Shown: one piece after another, positions 1-55,489 of the stretch
How the letters are laid out: each line of letters begins with the position of its first letter
Numbering within the stretch: position 1 is the first letter of the stretch
Source: a virus
Lineage: Duplodnaviria > Caudoviricetes
Length of the DNA: 55,489 bases
Virus record (IMG/VR): IMGVR_UViG_3300030106_004677
Location: 1-55,489 of that record
Strand: one strand, 5' to 3'
Notes under the pieces: generated by a model
What the model was told of the DNA's origin: nothing
What the model saw: only the letters and a program-made list of their open reading frames with translations
Database searches by the model: none
Translations under genes and position numbers: made by a program

Positions 1-78
1 AATTCCAGAAGTTATAGCAAACCCAGCAGCGCGACCTACAGAGGTGTTATAGTTGCCTGTTGAAGCTGCATTAGCACC
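1..78. repeat. 78-bp exact direct repeat of 54326-54403
   Basis: aattccagaag...ttagcacc is identical at both positions; the copies then diverge into homologous sequence. Confidence 0.93.
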
Positions 79-1866
79 CCCGGCCAAATAACCAATACCT
101 ACATTCCCGCTTGCTGTAGTGACTTCTTTCCCTGCCACAGTGCCAATATAAGTATTATTTTCGCCTGTAGTTAATTTAAACCCAGCTTCAGTGCCTACAG
201 ACACATTGTATTGACCTGTAGCCGCAGTATTTGCTCCTCCAGAATCAACGCCTACTGCGACATTGTAATTGGGAGTCGTAACTTTGCCCCCGGCGTTATG
301 TCCCAAAAAGACGTGACCGAGCCCTGTAGTAACGTCATGGCCAGCCTCATGGCCTACTGCGGTGTTGTCATCTCCTTCCGTCAGGTTGTATAGAGCGGCT
401 TCCCCAATAGCCACAGTATTTCCGGCAGCAGTTGCCGTATACATAGCGTGGGCACCGACAGCAGTATTACGGTCATCCGTCAAGGCTCCGCGCATACTTT
501 GGTAGCCAATCGCCACATTAAAGGATTGGTCTACATTGCCATCTAAAGAATAAGAGCCTAACGCGGTGTTGTGATTTCCTTCGGTGATCGCACCCCCAGA
601 GTTAAACCCGACAGCTACGTTTCTATTTCCCGTGGTCAAGGCATCTAAAGAGTCAGAACCTATACCAACGGTCTGATACGCCGTAGTCGCGGATAGACCA
701 GACTCATTACCTGCAAATACGTTATTATTTCCGGTGGTTAAAGCGTACCCGGCCTTATAACCTATAGAAGCATTGTAACCACCTGTAGATGCAGCACTAG
801 CTGCCCCAGACAATGCGCCTACTGCGACATTGTAAACGCCTGTGGTAACTGTTCCTCCAGCGTCTTTACCTATAAATGTGCTGGTGTGTCCTTCTGTCAG
901 GTCTCCTGCGGCCTGATACCCGACTATGGTATTAGAGCTTCCGGTAGTAACTGCAACTCCCGCCTGATACCCTACTGCGGTATTAGCGACATACGTTGTG
1001 CTAGAAGTGTAATTGGCTACTTTTAAGGCTTCATAACCAACTGCTACGCTGCCGTGGTCATCAATATTACCCAAAAGAGCATAGTGACCAACTGCTACAT
1101 TTCTTGCGCCGGTAGTATTTGCATATAAACCGCTATCGCCAACAGCAACGTTAGCTCCTCCAGAAATGTTTGCAGTTAAAGCTTCCCTCCCTACAGCTAT
1201 GTTATTGGCTGCGGTAGTATTTGCGTCCAGTGCTAAATAGCCGACTGCTACATTTGAATGGCCCGTGGTAATTGCCCCTCCAGCTTCCGCGCCAATAGCT
1301 ACGTTGTTATCGCCCGTCGTAATTGCATCAAGCGCATTAACACCTAAAGCCGTGTTGTAAGAAGCAGTGTCGGTAGTTCCAGAAGGATCAGAGCCAATAT
1401 AGATTGAGTTGTTTTCTTTAAGCGCTACGCTGATAGCAGACAAGTCAGCCACGGTCGTAACCGCAGCTCCAGAACCCGCGCCATCCATATACAAAATCGC
1501 CACCTGAGCATTGGGCACATCAACCGTCGCACCGCTGCCCTGCTTGATGGTGACCGTCCTGCCGCCGGTAGTGGCGTTCTCAATGATCATTACGCGGTTC
1601 AACGTATTCGGCGCAATTGTCAGCTCGCGCGTTGCACTCAGCGTCGCTGAGGAAGTCACCTTGAAGTACATGGCGCGTGCCGGGTCGGTAGCACCATCCG
1701 CTACCGTCGTGGTCGCGTTCGCGTCACTGCTGAAACAGTCCTGAGTGCCGTAGCCCAGCGCCTCACCAATCAGCTCAAGGTTGGTGTTGGTCGTTGTGCC
1801 CCATGTGCCCGAACCTTCGCCGGTGGCGAGTTCAGACAAGCGAAGATCATTAACATAAGTGACCAT
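1..1866 (-). CDS. Tail fibre, N-terminal part, allele A (runs off the left edge; continues through the 78-bp overlap at 54326-54403)
   Basis: Missing from the ORF track because it has no stop in the window. ATG at 1866 reads MVTYVNDLRLSELATGEGSGTWG..., open to base 1 (622 codons), with repeated N-(V/T)-A-(V/I)-G-x-x-A motifs like the 52571-55489 ORF. Confidence 0.88.
   Translation of the reverse strand, partial: MVTYVNDLRLSELATGEGSGTWGTTTNTNLELIGEALGYGTQDCFSSDANATTTVADGATDPARAMYFKVTSSATLSATRELTIAPNTLNRVMIIENATTGGRTVTIKQGSGATVDVPNAQVAILYMDGAGSGAAVTTVADLSAISVALKENNSIYIGSDPSGTTDTASYNTALGVNALDAITTGDNNVAIGAEAGGAITTGHSNVAVGYLALDANTTAANNIAVGREALTANISGGANVAVGDSGLYANTTGARNVAVGHYALLGNIDDHGSVAVGYEALKVANYTSSTTYVANTAVGYQAGVAVTTGSSNTIVGYQAAGDLTEGHTSTFIGKDAGGTVTTGVYNVAVGALSGAASAASTGGYNASIGYKAGYALTTGNNNVFAGNESGLSATTAYQTVGIGSDSLDALTTGNRNVAVGFNSGGAITEGNHNTALGSYSLDGNVDQSFNVAIGYQSMRGALTDDRNTAVGAHAMYTATAAGNTVAIGEAALYNLTEGDDNTAVGHEAGHDVTTGLGHVFLGHNAGGKVTTPNYNVAVGVDSGGANTAATGQYNVSVGTEAGFKLTTGENNTYIGTVAGKEVTTASGNVGIGYLAGGANAASTGNYNTSVGRAAGFAITSGI
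1401..1455. repeat. 55-bp exact direct repeat of the contig end 55435-55489
   Basis: agattgagttg...cagccacggt is identical at both positions; 55 is a common assembler k-mer size. Confidence 0.93.
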
Positions 1867-1878
1867 TTTTATATTCCT

Positions 1879-2649
1879 TTAGGCTGCATCTACGTCCTCA
1901 TAGGACGGAGTCTGAGACGTGCTTATGGTTGAAAAACTCGGAGTCTGCGACGTACTGACCGCAGCAAAACTTGGGGTCTGAGACGTGCTGACGGCCGAAT
2001 AACCCGGAGTTTGGCTGTCGTCAACGACACTATAATCAGGCGTCATGTCTGGATCAACGATCCCCCAGACCAAAACGGTGCCGACTCCAGACGTGATGGA
2101 TTGGCCGGTCAGGTTAACAATCGAAGGACCAATCGTGGTGACTGCACCAATTGCGGACGTGACGGCCTGACCCGTGACCGTGACGTTGTTTTCGCATGAC
2201 AGCGTGGGTGTGCCCACCGCGCTGGTGATCGCTTGTCCGGCCGGCGTGACGTTGGCTTCTGCATCAGTGGTAACTGAGCCGAGCGCTGACGTTGCGCCCA
2301 CACCCGTAATCTGAGTGATCGCGCGCGCAACAATCTGAATCGAGCCGACCCCAGACGTGATCGATTGGCCGGTCGGAGCGACGTTCGCTTCAGCGTCAAT
2401 GCTGAGCGAGCCTACGGCGCTAGTTGCGCCTACGCCGGTAACAGAGACATTGGCTTCGGCGTCAACGCTGAGCGCGCCAAGTCCGGCAGTTGCCGCCACG
2501 CCCGTAGGCGAGACATTGGCTTCGGCATCAGTAGTAACCGATCCAAGGGCGCTGGTAATTGCAAGACCGGTAACCGAGACAGAGGTGCTGAGCGGGGTTC
2601 CCCACGCCCCCAACCCCCATGTGCCTCGACCCCAGCCTTCTTGAGCCAT
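1879..2649 (-). CDS. Virion structural (tail-associated) protein with internal repeats
   Basis: N-terminal GWGRGTWGLGAWG; repeats of about 26 aa (DAEANVxPTG...TSAxG); C-terminal STSQTP repeats; directly upstream of the tail fibre. Confidence 0.7.
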   Translation of the reverse strand: MAQEGWGRGTWGLGAWGTPLSTSVSVTGLAITSALGSVTTDAEANVSPTGVAATAGLGALSVDAEANVSVTGVGATSAVGSLSIDAEANVAPTGQSITSGVGSIQIVARAITQITGVGATSALGSVTTDAEANVTPAGQAITSAVGTPTLSCENNVTVTGQAVTSAIGAVTTIGPSIVNLTGQSITSGVGTVLVWGIVDPDMTPDYSVVDDSQTPGYSAVSTSQTPSFAAVSTSQTPSFSTISTSQTPSYEDVDAA

Positions 2650-2652
2650 TTT

Positions 2653-2808
2653 CTAGGCTCCGAGCTGCTTTTCGGCTTCTTTTAGGTCGGCGACAGACCG
2701 GGTCATGATGTCCCTGACAGAATCAGTTAAAAAGTCTGTCGCCAAACTGGCTTCCAGCAGCGCTATGGCGTTTTTAACGTATTGAATTGGCGTCATAACG
2801 CCAATCAT
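2653..2808 (-). CDS. Small hypothetical protein (51 aa)
   Basis: Hand-translated MIGVMTPIQYVKNAIALLEASL...KQLGA; fills the gap between the neighbouring genes in the same orientation. Confidence 0.55.
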   Translation of the reverse strand: MIGVMTPIQYVKNAIALLEASLATDFLTDSVRDIMTRSVADLKEAEKQLGA

Positions 2809-2811
2809 AGC

Positions 2812-3600
2812 CTATGACGCCTCTGAAAGACCTTGAAATTTACGCCGGAGAATCTTGTCAACTTTTTGGTAACTAAACGGGACCGAAAACAAGCTCTGGA
2901 CCTCCATAGAAATTTTTCTCGACCCTAATCCGCGATCGCGCAGCGCGTAGATCGTCTTCAAAATCTCCATCTCTTCTGGAATTGGCTCCAATCGCGTGCG
3001 CTGCTTGTTGCCAATCTTGACCGGCACCAACTTGTAGCCGTAAGGCGGCGAGCCACCAATAAAGTAGCCGCGAGACGCCCAGTCGATTTTGCCCTCGCCA
3101 AACCGGTCGATCACCGTCGCGTGCTCAATCTCAGACACCGCGCTCAAGACCATCAGCATGATCTTGTTGGCCATTTCGTTCATGTCAAAGCGGCTCTTCA
3201 AGCCTTTGCCGTCGATCGGCTTGGGGTACACAACCGGCACATCGCCAAACTGCTCACAAAAATAGAGCGTAATCCCGGTCGCCTCCAAATCCGGTATCAA
3301 GTTCAGCAGGTCGCCAGCATTCCGCGACAGGCGATCAAGGCGCGTGCAGATAATGACATCGTGTTCCTCGATGCAGTCCGTCATCTCTCTGGACCCGGGA
3401 CGATCCAAAATCGGCATCGTGCCGCTAACCCCGTCATCAATAAAAAACTCATCAACCGGGCGGTTGTACTTCTCTTTCACAAACTCAGTAATCGCCTGCT
3501 GTTGCGTCTCCAAGGAGATGCCGGAGCGCACCTGCTCGCGCGTCGAGACACGGACATAGCCGAATACGCGGTTAATCTGCTTGATGGCCTTGACGCTCAT
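2812..3600 (-). CDS. Serine recombinase (resolvase/invertase catalytic domain with C-terminal extension)
   Basis: GYVRVSTREQ (catalytic Ser), DDGVSG, RLDRLSRN, then GGSPPYGY. Start moved to MSVKAIK (ATGA overlap at 3597-3600). Confidence 0.92.
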   Translation of the reverse strand: MSVKAIKQINRVFGYVRVSTREQVRSGISLETQQQAITEFVKEKYNRPVDEFFIDDGVSGTMPILDRPGSREMTDCIEEHDVIICTRLDRLSRNAGDLLNLIPDLEATGITLYFCEQFGDVPVVYPKPIDGKGLKSRFDMNEMANKIMLMVLSAVSEIEHATVIDRFGEGKIDWASRGYFIGGSPPYGYKLVPVKIGNKQRTRLEPIPEEMEILKTIYALRDRGLGSRKISMEVQSLFSVPFSYQKVDKILRRKFQGLSEAS

Positions 3601-3773
3601 TCCGGTCTCCCCACAACACAATGGCCGTTGGCCGGCCGGGAAATGCTCAGGCTGTTGCGACGATCCTTCGATCCCAGCAACTTGCGCTGCTCGTAAAAAA
3701 AATCCAAAGCATCCTCAATGCAAGAAAACTTCACCGACTCGCCGACCTTTAACGGCTCCACCGGCGCAGTCAC
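3597..3773 (-). CDS. Small hypothetical protein
   Basis: GTGA and ATGA 4-nt overlaps with both neighbours suggest translational coupling. Confidence 0.5.
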   Translation of the reverse strand: MTAPVEPLKVGESVKFSCIEDALDFFYEQRKLLGSKDRRNSLSISRPANGHCVVGRPE

Positions 3774-4003
3774 TTGACGCCACCCTTGTAGCCGTAGTCC
3801 GCAAGCTGCTCGTGCAGCTTTTCCCAATTGATGTCCAGCGGCTTTCTCTCCAAGGCCCGATCGGCAAACATGACCTGACCGTCCTTGAGCAGCTCTACCC
3901 CGCGGTACATCTTAGGGGAGCCGTCATACCGGATTTCGATGTCGTGCAGCTTACAAGTCCGCCGCACGCGGTTGTAGAACCGCTTTTTCCTGCTGACCGC
4001 CAT
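3770..4003 (-). CDS. Hypothetical protein (77 aa)
   Basis: ORF with RBS-like GAGGGA, just downstream of promoter copy 1. Confidence 0.7.
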   Translation of the reverse strand: MAVSRKKRFYNRVRRTCKLHDIEIRYDGSPKMYRGVELLKDGQVMFADRALERKPLDINWEKLHEQLADYGYKGGVK

Positions 4004-4033
4004 AACCCTAATCCCTCAATAAGTAGGGGCCGG

Positions 4034-4072
4034 ATTATGATTCATGCCGTGTCTATCTGCAACTCTTTGCAG
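4034..4072 (-). promoter_or_regulatory. Shared promoter/operator, copy 1
   Basis: Minus strand TTGCAG-17 nt (contains GACACGG)-CATAAT; the -35 is half of the palindrome CTGCAA-N4-TTGCAG. Confidence 0.75.
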
Positions 4073-6871
4073 TTAAGGGCCTACCGTTTCAAAAATCTTT
4101 TCGGTTTGCGGTTCTTTTTGTTTGCGCCAAGCTGCTTTTGTTTCGGCGGGTCGCGTCGCCGCGTCAAGGTCAAGCGCCCCCTCAACAAGCCATTCGGACA
4201 CCGGTTCAAGGGCCTCCAAGGCAGGAAGCACAACTCTTTGAGCCCCAAACTGGAGCGGGTCAAGGCTGTCTTCTTCTTCTGACGCCAAGAGATAATCAAA
4301 AAGCGACTCTACACCCGTCGTCACCGCTTCGCGGTATCTCTTGCCGGTAGGCGTTTTGATCTCATAGTCAAAACGGTCGGCGCCCATATCGCCTAGCCGA
4401 TTGATTTGTTCTGCCGTCAGCGGAACTGGCGACAAACTTTGCATAATCTCAGGGGCAGATGCCCGGAAAAACGGGGAAACAAAATCACCCAAGAAATCCA
4501 AGGCCACTTCTCCGGCACCGGTCAGGCTGTCTCCCGCACCGGTCAAGCTGTCTGCCAAAAGACCCGGAAAATCTCGCTCGACCCTTTCAATAGTTTTTTG
4601 CATGGCCTCAGCTTCGCCCGGGGAGGCCAAAGCTGCAACGCCACCGGCTAATACTACTGGGGGCACCGCAAACATAGTGTTTGGGCTCTTCATTTCGTCG
4701 CGGACTGTGTTGCCGCGTTTGTTAACGTCGTCTAGCGAGTACAGGACGCTGGTGTGCCCATCAACCGTAATAGTTTCAGGGGGAGGACGATTGCTTCCTT
4801 TCGGGGCAGGGGCCGGAGCTGCGCCAACATTTCTGATCGAGGCCGGGATCATCTCGTCGTAAAACAACTGCATCTTAGCCGGGTCTTTATTCCACCGCCG
4901 GGCATGCACAATGCCGGGCGCAAAAGACACCGCGTCATATCCCTCTCGCGCCGCTTTATTAAACACGTACTTCATGGCGAGGTCGGTGTACGCCTGAGTG
5001 TCTCGGATTAATTGATGTGGCGGAACACGTTCTGCTTCCTGTCTCAAATTTTCTTTTGCGTCGCCATACTTTTTCGTAAAGCTTTCCAGAAGATCAAAAG
5101 CTTTGGGGTCGATGCCCCTATCAAGAAAAGCCTCATCTAAATCTGATCGCGACCCCGGCCATGTATCTCGTAAGACTTCGACACTTTCAACAAGGCCAGC
5201 GGCCTGAGCCGTAAATGTGTCGAAAGGAGTAAACGCCAACTCTCCGCCAAAACCCTGCCGAAACCCCGCACTAATATCTGTAACGCCTAAATCTCTAACT
5301 AAATTAGTTAGCCTGCGACTAATTTGGTCAGCGGGGTCATCACTGCGGATCAAGTTATCAGCGGGGTCCGCATACCGTTCAGACTTATCTAGATCAATCA
5401 GGTCAGACAGACCACGATCGCCCGGCTCGTTAACAAGATTCAATAACGCTTGGTCGCGCTCGTAAATTTTTTCTGCGGCAGCTTCCAGTTTTTTTTCGTC
5501 CTTGAAACCAGATTTCCGCCCCTTCTGACCCCAATCACTTTGAAGTTCTTCGACATACAAAACTTTTTTGTCATCGGCTTCAGTTATGCCGCCTACAATC
5601 CTGTCCTTTGTCCTGACGTGAAACAGTCGATTCCAATCCTCACCGAAATGTATACCTTCGTGAAAAAGCTTTTCGTCGCCTCGGCGCCCCGTGTTTTCGG
5701 CTAAAACTCTAAACTCCTGATAATTTGTTCCGCCATCCAGCGTGTACTCCGGCCAATTGATGGTGCCTTCTCTAGCGCCATATTCATCATCAAAATAGTC
5801 AATATCACCCTGTCCCCGTGCGGCGCCAATAGCTTGAACGCGAAGTTCTTCCAAATCCTCCGGCACCGCAGTTAAGTACGGGTCAGGAGAGACGGCTTCT
5901 TGAGCATATTCCCAACTGCGGGTTCTTCTTATCGGATCGTTGTAAGGAACAGTTGCGCCAGTTTCGTTGTTTGTGACGCTGCCATGATTAAAGCCGCTAA
6001 AACTTATTGTGCCCTCGCCTTCTATCCCCGGCGCCCTTATATATTCGTAAGGAAAAGAAAATCTTTTTCCGTCAGCAGAGAAAGACCCGAAGACAACCTC
6101 GCCTTCCTCGTCCATTAAAGCCAGTCTTTCTGCCGGATCATTGTCATATCGATTGCGAATGTCTTCTTCGATGAGGTCTCGGCCTTCATCACTTTCTTTG
6201 AAGCGCCGGACTATTATCTCCTGCACATATTCATCATCAAAATCGACTCTTAAATCGTCGGCTATTTCTTCCAGAAGATTTTTGGCGTCAGTCTTTCTAG
6301 TCTCGGAAAGGAGTAATCCTTGTAAGTCGCCTACAGAGTCATACCAATCCCACAGGTAATGATCTGAGATGTCTGCGCCGCCGTAATATTCATCAAAAGA
6401 AAAATTTTCCTGCCTAGTAACATCATACTCAGGCTCACGAACGCGCCCATCAGCATCATCAAGCAAGCGGCCCTTTTCTTCCTTGAGGGTAATGACGTTG
6501 CTATCAAGCACCCTGATCACTTCTTCTTTTGTAACGCGATCGCCTTTTTTAGATTTTAAAAAATCCAAAAGCCCCATTTCTTCCAGCTCGGCGGCTTTGA
6601 CGTTCTGGTTGCGGAAGTAACTGAGCAAGTTATCTGCTCTTTGCGTTTCTTGTGGGATGTTAAGCGCGACTTCTTCAAGCTTGTTGTACAAGCCCAAATC
6701 GTCAGTTAACTGAAATATGACTCCTTTTCGCTCTGATGGCGTCAGGCGTTTCTTTTTGCCCCTTTTCGCATATGGATTTTTTAAGTCTTCTAGCCTACTT
6801 GGAACGTTGGAGGCACTATCTTTCTGTTTGAGCGCCTTATAAATCTCTAGGATTCCACCTTTCTTCGCCAT
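4073..6871 (-). CDS. Large acidic protein (932 aa), possibly internal virion/ejected protein
   Basis: Long ORF with a LYVEELQSDW motif of the kind I recall from large phage virion-associated proteins; function is inference. Confidence 0.55.
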   Translation of the reverse strand: MAKKGGILEIYKALKQKDSASNVPSRLEDLKNPYAKRGKKKRLTPSERKGVIFQLTDDLGLYNKLEEVALNIPQETQRADNLLSYFRNQNVKAAELEEMGLLDFLKSKKGDRVTKEEVIRVLDSNVITLKEEKGRLLDDADGRVREPEYDVTRQENFSFDEYYGGADISDHYLWDWYDSVGDLQGLLLSETRKTDAKNLLEEIADDLRVDFDDEYVQEIIVRRFKESDEGRDLIEEDIRNRYDNDPAERLALMDEEGEVVFGSFSADGKRFSFPYEYIRAPGIEGEGTISFSGFNHGSVTNNETGATVPYNDPIRRTRSWEYAQEAVSPDPYLTAVPEDLEELRVQAIGAARGQGDIDYFDDEYGAREGTINWPEYTLDGGTNYQEFRVLAENTGRRGDEKLFHEGIHFGEDWNRLFHVRTKDRIVGGITEADDKKVLYVEELQSDWGQKGRKSGFKDEKKLEAAAEKIYERDQALLNLVNEPGDRGLSDLIDLDKSERYADPADNLIRSDDPADQISRRLTNLVRDLGVTDISAGFRQGFGGELAFTPFDTFTAQAAGLVESVEVLRDTWPGSRSDLDEAFLDRGIDPKAFDLLESFTKKYGDAKENLRQEAERVPPHQLIRDTQAYTDLAMKYVFNKAAREGYDAVSFAPGIVHARRWNKDPAKMQLFYDEMIPASIRNVGAAPAPAPKGSNRPPPETITVDGHTSVLYSLDDVNKRGNTVRDEMKSPNTMFAVPPVVLAGGVAALASPGEAEAMQKTIERVERDFPGLLADSLTGAGDSLTGAGEVALDFLGDFVSPFFRASAPEIMQSLSPVPLTAEQINRLGDMGADRFDYEIKTPTGKRYREAVTTGVESLFDYLLASEEEDSLDPLQFGAQRVVLPALEALEPVSEWLVEGALDLDAATRPAETKAAWRKQKEPQTEKIFETVGP

Positions 6872-6888
6872 CGTTTCAAATCCTCAAG

Positions 6889-8463
6889 TTAGGTTTCAAC
6901 GCCGGAATAAGGCATCTCTGAAATGTCTTGAGCAACTTCCATAAGCGCTCCTTCGCTTGCTTCTTTTGGCGTAACAACTCCGCTAGATGTCAGCGTAAAC
7001 ATCAGCGCGCCAAGCCCCAATCCCGCGACAGAACTAATTGCTACTCCTCGGTCCTCTAACCGACGAAGCACTTTTTCCGTAATCGTTCCCGAATAAGGTT
7101 TCATTTGCAGAGATCGCATCAGACGCCTTTTTTCTGTGTCGGTCGCAGTTTTAAGCGAGGGGTCTGAAAGGACTTTTTTAGCACTGCCAATTTCCGCGTC
7201 CGGCATCAGCTCAAAGACGGTCACGTCATCTACGCCCTCTAAAACTCCGACACCGCCTCCGCGAATTGCATAGGGGTACGAAGGATGGGTAGACGAAACC
7301 AAATCCTCATCCGCAAAAATACGGCCAACATTCTTAATGCCCAGATCTATTCCAGCTCGTTGACTTTCGTCCGACATAACTAAACGAGCGGCGCCTATAG
7401 ACAATCCTTTCTTGTCGCGAAAACGAACGTCCATCATGTTCGCCAGCTCTTTCCTTTGGGCGTCAGGCAAACTTCTCCAAACGTCAACGCTTCTAGGGTC
7501 ATCTACTCCGGGCCATTCTGGAACCTTAAGGCCGGCGTTAACTCGCTTGCCTTTTCGCATTTCGCCCACAGTCTTAAAGTTGCGAATAGCCGAGTCGAGA
7601 CGTTTCTTTGTCGTCTTGCTCATGTTGGCTGATGCGTAACCAAGCATTAGCTCGCCGACAGTTGTCGAAAAATCACCGCCTGTCGGAGCCATTCTCCAAG
7701 GAATAAATAATGGGTCTCGGCCAGATTTGTCTTTCAAGCTTCTAGCTAAATCAAGAATCTGCTGAGAAGGCACTTTTGCAGAGGCCCAGACATGGTCTGG
7801 GTTTTCAAACATATAGTCTTGCCCGCCCCGCAAGTCCACCGGGCGGTACAGATTCACTTCGTTTATCGACAAAACTGAAGAGCCTGCGGCCGCCCTGTCA
7901 GACATAGAGAAGACCGCTTCTTCGCCCTCCAAATCAGAAAGCCTAAGCTCCGGCCTTGGCTGATTTGCGCCATCAAAAAGCACGGGGTCATGAGTTGTTA
8001 TTTCAGCAGTCGTTCCCCTGAGGACATCTTGTTCTTTTACTCGTGTGTCAAAGCGGGGATCAAAATCATCCACCGGATCAAGAGACCTGATCCCTTTAAC
8101 GGGGCCGCGCGCCGCCCTAACCACCCCACCTAACAAGGGAATTACGCCGGCAGCTTGCAAGGCTGTGGAAAGCTTTTCGCCTTGCTCGATGTTCTCTAGC
8201 AGGCTGGGGTTCCGCTTTGCGCTTAAAATATTTTCCAACACAGACTCTTCTGCATCGGGCGGGGCCGGGTAAAGGCCTAATGCGTCGAAGGCTCCTAACG
8301 GGTCCACAAAGGCGCCGAGAAAGTTTACAAGTTGTGCAGGAGTTGTGCTGCCGGAGGGGGGAGGAGCATACGCATCCATCCCTATCTCCATAAGCTCTTT
8401 CTTTAGCACGTCGCTCTCGACAGGACCGCCGGTGTTAAAAATATCAATTTCGTCTAGGTTCAT
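6889..8463 (-). CDS. Hypothetical protein, possibly internal virion protein
   Basis: Start MNLDEIDIFNTGGPV via ATGA overlap with the upstream stop; carries the x-x-GG-x-V motif shared with the internal proteins. Confidence 0.6.
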   Translation of the reverse strand: MNLDEIDIFNTGGPVESDVLKKELMEIGMDAYAPPPSGSTTPAQLVNFLGAFVDPLGAFDALGLYPAPPDAEESVLENILSAKRNPSLLENIEQGEKLSTALQAAGVIPLLGGVVRAARGPVKGIRSLDPVDDFDPRFDTRVKEQDVLRGTTAEITTHDPVLFDGANQPRPELRLSDLEGEEAVFSMSDRAAAGSSVLSINEVNLYRPVDLRGGQDYMFENPDHVWASAKVPSQQILDLARSLKDKSGRDPLFIPWRMAPTGGDFSTTVGELMLGYASANMSKTTKKRLDSAIRNFKTVGEMRKGKRVNAGLKVPEWPGVDDPRSVDVWRSLPDAQRKELANMMDVRFRDKKGLSIGAARLVMSDESQRAGIDLGIKNVGRIFADEDLVSSTHPSYPYAIRGGGVGVLEGVDDVTVFELMPDAEIGSAKKVLSDPSLKTATDTEKRRLMRSLQMKPYSGTITEKVLRRLEDRGVAISSVAGLGLGALMFTLTSSGVVTPKEASEGALMEVAQDISEMPYSGVET

Positions 8464-8864
8464 GCGGCCACCGAAAAGTCGTGGCAGGCAAGAAGCTCCA
8501 GCCACTGATCAAGGTCCAACACCGCCGTCTTTGTAACGTCTCTTGGCAGCGCCGGGTTTAGGGCATGCAACGGAAGCGTGACCCGGATGCCCTTGTTGTT
8601 AAATTTCCAGATCAGGATGGGGGTGCGGCCGTTAGCTGACTGGCAGACCTGATCCCACCACGCGGGGGCAAACCACCAGCCTGATTTATAGGCCTTGCAC
8701 TCGATTGCAAACCCCGGAATCTCAATGTCGCACAGGTTGTTCGACTGGTATTGATCAAGGTTGCGCTTACACTCGATCGCAAGGTTCCGTGCTTCAAAAG
8801 AAGCATTCAGACGCTTTACAATGGCGCGTTCAAACGCCGCGCCTTTGTTTCTGGAATCAGCCAT
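8460..8864 (-). CDS. PD-(D/E)XK nuclease, Holliday-junction-resolvase-like
   Basis: SRNKGAAFER...CDIEIPGFAIECK pattern typical of small phage Hjc-like nucleases. Confidence 0.8.
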   Translation of the reverse strand: MADSRNKGAAFERAIVKRLNASFEARNLAIECKRNLDQYQSNNLCDIEIPGFAIECKAYKSGWWFAPAWWDQVCQSANGRTPILIWKFNNKGIRVTLPLHALNPALPRDVTKTAVLDLDQWLELLACHDFSVAA

Positions 8865-8885
8865 AGGCTGATTCTACGAATCAAT

Positions 8886-8967
8886 GCCGCAGTCCTGCAA
8901 TGGGCAGGGGGCGCCGGTTCTGCCTGATCGGCGGCGAGCGGGGTTCAAATCCCCGCCTGCGGCACCA
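8886..8967 (+). tRNA. Non-canonical tRNA-like element with encoded CCA
   Basis: Acceptor GCCGCAG/CTGCGGC plus ACCA; T-arm GCGGGG-TTCAAAT-CCCCGC; short D-arm CTGC-AATGG-GCAG; anticodon-like arm CGCCGGT-TCTGCCTG-ATCGGCG with an 8-nt loop. Confidence 0.65.
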
Positions 8968-8972
8968 ATAAA

Positions 8973-9090
8973 TGGCTCGATTTCCTATTATGGGTGGCTA
9001 AATATTCTCTGGCGCGCTCGATACTTCTGGGTGGCTTGCAACTTATGACGCGCTACATCTTAGCGGGTTTCTTTTGCATCTTGGCGGGCT
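8973..9090 (-). ncRNA. TIGR-like array, distal segment (about 3 units)
   Basis: Edge-type repeats at 8973, 9010, 9046 and 9082; loop-type repeats TGGGTGGCT at 8991 and 9028, degenerate at 9064; 9-10-nt spacers. Confidence 0.75.
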
Positions 9091-9241
9091 TCAGCCACGG
9101 CCGCGAAAGCCACGGCTGAACCATAGACGCACGGTACATCTCCACGTCGCCTGAACGCGACTTCAGTTTCGTGTGACAAGCGCGGCAAGCTTTGTTTTGT
9201 GGCTTGATCAACTTGCCGCACGCGCACTCTTTCATCCTCAT
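9053..9241 (-). CDS. Small basic Zn-finger-like protein located inside the array
   Basis: CACG...CRACH; RBS-like AAAGGA upstream; lies between the two array segments. Confidence 0.6.
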   Translation of the reverse strand: MRMKECACGKLIKPQNKACRACHTKLKSRSGDVEMYRASMVQPWLSRPWLKPAKMQKKPAKM

Positions 9242-9278
9242 GGGGTCCGTTCCTTTATGTTGGTTAAATCCAAATATC

Positions 9279-9722
9279 TGACTCGCTTGTCATGAATGGA
9301 TGCCTCCCTCCAAATGGCTCGCTTGCAGAGGTTGAATAAATCGCTGCTAGTGGCTCGTTTCGCGGCGATGGGTAACTAGATTAGTTTGACTCGCTTGATG
9401 CGCTTGGGTGGCCTTCTTCATGCGGCTCGTTAATTGATCATGGGGTGACTTATTACCCTCGACTCGCTTTTATGGTTTGGGTGATTACGTCCGTCTGACT
9501 CGTTTCAACACTTTGGGTGACTCTATATCCTGTGACTCGCTGCATAGCGGTGGGTGACTAAACTCCCATGACTCGTTCTTTCTAAGATGGGTGACTTTTC
9601 TTTTATGACTCGTTTCGTGGATCTGGGTGAATTTCCTACCTAGGCTCGTTCACTTTGATTGAGTGATTTTCTCTAACTGACTCGTTTGATTCTTTTGGGT
9701 GACTTAGATCGGGCGGCTTAAT
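9279..9722 (-). ncRNA. TIGR-like dual-repeat guide RNA array (12 units of 36-37 nt)
   Basis: Plus-strand repeat TG(A/G)CTCG(C/T)T at 9279, 9315, 9351, 9387, 9423, 9460, 9496, 9533, 9569, 9606, 9642, 9678 and degenerate at 9714. It alternates with a TGGGTGACT-type repeat, each separated by unique 9-10-nt spacers. Begins 3 nt after the stop of the Nop-fold gene; one more degenerate unit at 9243-9278. Confidence 0.9.
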
Positions 9723-9725
9723 CCA

Positions 9726-10598
9726 TCACGCAACCTTGTGCACAATACCCAGCTTAGCCTCCGAATACTCCGGGGCCACCGGGAGTCCCTCAAGCTCACG
9801 CCACACCTTGTACAGATCGGTCAAAAACCGCTTGACCATGTACCGAACCGCCATGTTATGGATGTGGCCTTTGCTCTTCTCCGCGTGAGCCGGCATGTGC
9901 TGCAACCGATGCTTGTAGTTGTCGTACACCTCGCGATAGGGGCCGCCGGACTTAATGAACGATGAGCCCAATACCCCAACCAACTTCGTTTTCACAAAAG
10001 GATTGAAGGAAATCCCCTTCTTGGTCTGCTCGTTGCCCTCCGCATCGACGTAGGTTTGGTCAACGAGGTGTTCTTTCTGACGCGATCGGCCCTTGCCATT
10101 AACCACGTCCAGCCCGGCATAGGCATGAAGTGAAGACGGGTACTGAGCCTTATGGATGTCGAACTGGCTGATGATCACGGCCGACATCATCGGGCCACAA
10201 CCCTTCACGTCCTCAAGGAACTCGGTGTAGATGGGGAAGGCCCGGACGGCGTACTTCAGATGCCTCTCCGCATCCTCTTCGCTCTCGACCAAAGCGTTGT
10301 ACATCTCGATCAACGCCAGCTCACTGAACGTAGAGATATGGCCATGCTGCTTGAAGCTGCGGGGTGTCAGGTTGGCAACCCCGTCAGTGATCCGCTCATA
10401 AGAGGATCTCAGGTCAGCCAACAGCAGCTTCGCATCTATCTCCAAAACCTCCTCGGACTCGCCGGGATTTTGGCCGATTTTTTCTTTGAAATTAGCAACG
10501 ATCGCGTTGCCGATCTTGATCCGACTGGACTGAATCGTATACAGGCCGTTGACGGCACTCTTCAGAATTTGGCTTTCGACATTCATGCTCTGCTCCAT
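9726..10598 (-). CDS. tasA: TIGR-associated Nop-domain RNA-binding protein lacking a nuclease domain (TasA-like; IS110/IS116-related fold)
   Basis: Coiled-coil N-terminus, then DVKGCGPMMSAVIISQFD...SSLHAYAGL...FNPFVKTKL...HIHNMAVRYMVKRFL as in the IS110 C-terminal/Nop domain. No RuvC/DEDD or HNH motif and no IS110 catalytic SG motif; adjacent to the dual-repeat array. Confidence 0.82.
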   Translation of the reverse strand: MEQSMNVESQILKSAVNGLYTIQSSRIKIGNAIVANFKEKIGQNPGESEEVLEIDAKLLLADLRSSYERITDGVANLTPRSFKQHGHISTFSELALIEMYNALVESEEDAERHLKYAVRAFPIYTEFLEDVKGCGPMMSAVIISQFDIHKAQYPSSLHAYAGLDVVNGKGRSRQKEHLVDQTYVDAEGNEQTKKGISFNPFVKTKLVGVLGSSFIKSGGPYREVYDNYKHRLQHMPAHAEKSKGHIHNMAVRYMVKRFLTDLYKVWRELEGLPVAPEYSEAKLGIVHKVA

Positions 10599-10653
10599 GA
10601 TTGTAAGTGTCTCTACGGGTTAGCCCCCGACCCGAAGGCCGAGGGCGGTGGGG

Positions 10654-11253
10654 TTAGCTGGCCTCGAGCAGCCGTTCATACTCAGCCAGACGCTTTCGCG
10701 CCTCACGCCGTCCGTATGCGACGTTGTCCGCAAACGGGTCTCGATCCCCAGCAATGCAGTCCGGCGGGTAGACGTAGATTTTGGGGTAATCGTCGTCGTA
10801 CAGGTCGCAGTCGATACGGGCGGCCCAGTCCTCAATGGACTCTTGGCGGCGGCGAGACCTCTTCGGCTTCGCCTCCACAACAGGCAGCGCCACGGTGATC
10901 GGCAGATACTTCTCGCGGATCAACAGGGCACCGTCCCGCTCCAGCTCTAAATGGCGGGCACTATGAGGCTTGTAACCGAGACGGCGACCCACGTAGTGAG
11001 AAAACAGGTGGTTCAGGTCTTCCCAGCCCTTCTCGGGATTGATTATCAGCTCACCGCGCCGAACCCAAGAATAGCGATTGCCGCTGGTCTTCTTGACCGA
11101 ATTCCACGGCACCCTCTTAGTGCTGGCATGGCGACGCCAGTACGCGACGGCGTACTGCTCCCCGTGCTTCACAGTCAGCGTTCGATCCTCGGCGGGAGAC
11201 ACACCGTCCCACGCCTTGCCCATGATCCGCTCGTAGTCGTCCGATAGGCTCAT
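10654..11253 (-). CDS. Hypothetical protein, first gene after promoter copy 2
   Basis: Start MSLSDDYER with RBS AAGGAG; His-containing segments LNHLFSH and HSARH hint at metal binding. Confidence 0.7.
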   Translation of the reverse strand: MSLSDDYERIMGKAWDGVSPAEDRTLTVKHGEQYAVAYWRRHASTKRVPWNSVKKTSGNRYSWVRRGELIINPEKGWEDLNHLFSHYVGRRLGYKPHSARHLELERDGALLIREKYLPITVALPVVEAKPKRSRRRQESIEDWAARIDCDLYDDDYPKIYVYPPDCIAGDRDPFADNVAYGRREARKRLAEYERLLEAS

Positions 11254-11316
11254 TTCTCTCTCCTTGTGATGTTTCATGTGGAACACCGGCCGGCACATCC
11301 GACAGGTGCTTTGCAC

Positions 11317-11372
11317 ATCTTAGGGGATGCCGTGTCGTTGTGCAAGTCTTTGCACAGCAATAATTGCAAATA
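11317..11372 (-). promoter_or_regulatory. Shared promoter/operator, copy 2 (upstream of the Tas/TIGR locus)
   Basis: TTGCAC-17 nt (GACACGG)-TAAGAT; palindrome GTGCAA-N4-TTGCAC; upstream TATTTGCAATTATT. Confidence 0.78.
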
Positions 11373-11715
11373 GTTGAAAAAATCAGGGGCTCGAGGCGTG
11401 GTAAAGTTACCGAGTCGGCTGCCTATGGCCGACATGCCAGCTCCTACGCTACCCCGCAGCACAAGCTGGCAGCCCGGGGCGCCGGGGAATACGATTGCCC
11501 TGTTCCAACCCAGAGCAATCCCGGCGCCCCGTTTCTCTCCCCCGGCGTCTAGAAAAGGGCCGTTGTAATTTTTGGGGGATTGAGTGCGCCAAACTCAGCT
11601 ATAGCTACACGCGATCGCCGCGTCGCCTCTAGGGGGGTGCCCACCCTCCCCACCTAGTCGCCGTACAGCTCGATTTTCCAGACCCATAGAGACCCATTGC
11701 TTAGGTCGCAACGCC

Positions 11716-11745
11716 GCTCAGAGGCGCTCAGAGGCGCTCAGAGGC
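11716..11745. repeat. 3 x 10-bp direct repeat GCTCAGAGGC
   Basis: Exact tandem copies in non-coding DNA. Confidence 0.85.
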
Positions 11746-11941
11746 TGCGTTTGACCCTCTGACTGGCCCCGTGAGCACGGGGGAGCGGCTCTGGGCGCCC
11801 AAATCATGACAAAAACGATCGGGAAAGCCCGATTCATGCCTTTTTGGCGCCAATTCGGCCTTTTTTTGAGATTTTCAGGCCCCCAAAGAAAGAGACCCTC
11901 TCTTTCCGATTCCCAGCGCACCTAACGCCGTCTACCGCTGC

Positions 11942-11971
11942 CTCAGAGCAACTCAGAGCAACTCAGATCGA
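11942..11971. repeat. 10-bp-period repeat CTCAGAGCAA (2 exact copies, 1 degenerate)
   Basis: Directly after the terS stop; same CTCAGAG core as 11716-11745. Confidence 0.75.
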
Positions 11972-11984
11972 CTCCAGCAACAAC

Positions 11985-12518
11985 TCAGCGATCTTTAGGG
12001 CTCAGCTCTGCCTGCACACCGAGCAATTCATTGAGTCGAGCCTTAATATCGTCGCGATCCATGCGTTGCAGGTCGGCGTTGATGTTCAGGTTTTGCGAGC
12101 GATGGACAGTCAGGCCGGCAAGCTGGTTCAGCTCCTTCACCGCACTGACCGCGGCGTTGTAAGCGCCTGCCTCAAACGCTGTCTCGGCGATGTTCCAGAG
12201 CATCGATCCGGTCTTCTCCGGGGTGACCGCGTATTTCTCCCTCAGCTCGTCCTGCTTGATCCTGATCGCTCTCGTCACATTTGGGGCGTTGACCCCATTC
12301 AGGAGCTTGGTCGCACTCGCCGCTGGAAAGCTATAGCCAGCCTTCCTTGCGGCTTCGGTCTGGCCGCAGGCGCCCTCGGTGTAGAACCAGACGAACGCGG
12401 CCTGCATCTCAGTTAGGTCATGCTCTGGATCAGCCTCGAACTTGATTGGCACGTTGACCAGTTTGGGATGCTCCTTCTTTGGCCGACCGCGCTGCTTTTT
12501 TTGTGCTGCCTCGCCCAC
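11985..12518 (-). CDS. terS: Terminase small subunit
   Basis: N-terminal HTH LTEMQAAFVWFY...GQTEAARKAGYS...ATKLL and AAVSAVKELNQLAGL, typical of TerS. Confidence 0.8.
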   Translation of the reverse strand: MGEAAQKKQRGRPKKEHPKLVNVPIKFEADPEHDLTEMQAAFVWFYTEGACGQTEAARKAGYSFPAASATKLLNGVNAPNVTRAIRIKQDELREKYAVTPEKTGSMLWNIAETAFEAGAYNAAVSAVKELNQLAGLTVHRSQNLNINADLQRMDRDDIKARLNELLGVQAELSPKDR

Positions 12519-12576
12519 GGGCTCGCTCCTGAGTTAACCGACAGGGCAATCATACGCCGGAAGCGACAAAAATCAG

Positions 12577-12830
12577 AGGGGGGTAGCAGGGGGGGTAGAG
12601 TGAGGGGTTTCCTAGGAAGGCTAAATAGGAGGGTATATAGGGGCTATATACCCTTTAAAAAATATATATATATAAATATATATTACTCTACCCCACCCTG
12701 CCCCCGTCTACACACCACGTAAAATGGGGGCTGCAGCGAATGGGGTAGTGGGGGGTGTGGGGTAGAGGTGATACCCCACCCTAGAAGCTGTCCCATGATT
12801 TATGGGGTGAGGGGGCAGGGAGTGGGGTAT
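12577..12830. other. Candidate replication origin
   Basis: Inverted repeat AGGGTATATAG/CTATATACCCT (12630-12654), a 32-bp pure A/T tract (12654-12685) and several GGGGTA(G) motifs in both orientations, next to the primase-helicase 3' end. Confidence 0.5.
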
Positions 12831-14961
12831 AATCCACGTCCCAAAGCTTCTTGCCGTGGGACTTCCGGGGTCGCATGCCCTTCTCGTGCAAGATCCGACT
12901 CGCTTCTTTGTAGTCGCCCATCCTCGGGTTGGCCACGCCGAGGTCGGCCAGTAGCTGCACCATCTGCACCGGCTTGGTGTTTGTGCCGTCAAAGTTCACC
13001 TGCTGCAGCAGCACGTCTTCCACCGCTGATTGGGTGCGCGAGACCTCGTTGCTGACCTGCAATCGCTCACGCTCATCTCCGTCGAGAAACCACGTTTGCT
13101 TGCCGGCCAGCACTTCGTCCCAGACCTCAGCCCAGACCTGCTGCATGTCGATGCCGTGGTCGAAGTTAATGCGGTTGACCCTGACCACCCAGAACCTTCT
13201 GTTGCCGGTTGGATCGACCAAGAACTCACGCTCGTTGACCGAGCCATAGAACGCCGTGCGTCGCTGGTACTTACTCCAAGCTCGGCCGTAGGGCAGGCGA
13301 ATCTCGTCCTTGCTCTTGGTCAGGAAGGCTTTGAGCTGATCAACGTCAGCCTTGCGGAACGTGCTGCCCAGCTCACCCAGTTCGACAATCCAATGGGAGA
13401 CGCACACCTTGACCGAATCTTTGTCGCTCGGGTTCAGCGTCGCACCCTCCAACAACCAGCTCGGGTCAGGCGCCAGCTTCTTGAACCATTGGGTTTTGCC
13501 CAGCGCCTGTCGGCCCACGAGGATCAGCACGCCTTCTTGGTTGGCGCCCTCGGCACCGCAGGCAGCGGCCGCGCATCCGGCGAGCCACTTCCGCATCAGC
13601 AAGTCCTTGAGATCGTTGTCGTCTGAATCGATCGTGTTCAGCAGGTCGCCGACCCGGTGTTTGCCATCCCACGGCCGGCTCTCAATCCAGTCCTTGACCG
13701 GGTTGTGCTCCCGGGCGAGCAGGGGCAGGTTCTTTGCCAAGCGCGCTTCGCCGAGCGCGTCCTTTATGCAGAGGTTCTCGATGTGGCCGAACTCTGCGTC
13801 TTCGCGCAGGTCATTAATGAATGATTTACCCGGGATCGTGATCTCCATCTCCTTCTTAATCACGTTGTAGCGTATGTCGATCTCGTGTTTTTTCAGCAGC
13901 GCCTCGTAGTTCTCCTGCACCTGCAGGATGCGTCCGGTCGATGGACTGCGCTGGTACTCGACGGGCAGCGTGCTGGTTGCGCTCGGGATCAGCTCCCCCT
14001 CCAACAGGCCTTCGCTCGCCACGTCGTTGAAGTCCTGACCGACCTCGCCCGGCATCAGAATCTCAGCCTCGGCACCTGCTAGGCGCGCCGCGTTGGCGCC
14101 TTTTTCAGCCGCCTTCTGCCCGGCCCCGCTCTCATCGTTGTCGGCGACGAACACATGGGTCGCGTCTGGAAACCAGCCGGCGAAAAGCTTGGGCACTTCC
14201 GCCATGCCGCTTGTGTCGCCGGTGACGATCACGGGCTCGCTGTCGTTAATGTGTTCGTACCAGCTCGCACCGGTCGCATAGCCCTCGACGTAGTTGATTC
14301 GCTCGGGCGTAGTTCGCAGATGCTCTGCGCCAATCAGCGCGTAGGTAGATCGGCGCTTTGCGCCTTTGTGCCACCATTTGTCTTTGCCGTCCGGGCTGAT
14401 GTAGCTCAGCGTAACGATCTGCTTGGACTCGTCTCGGTAGGGCACCACCAGATAGCCGGCGAAGTCAGGGCCGCAGCTCTCCCTGAGCCCGTGCCCTTTT
14501 ACCTTCTTCAATGTCAGATATGGGTGGTCTGTGATGGGCTTGCACGAATCCCAGAAATCCCTGCAGGTTTGAGCAACCTCAGCCTGCTCGGCTGCCAATC
14601 GCTTGTGGTATTCGTCTCTCGCAACGCGAATCGCTTCGCGCTCTTTTTGTCGCTGAATCGGCGTGAGTGAGTCATGGCCATTGGGTCGCCAGCGCGCGAT
14701 CGGCTGGTCGCCCTCCCGCCAGTCAAACGCTGCGCCAAACGGATTCTCTTGGTCTAAAAACAGCAGATACCAGCCCTTCAGCTTTCTGCTATGTCCATTA
14801 GCTTCGCTGTAGGCCCGGCCCCTGCCGTGTTCGATCAGGCCCTCCTTGGGGTCAGGCTCAAGCCCATGTTCAGCGAGGAACGAAACAAAATCGTCTCGGG
14901 CGCTACCGCTCAATGGCTGACTAAAATTCTTGCTGGTGCCCTTCACATTTCTGATTTTCAT
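12781..14961 (-). CDS. Primase-helicase (TOPRIM plus VirE/VapE-type P-loop ATPase)
   Basis: YVEGYATG and FVADND (TOPRIM); Walker A GRQALGKT, WIVELGEL, LVDPTGNRRFW (VirE family). Confidence 0.9.
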   Translation of the reverse strand: MKIRNVKGTSKNFSQPLSGSARDDFVSFLAEHGLEPDPKEGLIEHGRGRAYSEANGHSRKLKGWYLLFLDQENPFGAAFDWREGDQPIARWRPNGHDSLTPIQRQKEREAIRVARDEYHKRLAAEQAEVAQTCRDFWDSCKPITDHPYLTLKKVKGHGLRESCGPDFAGYLVVPYRDESKQIVTLSYISPDGKDKWWHKGAKRRSTYALIGAEHLRTTPERINYVEGYATGASWYEHINDSEPVIVTGDTSGMAEVPKLFAGWFPDATHVFVADNDESGAGQKAAEKGANAARLAGAEAEILMPGEVGQDFNDVASEGLLEGELIPSATSTLPVEYQRSPSTGRILQVQENYEALLKKHEIDIRYNVIKKEMEITIPGKSFINDLREDAEFGHIENLCIKDALGEARLAKNLPLLAREHNPVKDWIESRPWDGKHRVGDLLNTIDSDDNDLKDLLMRKWLAGCAAAACGAEGANQEGVLILVGRQALGKTQWFKKLAPDPSWLLEGATLNPSDKDSVKVCVSHWIVELGELGSTFRKADVDQLKAFLTKSKDEIRLPYGRAWSKYQRRTAFYGSVNEREFLVDPTGNRRFWVVRVNRINFDHGIDMQQVWAEVWDEVLAGKQTWFLDGDERERLQVSNEVSRTQSAVEDVLLQQVNFDGTNTKPVQMVQLLADLGVANPRMGDYKEASRILHEKGMRPRKSHGKKLWDVDYTPLPAPSPHKSWDSF

Positions 14962-15036
14962 TCGTTCTTCTATTGCATGCTGGGAAGCGAGGTGTGTAAG
15001 ATAGTGCAACTTATTACACAAAGGCAAGAAACAATT

Positions 15037-15696
15037 ATGGCTTTAACGGCAAGTACAGGCGGCGGCGCCGCTTTTGAACAAGTCCCAGTCGGAACGCATA
15101 GCGCAGTTTGTTTCCGATTGGTTGACGGTGGGACCGTGATGGAGGAGTACGCCGGGGAGAGCAACAAGCGACACTCGGTCTTCATCTGGTGGGAACTTCC
15201 TGAAGCTTTGATGAGTGATGGCCGGCCGCTAACCATATTCCAAAAATACACTTTATCGCTACATGAGCAGGCTAAATTGCGTCAGCACCTGCAGGCGTGG
15301 CGCAACAAACCTTTCAGCGAAGAAGAGCTGGGCGGGTTTGATCTGACTAAAATTCTTGGCACAACCTGCGGCCTGCAAGTCGATTGGAATCAGACCAACA
15401 CTCGCACTACGGTTAAGGGTGTGTTTGCCGCGGAAGGGGGCGCCAAGCGCGTGGCGACGAAGAACGAGCAGCAGGTCTTCGACCTTGATGATTACTGCAA
15501 AGAGTTCTCTGGTCAGCAGGATGCCGAGAGCCAAAAGGCTTGCGACATCCTCGATGAACTGCCGCGCTTTATTCGTCAGCGCATCACCGGCGACGAGCAG
15601 GCTGGCATTGAGCCTTGCTTTGAGGTGCAGACCGCCGTGCAGATGGGGGGCGCGCCAAAAGCTGAGGACATCGGCGACGAGGACATTCCGTTTTGA
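15037..15696 (+). CDS. Phage single-stranded DNA-binding protein
   Basis: Start MALTAST; acidic C-terminal tail DEDIPF; divergent from the primase-helicase. Confidence 0.75.
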   Translation: MALTASTGGGAAFEQVPVGTHSAVCFRLVDGGTVMEEYAGESNKRHSVFIWWELPEALMSDGRPLTIFQKYTLSLHEQAKLRQHLQAWRNKPFSEEELGGFDLTKILGTTCGLQVDWNQTNTRTTVKGVFAAEGGAKRVATKNEQQVFDLDDYCKEFSGQQDAESQKACDILDELPRFIRQRITGDEQAGIEPCFEVQTAVQMGGAPKAEDIGDEDIPF

Positions 15697-15917
15697 GTGA
15701 TCCGGTAAATCACCCCGCTCACTATACGGGCGGGTCCATCGAATGCATCGACGCGATTGAGGCGGCAGTTGCGAGTCTCCCGGGACCGCAGGCCGTCTCG
15801 ACCGGCGCTGCAATCAAGTACCTGTGGCGATGGAAGGCTAAGGGGGGCGTGGAAGACCTACGCAAAGCCCGCTGGTACATCGACCATTTGATTGAAAACG
15901 AGGTGGGGAAGGAATGA
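15693..15917 (+). CDS. DUF3310-like phage protein
   Basis: DPVNHPAHY...IECIDAI...KYLWRWKAKGGVEDLRKARWY signature. Confidence 0.85.
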   Translation: MSDPVNHPAHYTGGSIECIDAIEAAVASLPGPQAVSTGAAIKYLWRWKAKGGVEDLRKARWYIDHLIENEVGKE

Positions 15918-16048
15918 TTTCATTCAAAGAGCTGAAGGAGGACGTGCTGCATTTTCTCCAGTGGGCGTCGGTCAGCCGATACACGTGGTGGAGCATGGTC
16001 CTGTCATTTGTTGCGGGTTACGTAATGGGGTCAATTCTTGGATTTTAA
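15914..16048 (+). CDS. Small membrane protein (44 aa)
   Basis: Hand-translated MISFKELKED...WWSMVLSFVAGYVMGSILGF; ATGA overlap with the previous gene. Confidence 0.55.
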   Translation: MISFKELKEDVLHFLQWASVSRYTWWSMVLSFVAGYVMGSILGF

Positions 16049-16817
16049 GCCGGGGGTATACGAGGGGCTCGACTACGAGACCTATGCATCGATCGAGGCT
16101 TGGAGGTCGCATGACCTGACGAGCTTGATAAGGTGCGGGTTTACGTGGAAGAACGAGTCTCCGGTGAAGGAGACTCCTGCCCTGATGGAAGGTCGGGTTC
16201 AGCACACTGTGTTTTTAGAACACCACAAGTTTGCAGAAGAGTTTGCGATCGAGCCCAACGTGGACCGACGGACGAAAGTCGGTAAGGCGGAGTACGCAGA
16301 CTGGAAGGAAACTTTGAACGGTCGATCACCAATTAAGCAGGGCATGTATGACATTTGCATGGAGCGACGCGAGGTGGTTAAGCGGTTTATTCCGGGGCCT
16401 AACGACCGGGCTGAGATGACCGTTTGTTTCATCTGGCACGGCGAGCCATGCAAGGCTAGGTTCGACTGGCACACGGGCACTGACGTTTGGGATTTGAAGA
16501 CCTGTCGTGACGCATCGCCGCGCGGGTTTAAGACTGCGATCAACTCGTTCAGGTATTACCAGCAGGCTGCGTTTTATCTGGCGGCTGCTCGCCATTCAGG
16601 TTTGCGAGCTGACCGGTTTATGTTTCTTGCACAGGAGAAGGCGCACCCATTTGCCTACGCCGTGTATACGCTAAGCCCGGAGGCAATCCACTACGGTGAT
16701 GTCCGCAACGAGCAGGCGCTGGCGCTGGGGAAACAAATTGTCTCCGGTGCAGTTGAGCCTCAGCCATTCAATGGAGACGGCGAGATGGTCGAGTTTGACG
16801 CGGACGATTTGTGGTGA
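16038..16817 (+). CDS. RecE/exonuclease VIII-like PD-(D/E)XK nuclease
   Basis: GRVQHTVFLE, CKARFDW, WDLKT and YYQQAAFY motifs. Confidence 0.85.
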   Translation: MDFKPGVYEGLDYETYASIEAWRSHDLTSLIRCGFTWKNESPVKETPALMEGRVQHTVFLEHHKFAEEFAIEPNVDRRTKVGKAEYADWKETLNGRSPIKQGMYDICMERREVVKRFIPGPNDRAEMTVCFIWHGEPCKARFDWHTGTDVWDLKTCRDASPRGFKTAINSFRYYQQAAFYLAAARHSGLRADRFMFLAQEKAHPFAYAVYTLSPEAIHYGDVRNEQALALGKQIVSGAVEPQPFNGDGEMVEFDADDLW

Positions 16818-17035
16818 GCCTGCGATCGATGATGACCCCGGAGGAGTTAGCTCGCGAGCAAGAGTGGGCTGACGACATCAAATACCACGCCGCCCGATAT
16901 GTTTGGCTGAAGCGCCGGCAGCGCACGTCTGACGGCAGGATGAGCTGGGCGCAGTGGTTTGAAAAAAAGTTCGGCGAGCCGCTGAACGATTACGCAAAGC
17001 GCATGGCTGAGAAAAAGACGCATGGAAAAGCATGA
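16811..17035 (+). CDS. Hypothetical protein
   Basis: ORF overlapping the exonuclease stop; exact start uncertain. Confidence 0.6.
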   Translation: MVSLRSMMTPEELAREQEWADDIKYHAARYVWLKRRQRTSDGRMSWAQWFEKKFGEPLNDYAKRMAEKKTHGKA

Positions 17036-17390
17036 ATTTGACTCAGAGACGCGGCAGATCGTGCTCAATGTTTGTTCAGGGATTCCGCGTCGCGGAAGGC
17101 CAATAGACCTGTACGAAGTTTTGCCAAGGGAGCGAAAAAACCTGATGCCTTGGCTGAAGGGTCATCGGTGGTTGCAGGATAGCGAATCTTGTTTGGCGCT
17201 CGTGCAGCATTGCCCTAACGATACTGCGGTGCTCAGCGATTTAGGATGGGACGGTATATCGCAACGCTTGCGGTCGCGCCCGGGCTCCCGATTGGTGTCT
17301 GGGTTTTTGTTTCTCGCCGCGCTGCATGCGTGGCTGGACCTGATTATGGATCGGGTTGACGGAATGCTGTCTACTAATCGCTACGGATAA
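17022..17390 (+). CDS. Hypothetical protein
   Basis: Continues the plus-strand run of genes; no recognisable motif. Confidence 0.45.
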   Translation: MEKHEFDSETRQIVLNVCSGIPRRGRPIDLYEVLPRERKNLMPWLKGHRWLQDSESCLALVQHCPNDTAVLSDLGWDGISQRLRSRPGSRLVSGFLFLAALHAWLDLIMDRVDGMLSTNRYG

Positions 17391-17589
17391 ACGGCTGCAT
17401 CCAGTGCCGGAAGGCGCAGGCCTTGCAGTCGTCCGAGAAAACTTCCCCGCAGTCGAGACACTTGGGCCGATCCACACAATCTTCGTAGCCTGTCCCTAAA
17501 CAAGCCGGGCAGTCCTCGTGGTCCATGAACCGGGACCACCCAGACCCCTTGCACTCGGGGCAATCGACGCCGAAATCAACCTCGTCCAT
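17374..17589 (-). CDS. Small Cys-rich Zn-binding protein
   Basis: CPECKGSG and CPACLGTG (DnaJ-like CxxCxGxG) plus CLDC and CKAC; RBS GGAGG before MDEVDF. Confidence 0.65.
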   Translation of the reverse strand: MDEVDFGVDCPECKGSGWSRFMDHEDCPACLGTGYEDCVDRPKCLDCGEVFSDDCKACAFRHWMQPFIRSD

Positions 17590-17608
17590 CTCTCCCTCCA
17601 GAATGAAA

Positions 17609-17758
17609 TGACAGAAAACGAAAAAGCAACCCTTTCGCACTTTCTGTCACGGTTCCTGCGAACGACAGAAAACGAAAAAGCAACCCTTTTGCGCTTTCTG
17701 TCACGGTTCCTACGAATGATAGAAAACGAAAAAGCAACCCTTTTGCGCTTTCTATCAC
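17609..17758 (-). repeat. 54-bp tandem repeat (2.8 copies); each unit is a long hairpin; putative structured ncRNA
   Basis: Units start at 17610, 17664 and 17718; GACAGAAA...TTTCTGTC becomes GATAGAAA...TTTCTATC in unit 3 (compensatory change). Confidence 0.85.
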
Positions 17759-17905
17759 CTTCAATCAATGGCGCAGTTGGTGCAGTTGGGGGCATGAAAA
17801 GTCCACTGTTGGGGGGCCCCACTTCACCACACCTGTTTCTCGAAACGCCTACCCTCTCGGGCGTGACGTGGATAAACCCTGACGCTGCGCCTCGCCTGAG
17901 CAGAA

Positions 17906-19714
17906 TTACCCCCAAATCTTGTTGGGCTCGCAGCCCAGATTAATTAACTGCTGGCGATACTTCTTGAGCATCGCCTTGGCCAGATGCTGTTGTGCCGGTG
18001 ACCATGTCGGGCGAGATGCCAGACTGTGGCCGATCGATGTATCGATTGCGTTGAAGCCAGCAGCGTCGTCTCGGTTCGCGCCGTCACACACCCGGGCCAA
18101 AGCCTTGCAGCAAGACTGAAGCTCAGCAACGACCTTCTTGGGAAGCGCTTTCGGCTGAACTTTCTGCGCCACGCCTTCAGCAATCTCTTCGATTGAGACG
18201 GGATCGGTAACGACCACGTCGTCAAGCGCCTTGTCGAGCACGGCTTGCTTGCTGACCAGCGTCTCAGCAAGACGGGCGTCGATCGATCCGTCTACCACGA
18301 TGTGCTGCACAAGCACGCTGGACTGCTGACCGATGCGGTGACAGCGATCTTCGGCTTGGCTGATGGCGCCGGGAACCCAATCCAGCTCAGCGAAAACGAC
18401 ATGGCTCGCGTGAGTCAGGGTGATGCCCACACCGGCTGCGCCGATGGTGCCGATGAGCACGTCGGCTTCGCCGGCTTGGAATGCCTCCACAGAGGCCTGA
18501 CGATCAGCGGCACCCATGTCGCCGGTGAGCGTGACCACGGTGCGGCCCGCAGCAGCAAGCGCGGAGCGGATCTTTTCGACCACGTCCTTGTGATGGGCCA
18601 TGACGACGACCGGGTGGTCGATCTCGATCAGATGATCAACGACCGCATCAGATTTAGCCAGCGCCATCATGTGTCGCGCTTCGCTCATTTGCTCAAACGC
18701 GATGTCAGCACCCTCAGAGGTGTTTGCAACCGCGTCGCTCAGCCCGTCGAACTCGCGTGCCAGTTCTTCTTTGAAGCCCTTCTTGGGGAGCACGATGACC
18801 TGACGCTGCTTCTCAGGCAGCTCGGTCAGCACGTCAACTTTTTTCCGGCGAATCATGATTGACTGGCGGAGTTGGCGCTGCAGTTCGTCCAAATTCGAAG
18901 CGCCATCAAAATGCCATCCAAATCTATCTTGGTAAGCGCCGGCGAATTTGACGCCGAACTGGAAGAAGCTGCCGAAGGCTCGCGGCGCGAGGTAGTCGAC
19001 AATGGGGTGCAGTTCGATGGGGCGGTTTGAAATCGGCGTGCCCGTGAGCATGATCTTGCGATCAGCTTTGATCGAGGTCGCGACTTTGGTCCGCTTCGCC
19101 TTGCCGTTTTTGCAGTAGTGCGCCTCGTCCATAATGACGAGGGACCATGTGCGGCTGAGCAGCGCGTCAGAGTGCTTGGAGAGCACGTCGTAGTTAATGA
19201 TGACAACGTCGGGGTCGGCTGGGATTTGCTCGCCGCCGCCGTTGACGATAGCGATCTCGCGGTCAGCTACGAGCCATTTCTCCATCTCGTTGGCCCAGTT
19301 GATTTTGAGGCTGGCCGGGCAGACAACCAGCACCGTCTTGGGGTTGGTCACATTGACCACGCCGATCGCCTGAATTGTCTTGCCAAGGCCCATTTCGTCG
19401 CCGATCAGGGTCGCGGGACGGTTAGCCGCGTAAGCGATGCCGGCGCGCTGATAAGGGAGGTATTCCAAGCCAGCAGGCACGGGGATGTCCATGTCGCTGG
19501 ACGTTGCCTGCGAGGCCTCGATGGAGGCGACATCGTCGCGATAACGGGTGACGACCCATGCGCCGCCGTCCTTGCGGACGCTGTAGCCTGCGGCCTTGAC
19601 CGCAGTTTTGCGCTCGCGCCAGACCTGCCAGAACTCTTGGCTAGGTGCGGCCGTAGCGACCAACTGCCCTCGGGCATTTTTGGTCTCGGCGCTCCAGTTC
19701 AGTTCGATGTTCAT
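17906..19714 (-). CDS. SNF2-family (SMARCAL1/HARP-like) helicase
   Basis: DEMGLGKT, VVCPASLK, DEAH, LTGTP and QAEDRCHRIGQ motifs. Confidence 0.93.
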   Translation of the reverse strand: MNIELNWSAETKNARGQLVATAAPSQEFWQVWRERKTAVKAAGYSVRKDGGAWVVTRYRDDVASIEASQATSSDMDIPVPAGLEYLPYQRAGIAYAANRPATLIGDEMGLGKTIQAIGVVNVTNPKTVLVVCPASLKINWANEMEKWLVADREIAIVNGGGEQIPADPDVVIINYDVLSKHSDALLSRTWSLVIMDEAHYCKNGKAKRTKVATSIKADRKIMLTGTPISNRPIELHPIVDYLAPRAFGSFFQFGVKFAGAYQDRFGWHFDGASNLDELQRQLRQSIMIRRKKVDVLTELPEKQRQVIVLPKKGFKEELAREFDGLSDAVANTSEGADIAFEQMSEARHMMALAKSDAVVDHLIEIDHPVVVMAHHKDVVEKIRSALAAAGRTVVTLTGDMGAADRQASVEAFQAGEADVLIGTIGAAGVGITLTHASHVVFAELDWVPGAISQAEDRCHRIGQQSSVLVQHIVVDGSIDARLAETLVSKQAVLDKALDDVVVTDPVSIEEIAEGVAQKVQPKALPKKVVAELQSCCKALARVCDGANRDDAAGFNAIDTSIGHSLASRPTWSPAQQHLAKAMLKKYRQQLINLGCEPNKIWG

Positions 19715-19761
19715 TTTTCTTTTCCGGTTTAAGCGGGGGCGACATGCCCCCGACAAAAAGA

Positions 19762-19818
19762 ATAGTAACTCATCCCGTGTCCATGTGCAACTACTTGCAC
19801 CTAAATAGTTGCAAATAA
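19762..19818 (-). promoter_or_regulatory. Shared promoter/operator, copy 3
   Basis: TTGCAC-17 nt (GACACGG)-TACTAT with palindrome GTGCAA-N4-TTGCAC. Confidence 0.78.
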
Positions 19819-19819
19819 A

Positions 19820-20707
19820 TTACGCTGCCTCCTCGACCTGTGCGTCTTGAAGGTCGGCGATGAAATCCACCGCCGACTGCGCTTTGCTCGCCGCCTTGAC
19901 GATCAAGCGTTTGTCGTTTTTCAGCGCCTCCAGCCAACCGTTCAGGTACTGCGCGTGATCCGGGCGCGGAGCGGAGCTAACGCCTAGCTCGACACATTGG
20001 TAAGCCGCAGCCAGCTCGGCGACCAGTTCCTCAAATGCGTAGCCGTGTTGGTTTTTGGCGGCGAGCCGATCCAGCCTCGACTTGTGTCCGGTCCAATGGC
20101 CCAGCTCGTGCAGCAGCGTGCTGTGGTAGGTCTCAGTCGCGGTGCTGGTCGCGGTCGCGTCGAAACCAGAACGCGGAGGCATCTGGATGCTGTCGGACGC
20201 GGGGCTGTAGAACGCCCGCCCGCCGTCTACCGTGCGGATGTCTGCGCCGGTGGCCGCGACCCAGTCGTTGACCGCATCGATCTGCACGGTCTCGTCTTGG
20301 CGATCCTCGGCCGGGGCGACAAATTGCTCAGCAAACTCGCCTTCGACTTGATCAGCGCGGAAGACCGAATAGCCGCGTAGCATCGGGATCGTGTCGGTTT
20401 TGGTCGGATCGAGCTTGTCTTTGACCTCGATGCGCTTGAAGAAAACGATGCCGGTCGCCTTCTCGCCCTTTTTGACTTGGCAGCCCTTGGTTGCCCACTG
20501 CTTGTAAGTCGCCCAGTGGCCGCCGCCGGCCATGAGGAGCAGCGCGACATTGATGCCGTTGTAGCGTTTCTTGGTCACCGGGTTGGTAGGCCAACCGCCG
20601 GCAGTGCCGCTCACCATCGGGTTGGTCCAGTTGCTGCCGTGCTCTTCCATGAGCGCGATGACCTGATCGGTGATCATCTGGTAGTGGTCTTTTTTTGCCT
20701 TTGCCAT
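19820..20707 (-). CDS. ardC: ArdC-like antirestriction protein (ssDNA-binding domain plus zincin-like domain)
   Basis: YNGINVALL, WATYKQW...QVKKGEK, LLHELGHWTGH..RLDR, YAFEELVAEL, HAQYLNGWL. Confidence 0.92.
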   Translation of the reverse strand: MAKAKKDHYQMITDQVIALMEEHGSNWTNPMVSGTAGGWPTNPVTKKRYNGINVALLLMAGGGHWATYKQWATKGCQVKKGEKATGIVFFKRIEVKDKLDPTKTDTIPMLRGYSVFRADQVEGEFAEQFVAPAEDRQDETVQIDAVNDWVAATGADIRTVDGGRAFYSPASDSIQMPPRSGFDATATSTATETYHSTLLHELGHWTGHKSRLDRLAAKNQHGYAFEELVAELAAAYQCVELGVSSAPRPDHAQYLNGWLEALKNDKRLIVKAASKAQSAVDFIADLQDAQVEEAA

Positions 20708-20754
20708 TGTTCTGTCTCTCCAGCAGAGAGGGACGTTGTGTCCCTCAACAAGAC

Positions 20755-20812
20755 CTATTATCCAGATTCCGTGTCCATGTGCAACTACTTGCACACAAAT
20801 AATTGCAAATAA
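20755..20812 (-). promoter_or_regulatory. Shared promoter/operator, copy 4
   Basis: Near-identical to copy 3 (CCGTGTCCATGTGCAACTACTTGCAC...AAATA.TTGCAAATAA); -10-like GATAAT/TAATAG. Confidence 0.78.
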
Positions 20813-21526
20813 TCACAAAAGATTTTGTTGATTCTCGACCAGCCGGTTGCGGTCGTAGAGCCAGAACACCAACAGGTAGCGATCGCCGGACGCGACAGGT
20901 AGGCCGCGATGCAGATTCGGGAAGCTCGGAAAGATCAGCGCGTGCCCAGATGGCAGCGGCTTGAGCACCCCGTGCCCGTGAAACTCCGTGCCGCCACCCT
21001 TGTAGTCTCCCGTGTTGAGCGGGACAACAACGCTCACGTCTGCGCTCTCGTCGTGGTGCCACGCCCCCTCTACCTTCTCTGTGAGGTTGTAGTTCGCGAT
21101 CTGAACTGACGCGATCTGCGCGCAATCCCGCTGGAACAGGCACCAGAAGATCGGGTTGAGGACGTTTTTCACAACAAAATACATCGACCGATACAGCTCT
21201 GGGACATTTTCTTTCAACACGATCTCGGGTATCTGGCGCAGCACGTCTTCGCCCCCGTTTGGCTTAAACCCGATTTCCTGTTCCATCGTCGCGATCTCTT
21301 CCACCAGCAACTTGCAAAACTCTCGGCGGAACAGGGGTGCCCTCCAGATGCCGGGGAACACTCTTTTGCAATGCCGCATCAACGGTGTTTTCCGCAGATT
21401 CTCGACCCCATCTCGGCCACGGAATCTGGCGATCGCCGGCATCGATTCTTGTATCGATTCGTACAGCGGTTGGTTCACCATCCAGTGGCTGGGGATTGAG
21501 AGCAGGTAGTTTTTTAGCTCATACAT
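20813..21526 (-). CDS. 2OG-Fe(II) oxygenase (prolyl/lysyl hydroxylase-like)
   Basis: HxD in WHHDES, YKGGGTEF, distal His in LHRGLPV and the 2OG-binding Arg in GDRYLLVFW. Confidence 0.88.
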   Translation of the reverse strand: MYELKNYLLSIPSHWMVNQPLYESIQESMPAIARFRGRDGVENLRKTPLMRHCKRVFPGIWRAPLFRREFCKLLVEEIATMEQEIGFKPNGGEDVLRQIPEIVLKENVPELYRSMYFVVKNVLNPIFWCLFQRDCAQIASVQIANYNLTEKVEGAWHHDESADVSVVVPLNTGDYKGGGTEFHGHGVLKPLPSGHALIFPSFPNLHRGLPVASGDRYLLVFWLYDRNRLVENQQNLL

Positions 21527-21591
21527 CGTTTGTGCAATCGTCTACAAGTTTGTACAATTGAGATTGTAGCATCTTGAATCACGAGGACATC

Positions 21592-21759
21592 ATGGCTGCG
21601 GAGTCAGAAAACGATCGGCGCAGAAAGTCGCTGGCGGTCGATCAGGAGACCTACGACCTGCTGCAAGACATTTGTTTTGAACGAGGGCATACCCGCATTG
21701 AGGCGCTCAAGCGAATGATTCGCGACGAGCATGCGCGGTTGTTTGGGGGTGAAAAATAG
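21592..21759 (+). CDS. Ribbon-helix-helix-like DNA-binding protein
   Basis: RKSLAVDQETYDLL...TRIEALKRMI fits a strand-helix-helix pattern; RBS GAGGA. Confidence 0.6.
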   Translation: MAAESENDRRRKSLAVDQETYDLLQDICFERGHTRIEALKRMIRDEHARLFGGEK

Positions 21760-22037
21760 TGCTGTTTGGGAAGCGTCGGTCCCGGCCCGTTCCTCAGTCG
21801 TATCGCCCGGTGATGGAAGCCAGCGAGGTCATCGACCTGTTTAGCCGGCTGACGTTGCACCAGCAGGCTGCGTTGCTTCGGCTTATTTCCCGCAACCTGT
21901 CCATCGCCATCGATGATGACGAGGTCTACATGGGTTACGAGTTCGACTGGGACGTGGACGGCGCCATGATCGTGGCGCGTCCGTCTATACCAGAGCCCCA
22001 ATCCCTCCCGGCCGGCGAGCTTGTTGCTGACGCATAG
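21759..22037 (+). CDS. Hypothetical protein
   Basis: Coupled to the RHH gene; its 3' end overlaps the convergent 841-aa gene. Confidence 0.6.
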   Translation: MLFGKRRSRPVPQSYRPVMEASEVIDLFSRLTLHQQAALLRLISRNLSIAIDDDEVYMGYEFDWDVDGAMIVARPSIPEPQSLPAGELVADA

Positions 22038-24510
22038 CCAGCTCCCGGTCTTCTGCGCTCGGCAGGATTGTCGGCGACAGCGCCGGGTTTAGGCTGGTGA
22101 ATCCGCCACCGGCGCCGGGTGACTGAAGTTGCGGAAGGGGCGAGAAGTTTTGGGCCTGCGGCGGGGCAGCCGGCGGGGCAGCCGGCGGGGCAGCCGGCGG
22201 GGCAGCCGGAGGAGCCTGCTCTTCTTTTTCCATGTCCTGCTGCACTCGGCTTACCGCCTCTTCAAGCTCTCTTCGCTCTCGGCCATCTGAAGCCGCCGCC
22301 TCAACATCTTCCTCTGACGCCAAGAAACTTCGGATGGCGCCTTGCGTTCCTGCTGACAGCATCGGAGTTTGCATGCGCCTCACTGTCTGGCTAAGTGCGT
22401 CTTTTGCAAAGTCTTGCGCGGCTCCGCTTTCAGACACATCTGCCGCGACATTGCCCAGAGCACGTATTCCCGGAGTAAACGAGAAGAAGGGCAGGCCTGT
22501 CCTCAGAGCTGCGCTCATCAGAGAGTAACCGCTGCCGCTTGGGTTTAGGTTGATTTCGGCCCAGAGGGTCGGCAGGACGTTTGTCCTGAATGCGTCAATT
22601 TGTTTTATTTCGTCCGGGCTGAAAACTCTGTTAATGATGTCCCGGTTCGCCGTAAACACGTTGTTGTAGTTGTTGACGATCGCGGTTCTTGAAATTTCAC
22701 CCTTTGTCCCAGCAAAAGCCTTGGTCATGATGCCGGCTTTGAACAGATTTACAAACTCCTCAAACTCTGCCGGGTCAAGCGCCGTCTTCAGCCGGTCGAT
22801 GACGAGGCCCATAGACTGGTTGGGAGCAAACTTGTTGTGCCCGAAGAGAAGGTTTGCAACTTGCACGGGCGTGTAATCGCGGTCAGACAGTCTCTGCAAA
22901 ATATTGTTTGCTGAGCGTTCTTGCGCGGTCCTTCCGACACCTTTACCGGTTGCCGTTGCGTAAGCTCGGTATAGCTCGGTCGCCTGCTGAAGCTGATCAA
23001 TGACCTCCTGATCCCCTGAGATGATTCCTCTCTCGATCCCGCCGTATACCGCCTCATCCAGAATTTGCTTCATGCGGATAAGCGCAAGCTCATCAGGCGA
23101 CCCTTTTTCGGCTTGGCCGATAGCGGTCCTCAACCTTTTTTGGTAACCATGAATATTCTTTAGGGGCTGGTCCTTGAACTTTGGGTTCTTGGCAAGGTTC
23201 TTTAAGCGCCTGAGTTGAGTGATCTCTCTCATGAGTGGACCAGAAACAATCTGGTTAGGAGAGATTCCCAAAGAAGGCATTACGTCTAGCAGTTCCTGAG
23301 CAACTTCCTGAACGCCTTCGGCGGTCATTACCGGCGGCGTCTCGACTTGTTGGACTGCGTCATAAAGAGCCGATGACTCTTCTTTCAGTCTCCCGGCAGC
23401 TCTTTCTGTAACCTCTTGCGCTGATTCGGCGGCATAACTTGGGATGTTTGAGTAAGGCCCAACTACCCCGCCGGGAACTTGAGAAAACTCTTCTTGAAGG
23501 GCAAGCGCGTCTTGGCGAATAGCGTCAAGCTGAGATTCATCGAAGCCTCGTATCATCTGCGTGCCCGGCTCCGATGAGGCCATGCGACGCAGGCGCTCTT
23601 CCTGCCCTATCTGCTCGGACTGTCTGGGCGTAACGCCTATTGGCGGATTTGTAGTCCTCTGCCCCTCGGTAAGAGGGTACACCGAGGTCTGAACCTCGTC
23701 AGGCGAAAGCTGAGCCCTTTGTCCGCGCCACGCATCCATGTCAAATCTTGGGAGGGCGGTCTCAACTGCCTTCTCGGTTGCTTTTCCCGCCGCCTTAACT
23801 GCTGGCGAAAGGACTGTGCTTGCGCCTCGGGTGATTACCGGCAAGACAACATCAGTAGCCGAGCCGATTGCTGCTGAGGTGCCAATGTCTGAGCCAACTT
23901 CCGCGAATGAGCGATTCTTGGCTTTCGTTGCTTCGGGCGTCAAAAGATTTTCTTGGGCAATGGTTGCAGCTTCAGTTGCCGCATATGCCGGCAGCCCGCG
24001 ACCTATCGTTCCTGCTATTGTTTTTCCTTTGCTGGCAAACCTGCTCGCAGGACTGTACCTCAACACCTCGCCAAAAAAGGTGCCAAAATCTTGCTCGCTG
24101 AGGCCGGGCTTATTGACGTAATAAGGCACCTCGTTCCAGACAATGATCGGGTGCCCGTACTTGTCTGCGTATCTCCCGCCGTACCTGCTATCGCCCTCAA
24201 ATGTCCTATGAATGACCTCAGCTTTTCCAAGGTCGTCTCGCGAAAAAATAATTTGCGCGTTGACGACGAGTCCTTCGAGAAAGCCGGGCGCGTCCTGCCC
24301 CATGTCAGTTAGCTCAGGGAGAAACGGAAACTCAATAGGAGTAGCGTCACCTGTGGCTGCGTCGTACAGCGTACTGGGCATGTTGGAAACAATTTCCATA
24401 ATGCTGGGGTCGGCTTGATGCTGAAGTCGCTCTGACTCTTCTTCGGCAGCTTTGCTGGGAGTGGATGTCACAGTTCCCTTAAATCCCGGCGGCATTTCAT
24501 CTAATGCCAT
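21985..24510 (-). CDS. Putative internal virion/DNA-ejection protein (841 aa)
   Basis: Last gene of the structural run; helical composition; (PPAA)n linker from a 12-bp repeat near 22140-22210; ends GGIGALV. Confidence 0.6.
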   Translation of the reverse strand: MALDEMPPGFKGTVTSTPSKAAEEESERLQHQADPSIMEIVSNMPSTLYDAATGDATPIEFPFLPELTDMGQDAPGFLEGLVVNAQIIFSRDDLGKAEVIHRTFEGDSRYGGRYADKYGHPIIVWNEVPYYVNKPGLSEQDFGTFFGEVLRYSPASRFASKGKTIAGTIGRGLPAYAATEAATIAQENLLTPEATKAKNRSFAEVGSDIGTSAAIGSATDVVLPVITRGASTVLSPAVKAAGKATEKAVETALPRFDMDAWRGQRAQLSPDEVQTSVYPLTEGQRTTNPPIGVTPRQSEQIGQEERLRRMASSEPGTQMIRGFDESQLDAIRQDALALQEEFSQVPGGVVGPYSNIPSYAAESAQEVTERAAGRLKEESSALYDAVQQVETPPVMTAEGVQEVAQELLDVMPSLGISPNQIVSGPLMREITQLRRLKNLAKNPKFKDQPLKNIHGYQKRLRTAIGQAEKGSPDELALIRMKQILDEAVYGGIERGIISGDQEVIDQLQQATELYRAYATATGKGVGRTAQERSANNILQRLSDRDYTPVQVANLLFGHNKFAPNQSMGLVIDRLKTALDPAEFEEFVNLFKAGIMTKAFAGTKGEISRTAIVNNYNNVFTANRDIINRVFSPDEIKQIDAFRTNVLPTLWAEINLNPSGSGYSLMSAALRTGLPFFSFTPGIRALGNVAADVSESGAAQDFAKDALSQTVRRMQTPMLSAGTQGAIRSFLASEEDVEAAASDGRERRELEEAVSRVQQDMEKEEQAPPAAPPAAPPAAPPAAPPQAQNFSPLPQLQSPGAGGGFTSLNPALSPTILPSAEDRELAMRQQQARRPGGIGALV

Positions 24511-24522
24511 AATGATTGACTC

Positions 24523-26127
24523 CTAGTCTTCCCAGCCAACGATAACAAAGGCAGGAGAATTATCTGGATTACTACCTACTAGCGGTTTCCCGGCCGCATC
24601 CCGGTTCATGAAAACCGCGCCTCGCGGAAGAGATTTCATCCACGTTTCTATTTCTTCGTCTGTCGGGTTGGCTTTGTCCATTCTCGCGAAGATGCCTCGG
24701 TCCCCAATTTCTTTGACTGCGGCCTTAACTTCAGTGCTTGTGTACGGCTTCCCTGAAGTAAGCATTTCAAGTTCTTTTTCGTTCATGTCCATCAGGTTGC
24801 GCTGCATTTTTTCGTAGACATACAGCGCAATATAGTTTGCTTCGGGGGTGTTGCCCAAAGTTGCGATGGCCCTTTGATATGCCTTAAATTCCATGTCAGA
24901 CGTTGATCCAGACCCCACCGGACGCATTTTTGTTGCCAGCATATTTGACATGCCCACAATCATTTCTTGGCCAATAACTTGTGGATCATCGTATCCCATA
25001 AGTTGTGCAAACCCGGCCCTAAAAGGCAGAGACAGCTCAGTAAGCCTTCCGGTCTCGACCCCGCCCTCCAAAAGAAGGTACATTGCTCGTCTCACCTCGG
25101 GCAAGACTGTGGCAACCTTGCCCATCCAATCATTTTGGTTTTTTATAGTTTGCTTTATCTGAGCCGATTTCCACTCAGCGGACGGGGTTTTGTTCGCCGC
25201 AGGAGCATCAAAGGTTATATGCACGACCTCGTCGTTCTTCCACGTAATTCTTAAATTGGCGTAAGACCCATTGACTATGATTGGCTGGCCAATCATTGTC
25301 TCGTCTTCAGGGACCAGCTTCCTCCATGTCATTTCAAAATATGGGCTGTCCTCTGTCATACCCAACATTTTTATTGTCTTCTTGGCGTCTTGCTCTGATT
25401 GGTATACTGCCGGCTCCCCTCTGAGGTTTGTGACTCCGTTGGAAGGAGTCGGCGCTGGCTTAGTGCGCGTCCGATGAGCGTAAGCCTCGCGAGGGGTAAG
25501 CTGCACAATTGAGTCCTGCGGATAGTGCATGCCGCCAACAATCAACCCTTGCGAAGAGATTACCTTGTAGCCTTTGGTTTTATAGTCGTCGCCACTGTCT
25601 TTCGCTACCAACAAGTCGTATTCGTTGAGCATCTTGTTGGCTGCGTCTTGGTCTGTTTTGGCTAGCTCAAACGCTTTAATTGCGACCGCGCGGTCTTCTT
25701 TGCGGCGCTCAGCTCTTCTTGCGCTTTCTTCTTTGCTGTACTGGGCCAGTCCGGCACCCATTGACCTAAATGCTCCAGCAGATGGGTCAGCCGCCAACAT
25801 GGCGCCGCCTACCGTAGAGGCCATGTCGTAAAACCGTTCCGACCGACTGCGCGGTTGTCGGGCATAAATGTTCCGAAGGGTCGGCGTGTATTTCGCAACG
25901 CCTTCTTCGATAGTAGGAACCTTGAGCCTGCTTCTGACATCAGATATTCGGGCTGAAATCGGGTCAGGCTGGAGCCCGGCACCTGAAAGGAGATATTGCA
26001 GCATCTCCATTTCATCCGGGAAATCGACCTGAACTGCTTTCCGTCTTTCTGCCTCCGGGTCTTCCGTCGCGCCGCCTTCGTTGTAGCCGCGAATTTGCTT
26101 TTCCATCTGGGGCCTGCCAATCGTCAT
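24523..26127 (-). CDS. Putative internal virion/ejection protein (534 aa)
   Basis: Position after the nozzle gene; YNEGG motif; GSGSTSDMEF segment. Confidence 0.6.
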   Translation of the reverse strand: MTIGRPQMEKQIRGYNEGGATEDPEAERRKAVQVDFPDEMEMLQYLLSGAGLQPDPISARISDVRSRLKVPTIEEGVAKYTPTLRNIYARQPRSRSERFYDMASTVGGAMLAADPSAGAFRSMGAGLAQYSKEESARRAERRKEDRAVAIKAFELAKTDQDAANKMLNEYDLLVAKDSGDDYKTKGYKVISSQGLIVGGMHYPQDSIVQLTPREAYAHRTRTKPAPTPSNGVTNLRGEPAVYQSEQDAKKTIKMLGMTEDSPYFEMTWRKLVPEDETMIGQPIIVNGSYANLRITWKNDEVVHITFDAPAANKTPSAEWKSAQIKQTIKNQNDWMGKVATVLPEVRRAMYLLLEGGVETGRLTELSLPFRAGFAQLMGYDDPQVIGQEMIVGMSNMLATKMRPVGSGSTSDMEFKAYQRAIATLGNTPEANYIALYVYEKMQRNLMDMNEKELEMLTSGKPYTSTEVKAAVKEIGDRGIFARMDKANPTDEEIETWMKSLPRGAVFMNRDAAGKPLVGSNPDNSPAFVIVGWED

Positions 26128-26130
26128 CGG

Positions 26131-28023
26131 TTATCTGCGTCTTGCTCGGTATCCAGCAAACGGGTCGGCATTGATCATGCCTCCACCGGCTGCGCGCCTT
26201 GGCATCGAGTCTCTATACTGGGCTCTGCGCCTACGCATCTCAAGATCAGCCATCAACTGCTGGAGAGGATCGGGTTGCTTAAACGAATCCAGCCTGTCTT
26301 GCTGATTTCCCATCTCTTCCAGCATCTGTAAAACAGAGTCTGGGAGTTGGGGTTGCTCTTGATACTGCTGTTTAGCTTGTTCAAGCCGTTCTTGCTGGGC
26401 ACCCATCTCTGCCAACATTTGCTGAACCGAATCCGGCATCGGGGGCTGCTGACCGGGCACCGGACCCGATAGAAGATCTTCTGCCTGCTGCTGGCCACTG
26501 AGCAAAGCGTCCTGCTGCTGGCGCCGGCGCTGAAAGTCATCGATTAGGGATACAGTGCCTTCCCGGCGCGGACGCGCCGGCGTGCTTGGCGTCCTGCCGC
26601 GCCGCTCAGGCATGTAACGAGCCCGCTGGTCTCGCACCTGAGATTGGGGTGAAGGCGGCCGGTAGCCGGGTTGCCCGCGTTGGGGCTCATAGCCAGTGCC
26701 AAGCCGGGAACCGCCTCCGCCGGGGCCTTGCAACGGTTCGCGTTGCGGCATAGGTTGCCCACCGGGGCCGAACCGAATTTGATCGGGAGGTGTCGGTAGC
26801 GGCGATGCCGCCAACGGGCCACCGGCCAAGTCCTCTTGCATGTTGAGCGATTTTTTGTATCGCGAGATCGCCGCATCTCGGGCGCGTTCTGTCGGGCCGT
26901 AGTAAAGTGGCTGGTAAGAATCTCGGACAGTTTGCTCTTCTACCATGCGCTGCTCAATGGCAGCTCGGTTGTCAGGCAGGCGGCGCTGTTCAAGAGGCGC
27001 TTGTCGTTGCCGTTGACGCTCTCGGGCACGTTGATCGCGGCGATATTGCGCTGCAATCATGCCCGGCTTGCTCCGCATCGGGTCATCAAGGGAGCCAACC
27101 GCTCCCCCAGCAGGCACCATCGGGCCAACTTCGCGCTCTATAACTTCTTCTCTCCGCTGTTGGCGGCGTGCATCAGCCGGAGAAATACGACGGCGACGTG
27201 CCGGCAAAGAATCGACACCGCCGCGACGACGGCGTCTGCGCCGGGTCATGCCACCACGTCTCATCATCAGAGGGTCGTTGTAATTCATCACAGGGCCTCC
27301 TTGGGCCATTCCGGGGGGAGGCGGGGTGAGCGCGCTCATGACCAGTCTTTGTGCGTTGGGCTTGCCTTCAAATGCCATGCCGGCAACCTCTGCCAGCGGA
27401 TTCTGCATGATTTTCATCCATTCCATGCTCATCTTAATCGGATCGACAATTTTGGAGTACCGGTTCTCGACCGACTCAATTGCGCCTCTGCCTGCTCGCT
27501 CGGCTGGCGCCAACCTATCGATGGCCCGGCCAAACGGGTTTCTTGATGCGAGGTCACCAACCCATTCATCGCCCAAGTCAAGCAGACCTTCGATTCCGCC
27601 GGTGATTCTGCCGGTGCCGGGCAAGATGCTGAACAGTTCATTGAGCGCGCGAATCCCAGCAGTCGGACCAAATCTTGCCATCGCTCCCTGCACGATTCGG
27701 TCAATGAGGCTCATGTTTTGAGAAGCATCGACCAGCGCAGACTCCACCGAATCCGGCACTTCCGACTCAAGATTCTCGGCCAACTCCTCGGCCAACTCTT
27801 CAGCCATCTTTTCTTCATGCTGGGCCTGCTGAAGAGCAAGACCTTCGTTAATTTGCCGCTGGATGTCGTCCGAGATGCCGGTCTGATAGCCCTCGCCCTG
27901 CGTTAGTGAGCTGGGCAGCCCTTGCTGATTATCGAAAAACCCAATCGGCATCCCCGTCAAAAAGTCGATGCTGTTGGCAACATTCGGATCGTCTCGCGTT
28001 GCCGTGACTGTAATGTTTTCCAT
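26131..28023 (-). CDS. Low-complexity Q/P/R-rich protein, putative internal virion protein (630 aa)
   Basis: In the structural run; MAQGGPV motif; poly-Arg stretch. Confidence 0.55.
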   Translation of the reverse strand: MENITVTATRDDPNVANSIDFLTGMPIGFFDNQQGLPSSLTQGEGYQTGISDDIQRQINEGLALQQAQHEEKMAEELAEELAENLESEVPDSVESALVDASQNMSLIDRIVQGAMARFGPTAGIRALNELFSILPGTGRITGGIEGLLDLGDEWVGDLASRNPFGRAIDRLAPAERAGRGAIESVENRYSKIVDPIKMSMEWMKIMQNPLAEVAGMAFEGKPNAQRLVMSALTPPPPGMAQGGPVMNYNDPLMMRRGGMTRRRRRRRGGVDSLPARRRRISPADARRQQRREEVIEREVGPMVPAGGAVGSLDDPMRSKPGMIAAQYRRDQRARERQRQRQAPLEQRRLPDNRAAIEQRMVEEQTVRDSYQPLYYGPTERARDAAISRYKKSLNMQEDLAGGPLAASPLPTPPDQIRFGPGGQPMPQREPLQGPGGGGSRLGTGYEPQRGQPGYRPPSPQSQVRDQRARYMPERRGRTPSTPARPRREGTVSLIDDFQRRRQQQDALLSGQQQAEDLLSGPVPGQQPPMPDSVQQMLAEMGAQQERLEQAKQQYQEQPQLPDSVLQMLEEMGNQQDRLDSFKQPDPLQQLMADLEMRRRRAQYRDSMPRRAAGGGMINADPFAGYRARRR

Positions 28024-28050
28024 CGCAGGCTCTGTTATTTGTTACAGGGG

Positions 28051-29406
28051 CTATGAAGCTTGCTGCTGACCGTATCCCGCGTAGGGGTTCATGTAGCTGC
28101 CGAGAGCCCCGGCCGCGCTAAGTCCTACGCCAAGCCCCGCCTGAAGCGGATTAGCACCCGGCGTAAAGTCGGTCCTAATGCCGCTTGGGCCTGTTTGTTG
28201 GCCGGCCATCGAGACAAACGGCATCAAGGCCTGATATTGCATCAGCGGCGCCATCTGCGCCTGCTGCAGCATTTGCCGCTGCGCGTCGAGAATGTTTTGC
28301 TGGTAGCCTTGTTGCAGCGCGCCGATACCGCTCAACGCTGCGATGTCAGCTTGGTTGGCCGCCTGCATCTGCCCGCCCAAGCCTTGCATGAACCCGCCAT
28401 AGCCCTGTTGCGCGCCAAGTCGTTGCGCGCCGGCGCTTCCGTAAACGTTTCCGAGATTGCCGTATCCTGCGGCGAGCGTGCTTGCGGTTCCCATCCCGGC
28501 TTGACCGGCTCCGGTGCGGGCGCCCATCCCGGCCTGACCAAGATTGCTAAGTGCGCCGGCAGCCTGCCGTTTAGCGGCTTGTTGCCGGCCAAATTCTCCC
28601 ATCGCCGCGCTTTGGGCTTGTTGATGTCCTCGGCTGCGGATGCCGCCAATTTCTTTTGCCAGTCCACGCCCGACCGCTTCGGCCCGGTCGCCGGCAGCAA
28701 GGCCGGCCCTAGAGCCAAATGCGCTTTCTCCGCCCGACCCGATAGCTTGCGCGATGGCCTGCTGATCGGTGCGTGCCAACCCCTGCATCGCGTCGTCTAC
28801 GGTTTGATCGACCACCCGCTGCTCATAAGGATCGTAGTAGTCCTGAGTCATGCTCTGATCGAACTCGCCCAAAGTGTCCCTGTAGAGACCTCTGGCTTCG
28901 TCTATGCCTCCGAGCGCATCCTGAAGGCCCAACATGCGTTGTGCTTCTTCGTAGCCTGCGGCGCCTTTCAGAGTGCTCATGCCTCTCTGGCCTTGCAGCA
29001 ACTGCTGGTCGAGCCCGTAATCTAATGCGCCGATGCCACTGGCATAAGCGTCTCGCGCCTGCTCCAGAAACGGCTGCTGAATGCCGACATTTTTTCGCGT
29101 TAGATCAAACGCCGCCACCTGATCTGGCGTGAAGTCCGCGTACTCCTGACCTACGACGAGCGGCTTGCCTTCGTCATCGAAAAACGCGCTTTCTGCCGCA
29201 GCAAATGCGCCCGGAATAAAGCCGCCTTGTAGCGTGCCGGAGGCATCCGGCATGCCGTACAGAAGCTGGGCCATCCACGGGTCCATGCGCCGGTCTTCTC
29301 GCGAGACACTTGCCACATAGGCAGGAGCGTCAACTGCCGAATCATCTTCGACCTCACCGCCCTCTTGGTATCGGCGAATTAACGATGCTATTCCTCGGTT
29401 GTTCAT
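28051..29406 (-). CDS. Putative DNA-transfer/ejection protein (G/A/Q-rich, 451 aa)
   Basis: Gly/Ala/Gln-rich with a hydrophobic C-terminal GLGVGLSAAGALG segment, as in podovirus pilot/ejection proteins. Confidence 0.62.
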   Translation of the reverse strand: MNNRGIASLIRRYQEGGEVEDDSAVDAPAYVASVSREDRRMDPWMAQLLYGMPDASGTLQGGFIPGAFAAAESAFFDDEGKPLVVGQEYADFTPDQVAAFDLTRKNVGIQQPFLEQARDAYASGIGALDYGLDQQLLQGQRGMSTLKGAAGYEEAQRMLGLQDALGGIDEARGLYRDTLGEFDQSMTQDYYDPYEQRVVDQTVDDAMQGLARTDQQAIAQAIGSGGESAFGSRAGLAAGDRAEAVGRGLAKEIGGIRSRGHQQAQSAAMGEFGRQQAAKRQAAGALSNLGQAGMGARTGAGQAGMGTASTLAAGYGNLGNVYGSAGAQRLGAQQGYGGFMQGLGGQMQAANQADIAALSGIGALQQGYQQNILDAQRQMLQQAQMAPLMQYQALMPFVSMAGQQTGPSGIRTDFTPGANPLQAGLGVGLSAAGALGSYMNPYAGYGQQQAS

Positions 29407-31208
29407 GCCGTGGTCTCCGCTGGGGCTTCAGCGTGGCCGCTGAAAATATCCATCATTTTGTACATCAACTGGGTGCCCTGATCTCGGCTCTCTGAGCCGG
29501 ATGGCGTCAGCGTGATGATGCCCCCGTCTTGGCTCATGTCGAATGCGCCCGCGCCGCGAACGGCTTGGCCTGTCATTACGAACTCACCATCTGACAACAT
29601 GGCCGGCACCTCATCGCTGATCTCGGTGCCCTCTCCATCGATGCCGCCGTCCATCTCAACAAACTCAGCCGCGCTGACGTTGCCGCCGTTGGCGTAGGCC
29701 ATGACGTGCCCGCCGTACCGTCCGGTTGCGGTCTCAGGCTTGCGCCTGCCGCCGCTTAAAGTCGGCATGGTGTTGGCGGGCAGCAGCCCAAACTCAACCG
29801 GGTTGGCCCGGCCGCCACCTTCTCTGCGAGCTATCTCATCGGCGATGTTGTATCGCCCGTAAGCATCCATCTGCGTTAGGGGAATGAGCGGCACGCCCTT
29901 TTGGTCCTTGGCCTCGTCATAGGCCAGCTTGGCCAATATGCCGGCGATGCCCAGCGGCAACAGATTGCTCAGGGCGCCACCCCCTCCGAACAGGCTGCCC
30001 AGCCCGCTGCTCGTGCCAGCCTCGTTGCTGCCAAATAGAAAATCTTGCACTCGCCCCGTGGAGTCGAACCCCAACTGGTCGTCAATAAACTCCGACAGCA
30101 CATTCCCTTGCCCGGTCGGATTGAAGAAGGAGGCAGAAGGAAGCTCTAACTCTCGCAAAATTTCGCCAGCAGCCATGTTTTGAAATTCTAGGTCATCAAT
30201 GCGATCCGCCATGGCCGGATCAAGATCAGCACTTGCTCTAATATTTGCCAAAATCTCTTCATCAGTGAGTCGCCTCTCTCCTGAGAACGTGGCGCTTGTG
30301 CCGAGATCGTAAGCCTCGCGAAGAAACTTGGCAGGGTCTCTCAGGTTTTTGAGGCCGCCATACATTTCTAAGCCGGTGTCTTTGAAGCTTCCGCCGATCC
30401 CTTCAAGCAAGCCCATAATGCCGTCGCTTCCGGCACTTCTAGCTTGAAGGGCGCCAAGGTTGTCAAAAAGCGAACCGCCCCCCGTCGCACCTGTCAGTGC
30501 AGCTACTGCTAGAAGCGGATTGGTATCGCCCTTAACAGCGTCGTAAACGGTGCCGGCTTTTGAGGCGATCGCAGCCAATGGCTGCCAAGGCCCCGGGATA
30601 AACTGAGCAACCTGCGCGACGGGTCGAACAATTTTTTTGATGGCCTTCTTCGCCGACTTCCTCGTTTTTTTCCACCAGTCGCCGACGCCAAACTCTTCCA
30701 AGCCGGTGATAGGGTTAAGCGAGGCGATGCCGCCTCCGACTACATAAGCCTCCGGGTCCAGATCGACTTCCGCAAATCTTCGCCCGACCGCTCGCTCAAA
30801 CTCGGGATCGCTCATCATCCGGGTCGGCAAGACCACCTCTCCGGGGGTCAAATGCGCGAGGGTCGTGTCCTCTCCGCGACCGGCTTGTGACAGTTCAATG
30901 GCCATATCAGCCAGAGGCGCTTGCGATCCAACTACAGCCGACTCGGTCAGGCCCTTGAGGTATTCGGACTCGCCTTGGTCTTCTACAAGTCCTTGTGCCG
31001 CCATCAGCCCGTCGATCGCGCTAATAAGCGCCTCGTCAGGTGGCGCGGGGTTCTCTTCAACCGCCTCGATCTGCATCATGGATTCCGGCGTCGCGAGTTC
31101 TTCGACCATTTCGTCGCCAAAAACTTCGCCGCCTGCACGCATAGCGATAGGCTCCTCGGGTTCGTCTGCCATCAGGGAGCTGATTCGTTGTGCTAGAAAG
31201 GTGTTCAT
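29403..31208 (-). CDS. Putative internal virion protein
   Basis: Start MNTFLAQR (ATGA overlap); GRGEDTTLAHLTPGEVV, INP-like LNPITGLEEF and SDEVPAMLSDGEFV motifs. Confidence 0.62.
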   Translation of the reverse strand: MNTFLAQRISSLMADEPEEPIAMRAGGEVFGDEMVEELATPESMMQIEAVEENPAPPDEALISAIDGLMAAQGLVEDQGESEYLKGLTESAVVGSQAPLADMAIELSQAGRGEDTTLAHLTPGEVVLPTRMMSDPEFERAVGRRFAEVDLDPEAYVVGGGIASLNPITGLEEFGVGDWWKKTRKSAKKAIKKIVRPVAQVAQFIPGPWQPLAAIASKAGTVYDAVKGDTNPLLAVAALTGATGGGSLFDNLGALQARSAGSDGIMGLLEGIGGSFKDTGLEMYGGLKNLRDPAKFLREAYDLGTSATFSGERRLTDEEILANIRASADLDPAMADRIDDLEFQNMAAGEILRELELPSASFFNPTGQGNVLSEFIDDQLGFDSTGRVQDFLFGSNEAGTSSGLGSLFGGGGALSNLLPLGIAGILAKLAYDEAKDQKGVPLIPLTQMDAYGRYNIADEIARREGGGRANPVEFGLLPANTMPTLSGGRRKPETATGRYGGHVMAYANGGNVSAAEFVEMDGGIDGEGTEISDEVPAMLSDGEFVMTGQAVRGAGAFDMSQDGGIITLTPSGSESRDQGTQLMYKMMDIFSGHAEAPAETTA

Positions 31209-31516
31209 GAAATGGTCACCGTGACTGATCCTACGCTGGCTGTCGCACTTACCCCGGTCGGATAAGTTTGATGAGAATAGAGGTCTCGGAAGGAGCCTCC
31301 GTCCCACGCCTGATGGATCTGGGTTGTCGAATTAAAAATAATAGCGCCTGTCGCGAACGAATGCTCACTGATTTCGGTAGCATTAAAATGGGGTGAAATC
31401 GTGTAATCAATCGACCCTAAGTTAATTTCCAGCACTCGCACAAGGCGGTTAAACGTATCTGACTGAACATCACCAACGGATGCGAGCGGCAGGCGCGTTT
31501 CAAGTAATTTGCTCAC
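31205..31516 (-). CDS. Small structural protein
   Basis: GTGA overlap with the nozzle stop; ends ATASVGSVTVTIS. Confidence 0.6.
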   Translation of the reverse strand: MSKLLETRLPLASVGDVQSDTFNRLVRVLEINLGSIDYTISPHFNATEISEHSFATGAIIFNSTTQIHQAWDGGSFRDLYSHQTYPTGVSATASVGSVTVTIS

Positions 31517-33402
31517 CGCCGGCCACTCGGTTGGAGTTCGATTCGCGTGCTGCCGACTCGCCATTTATAACCGAGCTGGCTGTCGCCGTCGTCATCGGAC
31601 TCAAAGCGAAAAACTACCTGCCGCGCGCGCGACCGAAGGCTGTTGTAGGTGGAACTTTCCGTGATTTGAGTTGTGCTGTCAGTTGTCAGGGATTGGCCGG
31701 GGAAATCTCTTCGCTTCAACACCACATTCATTGCCGGGGTCGTAGACACGCCGGGCTCAATCACAAATTTGGTGTCTGGGATAATTTTTTTAATGAAGCT
31801 AAAGTTTTCTCCGCTTGAGACATCTAAGTCGGCAGACTCAGCAAACACGTTAGTCATGGCCGCGCCGTTGTCGTCAAATCCGGTCTCGTGCTGAAAAAGA
31901 CAATTTTGGCTGTCGGCTTGAGCGCCGGCCAAAGGCACATCTTCCACACCGGCGTCCTGCCATCCGTATCTGACGAGCGAGCCAATTGACCAGTTGTTTT
32001 CTTCATAATTGAAAATGACGTATCTGGAAACCTCTCCCGTTCCATCGGTTATAGAGGGGTAGAAGAACCAGACCTCTCCAAACTCGCTGTTTGTGCCAAA
32101 GAAACATTTGAAAGACTGGCCCTGATCGATGTCCTCAAAGACATATTCCTGAACGGTGCAAGGCAGTTTTTGAACCGAGCCGTTATAAAAATAGAAGCCG
32201 GTTTTGGAAGCAAAATAAACGCCATTCGGCGCATTTGTCGCGCCCTTTGGAGAGATCAACCCTGCGCCTTCGTTGACGAGGTTCACGGCAAACGTCAGCG
32301 GAGGCCCAATGAAATTCATCGAGTAAAGCGACGTGTCAGTCCATATCAGAATTTCTTGGCGGGACTTAACGGCCCCGACAATGAATGATCCGCTCGACAA
32401 CCGAACAGATCCGGCCGTGTTGGTCGAGGTCGGCTCAAACTGAAGCTCATTTTCTTGCGTCGAAAACGCAACCAACATCGGATCAACGACGTTGGTGCGG
32501 AGGTTATCGACAATGGGGTCGGCGCCTAGCACCACTAGGTGCCGGTCGGTTTCTGAGGTGATAACTTGCAAGCCCACCGTAGGCACTAGGTTGGCCCCGG
32601 AGGTTGTTGCAAGTTCTGCCGCCCGAACCGTAATGCCGCTGTTCTCAACCCACCTGTAGATGCCGGCGCCGCGCACGTTGATAATTAAGTTTTCGCCGTA
32701 ATTGTCGTGCGTCCATGTTCTTAGCTGGTTGACCGCACTGATTGCGCTTGCAGAGCCAAACGTGCCAGAGCCCCATGTGCCCAGTCCGAAACCTGATCCC
32801 TGCACATACGTGTCGAGGCCAACATTGATCTGGTAAACGCCGACCACGCTGCTACCGCCGTTGCCGCTGTCGCTGCTGTTTGCGGTGACCGTGTCGCCAT
32901 CGGTATCTTTGGCGGTGATCGTGTAAGCGTTCGCACTTGTGACGAGGTCAATCTGATATTCCTGATTCAGAACTTCGGCGGTGACCAGTCCGCCTAGACT
33001 GGCAGCTCCAGAAAACGTGACGTAGTCGCCGTTGACCGCGCCATGCGCCGTGTCGGCTACGGTGACCGTAGAGCTGCCGTTTGTAGCGGCGAATGTAACG
33101 TCACCGGCTGACGTGGTCGCCCGAATCGGCGTCACATCATTATAGATGCCGCCTTCCTCGACGTAGTATTTTGAGGTCGTTCCAATGCCGATGTAGCGCG
33201 TGCCACCCAAGCTGATCCACGAGTGAATTGCGCGAGCGATGCCAAGAAAATAAGCACTGCCCTCTTTGCGCCACCCACCAATCTTTTCAATAGCGCCTTT
33301 GCGGAAGCGCACAAGATTGGCGTTGACCCAGCCGCCTTTTGCGGAGTAATCGGTGCCCTCCCGATTCACTCCGGGCTGAAAATCGAGCTGCTGAAGCGGC
33401 AT
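31513..33402 (-). CDS. Tail nozzle/stabilisation protein (P22 gp10 / T7 gp12-like)
   Basis: Start MPLQQLDFQPG; beta-rich 629 aa; position between adaptor-like and ejection-type genes. Confidence 0.7.
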   Translation of the reverse strand: MPLQQLDFQPGVNREGTDYSAKGGWVNANLVRFRKGAIEKIGGWRKEGSAYFLGIARAIHSWISLGGTRYIGIGTTSKYYVEEGGIYNDVTPIRATTSAGDVTFAATNGSSTVTVADTAHGAVNGDYVTFSGAASLGGLVTAEVLNQEYQIDLVTSANAYTITAKDTDGDTVTANSSDSGNGGSSVVGVYQINVGLDTYVQGSGFGLGTWGSGTFGSASAISAVNQLRTWTHDNYGENLIINVRGAGIYRWVENSGITVRAAELATTSGANLVPTVGLQVITSETDRHLVVLGADPIVDNLRTNVVDPMLVAFSTQENELQFEPTSTNTAGSVRLSSGSFIVGAVKSRQEILIWTDTSLYSMNFIGPPLTFAVNLVNEGAGLISPKGATNAPNGVYFASKTGFYFYNGSVQKLPCTVQEYVFEDIDQGQSFKCFFGTNSEFGEVWFFYPSITDGTGEVSRYVIFNYEENNWSIGSLVRYGWQDAGVEDVPLAGAQADSQNCLFQHETGFDDNGAAMTNVFAESADLDVSSGENFSFIKKIIPDTKFVIEPGVSTTPAMNVVLKRRDFPGQSLTTDSTTQITESSTYNSLRSRARQVVFRFESDDDGDSQLGYKWRVGSTRIELQPSGRR

Positions 33403-33403
33403 A

Positions 33404-33832
33404 TCAGGCGAGCCTGATGATGGCGCCCGTGGCAGTCGGCGAAGGAAACACAACCGTAAAGTCGCCGGCCGTGGAGGTCTTGTCGCCGCCAAAATCTATC
33501 GCGCAGACTGCTTTGTCGCTTTGCGTGTCGTTATAGATCAAACACCCGCGCGCAGTGACCGTGGCAGTGCCAAAAGTCAAATCTGCGAAGTCGCATACAG
33601 CAGTGGTGCCCGACGTGGTCGGCGTCACAGACGTAAGCGCAGAGCCGCCGGCCGTGTAATTCGTGCCGCTGGCCTGACCCGTGGTTACGTAGGCGGTGGT
33701 GCCTGCGCCAAGCGTGGCGCTAGACGTGTATAGCGCGAGCTTAAACGAGTTACCGGAAGAGGCAGTAAAATTGTGCGTTCCAACCAGCAATTCTTGCTTG
33801 AAGCTAGTCGCGATTGCAGAGGTAATGGCCAT
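33404..33832 (-). CDS. Virion structural protein (142 aa)
   Basis: T/S/G/A-rich beta protein (FKLALYTSSA...DFGGDKTST) in the tail module. Confidence 0.7.
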   Translation of the reverse strand: MAITSAIATSFKQELLVGTHNFTASSGNSFKLALYTSSATLGAGTTAYVTTGQASGTNYTAGGSALTSVTPTTSGTTAVCDFADLTFGTATVTARGCLIYNDTQSDKAVCAIDFGGDKTSTAGDFTVVFPSPTATGAIIRLA

Positions 33833-33840
33833 AAAGCATC

Positions 33841-34125
33841 CTAAAGTTGCTTAATAACATCCGCCATATCGGCGTGGCCTTGACTAGCCAACAAACCTCT
33901 TATCGTGACTCGGTCAGATGCCACCGCAGAGCGGACACCTGCCAATATTAACTGGTACACCTGTTCTCTGAAAGCCTCAGCCTGAAGCCTGATATGCGGG
34001 TCAGCCTCGGCTGAGATTCCCACAATTTTATTAGTGATCTGGGTCGCCCAAAACTCGGGGTCGTGGCCTCGATTTTCGGTGGTCGAGACCATCACATTGC
34101 CCAGCTTAAAGCTCGCGTCGCTCAT
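33841..34125 (-). CDS. Hypothetical protein
   Basis: Coupled ORF in the structural run. Confidence 0.7.
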   Translation of the reverse strand: MSDASFKLGNVMVSTTENRGHDPEFWATQITNKIVGISAEADPHIRLQAEAFREQVYQLILAGVRSAVASDRVTIRGLLASQGHADMADVIKQL

Positions 34126-34844
34126 CCTTTGTAGGGCTCTGGCGCAGACGGCAAATCAACGGTTTGAAGGTTGTGTTTTTCGACCATGTCGGCAAGCCTC
34201 GACTTGTGGCAAACCACCCACTGCCCAGCCGGGTCAGGCATCGCTACCACCGGGTCGTCCAGCCGATGATACCCGTACAAACGCTCGTCAATCTCGACAT
34301 TGCTGTCCAGCAGCGAGGATCGGGGGCTGGTGCCTATGCCAATCCCGGCTTCGATGCATTTGCAAATCCAGAACTCAACGCAGGCTCGGCCGGCCTCAGC
34401 AAAATGCAGGTTGTGCTTGTAAGAAAAGTCCATGCCAAACAAGTCCATGTGTTTGACTTTATTGAACAGGCCAAACGCAATGGAATACGACACGGTCGTG
34501 TTGAGATAGGCGCATCTGGTGGTTTCAACGACTTCAGCAAGCGGGTATTCGACAATCGCCGGAACGCGCTCGTCCATCTCGCAGGAGTAAATCGGCTTGT
34601 CAAAAGTCGGCAGCAACCGGCGCATGACATCGGTTTGGTTGCCGGCATCCTCTGTATCGAGGTATCGACTCGCCGGGTCCATCATGAAAACGCGGTCGCA
34701 CTCAAAGACGGACAAGGCGCTGTTGATGCACCAAACTTCGTCCCACTGTTTTGAATTTTCTACTGAGATTACATAGTCGATTTGGGACGCACCCAAACCG
34801 ATAATCGAAATCTTTTTCCCTTCAAGGCTTGGGTCAATAGGCAC
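34122..34844 (-). CDS. Rossmann-like enzyme, possibly glycosyltransferase/Maf-like
   Basis: IIGLGAS, WCINSA, FMMD, TTVSYSIAFG and LFGMDFSY pattern; family assignment is tentative. Confidence 0.5.
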   Translation of the reverse strand: MPIDPSLEGKKISIIGLGASQIDYVISVENSKQWDEVWCINSALSVFECDRVFMMDPASRYLDTEDAGNQTDVMRRLLPTFDKPIYSCEMDERVPAIVEYPLAEVVETTRCAYLNTTVSYSIAFGLFNKVKHMDLFGMDFSYKHNLHFAEAGRACVEFWICKCIEAGIGIGTSPRSSLLDSNVEIDERLYGYHRLDDPVVAMPDPAGQWVVCHKSRLADMVEKHNLQTVDLPSAPEPYKG

Positions 34845-35491
34845 TAAGAGATTCCTGTACGTAGCATGTCATATCGGAACTCGTCTCGGGTTTCGCGACC
34901 GGAACTCAAGTTCCGCATACGCTCTAAACCTTCCTTAAAACGAGTTTCAAATGTGGCAATTACGTCAGGAGTTTCTTTGAGAAAGAGAGCTGCTTCCACT
35001 AGCGTGCCGTACAGCAAAGGATCGGGATGATCCGTAGATAGTACCGTTGTGCCACTGTCCCCCTGAGCCGTCAATGATGCCGGTTTATAGAGGTAATGAA
35101 GCTCGACGGTGTAACCGCTGTTTGGGACAGGTGACAGCTCAAAAGCCGTGTTGTCGAACAGCGAATAATACTTTGGCCGCCCCGTCGTCGTAGTCGTCGG
35201 GCTGAACTCCTTGATAAAGCTGGGGTGCTTAAAATCAAGGTAGTAATACTTGCTGCTGTCGATCACCGCTAATGAGAAAGGTGCATAAAAATCGCTAGGC
35301 GTTGCCAAAAAACGATTAGACGCCGTTAAAGCGCCTTGCACATTTTTACGTTGCTCAGGCAGTTGAACCGACTTGAAAATCCGGGCCTCGGCCTGCTGGA
35401 TAAACGTGTTCAGATTGTTGTTGAAGGTCGTTTCGCTGACCTGCAAATAGTCTTGAACAGTGCTTTTCAGTGTCGCTAACGTGAAACTCAT
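34844..35491 (-). CDS. Head-tail adaptor-like protein
   Basis: FIQQAEARI, GRPKYY, LSPVPNSGYTVELHY, LLYGTLVEA. Confidence 0.68.
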   Translation of the reverse strand: MSFTLATLKSTVQDYLQVSETTFNNNLNTFIQQAEARIFKSVQLPEQRKNVQGALTASNRFLATPSDFYAPFSLAVIDSSKYYYLDFKHPSFIKEFSPTTTTTGRPKYYSLFDNTAFELSPVPNSGYTVELHYLYKPASLTAQGDSGTTVLSTDHPDPLLYGTLVEAALFLKETPDVIATFETRFKEGLERMRNLSSGRETRDEFRYDMLRTGIS

Positions 35492-35811
35492 GTAATCGTA
35501 ATCTCCACGGTGCCGACACTAGCAGTGATTTCAAAGGTTTGCAAAATTGTGCCCAGTTGTCCAACGCCCACGTTCGTATAAACCGTGAACGCCGTGCCGT
35601 CGCGTCCATCGGAGCTAGGGTCAGGTCTTGGGTCTTTCAGCGCCTGCGGGTCGAGCGGCGTTGGTTTCCGCTCTAACTGAGGGTGCTTGGGGCTCCACTG
35701 ATCGGGGCCAACCAGCAACCCATCCCACGTTTTTTTCATATCGCGCAGGCGATAGCGAAACCCCGTGATGTCACAGATTCCCCACGCCCGTTTGTTCGAT
35801 GCAAACGACAT
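35488..35811 (-). CDS. Conserved-looking phage protein
   Basis: CDITGFRY...KHPQL...DPRPD; coupled to both neighbours. Confidence 0.68.
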   Translation of the reverse strand: MSFASNKRAWGICDITGFRYRLRDMKKTWDGLLVGPDQWSPKHPQLERKPTPLDPQALKDPRPDPSSDGRDGTAFTVYTNVGVGQLGTILQTFEITASVGTVEITIT

Positions 35812-36506
35812 CAGGCGATGTTGTAGTTTCTGAGGTCAGGCGACACGCGGAAGCTCGCGCGCTCCTCGTCTTGACTGAGGGCGCGATCAAATTCTTCCTC
35901 GTACAGGGCTTTCAACATCTGTACGCGGTCTGGCGCTTTTTTCAGCGCAATGTAATAAGCGAGCCCGGCAGCAAGACACGGATAGAACCGAAACGGCACC
36001 TGCATCGTATTTGCACCGGCGTCTGCATCGTCCATTCGGGTTAGCGCGTTGACGTAAATCGTGTAGGTGCTGCTCTTGTCCGGGGCCGGCCAGACCGTAA
36101 TCGTTGGGCTCAGAAGCTTGTTCACGTAGAACTGGTTAGGCTTTCCGGTCGTGCTTTTGGTCGCTACGTGGCTGTACTCTGCGCGGCTCATCCGGCTAAG
36201 CGGCACGTCCGTCGCAGTGCCGCCAATCGTCTCGCGAATGAAAACGTCAAGCACATCAATGGTTGCCGTGGGCGTGGTGCTGTCCACGTCATAAACCGTC
36301 GTGTCGGCAACCATCGGTATGGTCTTTTGAGCCACAGTCCATTGGTTTAACCCACGGTTTGACCACTCAGCCAACATCAGGTTAAGAGAGCGCGTAGCGG
36401 TTTTGAGGTCGTAGCCTGTCCTCAGCTCAAGGCCGCACCGCTCAAAGGCCTCCTCGACGTAATCGGCTACGTCCAGCTCAAAATCCTTACTTCCGCTTAC
36501 CGCCAT
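35811..36506 (-). CDS. Head-tail adaptor/tail tubular protein-like
   Basis: LNLMLAEWSNRG, GKPNQFY, VWPAPD, LAAGLAYY; resembles the 34844-35491 protein. Confidence 0.7.
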   Translation of the reverse strand: MAVSGSKDFELDVADYVEEAFERCGLELRTGYDLKTATRSLNLMLAEWSNRGLNQWTVAQKTIPMVADTTVYDVDSTTPTATIDVLDVFIRETIGGTATDVPLSRMSRAEYSHVATKSTTGKPNQFYVNKLLSPTITVWPAPDKSSTYTIYVNALTRMDDADAGANTMQVPFRFYPCLAAGLAYYIALKKAPDRVQMLKALYEEEFDRALSQDEERASFRVSPDLRNYNIA

Positions 36507-37188
36507 CTGGTTTTCCCTCCGCGTAGAGGTTGTCGAACACTTGGTTTACATCCAACGTGTAGTCTAGGTCGGATTTGGAATAATGAATATGCTGAGATGG
36601 CTTAAATTCAGGCGCTCCGCTACCCGTTTCAAACCACGCCGGATGCGTAACCCGGACACGATTGTTTGGCAGCGCGACAATATTTCCCGTCCAAGGTCCA
36701 GCATCAAGTAGCTCCAAAACGTGCGACTGTTTGTGCTGAGCCGGGTCATCCGCAATCTCATTTTCAGCATAGTCAACCGTAAAATAGTACCTCGCCGGAT
36801 ACATCTCTCCATCAATCTTTGCCAGCCACGGGCACGGTGTTGCGCGATCCAAAACGTAGACCGCATGGTTATGGCTAGAACAATCCCAAGGCTGTGCAGC
36901 CCAAACCGGCATTGGCTCCGGCCAATCTTCCAACGGCGTATCGCCCACCAACGCAGTGATTGGCATGCGTGCCCACATCGCTCCGCCAAGGACGTTTTCT
37001 TCATCGTCGTCATCGTAGGTCTCAGCGCCAGTAAAAATAAGCTGGAAGCTTAAACACCTCGTCGGCATTGTCGTGACAGCGATAGCCATCGCGTGGACAA
37101 ACTCGCCGTGAAATTGCTCGTGGTTGTGCGTGTACTCCTTTCTCACCCAGCACTTAAAGTGCGGGATGTTCGACTGCAAATACGCCAC
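36487..37188 (-). CDS. Hypothetical phage protein (233 aa)
   Basis: Well-formed ORF in the structural run. Confidence 0.7.
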   Translation of the reverse strand: MAYLQSNIPHFKCWVRKEYTHNHEQFHGEFVHAMAIAVTTMPTRCLSFQLIFTGAETYDDDDEENVLGGAMWARMPITALVGDTPLEDWPEPMPVWAAQPWDCSSHNHAVYVLDRATPCPWLAKIDGEMYPARYYFTVDYAENEIADDPAQHKQSHVLELLDAGPWTGNIVALPNNRVRVTHPAWFETGSGAPEFKPSQHIHYSKSDLDYTLDVNQVFDNLYAEGKPDGGKRK

Positions 37189-37604
37189 TACCTACCGTAA
37201 AGCCCAGTGTTTTTTCTGCGAGGCGGCGTAAATTTTTTGCCGCCTTTGGCTGCGCCTTTTGTTTTCATGGCGCCGCCCTTGGCGTAACCTTTTGTCTTCA
37301 TAGCTCCGCCGCTGGCGTAGCCTTTTGTTTTTTTCTTCACAGACCCTCCGGTTGCTGCAAATGTCGATACGTTAGTCGGTTTGCCTCCGACCCCCTGCTT
37401 CTTGGCTCGCTTTCTCTTAACCGCAGAATCAATCTGCGATTTTGACATTTTGTTAGCCTTGGCTGCCGGCACACATTTCGGGTAGCCACGCTCAGATTTT
37501 TTTGCACTGCTGCGCCCGCATGCCTTAAACCCACCGCCTTTCTTGGGTGCGGAAATATCAACCCAGTCCTCCGAAAACCACTTTTTGAGGCCTTCCCTAG
37601 CCAC
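37188..37604 (-). CDS. Small highly basic protein
   Basis: GTG start overlapping the upstream gene; Lys-rich with KTKGYAxGGAM repeats. Confidence 0.65.
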   Translation of the reverse strand: MAREGLKKWFSEDWVDISAPKKGGGFKACGRSSAKKSERGYPKCVPAAKANKMSKSQIDSAVKRKRAKKQGVGGKPTNVSTFAATGGSVKKKTKGYASGGAMKTKGYAKGGAMKTKGAAKGGKKFTPPRRKNTGLYGR

Positions 37605-37848
37605 GAGGCACTCGCGTCTTTTTTTGTTTGGCGGGCATAATCGCGCCACAACCGCGCGCTTGAATTTCAACCGACCCGCCCAAGTTCATTTTCTTGCCTT
37701 TATATTTGCCGCCCATGTTTTTGTACTCTCGCACCATATAGGCATTGGCGTAGGCCGAAGGGTAAACGTCAAATTTTCGCTTAGCCTTAGCTTTCGCCTT
37801 GGCGTACAAGGCCGGGTTCGCCACATTGTCGGGAGCTTTAGCCATCAA
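37597..37848 (-). CDS. Small basic protein
   Basis: KRKFDVYPSAYANAYMVREYKNMGGKY. Confidence 0.7.
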   Translation of the reverse strand: MMAKAPDNVANPALYAKAKAKAKRKFDVYPSAYANAYMVREYKNMGGKYKGKKMNLGGSVEIQARGCGAIMPAKQKKTRVPRG

Positions 37849-39149
37849 AAATACATTCCTTGTCCGCCCCGGCCGCCCCGACCGCCCCGGCCAACATCTC
37901 GCTCGACAACGGTTCTTCGCGACGGCGTTGCGCGAACCGTCTCTGGCAAGAATGCTTCAGCCTCTTCGGGCAAAGGGGTAAACAACATTGTTTCGGCCGG
38001 AAGAGTTACGTCAATCGAGCTTGAGGTCGGACCACCGAAGCTTATTGCATTCGGCTCGGTTGCGGCCGGCTGGGTTGCGGCCGACTGAGCGGCAAGCGAA
38101 TGCATAAGGGGCTCTTGCCCAGTGTATTGGTCGAACGGGTCCATCCCAAAATCAAAACCGGTTCCCGGCGCGCCAATTGAATTTAAGATTTCATCCGCAG
38201 ACATCGTCGTGTAATCCACAGGGTCTGGAGTAGGGGCAGGATCAGGAGTAGGGGTAGGGGCAGGATCGGGAGCAGGGGCAGGATCGGGAGCAGGAGCAGG
38301 TTCAGCGGGCGCGGCCTCCACCGCGTCCAATCTGGAAATAACGTCAGCAATTTGCTGCTCTAGTGGACTCAAATCTTGAGCCCTGTCCTGCGTAATGCTA
38401 CTGCGGAGACCTTCCAAGTCGGGGGCGTCTGGAATCAAGCCCATCAATTCAGCTCGCAACCCTTCCAAGTCAGGGGCGTCTGGAATCAGGCCCATCAGCT
38501 CAGCCCGCAATGCCTCGATGTCGGGCATATCTGGAATCAGCCCTTTAAGCTCTTCGCGCAAACTGTCAATCATGGATTGCAGTTCAACAGAGTCGTCAGG
38601 AAGGTCAGCTATTATCTGGGCGACTAAAGCCTCTTGATCCGGCATCGCCTCGATCAGATCTTGGCGAAGCTCCTCCTTGAGCAGATCAGGGTCAATGTCT
38701 GTCGGCTCAGGTATGCCGGCAAGAATTTCTTTCCGCAAATCCTCTTTCAGCAAATCAGGATCGATAGCGGGGCCAATCAACGCCTCTACGCGAGCGATCT
38801 CGTTTGCAATCCTCTTGACTTCCTCATCTGCCCCGCGCTGATCTTCATATGAAGCTTTCTTAGCATCTTCAAATTGTTTGACGAGGCTCTGATACTGATT
38901 TTCAAGCCCCTCGTAGTCCATTTGGACCGAACTCATGGCCTGATCAAGATCCCTGTCCCGAAACGCTTGGAGGGGATCATCCGGCCGAGCGCCCCGATTA
39001 AACGCCGGCCGGTTTAACAGATACTCCGCTTGGCCCTTGTAAGGACTGACGTAATCCGGCTCATCGACCGTAATTCCCATCGGCATCCGGCGAAAAGGGT
39101 TGAACTTAAACGGATTGAACTCAGCCACCGGTCTACTCCTAACTACCAC
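37845..39149 (-). CDS. Acidic protein with 15-aa repeats and a Pro-rich linker
   Basis: PDAPDLEGLRAELMGLI repeats (45-bp units) and PAPDPAPT repeats. Confidence 0.65.
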   Translation of the reverse strand: MVVRSRPVAEFNPFKFNPFRRMPMGITVDEPDYVSPYKGQAEYLLNRPAFNRGARPDDPLQAFRDRDLDQAMSSVQMDYEGLENQYQSLVKQFEDAKKASYEDQRGADEEVKRIANEIARVEALIGPAIDPDLLKEDLRKEILAGIPEPTDIDPDLLKEELRQDLIEAMPDQEALVAQIIADLPDDSVELQSMIDSLREELKGLIPDMPDIEALRAELMGLIPDAPDLEGLRAELMGLIPDAPDLEGLRSSITQDRAQDLSPLEQQIADVISRLDAVEAAPAEPAPAPDPAPAPDPAPTPTPDPAPTPDPVDYTTMSADEILNSIGAPGTGFDFGMDPFDQYTGQEPLMHSLAAQSAATQPAATEPNAISFGGPTSSSIDVTLPAETMLFTPLPEEAEAFLPETVRATPSRRTVVERDVGRGGRGGRGGQGMYF

Positions 39150-39439
39150 TTCACCTTGTTTGCCCAGTATGCGGCGCTCATTTTGCCTTTTGCAATATTC
39201 TTACCATGACGGGCCTTGAAGCTGGCCCGTTTCTTCTTCATCTTTTCAGACTCACCCTTCTTCGGCTTACCGGCAGTGCTTGCGCCCTGCTCACCAAAAC
39301 GAATTAGTTTTAGCTTATGTCCTTCCTGCGCTAAAACCATGTGAGACTTTTTTGGATGCTTCGGAGTACGCTTAGGCTTATTTACCCCAGATAGCCCATG
39401 TTTTTTCAGCATATTTGCTCTGCGTGTTTCATGTGCCAT
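39143..39439 (-). CDS. Small basic protein
   Basis: KLIRFGEQG...RASFKARH...SAAYWANKVKW. Confidence 0.72.
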   Translation of the reverse strand: MAHETRRANMLKKHGLSGVNKPKRTPKHPKKSHMVLAQEGHKLKLIRFGEQGASTAGKPKKGESEKMKKKRASFKARHGKNIAKGKMSAAYWANKVKW

Positions 39440-39496
39440 ATGCGTGCTTAACCCATCATCATCGGATCAACTTCTTAACGTCCTTAGTTGTCGGCA

Positions 39497-39898
39497 TCAA
39501 TAAGCCTTGATCAACTCCAGCACGATCATGTACGTGTCGCCTGATCCCGCGCCCACAGTCGTAAAATCAAGGTCACCCGTCACGCCGCTGCCGGCGTTAT
39601 TGGGTATCCCTGAAAAATCGCTGTAGTCGTGGTGACCGGTGCTGTCCTCTGACAGACCGATAGCCAACACGTTACTGGTCGCGTCAAACTCAATTTTTAC
39701 GCTCATGCCCGTACACTGCCACCAAATTTTGTTGATGGTGACCCCGGTGCATGTATCGCCGGCGCTGTTAGCCGCGAGCGCAGAAACGTCAACTTTTTTT
39801 ACAGCAGACTCACCGGAGCCGTCAGAGGCGTTGGTGAACTTCAGGACGGCTTTTCGTTCGCCGTCCTGAATTGTCTGGCTAGTTACGGCGTCAGCCAT
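39497..39898 (-). CDS. Virion structural protein (133 aa)
   Basis: Beta-rich; shortly downstream of the capsid gene. Confidence 0.65.
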   Translation of the reverse strand: MADAVTSQTIQDGERKAVLKFTNASDGSGESAVKKVDVSALAANSAGDTCTGVTINKIWWQCTGMSVKIEFDATSNVLAIGLSEDSTGHHDYSDFSGIPNNAGSGVTGDLDFTTVGAGSGDTYMIVLELIKAY

Positions 39899-39912
39899 AA
39901 GTCACCTCTCTA

Positions 39913-40419
39913 TTAAGCGTCGGCAAACGGCGTTACGAGCGTGCCAGAACCGAGAGTCAACCCCTCGACAGCGTATTTTGCGCTGGCAATCGCTGTGACA
40001 CGAATAATTGAGCCGGCGATCCCGCCTTTAGTGCTGCCGTTCAAAGTGATCACGTCATTTGACGCGCCACTGATAAACGTCTTGCCCGTGGCGTCGCTGA
40101 CGCCGGTGTAGATGCCTCCGACGAATTTGTCGGTGCCGTCCGTCAAGATGTCCATGTCCGTTGCGGCAGTCACGACCACAAACGTAAATGAAGCCCCCAG
40201 ATTGTTTAGCTGGTTGGGGTCGTCGTCGCTGTCAGGAGCGGTGGCCACAATGGTGGGCAGCGTAAATTTTCCGTCAGCGTCGTTCGTCAGCAGGGTCTTC
40301 CCCGCGTGAGCAGCTACCGTCAACGTGGTGTCGGCCGTCAGACTGACAACAGCAGCGTTGCCTGCGGAGATGAAGCCGGCCAGAGATTTAACCGGCCCAG
40401 AAAAGGTTGTTTTTGCCAT
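39913..40419 (-). CDS. Virion structural (decoration-like) protein
   Basis: MAKTTFSGPVKS start; T/A/G-rich; first gene after the MCP. Confidence 0.68.
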   Translation of the reverse strand: MAKTTFSGPVKSLAGFISAGNAAVVSLTADTTLTVAAHAGKTLLTNDADGKFTLPTIVATAPDSDDDPNQLNNLGASFTFVVVTAATDMDILTDGTDKFVGGIYTGVSDATGKTFISGASNDVITLNGSTKGGIAGSIIRVTAIASAKYAVEGLTLGSGTLVTPFADA

Positions 40420-40427
40420 GAGTCCCT

Positions 40428-40499
40428 CTTACGAAGAGATTTTGCCGCGCGTCGTCGTAAGCGTCCGCTGGGTCGGTCGCTGCGGCTAAATTTTCCCAG
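40428..40499 (-). ncRNA. Putative pseudoknotted cis RNA element downstream of the capsid gene
   Basis: Three interleaved complementary pairs: 40495-40499/40468-40472, 40478-40486/40444-40451 and 40455-40461/40428-40434. Confidence 0.55.
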
Positions 40500-40532
40500 A
40501 TGTCAAAGGCAGTTTAGCCCAGACGCACACGC

Positions 40533-40559
40533 AAAAAAAAGGGGGCCAACGGCCCCCTC
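40533..40559 (-). terminator. Rho-independent terminator after the MCP gene
   Basis: Minus strand GGGGGCC-GTT-GGCCCCC followed by T8. Confidence 0.85.
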
Positions 40560-40579
40560 TTCCCAAACTCAAAAAGAGT

Positions 40580-41497
40580 TTACGCGCCTTGACTACCGTA
40601 AATACCACGCCAGTCCGACCACCCGAACGAGTAACGCTCGCGAGCCTTATAGCGGATGTTTCCGGTGCTAAAGTCCGGCTCCATGCTGTTCTCCATCGCT
40701 GTGCGCTGGAACATTTTCAGGCCTTCGCCTGTCTCAGTCACCGTTGTCAGCAGGAAGAAAGCATCCGGGTCAGCCAGATAGTGGTTGACCGTATAGCCGC
40801 CGGGCAATACACCCGTGTTGCGGATCGCGTTCACGTCGTTGTCGGCAGTTCCCGGTCGCAGCGTAGAGTTCATGATCCGGTCTGCAACAAAAACGAGTTG
40901 AGGGGGAACGACCAGCTTAGTCGCCTGAACAGAGATCGTAAGACCCTTGTCGTCTGTGAATGTGCTGATGTCGATCAACGCATCTTCCAAAGACGTTTCG
41001 TTCAGGTCGGCCATTGTCGTGGCGCGGTTGGCGGCAGTGCCACCACCAGCCAACGGGTGAGCCGTGTTGATGAGCGACACACCATCGCCGCCGGTGTAGC
41101 TTGAGCTGAATGCATTATTCAGAACGTCTGCACCTTTGACTTCTTTCGTGTTGCTCATCGAGCGGGCTAGGGCCTTCACGTAGCGCTTGCCCAGCGAGTC
41201 GTATAGGTTATCCTCGACGGCCTCATCGGTCAGCGCAAACGCTAACGCAATTGTTTCATGCGTGTAGCGGGCGGTGTAGGACTCAGATGCATTGTCAAAT
41301 ACAACGCCCTGTCCTTCAGTTTTAGTCGGGGCTGAACCGAAACCGGTGATCAGCACCTCCTCTTCAAACGCGCGAGAAGAATCTTCAATTGCGTAGATGT
41401 CTTCGTACTCGCGCTCATAAGAGTCGTAGCTCAAGCCAAACAGGCTGTTCAGGCCGGGCTCAAGTTCTTTCGCGAGTTGTGCTCTACTTATCGCCAT
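40580..41497 (-). CDS. Major capsid protein
   Basis: 305 aa, MAISRAQLAKELEPGLNSLFG...YKARERYSFGWSDWRG; downstream of the scaffold and followed by a terminator. Confidence 0.88.
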   Translation of the reverse strand: MAISRAQLAKELEPGLNSLFGLSYDSYEREYEDIYAIEDSSRAFEEEVLITGFGSAPTKTEGQGVVFDNASESYTARYTHETIALAFALTDEAVEDNLYDSLGKRYVKALARSMSNTKEVKGADVLNNAFSSSYTGGDGVSLINTAHPLAGGGTAANRATTMADLNETSLEDALIDISTFTDDKGLTISVQATKLVVPPQLVFVADRIMNSTLRPGTADNDVNAIRNTGVLPGGYTVNHYLADPDAFFLLTTVTETGEGLKMFQRTAMENSMEPDFSTGNIRYKARERYSFGWSDWRGIYGSQGA

Positions 41498-41512
41498 TTT
41501 TTAAGCCCTCCT

Positions 41513-42100
41513 TTAAGCTAAGCCAGCGCCTTTCACGCCCATAATGTGGTTCTGAATCACCACAAGTACGTTCGTGTTAGCGCTCGCTACGTCTGAGTTA
41601 TCGGGATCTTGGGAAATGTCAATCGCCTTTAACGGCAGCGTTGTTGCTGTCGCGCCAGTCGTGACATCCAGTTCCATGTTGGAACTCCCGGATGAAGTGT
41701 CGCCCGTTGTAGATTGATCGACAATGTCAAAATTGCCAAACAGGTCTGCAACAGGGAACGTGTCGTCGGCTTGAATGCTGAAAACGACATTTGGATCATC
41801 AATCACAAACGCGATGATGTCGTCGGCAACAATAGAGCCGGGGTAGTAATTTTTGTACACCTGCCCACCGGTGGTGGGGTCCGTATATTGGCAGCCGTTG
41901 AAAACGCCTACCACGGGCACAGTTGAAGAAGCCGCTGCGCGCCCAACGACGCCGGCTGTCAACTGCTTGAGCAGATCACCCTGAAAGATCGCGCCGGATG
42001 TGTTCGATGCGATGCGGTAGCGGCTCTGCCCCCCACTATACGGAGCGCCGCCCATCATGCGGGAAGGCCTCAAACCAAACGCGGCATCTTTATTTGCCAT
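41513..42100 (-). CDS. Capsid-associated structural protein (195 aa)
   Basis: MANKDAAFGLRP...; immediately upstream of the MCP. Confidence 0.7.
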   Translation of the reverse strand: MANKDAAFGLRPSRMMGGAPYSGGQSRYRIASNTSGAIFQGDLLKQLTAGVVGRAAASSTVPVVGVFNGCQYTDPTTGGQVYKNYYPGSIVADDIIAFVIDDPNVVFSIQADDTFPVADLFGNFDIVDQSTTGDTSSGSSNMELDVTTGATATTLPLKAIDISQDPDNSDVASANTNVLVVIQNHIMGVKGAGLA

Positions 42101-42119
42101 GAATAGCTTCTCCTAGAGG

Positions 42120-42575
42120 TTAATTTTTGCCAAACGAAACGCGACTGTCTCTGCTAGGTTCGTACCGAACATAACGGCTGTCGCCTCGGGATTCGTTAAA
42201 CATAGTGTTGTCTAGCGCTTCCTTCGCGTCTTGAGCTTTACCGGCGTAGTAATCGGTTCGTTGCTCAACCATCGATGTCGGGATCTTTGCCAACAGCAGA
42301 CCTTCGCAATAAACGACGCCTTCATTTCTACCGCTGTCCATCGTGGGAAGCTGCCATTCAGGCGGCAAGTCGGAGCCACGCACCAACTCAAAACCTTCTC
42401 GGAGACGACGCGAAACATTCGCGCGGTCTTCAGTTCCCATCATGGACTCTCGAATCCACCTATAAGTGAATCCCGGGGGCGGGGGCGGGGCTTCTAAGTC
42501 CCGCTGAGGACGCCAAGTCTTTTCGCGAGCATCTTTATCGTGCGCGTCGCTTTCACGGGTGGATCGGGTTGCCAT
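42120..42575 (-). CDS. Head-module hypothetical protein
   Basis: Start MATRST; PPGFTYRWIRES, GLLLAKIP. Confidence 0.7.
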   Translation of the reverse strand: MATRSTRESDAHDKDAREKTWRPQRDLEAPPPPPGFTYRWIRESMMGTEDRANVSRRLREGFELVRGSDLPPEWQLPTMDSGRNEGVVYCEGLLLAKIPTSMVEQRTDYYAGKAQDAKEALDNTMFNESRGDSRYVRYEPSRDSRVSFGKN

Positions 42576-42580
42576 ATTTT

Positions 42581-43555
42581 CTATGCCTCTCGTTGAGCAA
42601 TTTTCTGTTTTTCCAGTGCCACACGCTTGAGCCAAACTTCCTCACTCATGTTGTGTGGTTTGAGTCGCTGGAGACGTTCCAATTCGCTCTGCGAAAATTT
42701 AACACCACCGTTCCGGCTGCCTCGTGTTTGTGCCCGCCCTCTAGGGGAGGAAGCGACTCTTTGCACGCCGGGTCGCTGTCCATTTTTAGGCTGTTCATCG
42801 GCAGACGATCTGCCAACAATTTCAGGATAAGCTTTTTTCAAGCGCGAATCCAGAGCGCCATAATAATCATCAGAATCCAACTCGTAGCCTTCGCTGACCA
42901 AGCTGTCGTGGATGTGACGAGCGTAAATGGTCGCCTCCCAGTTGTCTTTGTCGTCACGATCTCCAAACCACTGATTCTGTGAGTGCCAGTCCAAGGCCTC
43001 TTCTGTCGGCTCTGGTCGAGCCTGTTCCTGTGCCTGTTGGTCATCCTGTTGATAGGCTTGGTAATTCTCTGGCGCATCTTGCTGCAAAGGCTGCGCTTGC
43101 TGCTGGACCTGCTGGGCGTATTGCGACTTGGCGGTCTTTAACCTCTCTTTTTTGATTGCAATGTCAGTTTTGAGCGAATCGGCCTTGCTCATCAGGCCAG
43201 CATCGTTAGACGATACAGCGCGCTGGTAGATGTCATTGACTTGAGACTCTTGCGCTGCAAGCTTCTGCTCTTCGCTGTCCAACACGGTTTGTTGCTGGGT
43301 CGCCGCATACTGGCGGTATTGCTGAAGCTCGGCTTCTTTTTGGTAAGCCAGTTGCTCAAGTTGCTGCGCGCGCGCCTCAGCCTCTCTGTTCTTCCGGTTT
43401 AGCTTATTGATCCGCTTGCTGACACTTTTAGTGTACCGGTCAAGCTCATCTCCATCTGAAGATTGGGCGGCCTCGGCCGGATCATCAACAATCTCAATGT
43501 TGATCTCTTCCTCTTCAGGTTGAGATTCTGCTGAAGCGTTGTTTTCAATCATCAT
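42581..43555 (-). CDS. Capsid scaffolding protein
   Basis: Coiled-coil, acidic N-terminus, basic C-terminus; between portal and MCP. Confidence 0.7.
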   Translation of the reverse strand: MMIENNASAESQPEEEEINIEIVDDPAEAAQSSDGDELDRYTKSVSKRINKLNRKNREAEARAQQLEQLAYQKEAELQQYRQYAATQQQTVLDSEEQKLAAQESQVNDIYQRAVSSNDAGLMSKADSLKTDIAIKKERLKTAKSQYAQQVQQQAQPLQQDAPENYQAYQQDDQQAQEQARPEPTEEALDWHSQNQWFGDRDDKDNWEATIYARHIHDSLVSEGYELDSDDYYGALDSRLKKAYPEIVGRSSADEQPKNGQRPGVQRVASSPRGRAQTRGSRNGGVKFSQSELERLQRLKPHNMSEEVWLKRVALEKQKIAQREA

Positions 43556-43968
43556 AGGTAGCTCAGGATGTCGTCAGGGTTAAGGATGGTGCCGATGACC
43601 TCGTCGTCGTTAATAATTCTGACTTCGCCGCCGTCTTCCAGCTTAAATCTGGCACCAGCGTAGCGACCGATGAGAACCCACTGCTTCTCTTGACACCACG
43701 CCTCGCCAAACTTTGCTTTGTCGCCGTAGCAGAGCGGTCCCATCTTGACCACGTAAGCCACTACGGTAGCGAGGGCTTCTCGGTCAACGGTTTCCTTTGT
43801 CAGCGCGATACCGCCCTTGCTCAAGCCTTTGCCCGCATAGGGCAAGACAAGCATCCGCCAACCGGACGGGTCCGGCATTCTCTCAATCGCTGATTTTTCG
43901 AGCAGCGTCGGGTCTAGCACCCGTTCATCTGGGGCAACGTAAGCGCCTTCGGCGCCAGCCTGAGTCAT
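43552..43968 (-). CDS. groES: GroES-like co-chaperonin
   Basis: PSGWRMLV...SKGGIAL...VVKMGP...RYAG...RIINDDEVIG. Confidence 0.85.
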   Translation of the reverse strand: MTQAGAEGAYVAPDERVLDPTLLEKSAIERMPDPSGWRMLVLPYAGKGLSKGGIALTKETVDREALATVVAYVVKMGPLCYGDKAKFGEAWCQEKQWVLIGRYAGARFKLEDGGEVRIINDDEVIGTILNPDDILSYL

Positions 43969-44156
43969 GCGTCTGAATCCTTGAAATGCTGCGATATTTC
44001 GCTTTCGATCAAGTTTAGCGCAACCAGCTCGCCCTGCAAACTTTTGTAGTGCTCTATATCTTTTAGCAGTCCGTCCATGAGAGTGCCGCGAATTAGTTCC
44101 CGGCGATCCTCAATGACTTTTTTGATCTTCCCCGCCAGATCAATGTCGTCCATCAA
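43965..44156 (-). CDS. Small hypothetical protein
   Basis: Coupled ORF upstream of groES. Confidence 0.7.
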   Translation of the reverse strand: MMDDIDLAGKIKKVIEDRRELIRGTLMDGLLKDIEHYKSLQGELVALNLIESEISQHFKDSDA

Positions 44157-44377
44157 GCGCGCTCGTAAAAGTCGAGGCCCTTAGTCGCGGCACCGGTGCC
44201 TTTGGTGCGAACTTTTTTCATTTTTACTTTTAGCTGGCCGACCGAGCCGCCATTCTTCATGCCCTTAGCTGTTTTCATGGCAATAGCAACGGCCTGTTTT
44301 TGCGGCTTCCCTTCTTTTTTAAGAGTCTTAATGTTCTTGCTGATCGCTTTCTGGCTTTTTCCTTTCTTGAGCGGCAT
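44153..44377 (-). CDS. Small basic protein
   Basis: MPLKKGKSQKAISKNI...KQAVAIAM; MKNGGSV. Confidence 0.72.
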   Translation of the reverse strand: MPLKKGKSQKAISKNIKTLKKEGKPQKQAVAIAMKTAKGMKNGGSVGQLKVKMKKVRTKGTGAATKGLDFYERA

Positions 44378-44682
44378 TACTTTCTCCTAAAGGGTGATTT
44401 TTTTGACGCCGGCTTTTTTGCTTGCGCTTTGGCTTTGGGCGCAGCTTTGGCCTTGGGCTCAGCTTTAGCCTTGGGCGCAGCTTTGGCCTTGGGTTCAGGA
44501 GTTGCCGGGGCGTCTCCAGACTCAATCCTTTTAAGCTTTTCCGCAATCCTTGCGTCAGAAGCGGCTTTTTGAGCAACGGCTTTTTCCATCGCCATCTGCA
44601 TTGCAGAAGCCTCAGCTTGTCGCTCAAGCTGTTTTATTTTCTTCAGCTCTTTTTGCCGTTCTAAAATATAGCTGGTTGTCAC
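44377..44682 (-). CDS. Small Lys/Ala/Pro-rich protein
   Basis: PKAKAA repeats resembling a histone H1-type tail. Confidence 0.6.
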   Translation of the reverse strand: MTTSYILERQKELKKIKQLERQAEASAMQMAMEKAVAQKAASDARIAEKLKRIESGDAPATPEPKAKAAPKAKAEPKAKAAPKAKAQAKKPASKKSPFRRK

Positions 44683-44683
44683 A

Positions 44684-47182
44684 TTAACCTCCGAATTTTT
44701 GATTCAGCTCAAGCAGTTTCAGGTCAGCCTGTTGCTTTAGCCGGTCAAACGCCAAGTCCATCTTATCGTCACTAATTTCTTTAGACATGGCGATACGTTG
44801 TTTTTGAATTTCGTTTTCAAGCAGCTTTTCTTCTGCCCGGGCAGCTTCTTTGGCCTCAAAGTTTTCCTGATCAACTTTTAGCTCTTGCGCGCGTAAATCA
44901 AGCTCTTGCTGCCTAATTTGAACCAGAGGGTCTTCCTCGTCGCCTTGGCCAATAGACAGTAAAAAGTCCTGAACCAATTGCGCCAGAATAGGCGCGGAAA
45001 ACTGTTCCTGCTGAGTCATGATCTGAGACAGCATCATCTGGGCCTGCTGCGGCGGCATCTGTCCAGAATTCGCCGCCTGCTCAATCTGTTGTTGTTGCTG
45101 AACAAGCTCAGGCGGCAACTGGTTTTGGGCCATTTGAGCCGCCATAAATTGCAGGTGCTGCATGCAATGACTAATAATGCTGGCCTGAACAGCAGGATTT
45201 TCTTTGACAACCGTCGTCAGGAAAAGATTGCGGTGAGCATCAACGTGAGCTTGATGATTTTGAGGCGCAAAAGCCTGAGCGGGGGCACCCATCATCAAGC
45301 CGCTGTTCTCCAACCCGGCATCTACAGGCATCGGTGGTTGGGGCTGGGGAGGCGGCTGCAAAAGACTTTCCACATTATCTACGCCTAGCGCCGCATACAT
45401 CCGCCGATAGGCTTCGTACATGCCCATAGGGCCGTGAATTTCTGGGTTTGACTGCACCATCTGGAGCAGTTCCTGCGCCATCGTTATGCGTTGCGATTGG
45501 CTAAAGATGTTGGGGTCGCTAACTGGAATGATGTCTACGCGACCATCAAAGTCCTGACCTTTTACCTCTTGCGGACCCGTTCCGGTCTGATAGGGATAGA
45601 CCGGGGGCAGATAATCGGCAAAAACCGTCGCCAGCAACTGAAACTCAATGCGCTGGCTGTAGTACAAACGCTTGTGAATCGCTGACATTACTTTGGTGCC
45701 GCGCTCAAGCAACGCTACCGTAGTACCCACCGGCATGGCCTGATTCATGTCGCCGACATTCATGTCTGCAATCGAGGCAAACCGCTTACCAGATTCGACC
45801 AGAAGCCCCAGCAGCGACATCAAAACATTACTAGGCTCTTTGATCGGAAGCGGGATCAGGTTTTCCCGCAGCGAAGCTCCGGTCGTATCAATGTCCCTAA
45901 ACTCGCCGGGCTGAAGCGGATCATCTTCATCCCTAATCCGCATGCCGCGAGCCTTAAAGCCGGCAGGCAAGTTCGCCAGCGTTCCCGCATCGATTAACTG
46001 TCGAAGAATGCTGGTGCTGGCTTTGGCCAAGCCGCCAATCATGTGGCTCAAACCAAGGCCATAAAACCCAAGCCCCGGCAGAAACTTGTACTGCACAAAA
46101 TAGTTTATCTTTTGCCGCAGCGGGTCTTGTTCTTTGTAATTTCTCCGCACAGACAAAACTTTCTGAGACTGATCATCGATCGTGACAATGTACGGAAGCT
46201 TCAGTCCGGAAGGCTCTCCATCTGGGCCAATGTCCTCAAACCCGGGCAGGTCCAAGATCGTGTGAACCTCATACACGGTCCTGTCCCGGTCCTCAGAGTA
46301 CCCCGGTGACTGACCTTCAATTTTGTCAATCTCCTCGTCAATTTCGTCCCTGCTGAAATTAACGCCTCCGCCGGCCAGCTCAATGTCGGCGTAAAATCCT
46401 GCGAGTTGCTGCTTGCGAATCTCGTTTTTCGACATCCGCAGCACATGCGTAACTCGCTCCGCACTAAATAAATCAGTCGCCTCGTAGGGGACCACGAGGT
46501 CTTGGGGCTCGATAAACTTGCTCATCGCACGGCCTACGGCCGTGTCGAAATAAACTTTTTTGAACGCTGAGCCGGCAAGCGGCAAATAAAACAAGAGCAT
46601 GTCCAGTTCTGGATCGTACTCCTGCATCACGTTCAGGATGTAGAAGTTCATGAATTCCTGAACGCGGTCTGCCTGACTCTCGACCTCCGGGCTTCTGGCG
46701 CCCACTATTTCAGTCTTAACCGGGCCTTTTGCGGGAAGCAGTTCCTTGTACGCTTGCGCCTGAAACTGCGTGACCGCCTCCGCAAGAATCGGGTGAATGA
46801 CGCCAGAAGAACCCTGAAACGGATTACTTCGCGTCTCATCAAAATGCATCCCAAGATATTTCAGCCCGTCAACATAAGTCTCTTCCCACTCAGATCGAGA
46901 CTCTTTGTCAGCATGGATTGACGCCAACACGTCATTTGCCATCCTCGACAGCTCTATCGGGTCAAGCTCTTCAACCAGATTGGCGTCAAATGCCGTTTGG
47001 ACTTGCTCCGGCGGCGCGTCAATTTCGTCATCAAGCAGGATTTGGTCGTCCGCGATCAAAATCTCTGCCGCCTCGCGAATTTGATCCTGACGAGATGGCT
47101 CGGGAAAAACCTCAATCTCGTTGCCCATAGGCAGAATGTCTGGGTCGTTTTCAGTGCCCAAACCGGCTTTTTCGATAGCCAT
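44684..47182 (-). CDS. Portal protein
   Basis: 832 aa directly after TerL; helical core and Q-rich C-terminal coiled-coil as in P22-type portals. Confidence 0.88.
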   Translation of the reverse strand: MAIEKAGLGTENDPDILPMGNEIEVFPEPSRQDQIREAAEILIADDQILLDDEIDAPPEQVQTAFDANLVEELDPIELSRMANDVLASIHADKESRSEWEETYVDGLKYLGMHFDETRSNPFQGSSGVIHPILAEAVTQFQAQAYKELLPAKGPVKTEIVGARSPEVESQADRVQEFMNFYILNVMQEYDPELDMLLFYLPLAGSAFKKVYFDTAVGRAMSKFIEPQDLVVPYEATDLFSAERVTHVLRMSKNEIRKQQLAGFYADIELAGGGVNFSRDEIDEEIDKIEGQSPGYSEDRDRTVYEVHTILDLPGFEDIGPDGEPSGLKLPYIVTIDDQSQKVLSVRRNYKEQDPLRQKINYFVQYKFLPGLGFYGLGLSHMIGGLAKASTSILRQLIDAGTLANLPAGFKARGMRIRDEDDPLQPGEFRDIDTTGASLRENLIPLPIKEPSNVLMSLLGLLVESGKRFASIADMNVGDMNQAMPVGTTVALLERGTKVMSAIHKRLYYSQRIEFQLLATVFADYLPPVYPYQTGTGPQEVKGQDFDGRVDIIPVSDPNIFSQSQRITMAQELLQMVQSNPEIHGPMGMYEAYRRMYAALGVDNVESLLQPPPQPQPPMPVDAGLENSGLMMGAPAQAFAPQNHQAHVDAHRNLFLTTVVKENPAVQASIISHCMQHLQFMAAQMAQNQLPPELVQQQQQIEQAANSGQMPPQQAQMMLSQIMTQQEQFSAPILAQLVQDFLLSIGQGDEEDPLVQIRQQELDLRAQELKVDQENFEAKEAARAEEKLLENEIQKQRIAMSKEISDDKMDLAFDRLKQQADLKLLELNQKFGG

Positions 47183-48672
47183 CAGTAATATACCGTCCTA
47201 TTCTTTCGCAGAGGCTTCAATTCGTCATCGTCATTGTAGTCATTTTCCAAGGCCAAAAAACCTCCCTGACGGAAACGCATTAACGCCATCGTCGCAGAGT
47301 CGCAATAGTCGTCATGGTCACCAAACGGGAACGCAGCCATTTCCTCGATGACCTCTTCTGAGAATTGCATCTCCGGCGCCCAGACCATGCCCGACTCAAA
47401 TATGGGCGCGACGCTGTTCATTCGGGCAATTTTGTCTTGTCCCCGGCTTGGAGTGTAAGACGTAACCGGGATTCCCATCCGCCTAAGCTCTTGCGTCAGC
47501 GGAGTACCAGAAGCCTTCGCCTCCACCAATATGCAGTCTGGCTCCCAGTGACGATACTCCTCAAGGGCAAGTTTTTTTAGCTCAGGAAAATCTAACCGCA
47601 CGCGCTTTGCGTCAAGCAAGATAATCTGCTCGGCCCCGTCCGTCTCAGGTTGGAAGACGGCCCATGTGGTAATGGCGCTGTAGTCGGCAGTTTCTTTTTT
47701 TGAAAAAGCCGTGTCCAAACTCTGAATGACGTAAGAAAATGCTGGGACATCTTCTTTTTCCCATCGATTCCACCATTCCCGCTTAACGATCGAGCCTTCT
47801 TCAGCGGTCGGGTCTTGCATCCACTGGCTGTTCCACTTTGAGACAGGCAGGGAAGCTTTAACGCTTAACAGTTCATCTTTTTTCCAAAACTCCGGCCACA
47901 GAGGCTCTTCGCTCTCTGGCATGATCGCCGGAAACTCGACAACATCCCATTGATCGGCGTAATCATCACCCTGTTTTTTCAACACCTGACCCACAAGGTC
48001 TTTTGTTGACCACCGAGTCATAACAATAACGATGATTCCGCCCGGCTGGAGACGTTGACGAGGACCGGACGTGTACCATTCGTAGATCGCATCCATCGAG
48101 GTCGGGCTTAGCGCATCCTGCTCACTCACCGGATCGTCAATAATTAAAAGATCAGCACCCCGGCCGGTGATAGCACCACCAACCCCCGCGTAGAATGATT
48201 CGCCGCCCTGATTCGTTGTCCAGCGACCTGCGCTTTTGTTGTCGGCCTGCAAGCTTAGGGAGGGGAAGACTTCTTTGTACTCGTCGCTGTCAATAATGTT
48301 TCTGACTCGCCGGCCAAATCTCACAGCAAGCTCTGCGGTGTGAGTCGTCTGGATAATTTTTAAATTGCCCCGCAAGCCCATCATCCATGCAGGGAAAAAC
48401 GTCGAAGCAAACTCAGATTTGGTGTGACGGGGCGGCAGGCAAACAATAAGCCGTTTAAGCTTGCCCTCGGCAATCCTGTTGAACTTTTCGCCAATTATTC
48501 GGTGATGCCTGCCCTCAACAAAGTCAGGCCACTGCGACTTAACGAAGCGAATAAAATCGCCCTGACAGTCGTCTTGTTTTTCGAGCTGCTTGTATCGATT
48601 AAGAAGCGCAATGGCTTCTTGCTGATCCTGATTGCTCAGAATGTCAAAGTCTTTTAGCGAAAGCTCAGACAT
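47182..48672 (-). CDS. terL: Terminase large subunit
   Basis: PPRHTKS (Walker A), LLIIDDP (Walker B), SLDTA and HDDYCDS (nuclease). Confidence 0.95.
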   Translation of the reverse strand: MSELSLKDFDILSNQDQQEAIALLNRYKQLEKQDDCQGDFIRFVKSQWPDFVEGRHHRIIGEKFNRIAEGKLKRLIVCLPPRHTKSEFASTFFPAWMMGLRGNLKIIQTTHTAELAVRFGRRVRNIIDSDEYKEVFPSLSLQADNKSAGRWTTNQGGESFYAGVGGAITGRGADLLIIDDPVSEQDALSPTSMDAIYEWYTSGPRQRLQPGGIIVIVMTRWSTKDLVGQVLKKQGDDYADQWDVVEFPAIMPESEEPLWPEFWKKDELLSVKASLPVSKWNSQWMQDPTAEEGSIVKREWWNRWEKEDVPAFSYVIQSLDTAFSKKETADYSAITTWAVFQPETDGAEQIILLDAKRVRLDFPELKKLALEEYRHWEPDCILVEAKASGTPLTQELRRMGIPVTSYTPSRGQDKIARMNSVAPIFESGMVWAPEMQFSEEVIEEMAAFPFGDHDDYCDSATMALMRFRQGGFLALENDYNDDDELKPLRKNRTVYY

Positions 48673-49108
48673 TCTCCCACTGCTCTCCGGCGAACAGCAG
48701 CGCCTCCGCTTCTCGACGCCTGATTAGGCCGTCCAAGACCTGACCCCCCGCGCGATTCCATCGTTTTATTTCCGATGGAACGTCGTTGTACTCTCCGGCA
48801 TTAAGCTTCTTGAGTAGCGTGCTTGTTCTCAAATTAGTGGGGCCAAGATTGAATGTCCACGCGACAAGCGCGTCAAACTGATTCTGATCAAGCTCGACAT
48901 CAACTAACGCATTGACGTATGTCTCAAACTCTTTGAGATCATTGACCAAGATGATCTCTGCCTCTTCTTCGGAGCAGCTATCGCCTTCCGCAACGCCTTG
49001 AGTGTGGCCGTACCCCAGCGTCCAGACATTGGCTGAGCATTGGTACGAATCTAATTCCAGCCCCTCAAATTTTTTAATCAGGGCAATACCTTCTGCGCTA
49101 GTTTTCAT
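48665..49108 (-). CDS. Endolysin, GH24 lysozyme
   Basis: IKKFEGL...WTLGYGHT, QNQFDALV, FNLG, GLIRRREAE. Confidence 0.93.
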   Translation of the reverse strand: MKTSAEGIALIKKFEGLELDSYQCSANVWTLGYGHTQGVAEGDSCSEEEAEIILVNDLKEFETYVNALVDVELDQNQFDALVAWTFNLGPTNLRTSTLLKKLNAGEYNDVPSEIKRWNRAGGQVLDGLIRRREAEALLFAGEQWENV

Positions 49109-49484
49109 CTTGCTCCTCCAAATGCAGATTTTTGTAATATTCTACAATCGAAAGTATTTGCCGCAAGTATCTTTTTGTGTCCGCCATGTTGGATGACAAG
49201 TTTTCGTAACCCTTTGTTGGCAGCCCGTACCACACATTTACCGGCGCTTCGCCGGCCTTGAGGTCGGCTATGTACTGCTCCATTAACGCCGGCGTAAGAA
49301 TCTTCCATTCGACAGGGAGAAACGTGATCTGCTCGGGCAACGGCGGATGATAAACGGGCGCGGGTTTTTCAATAGTAATTACTTCGACCGGTTTAACCTG
49401 CGGGACGGGGTCAGGTCTATCGAGGATGGAGCAAGCCGGCAGCGTCAGGCTAACGATTAGGATCAGTGATCTGGGCAAGCTCAT
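49098..49484 (-). CDS. Outer-membrane spanin-like lipoprotein
   Basis: Signal peptide with lipobox-like LPAC, Pro-rich, overlapping the i-spanin-like gene; implies a Gram-negative host. Confidence 0.65.
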   Translation of the reverse strand: MSLPRSLILIVSLTLPACSILDRPDPVPQVKPVEVITIEKPAPVYHPPLPEQITFLPVEWKILTPALMEQYIADLKAGEAPVNVWYGLPTKGYENLSSNMADTKRYLRQILSIVEYYKNLHLEEQDEN

Positions 49485-49848
49485 TGCCAACCTCTTTAGT
49501 TGCTTTGTTGACAATCTTTTCAATCAGGCCCGGCTTTCTGAGCGAAAGGTTGTTGAGGTCGTGGCGGGCAAACTTCTGGCGCAACGAAGACACTTCTTCG
49601 GCAGCTTCCCGGTTTTTTTCCTGCAAGCCTTGAATCTGCTCCTGTTGCTGTTTTTGCGCCTCTATTGCTTGAGCAATCCGATTGTTCTGATCGCGAATTG
49701 TGTTTTCCAGAACCTGTTGATTGTTGATGGAAGTCTGAAGCTCTGCCTGCAAAGCATCTTTCTCGGCTTCAGTGCGGTCGTAATAGACCTTAAAAGACAC
49801 CCCGCACATAACCAAAGCGGCGCCAAGAACCCCCGCAATCTGCCACAT
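49450..49848 (-). CDS. Inner-membrane spanin-like protein
   Basis: N-terminal TM helix followed by a coiled-coil; in the lysis cassette. Confidence 0.65.
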   Translation of the reverse strand: MWQIAGVLGAALVMCGVSFKVYYDRTEAEKDALQAELQTSINNQQVLENTIRDQNNRIAQAIEAQKQQQEQIQGLQEKNREAAEEVSSLRQKFARHDLNNLSLRKPGLIEKIVNKATKEVGNELAQITDPNR

Positions 49849-50165
49849 TACTTTTTGGCCATGTACGCCGTCGCGCCAAAATAAAGCCCAACCACCGATG
49901 CCTGAGAAAGAAACAGCATGTCGCTAAGGCTTGCCAACGTAGCTAACCGTGCTTCAGGGACAAAAGGCATCAGGGGCAGGATTGCAAATCCGCACATTGA
50001 GCACATAGCCACCCACGCCATTCGCCGTTGGGTATCAGCCTTCTCCTCTCGCATCTCCAGTTCAAGCATGTCCTGAGAACGACGGATCTCGTCATCAGTA
50101 ACGACGCCATCGCCGTCTAAATCAAACTCGGCGTATTGAGATTTGGGCTCAAGTTCTTTTGCCAC
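49848..50165 (-). CDS. Membrane protein, holin candidate
   Basis: Two hydrophobic segments and an EF-hand-like DLDGDGVVTDDE loop; adjacent to the spanins. Confidence 0.5.
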   Translation of the reverse strand: MAKELEPKSQYAEFDLDGDGVVTDDEIRRSQDMLELEMREEKADTQRRMAWVAMCSMCGFAILPLMPFVPEARLATLASLSDMLFLSQASVVGLYFGATAYMAKK

Positions 50166-50177
50166 GATGACCCCCGG

Positions 50178-50966
50178 TCAAACTGACTGATGCCTTTGAT
50201 ATGTCGCCAAATGTGGAAGGCTTTGGCCTCTAGGTTGGAACATGGCGCCCATGCCAAAACCTCCCATCATGGGGTGACCGAATCCTCCCATCATCGGGCG
50301 GCCAAAGCCTCCCGTATAGGAGCGATTCTTAGCCAAATTCTCTGGACCTTGAGTCTCCGCTTTGGGCAGGTGGGTATAGGAGAAACTCCTAGCCGTATCC
50401 TCTGGACCTTGAGTATGCGCTTTGGGCCGGTGGGTATAGGAGCTTCCCATCATGGGGTGACCAAAGCCTCCCATCATGGGGTGACCGAATCCTCCCATCA
50501 TTGGAGAGCCATAGCCGCCGCCCATCATTGGAGGGCCAAATCCGCCCATCATTGGGCGACCGAATCCGCCCATCATTGGAGAGCCAAAACCCCCGCCCAT
50601 CATAGGCGACGGAAAGAATGATCCGATGCCGCCACGCATTGGCGGGCGAGAAAAGCTTCCCATTGGAGATTGATTTGCGCCGGCAAAATATTTTTGTTGC
50701 TCATCTTCGGACAGTTTGTCAAACCTAGCGCGGTCGAGGGGATGCATGTTTTCCAAGAAGGCTTCTTGGTTTGTTTTTAGTTCCGGGGGCGAGCCTGTCT
50801 CCGTTGTCTCTGCCGACTGCTCAGGCGGCTTGCTGCCGGGGCTTAGCGTTGCAATGCCCCCGCCAAAAGGCGAAAACCCAGACGGGCGCCCGTAAAATCC
50901 GCCCCCCATCATGCTTTGGTATGGGGAGAAGCCTCCGCCAAATGGCATGTACGGCGAGTAAAACAT
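50178..50966 (-). CDS. Low-complexity (PMMGGFG)n protein
   Basis: About nine PMMGG units and two YTHxPKAxTQGPE repeats. Confidence 0.6.
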   Translation of the reverse strand: MFYSPYMPFGGGFSPYQSMMGGGFYGRPSGFSPFGGGIATLSPGSKPPEQSAETTETGSPPELKTNQEAFLENMHPLDRARFDKLSEDEQQKYFAGANQSPMGSFSRPPMRGGIGSFFPSPMMGGGFGSPMMGGFGRPMMGGFGPPMMGGGYGSPMMGGFGHPMMGGFGHPMMGSSYTHRPKAHTQGPEDTARSFSYTHLPKAETQGPENLAKNRSYTGGFGRPMMGGFGHPMMGGFGMGAMFQPRGQSLPHLATYQRHQSV

Positions 50967-51440
50967 CTATTCAACCCCGTAAAAGAAGGTAAAGAAAATC
51001 CAGAGAGAAACCATTGCCATCAAAAAGATCCCCAGCATAATTGAAAATATTTGACCGATTTCTTTCCAAAACTTGATGCGTTTTTTCCGCCGCGCTTTTA
51101 TTCTAGCGACTTCTTTCGCTGCATTCTCCTCAGCTTCAGCCATACGCTTCTTAATTGACTTGTACAGATCCCCTTGGCCTTGAAGCAAGCACACGTCGTG
51201 CAACATCCGGTCGTAATTGGCCACTTGACGGGTAACACTCTCAAGCCGAAGAGCTTCTTGATAAGACATCTTCCCAGCGGCCTGAACCTTCTCGCACTCT
51301 TTAGCTGCCATTGCAGCTTCAGACCAAGAGCCAAGAATGCTGCCAAGATCACGACCGTGACCGTGAGCGTCCCTAAGCGATTGGATACCTTCATTGACCG
51401 CTTTAAGCGCGGCGAACGCGGCTGTTAGCTCAGCAATCAT
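50967..51440 (-). CDS. Hypothetical protein with C-terminal TM helix
   Basis: Coiled-coil followed by a hydrophobic C-terminus. Confidence 0.65.
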   Translation of the reverse strand: MIAELTAAFAALKAVNEGIQSLRDAHGHGRDLGSILGSWSEAAMAAKECEKVQAAGKMSYQEALRLESVTRQVANYDRMLHDVCLLQGQGDLYKSIKKRMAEAEENAAKEVARIKARRKKRIKFWKEIGQIFSIMLGIFLMAMVSLWIFFTFFYGVE

Positions 51441-51664
51441 CAGTCAAACGTCTGCACGTTGGTGGGGACGCGACGGGGAATGCAGTAGGCGGCGACATTT
51501 CCTTTATGCCTGAGATATGAAAAGTGTCTGGCTTTATCGAAACTCCCCGTGCTTATCCAATGCGCAAACTGATTGCACCGCTTCACGTCACGGAAAAATA
51601 TAGCATCATCGGCGAGTTTTTCGCCGTTCACTAGCACCACAAGAACAAAAGCCAGCATCATCAA
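51440..51664 (-). CDS. Small protein with hydrophobic N-terminus
   Basis: MMMLAFVLVVLV, two Cys; coupled ORF. Confidence 0.6.
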   Translation of the reverse strand: MMMLAFVLVVLVNGEKLADDAIFFRDVKRCNQFAHWISTGSFDKARHFSYLRHKGNVAAYCIPRRVPTNVQTFD

Positions 51665-51882
51665 ACTTTGACATCAACGGTAGCTGTTGATTGGCTAATG
51701 TCGGTGACAGTTACCCTGCCGCCCCTAAGCTGATATAGCTGAGTCTCGGAAATTTCTGTGACTTTCTTGACGGGAGCGCCATCGCTCGCCATGACCAGCT
51801 CTTGCATCTTGGTATTAGCAACCCGTCTCCACGCAATTGCTGGTGGATTTCCGCTTGCCTGATCGATGCTGTTGATGGCCAT
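51661..51882 (-). CDS. Hypothetical protein
   Basis: Coupled ORF. Confidence 0.55.
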   Translation of the reverse strand: MAINSIDQASGNPPAIAWRRVANTKMQELVMASDGAPVKKVTEISETQLYQLRGGRVTVTDISQSTATVDVKV

Positions 51883-52086
51883 TTACGTCACAAGTTTAAG
51901 CACCTGCGGGAAAATTACTGCTGCAATCAGGGCCGCGTATATTCCCCAAATCATGTTGTCGAGCTTGTCAAAACGCTTTTCCCCGCGTTTAAGGCTTGCT
52001 TCAATTGCCTCGTACCTCAGCCGACACTCTCGTTCGTGAGCCTCGATTTCAGCAAGAGCCTTATTTGCGGGGTCTATCTCACTCAT
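51883..52086 (-). CDS. Small coiled-coil plus TM protein
   Basis: HERECRLRY...RFDKLDNMIWGIY followed by a hydrophobic tail. Confidence 0.65.
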   Translation of the reverse strand: MSEIDPANKALAEIEAHERECRLRYEAIEASLKRGEKRFDKLDNMIWGIYAALIAAVIFPQVLKLVT

Positions 52087-52087
52087 T

Positions 52088-52309
52088 TTAATTCGCTTCG
52101 GTCTGCGCCTGAATTAACAAAGAGCACTGGGCAAACGCCATTTGTGCCGTTTCATGCCGCTCAACCAGCTCATTAATCTGAGCTTGATAATTGGCAATTT
52201 CTTGCTGAAGTCGGGCTTGCTTAGCCTGTAACTTTTCAATCGCAGGCGGAAGCTCAACAACCTCCGCTGTTTCTTCTTCTGCCTCAAAATCCAGTGCTTC
52301 GTCGCTCAT
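52088..52309 (-). CDS. Small coiled-coil protein
   Basis: Heptad-like pattern; downstream of the tail fibre. Confidence 0.6.
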   Translation of the reverse strand: MSDEALDFEAEEETAEVVELPPAIEKLQAKQARLQQEIANYQAQINELVERHETAQMAFAQCSLLIQAQTEAN

Positions 52310-52566
52310 GATGCTACATACGCCTTGCCGTTAGTGATCGCCGCCTTTGAGGCTGTCATATCCTCAGAGCCCCAGTCCTCAAGAGCAACCATGATTTCAA
52401 GATGTTCGACATTTCTTGAAACAGTGTCTTTGAGTTCTTGGGTTGTCAGGTTTTCTTTATATTCAGGATCTGAGTCAGTCCTAATAATGTCAATCAGGGA
52501 TACTGAGTGCCCCATTGCTGTGTAGTCTTGAGCCTTCTGCTCGGTGGTGCGTGGTTCTGCTGCCAT
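52306..52566 (-). CDS. Tail-fibre-associated small protein
   Basis: Start MAAEPR immediately after the fibre stop; RNVEHLEIMV motif. Confidence 0.62.
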   Translation of the reverse strand: MAAEPRTTEQKAQDYTAMGHSVSLIDIIRTDSDPEYKENLTTQELKDTVSRNVEHLEIMVALEDWGSEDMTASKAAITNGKAYVAS

Positions 52567-52570
52567 GTGA

Positions 52571-55489
52571 TTAGCTCTCCAATGCGGCAATTCTTGCGGT
52601 TAATGATTCAATCAATGCCTGCTGTTCTTGAACAGCTTTCACAAGGATTGGCACAAATTTACTGTACTGCAAGCCCATTTGCTTTCCGTCATCAGAGTGA
52701 CTAGAAACCAAATTAGTCTTGTTGTCTTTGTTGTACCCAGCAGCAATCTCAAGGGCTTCTACTTCTTGGGCCTTAAAGCCAATATCCAGCCAGTCTTCTT
52801 TGTGCGTGCCATCTGGGGTTTGGGCATTTAAGTCGTAGTCGGCTGCGTATTTATCACCGTACTTAGAACGCTTGTCCCATTTGTAAGTCACGGGTTTTAG
52901 AGCTTTTACAAAATCCAGACCAAGGTCTAAAGCCGTGAAGTCAGTCTTGTCTCTAGCGTCAGAAGCTACTGTCCAGTCAACTTGGATGTGTGCTTCAGAA
53001 ATGTTCTCATCACCCAAAACAATTTCATTAGACCCTGTGGTGATACTTCCGCCGGGAGAACCTGTGCGTCCTGAATCTTTCCCAAGAAACGAGTTATTAC
53101 CACCGCTTGTAGTATCTCCTCCTGCGGCATTGCCTAAGCAGCTATTATTGCTGCCGGTAATAAGCATGCCAGCAGAGCTACCTACAGCCGTGTTGGTATC
53201 TCCACAATTTACTCCAAGTGCGCCGTACCCAACCGCTACGTTACTTGTACCGTCATCTGTGCCATCTAAGGCTTGATAACCCACGGCGACGTTATAATTT
53301 CCTGTAGTAACAGACAGTGCTGCATTTTTGCCAACAGAAACATTGGAATGTCCAGTAGTAACTGACTCAAGAGCATCGTTTCCTACGCTTGTATTATAGT
53401 CTCCAGTAGCTTGTGCGCTACGAGATGTATTACTTCCTCCTCCAGCCAGATAACCTATAGCGACATTCCCATCACCGCTTGTAATTTCTGCGCCTGCAAA
53501 ACCTCCTACAAGAGTATTAACGATTCCTGTAAACGCGGTCGTTGATGAAGCTGGGCAGCCTGCCTTAAAGCCAATCGCTACGTTATACATATCAGCATTT
53601 GAGGCAGGCTCTAACTCACGCAATGCCTCATAACCTATTGCGAGATTGCGGTCTCCGACTTCGTTGTCGTGTAGAGCTTTGTAGCCAATGGCAATATTCA
53701 AATCACCTGTTGTGGCATTCTTTAACGCACTATGCCCAACGGCAGTGTTGTATTGAGAGGTGGTCAGATCACTTCCTGCTGAATAGCCCACTAATGTGTT
53801 GAGGCCAGCAGACGTGATTGCATCTCCAGCGTAGCCGCCAACAGCTACGTTGCCTTCTCCTGTGGTAAGAAGTTGAAGTGCAGCACCACCAACCGCCGTG
53901 TTGTTACTAGCGGTTGTCGAGGTTTGAAGAGCGCCAAAGCCAAGCGCAGTATTACCCGCAGCCGATCCTTGAATTGCTGCAAGGGCGCTTCTACCTATGG
54001 AAGTGTTGTAGTCTCCAGTAGCAGCGGCGGCAGAAGTCCCTCCACCAGCGTTGTAACCAACGTGGGTGTTATAGTTTCCGCTAGAAACTTCTTCGCCACT
54101 ATAAGCTCCAACAAAAGTATTTTGAGTCCCGGTAGTGTTATACCCCGCATTTCTACCCATAACGGTGTTGTTGGCACCTGTTTCGTTTGAAAACAGTGCA
54201 TTTCTGCCTATTGCAACATTATTATCAGCCGTGGTGATATTTACCCCTGCGTATTCTCCAACAGCTACCGTATAGTTGCCTGTAGTCTGGTCATAACCCG
54301 CTCCACGCCCTACAAAGACATTAGAAATTCCAGAAGTTATAGCAAACCCAGCAGCGCGACCTACAGAGGTGTTATAGTTGCCTGTTGAAGCTGCATTAGC
54401 ACCTCCTGACAGATAACCAACAGCTACATTACCGCTTGCTGTAGTGACTTCTTTCCCTGTCACAGTACCAATAAAAGTATTATCCGCGCCTGTAGTTAAT
54501 TTAAACCCAGCTTCAGCGCCTACAGACACGTTGTACTGACCCGTAGCCTCAGTATTTGCTCCTCCAGAATCTGCGCCTATTGCGACATTATAATTAGGAG
54601 TCGTGACTTTGCTCCCGGCGTTCTCTCCCACAAAGACGTGACCGAGCCCTGTAGTAACGTCATGACCAGCCTCGTAGCCAACAGCTACGTTATTCATGTC
54701 TGTATTACTGGAAGGGTTTTGCGCTAAAAGGGCTTGAAATCCTACAGCAACAGAATTATCACCAACCGTATTGCCCGAAAGAGCAGAGTGTCCTATCGCG
54801 ACATTTCTTTCGCCGGTAGTGGTTACATCAAGGGCGTAAGACCCAATGGCTATGTTATAAGACGCCGTAGTAACCTGCTCAAGAGCATCAAAACCCATTC
54901 CAACATTATGACTGGCGGTAGTTAGGTATGCCCCGGCGGTGTTCCCCACCATCGTATTTGCGGTGCCAGTTTCAAGACGTGTAAGTGACTGAAAGCCAAC
55001 GGCGGTATTATTAGTCGCCGTCAGCGCGTTTGCGGAAGATCCCCCTAATGAGGCATAACCAACGGCGGTATTATGTGTACCAGTTGTAACTTCCTCTCCC
55101 GAAAAGGCTCCGATAAAGACGCTATACGTACCAGTAGTCAGATCGTAGCCAGCTTGATAACCAACCGCTGTGTTATACATGCTTGTGGGGCTGCTAGGAT
55201 CTAGCGTCTTCAGCGCTTGCATACCTACAGCGGTGTTATAGCTGCCATCTACGTTAGCTTCTAGTGCACCATAGCCAACTGCCGTGTTTCTAACTCCAAC
55301 AGTTGAAGCGCCCAGAGAGTGAGACCCTAAAGCTACGTTGTAATCTCCCGTAGTAATTGCATCAAGCGCATTGACACCCAAAGCCGTGTTGTATTGGGCA
55401 CTGTCGGTGGTTCCAGAAGGATCAGAGCCAATCCAGATTGAGTTGTTTTCTTTAAGCGCTACGCTGATAGCAGACAAGTCAGCCACGGT
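52571..55489 (-). CDS. Tail fibre, allele B repeat region plus shared C-terminus with peptidase S74 intramolecular chaperone
   Basis: N-x-A-(V/I)-G repeats; SDARDK cleavage motif, LKPVTYKW, GFKAQEV and terminal coiled-coil. Its N-terminal 138 codons are at 1453-1866 via the 55-bp overlap. Confidence 0.9.
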   Translation of the reverse strand, partial: TVADLSAISVALKENNSIWIGSDPSGTTDSAQYNTALGVNALDAITTGDYNVALGSHSLGASTVGVRNTAVGYGALEANVDGSYNTAVGMQALKTLDPSSPTSMYNTAVGYQAGYDLTTGTYSVFIGAFSGEEVTTGTHNTAVGYASLGGSSANALTATNNTAVGFQSLTRLETGTANTMVGNTAGAYLTTASHNVGMGFDALEQVTTASYNIAIGSYALDVTTTGERNVAIGHSALSGNTVGDNSVAVGFQALLAQNPSSNTDMNNVAVGYEAGHDVTTGLGHVFVGENAGSKVTTPNYNVAIGADSGGANTEATGQYNVSVGAEAGFKLTTGADNTFIGTVTGKEVTTASGNVAVGYLSGGANAASTGNYNTSVGRAAGFAITSGISNVFVGRGAGYDQTTGNYTVAVGEYAGVNITTADNNVAIGRNALFSNETGANNTVMGRNAGYNTTGTQNTFVGAYSGEEVSSGNYNTHVGYNAGGGTSAAAATGDYNTSIGRSALAAIQGSAAGNTALGFGALQTSTTASNNTAVGGAALQLLTTGEGNVAVGGYAGDAITSAGLNTLVGYSAGSDLTTSQYNTAVGHSALKNATTGDLNIAIGYKALHDNEVGDRNLAIGYEALRELEPASNADMYNVAIGFKAGCPASSTTAFTGIVNTLVGGFAGAEITSGDGNVAIGYLAGGGSNTSRSAQATGDYNTSVGNDALESVTTGHSNVSVGKNAALSVTTGNYNVAVGYQALDGTDDGTSNVAVGYGALGVNCGDTNTAVGSSAGMLITGSNNSCLGNAAGGDTTSGGNNSFLGKDSGRTGSPGGSITTGSNEIVLGDENISEAHIQVDWTVASDARDKTDFTALDLGLDFVKALKPVTYKWDKRSKYGDKYAADYDLNAQTPDGTHKEDWLDIGFKAQEVEALEIAAGYNKDNKTNLVSSHSDDGKQMGLQYSKFVPILVKAVQEQQALIESLTARIAALES

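Follow-up and report, generated by a model that had tools for sequence, protein, structure and literature searches.

The window, that is, the whole 55,489-base stretch of DNA analysed here, is the complete 55-kb genome of a marine tailed phage and was found repeatedly in marine metagenomes from several studies. Within a replication/recombination module that includes primase, exonuclease and helicase genes, its minus strand carries the gene of a TIGR-associated protein, an array of short repeated units interrupted by a small zinc-ribbon gene, and a small nuclease gene (Table 1). The TerL protein is closest to that of phage 023Pt_psg01 (61%), then to those of Pelagibacter phages HTVC027P and HTVC023P (57%). 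Pelagibacter genomes are low in G+C, and the window (48–61% G+C in 2-kb windows) does not resemble them. The search of bacterial genomes returned 3 matches only, all weak or distant, and megablast of positions 1–25000 against cultured phages returned none.

Table 1. Coordinates of the features at the TIGR-TasA locus
Feature	Position	Strand	Description
PD-(D/E)XK nuclease, small	8460–8864	–	Neighbour, next gene downstream; Pfam PF24608 E=4.4e-9, PHROG 244 E=1e-15
TIGR sub-array 2	8973–9054	–	2 units, past the zn62 gene
zn62	9053–9241	–	Gene of a 62-aa zinc-ribbon protein, between the two sub-arrays
TIGR sub-array 1	9243–9722	–	13 units: degenerate 5' edge, 12 well-formed units, degenerate 13th
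tasA	9726–10598	–	TIGR-associated protein with coiled coil and Nop domain and no nuclease domain; 290 aa when counted from the first ATG

Organisation of the array and of the gene embedded in it

The array starts on the minus strand 3 nt past the TGA stop codon (9728–9726) of the tasA reading frame. Each unit consists of an edge repeat, A(A/G)CGAG(T/C)CA, a spacer A, a loop repeat, AGTCACCCA, and a spacer B, and spans 36–37 nt with 9-nt repeats and 9–10-nt spacers. The repeats end with CCA in loops and with UCA or CCA in edges, and they start with AG or AA. An earlier note made from the sequence had described a minus-strand array of edge/loop units that begins 3 nt past the stop codon of the 290-aa gene, and all of this is confirmed. 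Its count of 12 units was too low: it had missed the zn62 gene and sub-array 2, and the array comprises 15 units (13 + 2) split by the 62-aa reading frame. The first edge of sub-array 1, ATTAAGCCG (9722–9714), is degenerate, and so is the 13th unit, with the loop ATTTAACCA and the closing edge AACGGACCC. Its successive edge-to-edge periods are 36, 36, 36, 37, 36, 37, 36, 37, 36, 36, 36, 36 and 36; the 36/37 spacing had been read correctly before, with the 37s listed one place late. In sub-array 2 the edge is AGCGCGTCA or AGCGCGCCA, the loop is AGCCACCCA in both units and the closing edge is ATCGAGCCA. All spacers are distinct, as had been claimed, their number being 30 and not 24.

All 4 window matches to the composite pattern CGAGYCA-N11-13-CACCCA fall in the array; in 100 dinucleotide shuffles the mean count of this pattern was 0.02 and no shuffle contained 4. 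With at most 1 mismatch, AGTCACCCA matched at 19 places in the 55,489 bases, 10 of which lie within 8991–9704, all on the minus strand. Tandem Repeats Finder gave no result at all, as expected because the conserved part is only half of each unit. Two alternating repeats, next to a tas gene and on the same strand, match the TIGR definition of Faure et al. 2025 (PMC12045711), who also allow for divergence of the box C/D motifs in TIGR repeats. A TIGR array is described as alternating two distinct repeats of 8–12 nt with spacers of about 9 nt between them; both repeats carry box C (CCA) at the 3' end and box D (UG) at the 5' end, and truncated edge repeats stand at the start and at the end, the latter followed by a terminator. 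CRISPR-Cas was considered and rejected, since the array has two 9-nt repeats and not one of about 25–36 nt with spacers of similar size. PADLOC found no Cas core protein among 50 window ORFs, its only matches being an SNF2 helicase and a generic 2OG domain, in agreement with the earlier statement that the system is not CRISPR and that cas genes are absent.

No terminator-like site was found 3' of the array on the minus strand, and a strong structure is predicted past the last edge (–47.3 kcal/mol, z –2.2). A conserved tRNA-like element also adjoins the array. With ARAGORN, neither the window nor three related loci (L024–L026) yielded a tRNA, and the sole Rfam match was tRNA-Sec, below threshold (21.7 bits against 47).

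The zn62 gene is tightly fitted into the array: its ATG lies 1 nt past the closing edge of sub-array 1 and the opening edge of sub-array 2 shares bases with its stop codon. The protein carries the motifs CxCG...CxAC and MY(R/K)AS..QPWLS and gave zinc-ribbon matches below the cut-off in Pfam. Homologues lie within the arrays of related phages (95, 92–95, 75 and 46% identity, 20 invariant columns); of 9 related loci, 7 have the gene within the array, and all six zn62-homologous loci found in viral contigs are on contigs that carry Tas. Compared with locus L004, 7 synonymous and 3 non-synonymous codon differences were counted in 63 codons. The search of the ESM Atlas gave a best score of 0.87, under the lead threshold. 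That zn62 might serve this TasA clade as an accessory subunit of its own, supplying a zinc ribbon in trans from an mRNA that the guide-making cuts in the flanking edge repeats would also set free, seems doubtful to us. A TraR-like zinc-finger ORF located upstream of tas in L012–L015 is unrelated to zn62.

Family, fold and processing residues of TasA

Although the first ATG opens a frame of 290 aa, translation of tasA probably begins at the ATG at 10586, giving 286 aa: this codon is preceded by GGAG, and near-identical proteins in the published catalogue, which open with MNVESQ, begin there too. Sixteen such near-identical proteins, with a common stretch of 31 residues, are found in supplementary file 3 of Faure et al. 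2025. The NCBIfam profile NF052498 (TIGR-Tas) matched TasA with 135.5 bits, against a cut-off of 100 (E=2.5e-39), over residues 14–267 of the protein and positions 3–215 of the 215 of the profile. Among PDB sequences, phmmer retrieved TaTasR (9mty, E=5e-15) and SpTasH (E=1e-8); a profile of 51 relatives retrieved the same two proteins (E=5.5e-20 and E=1e-10, respectively) and nothing further at E≤1.

The AlphaFold2 model of TasA (pLDDT 81, pTM 0.74) opens straight with a helix at residues 2–40, followed by a poorly modelled coiled-coil insertion at residues 41–89 (pLDDT below 50 at residues 65–88). The top 10 rows of a Foldseek search with this model were all TasH or TasR (E from 3e-10 to 1.5e-7). 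With VIA-align, the model superposed on TasH with Z 20.7 (218 aligned residues, rmsd 3.0, TasH chain 65–300) and on TasR with Z 19.7 (194 aligned residues, rmsd 2.0, TasR chain 110–317); Z was 14–15 for IS621 and ISCro4 and about 8 for Nop5, Nop56/58 and Prp31. These results bear out the Nop-like fold that had been proposed and, together with the profile match and the anatomy of the array, the assignment of the locus to TIGR-Tas systems of the TasA type. Residues 6–289 of the 290 in the model are aligned to the parts of TasR and TasH that follow RuvC and HNH. As this alignment covers the whole length of the protein and only the post-nuclease parts of its relatives, the protein is a TasA, that is, on the evidence of the model, a Tas protein in which the nuclease domain is absent before the coiled coil. 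The claim that RuvC and HNH are lacking thus stood. No Pfam nuclease family was matched in any of the 51 family members (51/51), and the DEDD domain of IS110, whose presence in close homologues the earlier note had named as evidence against its reading, was seen in 0 of 51.

Two residues of SpTasH, Y289 and H296, are reported to process guides (PMC13421893; bioRxiv 10.64898/2026.09.09.750476). Y278 of TasA aligns with Y289, and H287 falls two residues past H296. Both Y278 and H287 are invariant in 51/51 aligned relatives.

RNA signature, unit turnover and search for targets

A set of 122 distinct units, taken from 15 loci, was examined for covariation. The base at position 7 of one edge is associated with that at position 2 in the edge that follows (Fisher p=1.8e-8): C is followed by G in the next edge in 17/20 cases, and T by A in 81/99 and by G in 18/99. 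No association was seen between positions 7 and 2 of the same edge (p=0.28). In loops, positions 2 and 7 form G-C 84 times, A-T 7 times, G-T 4 times and A-C once (p=2e-7). Between successive edges, G-U combinations (18) are commoner than A-C (3), an indication that the RNA has the sense of tas. The covariation between successive edge repeats fits RNAs of 36 nt. In two metatranscriptome runs of one sample, a 153-nt contig, one per run and possibly derived from DNA carry-over, matched 9422–9570 with 0 differences; tas and the remaining stretch had zero cover in these two runs, which does not mean that they are silent.

TasA has 1371 related proteins at E≤1e-3, with lengths of 236–301 aa among the best 120 of the 1371, and 4344 related cluster representatives at the same threshold. 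Nine viral loci encode Tas proteins that are 82–98% identical to that of the window, with the same repeats and arrays of about 8 to 28 units; the units themselves differ in part. Seven of the 15 window units are shared with L003, 1 of them also with L004, and the counterpart of sub-array 2 consists of 2 units in L025 but of a single one in L024 and in L026. The arrays of close relatives share, lose, duplicate and mutate entire units; spacers that are invariant among related phages, which had been named as a point against a guide array, were not what was found. A more distant example is Ralstonia phage phiRSL1, whose Tas (35.6% identity) is accompanied by an unannotated array of 1.4 kb with the same AGTCACCC loop.

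Target searches used as working site spacer B, 0–2 bp and the reverse complement of spacer A, a geometry derived from the 8-nt 3' overhangs published by Faure et al. (PMC12045711). With at most 4 mismatches, the 15 own units gave 14 matches in the window, and 210 mismatched-pair controls gave 166. Exact matches in viral contigs were obtained for unit 9 (8 stretches falling into 4 independent groups, of which one coincides exactly with the start of a gene, preceded by AGGAG, in a complete phage genome of 64 kb) and for unit 11 (6 stretches in 2 independent groups, five being one homologous Ala/Ser-rich gene and one unrelated). Since a non-working geometry used as control gave 5 stretches for unit 9 and 0 for unit 11, these counts are at chance level, and the search with joined spacer pairs that the earlier note had recommended did not reveal a target there. 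When the four unit 9 records were compared with the other 121 distinct clade units (at most 2 mismatches, working geometry), none matched; only unit 9 and two variants of it did. Since the units match the phage's own genome no better than chance, targets among host genes or competing mobile elements are more probable.

Interpretation and comparison with known systems

We consider with a probability of roughly 0.85 that this marine tailed phage encodes a TIGR-TasA system of the dual-repeat kind, serving RNA-guided DNA binding without cutting. tasA and the array would be co-transcribed from the minus strand, and a TasA dimer, formed via the coiled coil, would bind the precursor at the repeats, whose 3' ends read (C/U)CA, resembling box C, and whose 5' ends read A(G/A), resembling box D. 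The Tyr278/His287 pair would cut the precursor within each edge repeat and yield tigRNAs of 36–37 nt, each composed of half an edge, spacer A, the loop, spacer B and half an edge. The ribonucleoprotein would then target about 18 bp of DNA, with spacer B on one strand and spacer A on the adjoining stretch of the other strand. TasA, being nuclease-free, would hold or bend this DNA, and transcription or replication would be blocked while the DNA remains uncut. We infer the processing into 36-nt RNAs, the binding through tandem spacers and the repression from other Tas proteins. According to the published descriptions, FpTasA binds 36-nt RNAs (PMC12045711), and MbTasA binds target DNA and represses genes with no cutting (Xu et al. 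2026, bioRxiv 10.64898/2026.09.09.750476). That repression was seen in E. coli and with a TasA from outside the clade studied here.

The system could instead regulate the phage's own genes, acting as a lifecycle switch through its own promoters or gene starts. Unit 11, present in the window, L003 and L004, does match 33804–33823 with 2 mismatches and a 2-bp gap, and this match opens 9 nt past the ATG at 33832 on the minus strand. However, this lone match is within chance, as at most 2 mismatches 124 distinct clade units gave 3 matches in the window and 617 shuffled-pair controls gave 7. All window matches carry at least 2 mismatches, no unit matching with fewer, and we regard self-regulation as unlikely. 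Alternatively, TasA may find the site and the array-adjacent PD-(D/E)XK nuclease cut it in trans, making the whole an RNA-guided nuclease. In the window this nuclease gene comes next after the array and shares its strand; in the more distant lineages L006 and L008, whose corresponding module contains a polymerase-like ORF, the array is likewise followed by a small gene resembling a nuclease, in which a D...ExK motif was picked out by eye. These loci belong, however, to related phages that keep their gene order in the replication/recombination module, so that the adjacency is explained by descent. Small resolvase-type nucleases are moreover common among phage genes and published TasA works without cleavage, which together make cutting in trans quite improbable.

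The remaining explanations deny the array its role as RNA or the protein its family. Short, regularly spaced repeats inside a replication module could be iteron-like sites, acting as DNA for a phage protein of replication or partition. Yet the edges covary 36 nt apart in a manner that allows G-U and not A-C, which is the signature of a one-strand RNA, and the gene beside the array encodes a Tas protein, whose relatives of solved structure bind RNAs of just this kind; we give this explanation very little credence. A decayed insertion sequence of the IS110 family with its bridge RNA region would account for the weak, sub-cut-off match to Pfam Transposase_20 (E=0.0013) and for the label 'transposase' of PHROG 4285. 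But NCBIfam NF033542 reached 18.8 bits against a cut-off of 140, the DEDD domain is missing throughout the relatives as described above, the family is uniform in length at about 286–290 aa, and there is a multi-unit array instead of a single bridge RNA. This explanation is hardly credible.

Guided DNA binding by a nuclease-free TasA, the reading that we prefer, makes the system one already known in kind: the description of TIGR-Tas dates from 2025, repression by TasA was reported in a 2026 preprint, and near-identical proteins have been catalogued. The locus is a clean natural example, in a complete phage genome and with a small conserved gene embedded in the array, and the unit turnover among its close relatives bears on how TIGR arrays change. 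TasA shares the fold used for RNA binding with the IS110/IS621 recombinases and with Nop5, Nop56/58 and Prp31, but it differs from them by the absence of DEDD/RuvC, of a single bridge RNA and of fibrillarin or L7Ae partners, and it is a member of neither the IS110/IS621 nor the Nop/Prp31 families. Coiled coil and Nop domain superpose on those of TaTasR (9mty) and SpTasH (9w04, 21kl and others), and the Tyr/His processing pair of SpTasH is kept, whereas the first about 109 residues of TasR (RuvC) and about 64 residues of TasH (HNH) have no counterpart in TasA. The repeats start with AG or AA, unlike those of TasR arrays, which start with UG. The nuclease-free TasA also resembles MbTasA (bioRxiv 10.64898/2026.09.09.750476), the function being transferred by family and not by sequence comparison. 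It resembles FpTasA of Flavonifractor plautii (PMC12045711), a solo coiled coil and Nop protein, nuclease-free and of viral origin, in a likeness set by description and not by the FpTasA sequence. Compared with the dual-repeat TIGR-TasA systems as described in PMC12045711, the array of the window is split by zn62 and no canonical terminator was seen after it. It agrees with them in lying by the gene on the same strand, in its alternating 9-nt repeats ending with CCA or UCA, in its 9–10-nt spacers and 36–37-nt units, and in its degenerate first 5' edge.

A dual-repeat array behind tasA

As the earlier note had described, a non-coding minus-strand array begins 3 nt past the stop of the 290-aa tasA gene. 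Each unit consists of an edge repeat, A(A/G)CGAG(T/C)CA, a 9–10-nt spacer, the loop repeat AGTCACCCA and a second 9–10-nt spacer. This dual-repeat layout stands as first read; the count of 12 units does not, the total being 15, including 2 beyond a 62-aa ORF (zn62) that splits the array. Edge-to-edge periods in the 13-unit stretch are 36,36,36,37,36,37,36,37,36,36,36,36,36, and all spacers are distinct (30/30), as had been claimed. The pattern CGAGYCA-N11-13-CACCCA occurs 4 times in the window against 0.02 expected, and 0/100 shuffles reached 4; the loop repeat has 19 near-matches across the 55,489 bases, and the 10 that fall in 8991–9704 are all on the minus strand. Tandem Repeats Finder did not detect the array because conservation covers only half of each unit.

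Locations of the features of the tas locus and of other genes discussed
Feature	Location	Strand	Remarks
tasA ORF	9726–10598	minus	290 aa; TGA stop at 9728–9726
Degenerate edge repeat ATTAAGCCG	9722–9714	minus	array opening, 3 bases past tasA stop
First sub-array	ends at 9243	minus	13 units, 13th degenerate
zn62, zinc-ribbon gene	9053–9241	minus	62 aa, between sub-arrays; homologues in relatives' arrays (L024–L029)
Second sub-array	9054–8973	minus	2 units, beyond zn62
tRNA-like cloverleaf, CCA end	8885–8963	plus	opposite array strand, directly beyond last unit
tRNA-like cloverleaf in related loci	L024:2731–2812, L025:2775–2857, L026:2730–2812	minus	strand of those loci
Serine integrase or invertase-like gene	2812–3621	minus	PHROG 95, E=2e-41
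SNF2 helicase	17906–19756		616 aa; away from tas locus, unlike L003

zn62 is a real gene. Its homologues inside the arrays of related phages are 95, 92–95, 75 and 46% identical, and 20 alignment columns are invariant, four cysteines and a QPWLS motif among them. In the six loci checked, array units flank it on either side. Of the 9 clade loci with enough downstream sequence, 7 have it and the other two (L006 and L007) do not. A search of viral contigs that reached close relatives only gave six zn62-homologous loci, all six on contigs with Tas; the link to TasA may reflect shared descent alone. The C-terminal 12-residue tail of zn62 in the lineage of the window is encoded by an apparent decayed array unit (edge-like AGCCCGCCA, loop-like AGAAACCCG); the homologues in two related loci (L008 and L011) do not carry it. 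In a clade with 53%-identical Tas (L012–L015), a 61-aa C4 zinc-finger ORF lies immediately upstream of tas (e.g. L013:2789–2974); its CDGCGE...CGRC motif is TraR/DksA-like by eye, and it shows no sequence kinship with zn62.

The cloverleaf beyond the last unit, which is conserved, combines an acceptor stem of 8 bp, a T arm with the canonical GGUUCAAAUCC and an 'anticodon' stem of 10 bp closed by a 6-nt loop; it folds at -49.1 kcal/mol (z -3.5). ARAGORN called no tRNA there, and Rfam gave only a sub-threshold tRNA-Sec match (21.7 bits vs 47). On the complementary strand, the element makes up the structured end of the array's transcript.

The genome is a complete virus record (55,489 bases, completeness estimate 100%) with PHROGs matches to large terminase, portal, major head protein, tail spike, primase-helicase, SNF2 helicase, exonuclease and serine integrase or invertase, the last suggesting that the phage is perhaps temperate or carries an invertible segment. 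The nearest large terminases are those of phage 023Pt_psg01 (61%), then of Pelagibacter phages HTVC027P and HTVC023P (57%). Positions 8900–10700 recur, whole or in part, in 20 marine metagenome matches from 8 studies, 4 of the 20 possibly being the source itself.

The TasA protein

In Pfam the tasA product stayed below threshold, its sole match being to the IS110 C-terminal family (E=0.0013, 19.6 bits vs 21.3), a family matched by 43 of 51 aligned relatives at E<=0.01; a DEDD, HNH or RuvC family was matched by none of the 51. The NCBIfam model NF052498 ('TIGR-Tas system RNA-guided endonuclease') scored 135.5 bits vs a cut-off of 100, its full profile aligning with residues 14–267. Membership in IS110 itself was rejected (NCBIfam IS110 model, 18.8 bits vs 140). 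Among PDB sequences, single-sequence and profile searches matched nothing except two solved Tas proteins that have a nuclease domain, TaTasR (9mty, E=5e-15; profile E=5.5e-20) and SpTasH (E=1e-8; profile 1e-10).

The AlphaFold2 model (51 sequences; mean pLDDT 81, pTM 0.74) starts straight with a long helix (2–40), followed by a badly modelled stretch (65–88), a second coiled-coil helix (90–118) and a Nop domain with a beta-hairpin at 179–195. The ten best Foldseek chains were all TasH or TasR, with IS621 next. VIA-align placed model residues 6–289 on TasH 65–300 (Z 20.7, rmsd 3.0, 218 aligned) and 6–288 on TasR 110–317 (Z 19.7, rmsd 2.0, 194 aligned); Z was 14–15 for IS621 and ISCro4 and about 8 for Nop5, Nop56/58 and Prp31. 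From end to end the protein thus matches the post-nuclease part of TasH and TasR, which is the TasA architecture. The nuclease-less protein of Nop/IS110 fold proposed from the sequence was thus borne out by family searches and predicted structure alike.

In SpTasH, catalytic Tyr289 and His296 are described as cutting the guide precursor (PMC13421893; bioRxiv 10.64898/2026.09.09.750476). Their counterparts here are Y278, by alignment, and H287, two residues beyond the aligned position; both are invariant in 51/51 relatives.

Proposed guide RNA, unit turnover and target search

Covariation was examined across 15 loci of the clade (122 distinct units), with p-values that overstate independence because units share descent. 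Edge position 7 covaries with position 2 of the next edge, one unit downstream (Fisher p=1.8e-8): C at position 7 is followed by G in 17/20 cases, and U by A in 81/99 and G in 18/99. Inside a single edge repeat the two positions showed no association (p=0.28). Loop positions 2 and 7 read G-C in 84 units, A-U in 7, G-U in 4 and A-C in 1 (p=2e-7). These patterns fit a guide running from mid-edge to mid-next-edge with its two ends paired, and they mirror the box C/D pairing of the TasR structure (PMC12045711, section 8 and Figure 6 legend). The repeat 5' ends are AG or AA here, not UG. In the edge pairing, G-U exceeds A-C (18 vs 3), which argues that the RNA is the tas-sense strand. Two metatranscriptome runs of a single sample each gave one 153-nt contig that matched 9422–9570 with 0 differences, the rest of the stretch being uncovered in both; since DNA carry-over may account for the match, it is a weak hint of array expression in that sample.

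The same two repeats occur in nine viral loci with 82–98% identical Tas, whose arrays range in size from about 8 to 28 units. Seven of the 15 window units recur in the locus with 98% identical Tas (L003), one of them also in L004; the others are unique among the 124 distinct units of the clade, a number that includes one doubtful degenerate unit in the 3' end of the zinc-ribbon ORF. Shared units sit mostly toward the far end of the array, and near-duplicates (1–3 bases apart) lie side by side in L011 and L008. DNA contigs from another marine study agree in the flanks, while some units are skipped or exchanged for others (joints 9429 to 9560 and 9615 to 9678). Spacers thus vary among related phages, contrary to the invariance that the earlier note had named as a refutation. 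In L003, the closest relative, a 616-aa SNF2-type helicase gene lies between tas and array (L003:1770–3620), which places the array ~2.1 kb away from tas. Over the 124 units, spacers on the RNA strand contain 31–37% A and 17–20% C vs 25% and 26% for the same genome strand. In 58% of units spacer B has A at position 9, which could mean that the edge repeat is one base longer than taken.

The target search used as working site spacer B, 0–2 bp and the reverse complement of spacer A, a geometry chosen because Faure et al. (PMC12045711) report 8-nt 3' overhangs, tolerated gaps of 1–2 bp and inactive reverse-complemented spacers. No unit matched the phage's own genome above chance. In viral contigs, exact matches to unit 9 comprised 8 stretches (4 independent groups) in the working geometry and 5 in the opposite one; for unit 11 they comprised 6 (2 independent groups) and 0. 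The start of a gene in a complete phage of 64 kb coincides exactly with one unit 9 match; none of the clade's other units matches that genome. The spacer-pair search suggested earlier therefore yielded exact matches without an assignable target, and most TIGR spacers likewise lack an assigned target in the account of Xu et al. (bioRxiv 10.64898/2026.09.09.750476). Unit 11, kept in three phages, also matches window 33804–33823 (minus strand) with 2 mismatches and a 2-bp gap, starting 9 nt past the ATG at 33832 of an unlisted minus-strand ORF (MAITSAIATSFKQELL...); this match is within chance.

Relation to known TIGR-Tas systems

The Tas family is large and uniform: 1371 proteins matched at E<=1e-3, the best 120 of the 1371 spanning 236–301 aa, as did 4344 cluster representatives (837 at E<=1e-30). 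Further afield, Ralstonia phage phiRSL1 encodes a protein with 35.6% identity that carries a transposase annotation, followed by an unannotated 1.4-kb array with the loop AGTCACCC as in the window.

The observation of a dual-repeat TIGR-TasA locus is confirmed, and its interpretation as such a system is supported: the TasA-type assignment first made from the sequence held, with the tested defining features present. The parts of the TIGR-Tas literature covered contain no description of this particular locus. In those sources, Faure et al. 2025 (PMC12045711) defined the Tas family and reported that FpTasA binds 36-nt RNAs, and Xu et al. 2026 (preprint, bioRxiv 10.64898/2026.09.09.750476) reported reversible gene repression by a TasA, which binds target DNA but does not cut it. 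A 31-residue stretch of the tasA product occurs at least 16 times in supplementary file 3 of Faure et al. 2025, at least two of these entries being near-identical 286-aa proteins with the N-terminus MNVESQ; the 83% relative from L006 is in the same file. Since the family is published and near-identical proteins are catalogued, the system is already known.

Follow-up and report, generated by a model that had tools for sequence, protein, structure and literature searches.

A marine phage carries a dual-repeat TIGR array with AG or AA box D motifs beside a predicted nuclease-less TasA

The DNA that we analysed, which we call the window, is a complete virus record of 55,489 bp with 53.9% GC. It comes from a marine phage, and it contains an array of the recently described TIGR-Tas kind, split by a small open reading frame (ORF). 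All of the features of the locus lie on the minus strand:

9726 to 10598, minus strand: predicted tas gene, 290 aa, of TasA type (Nop-like RNA-binding fold, nuclease-less), from translation, phmmer, and Foldseek
9714 to 9722, minus strand: 5'-truncated opening edge repeat ATTAAGCCG, 4 nt past the tas stop codon
9243 to 9722, minus strand: sub-array 1, 13 units, from repeat parsing
9333 to 9341, minus strand: loop of unit 11, ATTTATTCA (4 mismatches, box C/D pair broken)
9297 to 9305, minus strand: loop of unit 12, AGGCATCCA (2 mismatches, G-C pair kept)
9261 to 9269, minus strand: loop of unit 13, ATTTAACCA (3 mismatches, pair broken)
9243 to 9260, minus strand: final spacer B ACATAAAGG plus a 3'-truncated edge, read from the sequence
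9243 to 9251, minus strand: that 3'-truncated edge, AACGGACCC, which closes sub-array 1
9053 to 9241, minus strand: embedded 62-aa ORF of a CxC...CxxC zinc-ribbon kind, from ORF translation and sub-cut-off Pfam matches
8973 to 9090, minus strand: sub-array 2, the units after the embedded ORF
9054 to 9090, minus strand: degenerate unit of sub-array 2, overlapping the last codons (3' end) of the ORF
9028 to 9036 and 8991 to 8999, minus strand: the two loops of sub-array 2, both AGCCACCCA, 1 mismatch each
9046 to 9054, 9010 to 9018, and 8973 to 8981, minus strand: the edges of sub-array 2 in array order, AGCGCGTCA, AGCGCGCCA, and ATCGAGCCA

A unit of sub-array 1 runs from an edge repeat, A[A/G]CGAGTCA, through spacer A and the loop repeat AGTCACCCA to spacer B; across the array the edge consensus is AACGAGTCA or AGCGAGTCA. 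There are 13 loops and 12 full edges, all of 9 nt, and truncated edges at both ends (ATTAAGCCG opening and AACGGACCC closing). The opening sequence is also found in loci L002, L003, L024, and L025. The first-pass annotation described 24 spacers in a regular 9+9+9+9 spacing and an array ending at 9243. We count 26 spacers. The spacing is in register from 9261 to 9441, but three of the 26 spacers are 10 nt long (the other 23 are 9 nt), so the register drifts. Nor is 9243 a boundary of the array, as units restart past the 62-aa ORF and reach 8973: after the degenerate unit, sub-array 2 reads edge AGCGCGTCA, loop AGCCACCCA, edge AGCGCGCCA, loop AGCCACCCA, edge ATCGAGCCA.

All of the exact repeat matches in the record are inside the array. 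When variants are included, 10 of 19 loop-like matches and 11 of 35 edge-like matches in the 55-kb record fall within 8991-9704 on the minus strand. Tandem Repeats Finder detected no array in the window because the repeats are too short. ARAGORN found no tRNA, and Rfam gave just sub-threshold matches to tRNA-Sec and mascRNA, at 8886-8966. According to the accessible text of Faure et al. 2025 (PMC12045711), dual-repeat TIGR arrays typically end in a rho-independent terminator. Unlike those arrays, this one has a small ORF inside it and no terminator-like site after it: we found no minus-strand candidate between 8700 and 9700, nor after either sub-array, and the sole minus-strand terminator-like site of the scanned region is inside tas. 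The RNA-library evidence on the array is a single 153-nt contig, identical to 9422-9570, which informs on neither strand nor processing and in which no RNA ends were seen.

Judging from its sequence and modelled fold, the 290-aa product of the gene belongs with the Tas proteins that lack a nuclease (TasA type). A phmmer search of the PDB matched TIGR-TasR 9mty (E 5.3e-15) and TasH (E 1.2e-8). The AlphaFold model has a mean pLDDT of 76.9 and is helical over residues 2 to 118; when it was compared to the PDB with Foldseek, TasH or TasR chains filled the first ten places (E 2.6e-9 to 1.6e-7), and IS621 recombinases came next. In Pfam there was a weak match to Transposase_20 (IS110-type) alone and no match to a nuclease family (HNH or RuvC). 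TaTasR (PDB 9mty) and SpTasH (PDB 9w03, 9w04, and 21kl) are thus the best matches by sequence and fold, although the identity is only 20-26% and, unlike them, the window's Tas has no RuvC or HNH domain. At three positions, Y278, K282, and H287, the residue does not vary in any of 22 Tas relatives (56-88% identity). Y278 aligns with Y289 of SpTasH, its catalytic tyrosine, whereas I285 stands in the column of SpTasH H296, two residues short of the invariant H287. In the accessible part of PMC13421893, Y289 and H296 are reported as the residues with which SpTasH cuts the guide precursor, and the available text of Faure et al. 2025 (PMC12045711) describes SpTasH with a 16-nt combined spacer.

The motifs that flank the spacers set this array apart. 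In sub-array 1, read on the minus strand, (C/T)CA precedes 21 of 26 spacers, and the two bases that follow a spacer are AG (12), AA (10), AT (3), or GG (1), but never TG. The first-pass annotation had remarked on (C/T)CA ahead of the spacers and on AG or AA, not UG, behind them, and the counts (21/26, 22/26, and 0/26) agree. As far as the text of Faure et al. 2025 (PMC12045711) is accessible, TasR repeats open with UG (box D) and close with CCA (box C), the G of box D pairs with the C of box C, and the edge has one extra pair. The available TIGRFinder text implies that a repeat consists of 2 + 4 + 3 nt and that the edge is recognised by the complementary ends of its 4-nt gap. Divided in this way, the window's repeats on the minus strand are AG-TCAC-CCA (loop) and AA-CGAG-TCA (edge), and the CGAG gap of the edge does have complementary ends. 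Since the published description, in its accessible part, allows for divergent box motifs (Faure et al. 2025, PMC12045711), we regard AG or AA in box D as a variant and not as grounds for excluding the array from TIGR.

We also considered transcription from the plus strand, which reads TG at the repeat starts, and rejected it. The repeat ends would then differ (ACT versus GTT), and the inner gap would be without complementary ends. Furthermore, all of the relatives' arrays sit on the tas strand, and in the edge pair described below, G-T states outnumber A-C states (10 versus 4 clusters).

The AG/AA motif is not peculiar to one phage. It is present in relatives with 82-98% Tas identity and again at 46-75%, where the loops are AGAAAACCA, AGAAACCCA, or AGATACCCA and the edges are AGCGAGTCA, AGCGAGCCA, AACGTGTCA, or AGCGTGCCA. 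In Ralstonia phage phiRSL1 (36% Tas identity), AG starts 71 of 74 repeats, a count that leans towards AG because the repeat walk scored it. Relatives at 24-29% Tas identity have repeats of the UG...CCA type (TGAAACCCA and TGCGAGCCA). AG or AA is the rule in every examined array down to 36% Tas identity, and the repeat sub-type that the first-pass annotation had suggested is real and clade-wide. As for why A replaces U in box D, we considered the lack of RuvC and rejected it: L080 encodes a 276-aa nuclease-less relative and still has UG repeats, so the absence of a nuclease cannot be the explanation.

The second base of box D pairs with the first base of (C/T)CA, as G-C in the loops and as A-U, G-U, or G-C across the edges. 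The consensus is AG...CCA for the loop and AA...TCA for the edge, both in the window and in relatives with 82-98% identity. Hence the box motifs of edge and loop do not match each other (loop G-C versus edge A-U), whereas in published repeats they almost always covary. From reading the window's repeats, the pair could form at 11 of 13 edges and 9 of 13 loops, and the loops of units 11 and 13 are among those that cannot form it. A mature guide would take its 5' end from the upstream edge and its 3' end from the downstream edge, so we compared position 7 of the upstream edge to position 2 of the downstream edge, 36 nt apart, in 101 unit clusters. C at the first of these positions accompanies G at the second (G-C 10, G-T 10, A-C 4, A-T 75; odds ratio 18.75, p 7.7e-6), and with 161 less strictly dereplicated combinations the p value is 7e-9, although these p values overstate independence because the clusters are related by descent. 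Within a single repeat, the same two positions are not associated (odds ratio 0.27, p 0.29). In the loops, A at position 2 accompanies T at position 7 (two-by-two table with rows 4, 4 and 3, 72; p 0.0012). These compensatory changes, 36 nt apart, support the pairing that is expected between the ends of a guide.

Overall, the locus is a true TIGR-TasA system whose box D, AG or AA, is a variant found throughout the clade. It resembles the published dual-repeat TIGR arrays with TasA, as far as PMC12045711 and 10.64898/2026.09.09.750476 are accessible, in its two alternating 9-nt repeats, its 9-10-nt spacers, and the adjoining nuclease-less Nop-fold protein. It also shares with them the truncated edges at both ends, a box C that ends in CA, the base pair between box D and box C with an extra pair in the edge, and possibly the conserved C-terminal tyrosine and histidine. 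It differs in that box D is AG or AA and never UG.

The loops are not uniform. On the plus strand, variant loops read TGAATAAAT at 9333, TGGATGCCT at 9297, and TGGTTAAAT at 9261, just where the first-pass annotation had placed them. Counted against AGTCACCCA on the minus strand, units 1-13 have 0, 2, 1, 0, 0, 0, 1, 1, 2, 1, 4, 2, and 3 mismatches, so the decay away from tas that it had described does hold for sub-array 1 (Spearman rho 0.65, p 0.017). The last three loops carry 9 of the 17 mismatches. Could this be a chance pattern without biological meaning? The sample is small, 13 loops, and 2 mismatches occur near tas as well, in unit 2. Among 11 arrays tested, the correlation is non-negative in all 11 but significant in only 2, and since the arrays are related these tests are not independent. 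On the other hand, only 3 of the 286 possible triplets of loops reach the load of the last three. Units 11-13 carry worn loops in L001 and L002 too. And in L006, L009, L033, and L034, each of the two loops preceding the ORF carries 3-4 mismatches even though the units there are not orthologous to the window's. We therefore consider it very improbable that the pattern is an accident.

The wear goes along with the ORF boundary. Orthologues of the unit 11 loop are AGTCACCCA in L003, AGTCACCCG in L026, AGTCACACA in L046, and ATTTACCCA in L001 and L002, and the near-consensus loops in L003, L026, and L046 show that the decay in unit 11 is derived. The 62-aa ORF matches the DZR and Zn_ribbon_3 families of Pfam below their cut-offs, and tblastn places it inside or just after arrays in 11 of 77 fetched loci. 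One unit follows it in L002, L003, L026, and L046, and many follow it in L006, L009, L033, and L034. Because units resume past the ORF with near-consensus loops, the worn loops mark an internal boundary and not the end of the array, and loops beside the ORF are degenerate in both sub-clades. We infer that units 11-13 are old units, common to the relatives, at the boundary with the zinc-ribbon ORF.

The sequence at this boundary seems to have a second role. In the window, ACATAAAGG followed by AACGGACCCC ahead of the ORF's ATG puts AAAGGAA at the distance of a ribosome-binding site, and this putative ribosome-binding stretch is conserved in L001 and L002. L003 and L026 have ACATGAAGG plus AG at the same place; they retain that spacer B (ACATGAAGG), and their spacer A differs. 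In L006, L009, L033, and L034, the ATG lies within the last spacer. So the last unit probably doubles as the translation start region of the ORF, and its function as a guide has probably lapsed. More generally, we infer that the boundary units are either under a second constraint or have lost their guide function.

To see how arrays change, we parsed 22 arrays from relatives with at least 81% Tas identity into 393 units, which form 102 clusters; for contigs from other samples, depth and missing cover were left out of the evidence. Arrays share units in a mosaic fashion; L002 (88% Tas identity), for instance, shares the window's units 1, 9, 11, 12, and 13. The window's units 1-13 belong to clusters 43-57-58-59-44-45-46-60-11-72-12-47-48, and the numbers of other dereplicated arrays that hold each of these are 2, 1, 1, 1, 2, 2, 2, 1, 5, 0, 5, 2, and 2.

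The first-pass annotation proposed that units are added or homogenised near tas. In a CRISPR-like version of this idea, arrays would grow next to tas, perhaps through insertion at the first full edge after a fixed unit 1, while old units would drift to the far end and their repeats would decay there. The rising mismatches in sub-array 1 and the derived decay of unit 11 are what this idea would predict, and units 9 and 11, in the distal half, are the most widely shared within the window's sub-clade. Also, L001, at 98% Tas identity, has the window's units 5-9 and 11-13 yet lacks units 1-4 altogether; 12 different units precede the shared ones, and about 2 kb separates its array from tas. In three near-identical variants, a difference falls immediately behind unit 1. 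L025 (97% Tas identity, cut by the contig end) and an X5 contig have one extra unit there, which in X5 is of cluster 2. In the X7 and X11 contigs, two units (exactly 72 nt) are inserted at the first full edge repeat, and one of these two reuses spacer A of unit 4 with a different spacer B.

Nevertheless, we consider polarised growth unlikely. The extra cluster-2 unit is old: it also holds position 2 in the group with 82-83% identity, which suggests that the window lost it, as opposed to a recent gain elsewhere. In L025, units 1-4 near tas are retained and further differences begin deeper in the array. The stretch 9430-9559 is skipped in an X11 contig, and sub-array 2 of the window extends one unit further at its far end than in L002, L003, L026, and L046. 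As the differences between close relatives are sited after unit 1, in mid-array, at unit 10, and at the far end, change is spread along the array; aligning relatives, the check that had been proposed, reveals several variable sites and no single variable end. When 11 arrays are pooled and divided into thirds, unit sharing is flat, with means of 1.94, 2.32, and 2.14. Loops near the consensus beyond the ORF also argue against a decaying distal end. Finally, homogenisation near tas does not fit the inheritance of loop variants along with their units: loops are identical in all copies for 48 of the 62 clusters that are present in at least 2 arrays, and where the commonest loop is a variant, it is kept in at least 75% of copies for 27 of 35 clusters.

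Instead, the arrays of related phages hold units in roughly the same order, and both whole and half units have been gained, lost, and exchanged. Among cluster pairs, 15 share spacer A and 11 share spacer B (with at most 1 edit) while their other halves are at least 4 edits apart; that makes 26, as compared to 8 in a reversed-sequence control with the same 10,302 comparisons. No spacer A of any cluster resembled a spacer B. New units also arise by tandem duplication and then diverge, with no clear growing end. Adjacent units have identical variant loops 7 times, where 1.58 are expected (P 0.0008; about four independent cases), and neighbours that share the AGACACCCA loop have spacers that are 2-4 edits apart per spacer and 5-7 per unit, which fits duplication followed by divergence. 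As in CRISPR arrays, relatives share units in a conserved order, with losses, and repeats are worn at one boundary. Unlike CRISPR arrays, with their leader-proximal acquisition and degenerate terminal repeat, these arrays have no clear growing end, exchange half units, and pass on repeat variants with their units. No adaptation genes are known for TIGR, according to the accessible text of two reports (PMC12045711; 10.64898/2026.09.09.750476).

The composition of the spacers is also biased. In the first-pass annotation, GC was put at about 42% over 24 spacers (92/218); our recount gives 90/219 for the 24 inner spacers and 98/237 (41.4%) for all 26, so the low value holds though the counts change. 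It is below the 53.9% of the record, and random sets of 26 nine-mers have GC this low at a rate of just 0.0003 (20,000 draws). The first-pass annotation suggested that targets may lie in AT-richer DNA. On a fuller version of this explanation, the spacers would be both drawn from and aimed at a genome with more A and T than the phage's own, for example that of a host or a rival element. By large terminase, the nearest isolated phages (57% identity) infect Pelagibacter, and Pelagibacter is AT-rich. However, 57% identity is not enough to identify a host; the terminase search indicates a loose kinship to Pelagibacter phages and points to no definite host. Besides, the phage's own 54% GC speaks against a very AT-rich host.

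The bias also depends on the strand. The window's spacers have 87 A and 52 T, 58 G and 40 C, whereas sampling from either strand would give A equal to T and G equal to C, so they are not random draws of double-stranded DNA. Over the 102 clusters, A makes up 32-36% and C makes up 16-20% of spacer bases, and C is nearly absent (2-4%) at the last spacer position. We also compared 17 other arrays, including UG types, whose flanks range from 29% to 58% GC. Spacer GC is under that of the flanks in 13 of them and over it in 4; A is the commonest spacer base in 14 of 17, and C is the rarest in 12 of 17. Because low spacer GC is common in related arrays, it is no pointer to an AT-rich target, and we find an AT-rich source or target quite unlikely, even more so than polarised growth. 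Low GC, with spacers rich in A and poor in C, is probably a constraint on guides and does not reflect the composition of one target genome. A possible reason is that purine RNA paired with pyrimidine DNA forms a more stable hybrid than pyrimidine RNA paired with purine DNA, a difference that would make DNA invasion easier for short guides.

We also searched the phage's own genome for targets. In both possible geometries, the 13 window units had no match with 2 or fewer mismatches, and neither did one representative of each unit cluster. With up to 3 mismatches, there were 7 matches, compared to about 5 for shuffled spacers; as counts at 3-4 mismatches equal those of shuffled controls, we rejected self-targeting.

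How might the system work? If it resembles the published systems, the array would be transcribed on the minus strand together with tas, and TasA would bind every unit and cut within each edge repeat via its C-terminal Tyr/His loop, which would yield guides of 36-37 nt. Each guide would contain two 9-10-nt spacers and would lead a TasA dimer to an 18-20 bp DNA site. By analogy with MbTasA, which represses transcription according to the accessible text of a preprint (Xu et al. 2026, 10.64898/2026.09.09.750476), the expected outcome would be repression and not cleavage; that is, the guides should direct binding without cutting. The arrangement recalls archaeal box C/D sRNAs with Nop5, which also have two guides, each between box C and box D, and C/D pairing at the RNA ends (a comparison made in the accessible part of Faure et al. 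2025, PMC12045711). Unlike those sRNAs, TIGR guides lack a K-turn or an L7Ae part, have a DNA target, and are arrayed head to tail.

Putting this together, the measurements in the first-pass annotation were right, apart from the spacing, the spacer count, and the array end, and its proposal of a repeat sub-type stands, while growth near tas and AT-rich targets do not. We think it somewhat probable that the following joint reading is correct: the stretch from 9243 to 9722 forms the opening part of a dual-repeat TIGR array whose protein partner is a nuclease-less TasA; its AG/AA box D is clade-wide; it has no clear growing end; its worn loops are those of old units that border on the ORF; and the composition of its spacers reflects a constraint on the guides. 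A broader idea is possible, but we hold it only tentatively and would sooner bet against it. TIGR arrays may make guides without any acquisition machinery. Recombination at 9-nt repeats of both kinds would reshuffle whole and half units, so that an old spacer A is joined to a different spacer B, and tandem duplication with later point changes would add units. The array would then be a slowly evolving repertoire inherited by the clade and not a record of recent encounters, with purine-rich, C-poor guides selected for duplex invasion.

The origin and turnover of TIGR spacers are named as an open question in the accessible text of PMC12045711 and 10.64898/2026.09.09.750476, and our literature search found no study of either. 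In this phage clade, units can be traced through more than a dozen related arrays, so turnover can be tested by comparison. A motif-anchored array finder that is tuned to UG would miss AG/AA arrays, and guide scaffolds for the window's TasA clade would need A at the first position of box D. Natural variation, through the long-range compensatory changes, gives evidence that the two ends of a TasA guide pair with each other. The most useful outcome is the family of related arrays, which displays how units change.

The guide array, a dual-repeat TIGR array 3' of the tas gene, has a small gene embedded in it, and two further features lie beyond it:

9053-9241, minus strand: 62-aa zinc-ribbon ORF (CxC...CxxC) within the guide array
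8886-8966, plus strand: tRNA-like element facing the end of sub-array 2
8460-8864, minus strand: next gene 3' of the array region, with a Pfam match to 'Phage putative PDDEXK endonuclease' (E 4.4e-9)

The zinc-ribbon ORF overlaps the preceding array unit at its 5' end and a degenerate unit at its 3' end. Among the 77 fetched loci, 11 have such an ORF within or just after the guide array (L001, L002, L003, L006, L009, L026-L028, L033, L034, and L046). There is none in the group of L004, L005, L029, and L037, and the arrays there are uninterrupted. The tRNA-like element is kept in L002, L003, L026, and L046. ARAGORN made no call for it, and its sole Rfam match is to tRNA-Sec, at 21.7 bits versus a gathering score of 47.

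Some relatives have an additional small ORF between tas and the array (L002, 3859-4080; L003, 2785-3008; L024, 4871-5104). Its stop codon lies within GGATTAAGCC, with which the window's array also opens. In the closest relative (L001, 98% Tas identity), the gap between tas and the array is about 2 kb (1650-3772); it begins with a hairpin immediately 3' of the tas stop, and the helicase-like motif GDEMGLGKT occurs in a gene within it.

In more distant relatives (L040, L042, and L080), tas has arrays on both sides. Ralstonia phage RSL1 has a TIGR array of about 37 units with AG-type repeats, the AG standing where the published box D has UG (L083, 3512-4833; record positions 14257-15578). This 1.3-kb stretch, downstream of ORF034 ('transposase'), is annotated as 'intergenic.' A 219-aa ORF in L080 (2692-3351, minus strand) is an artefact: its translation is a repetitive LGF...LAR pattern, which is the array read on the opposite strand. 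So gene callers may mis-annotate TIGR arrays like this one as proteins.
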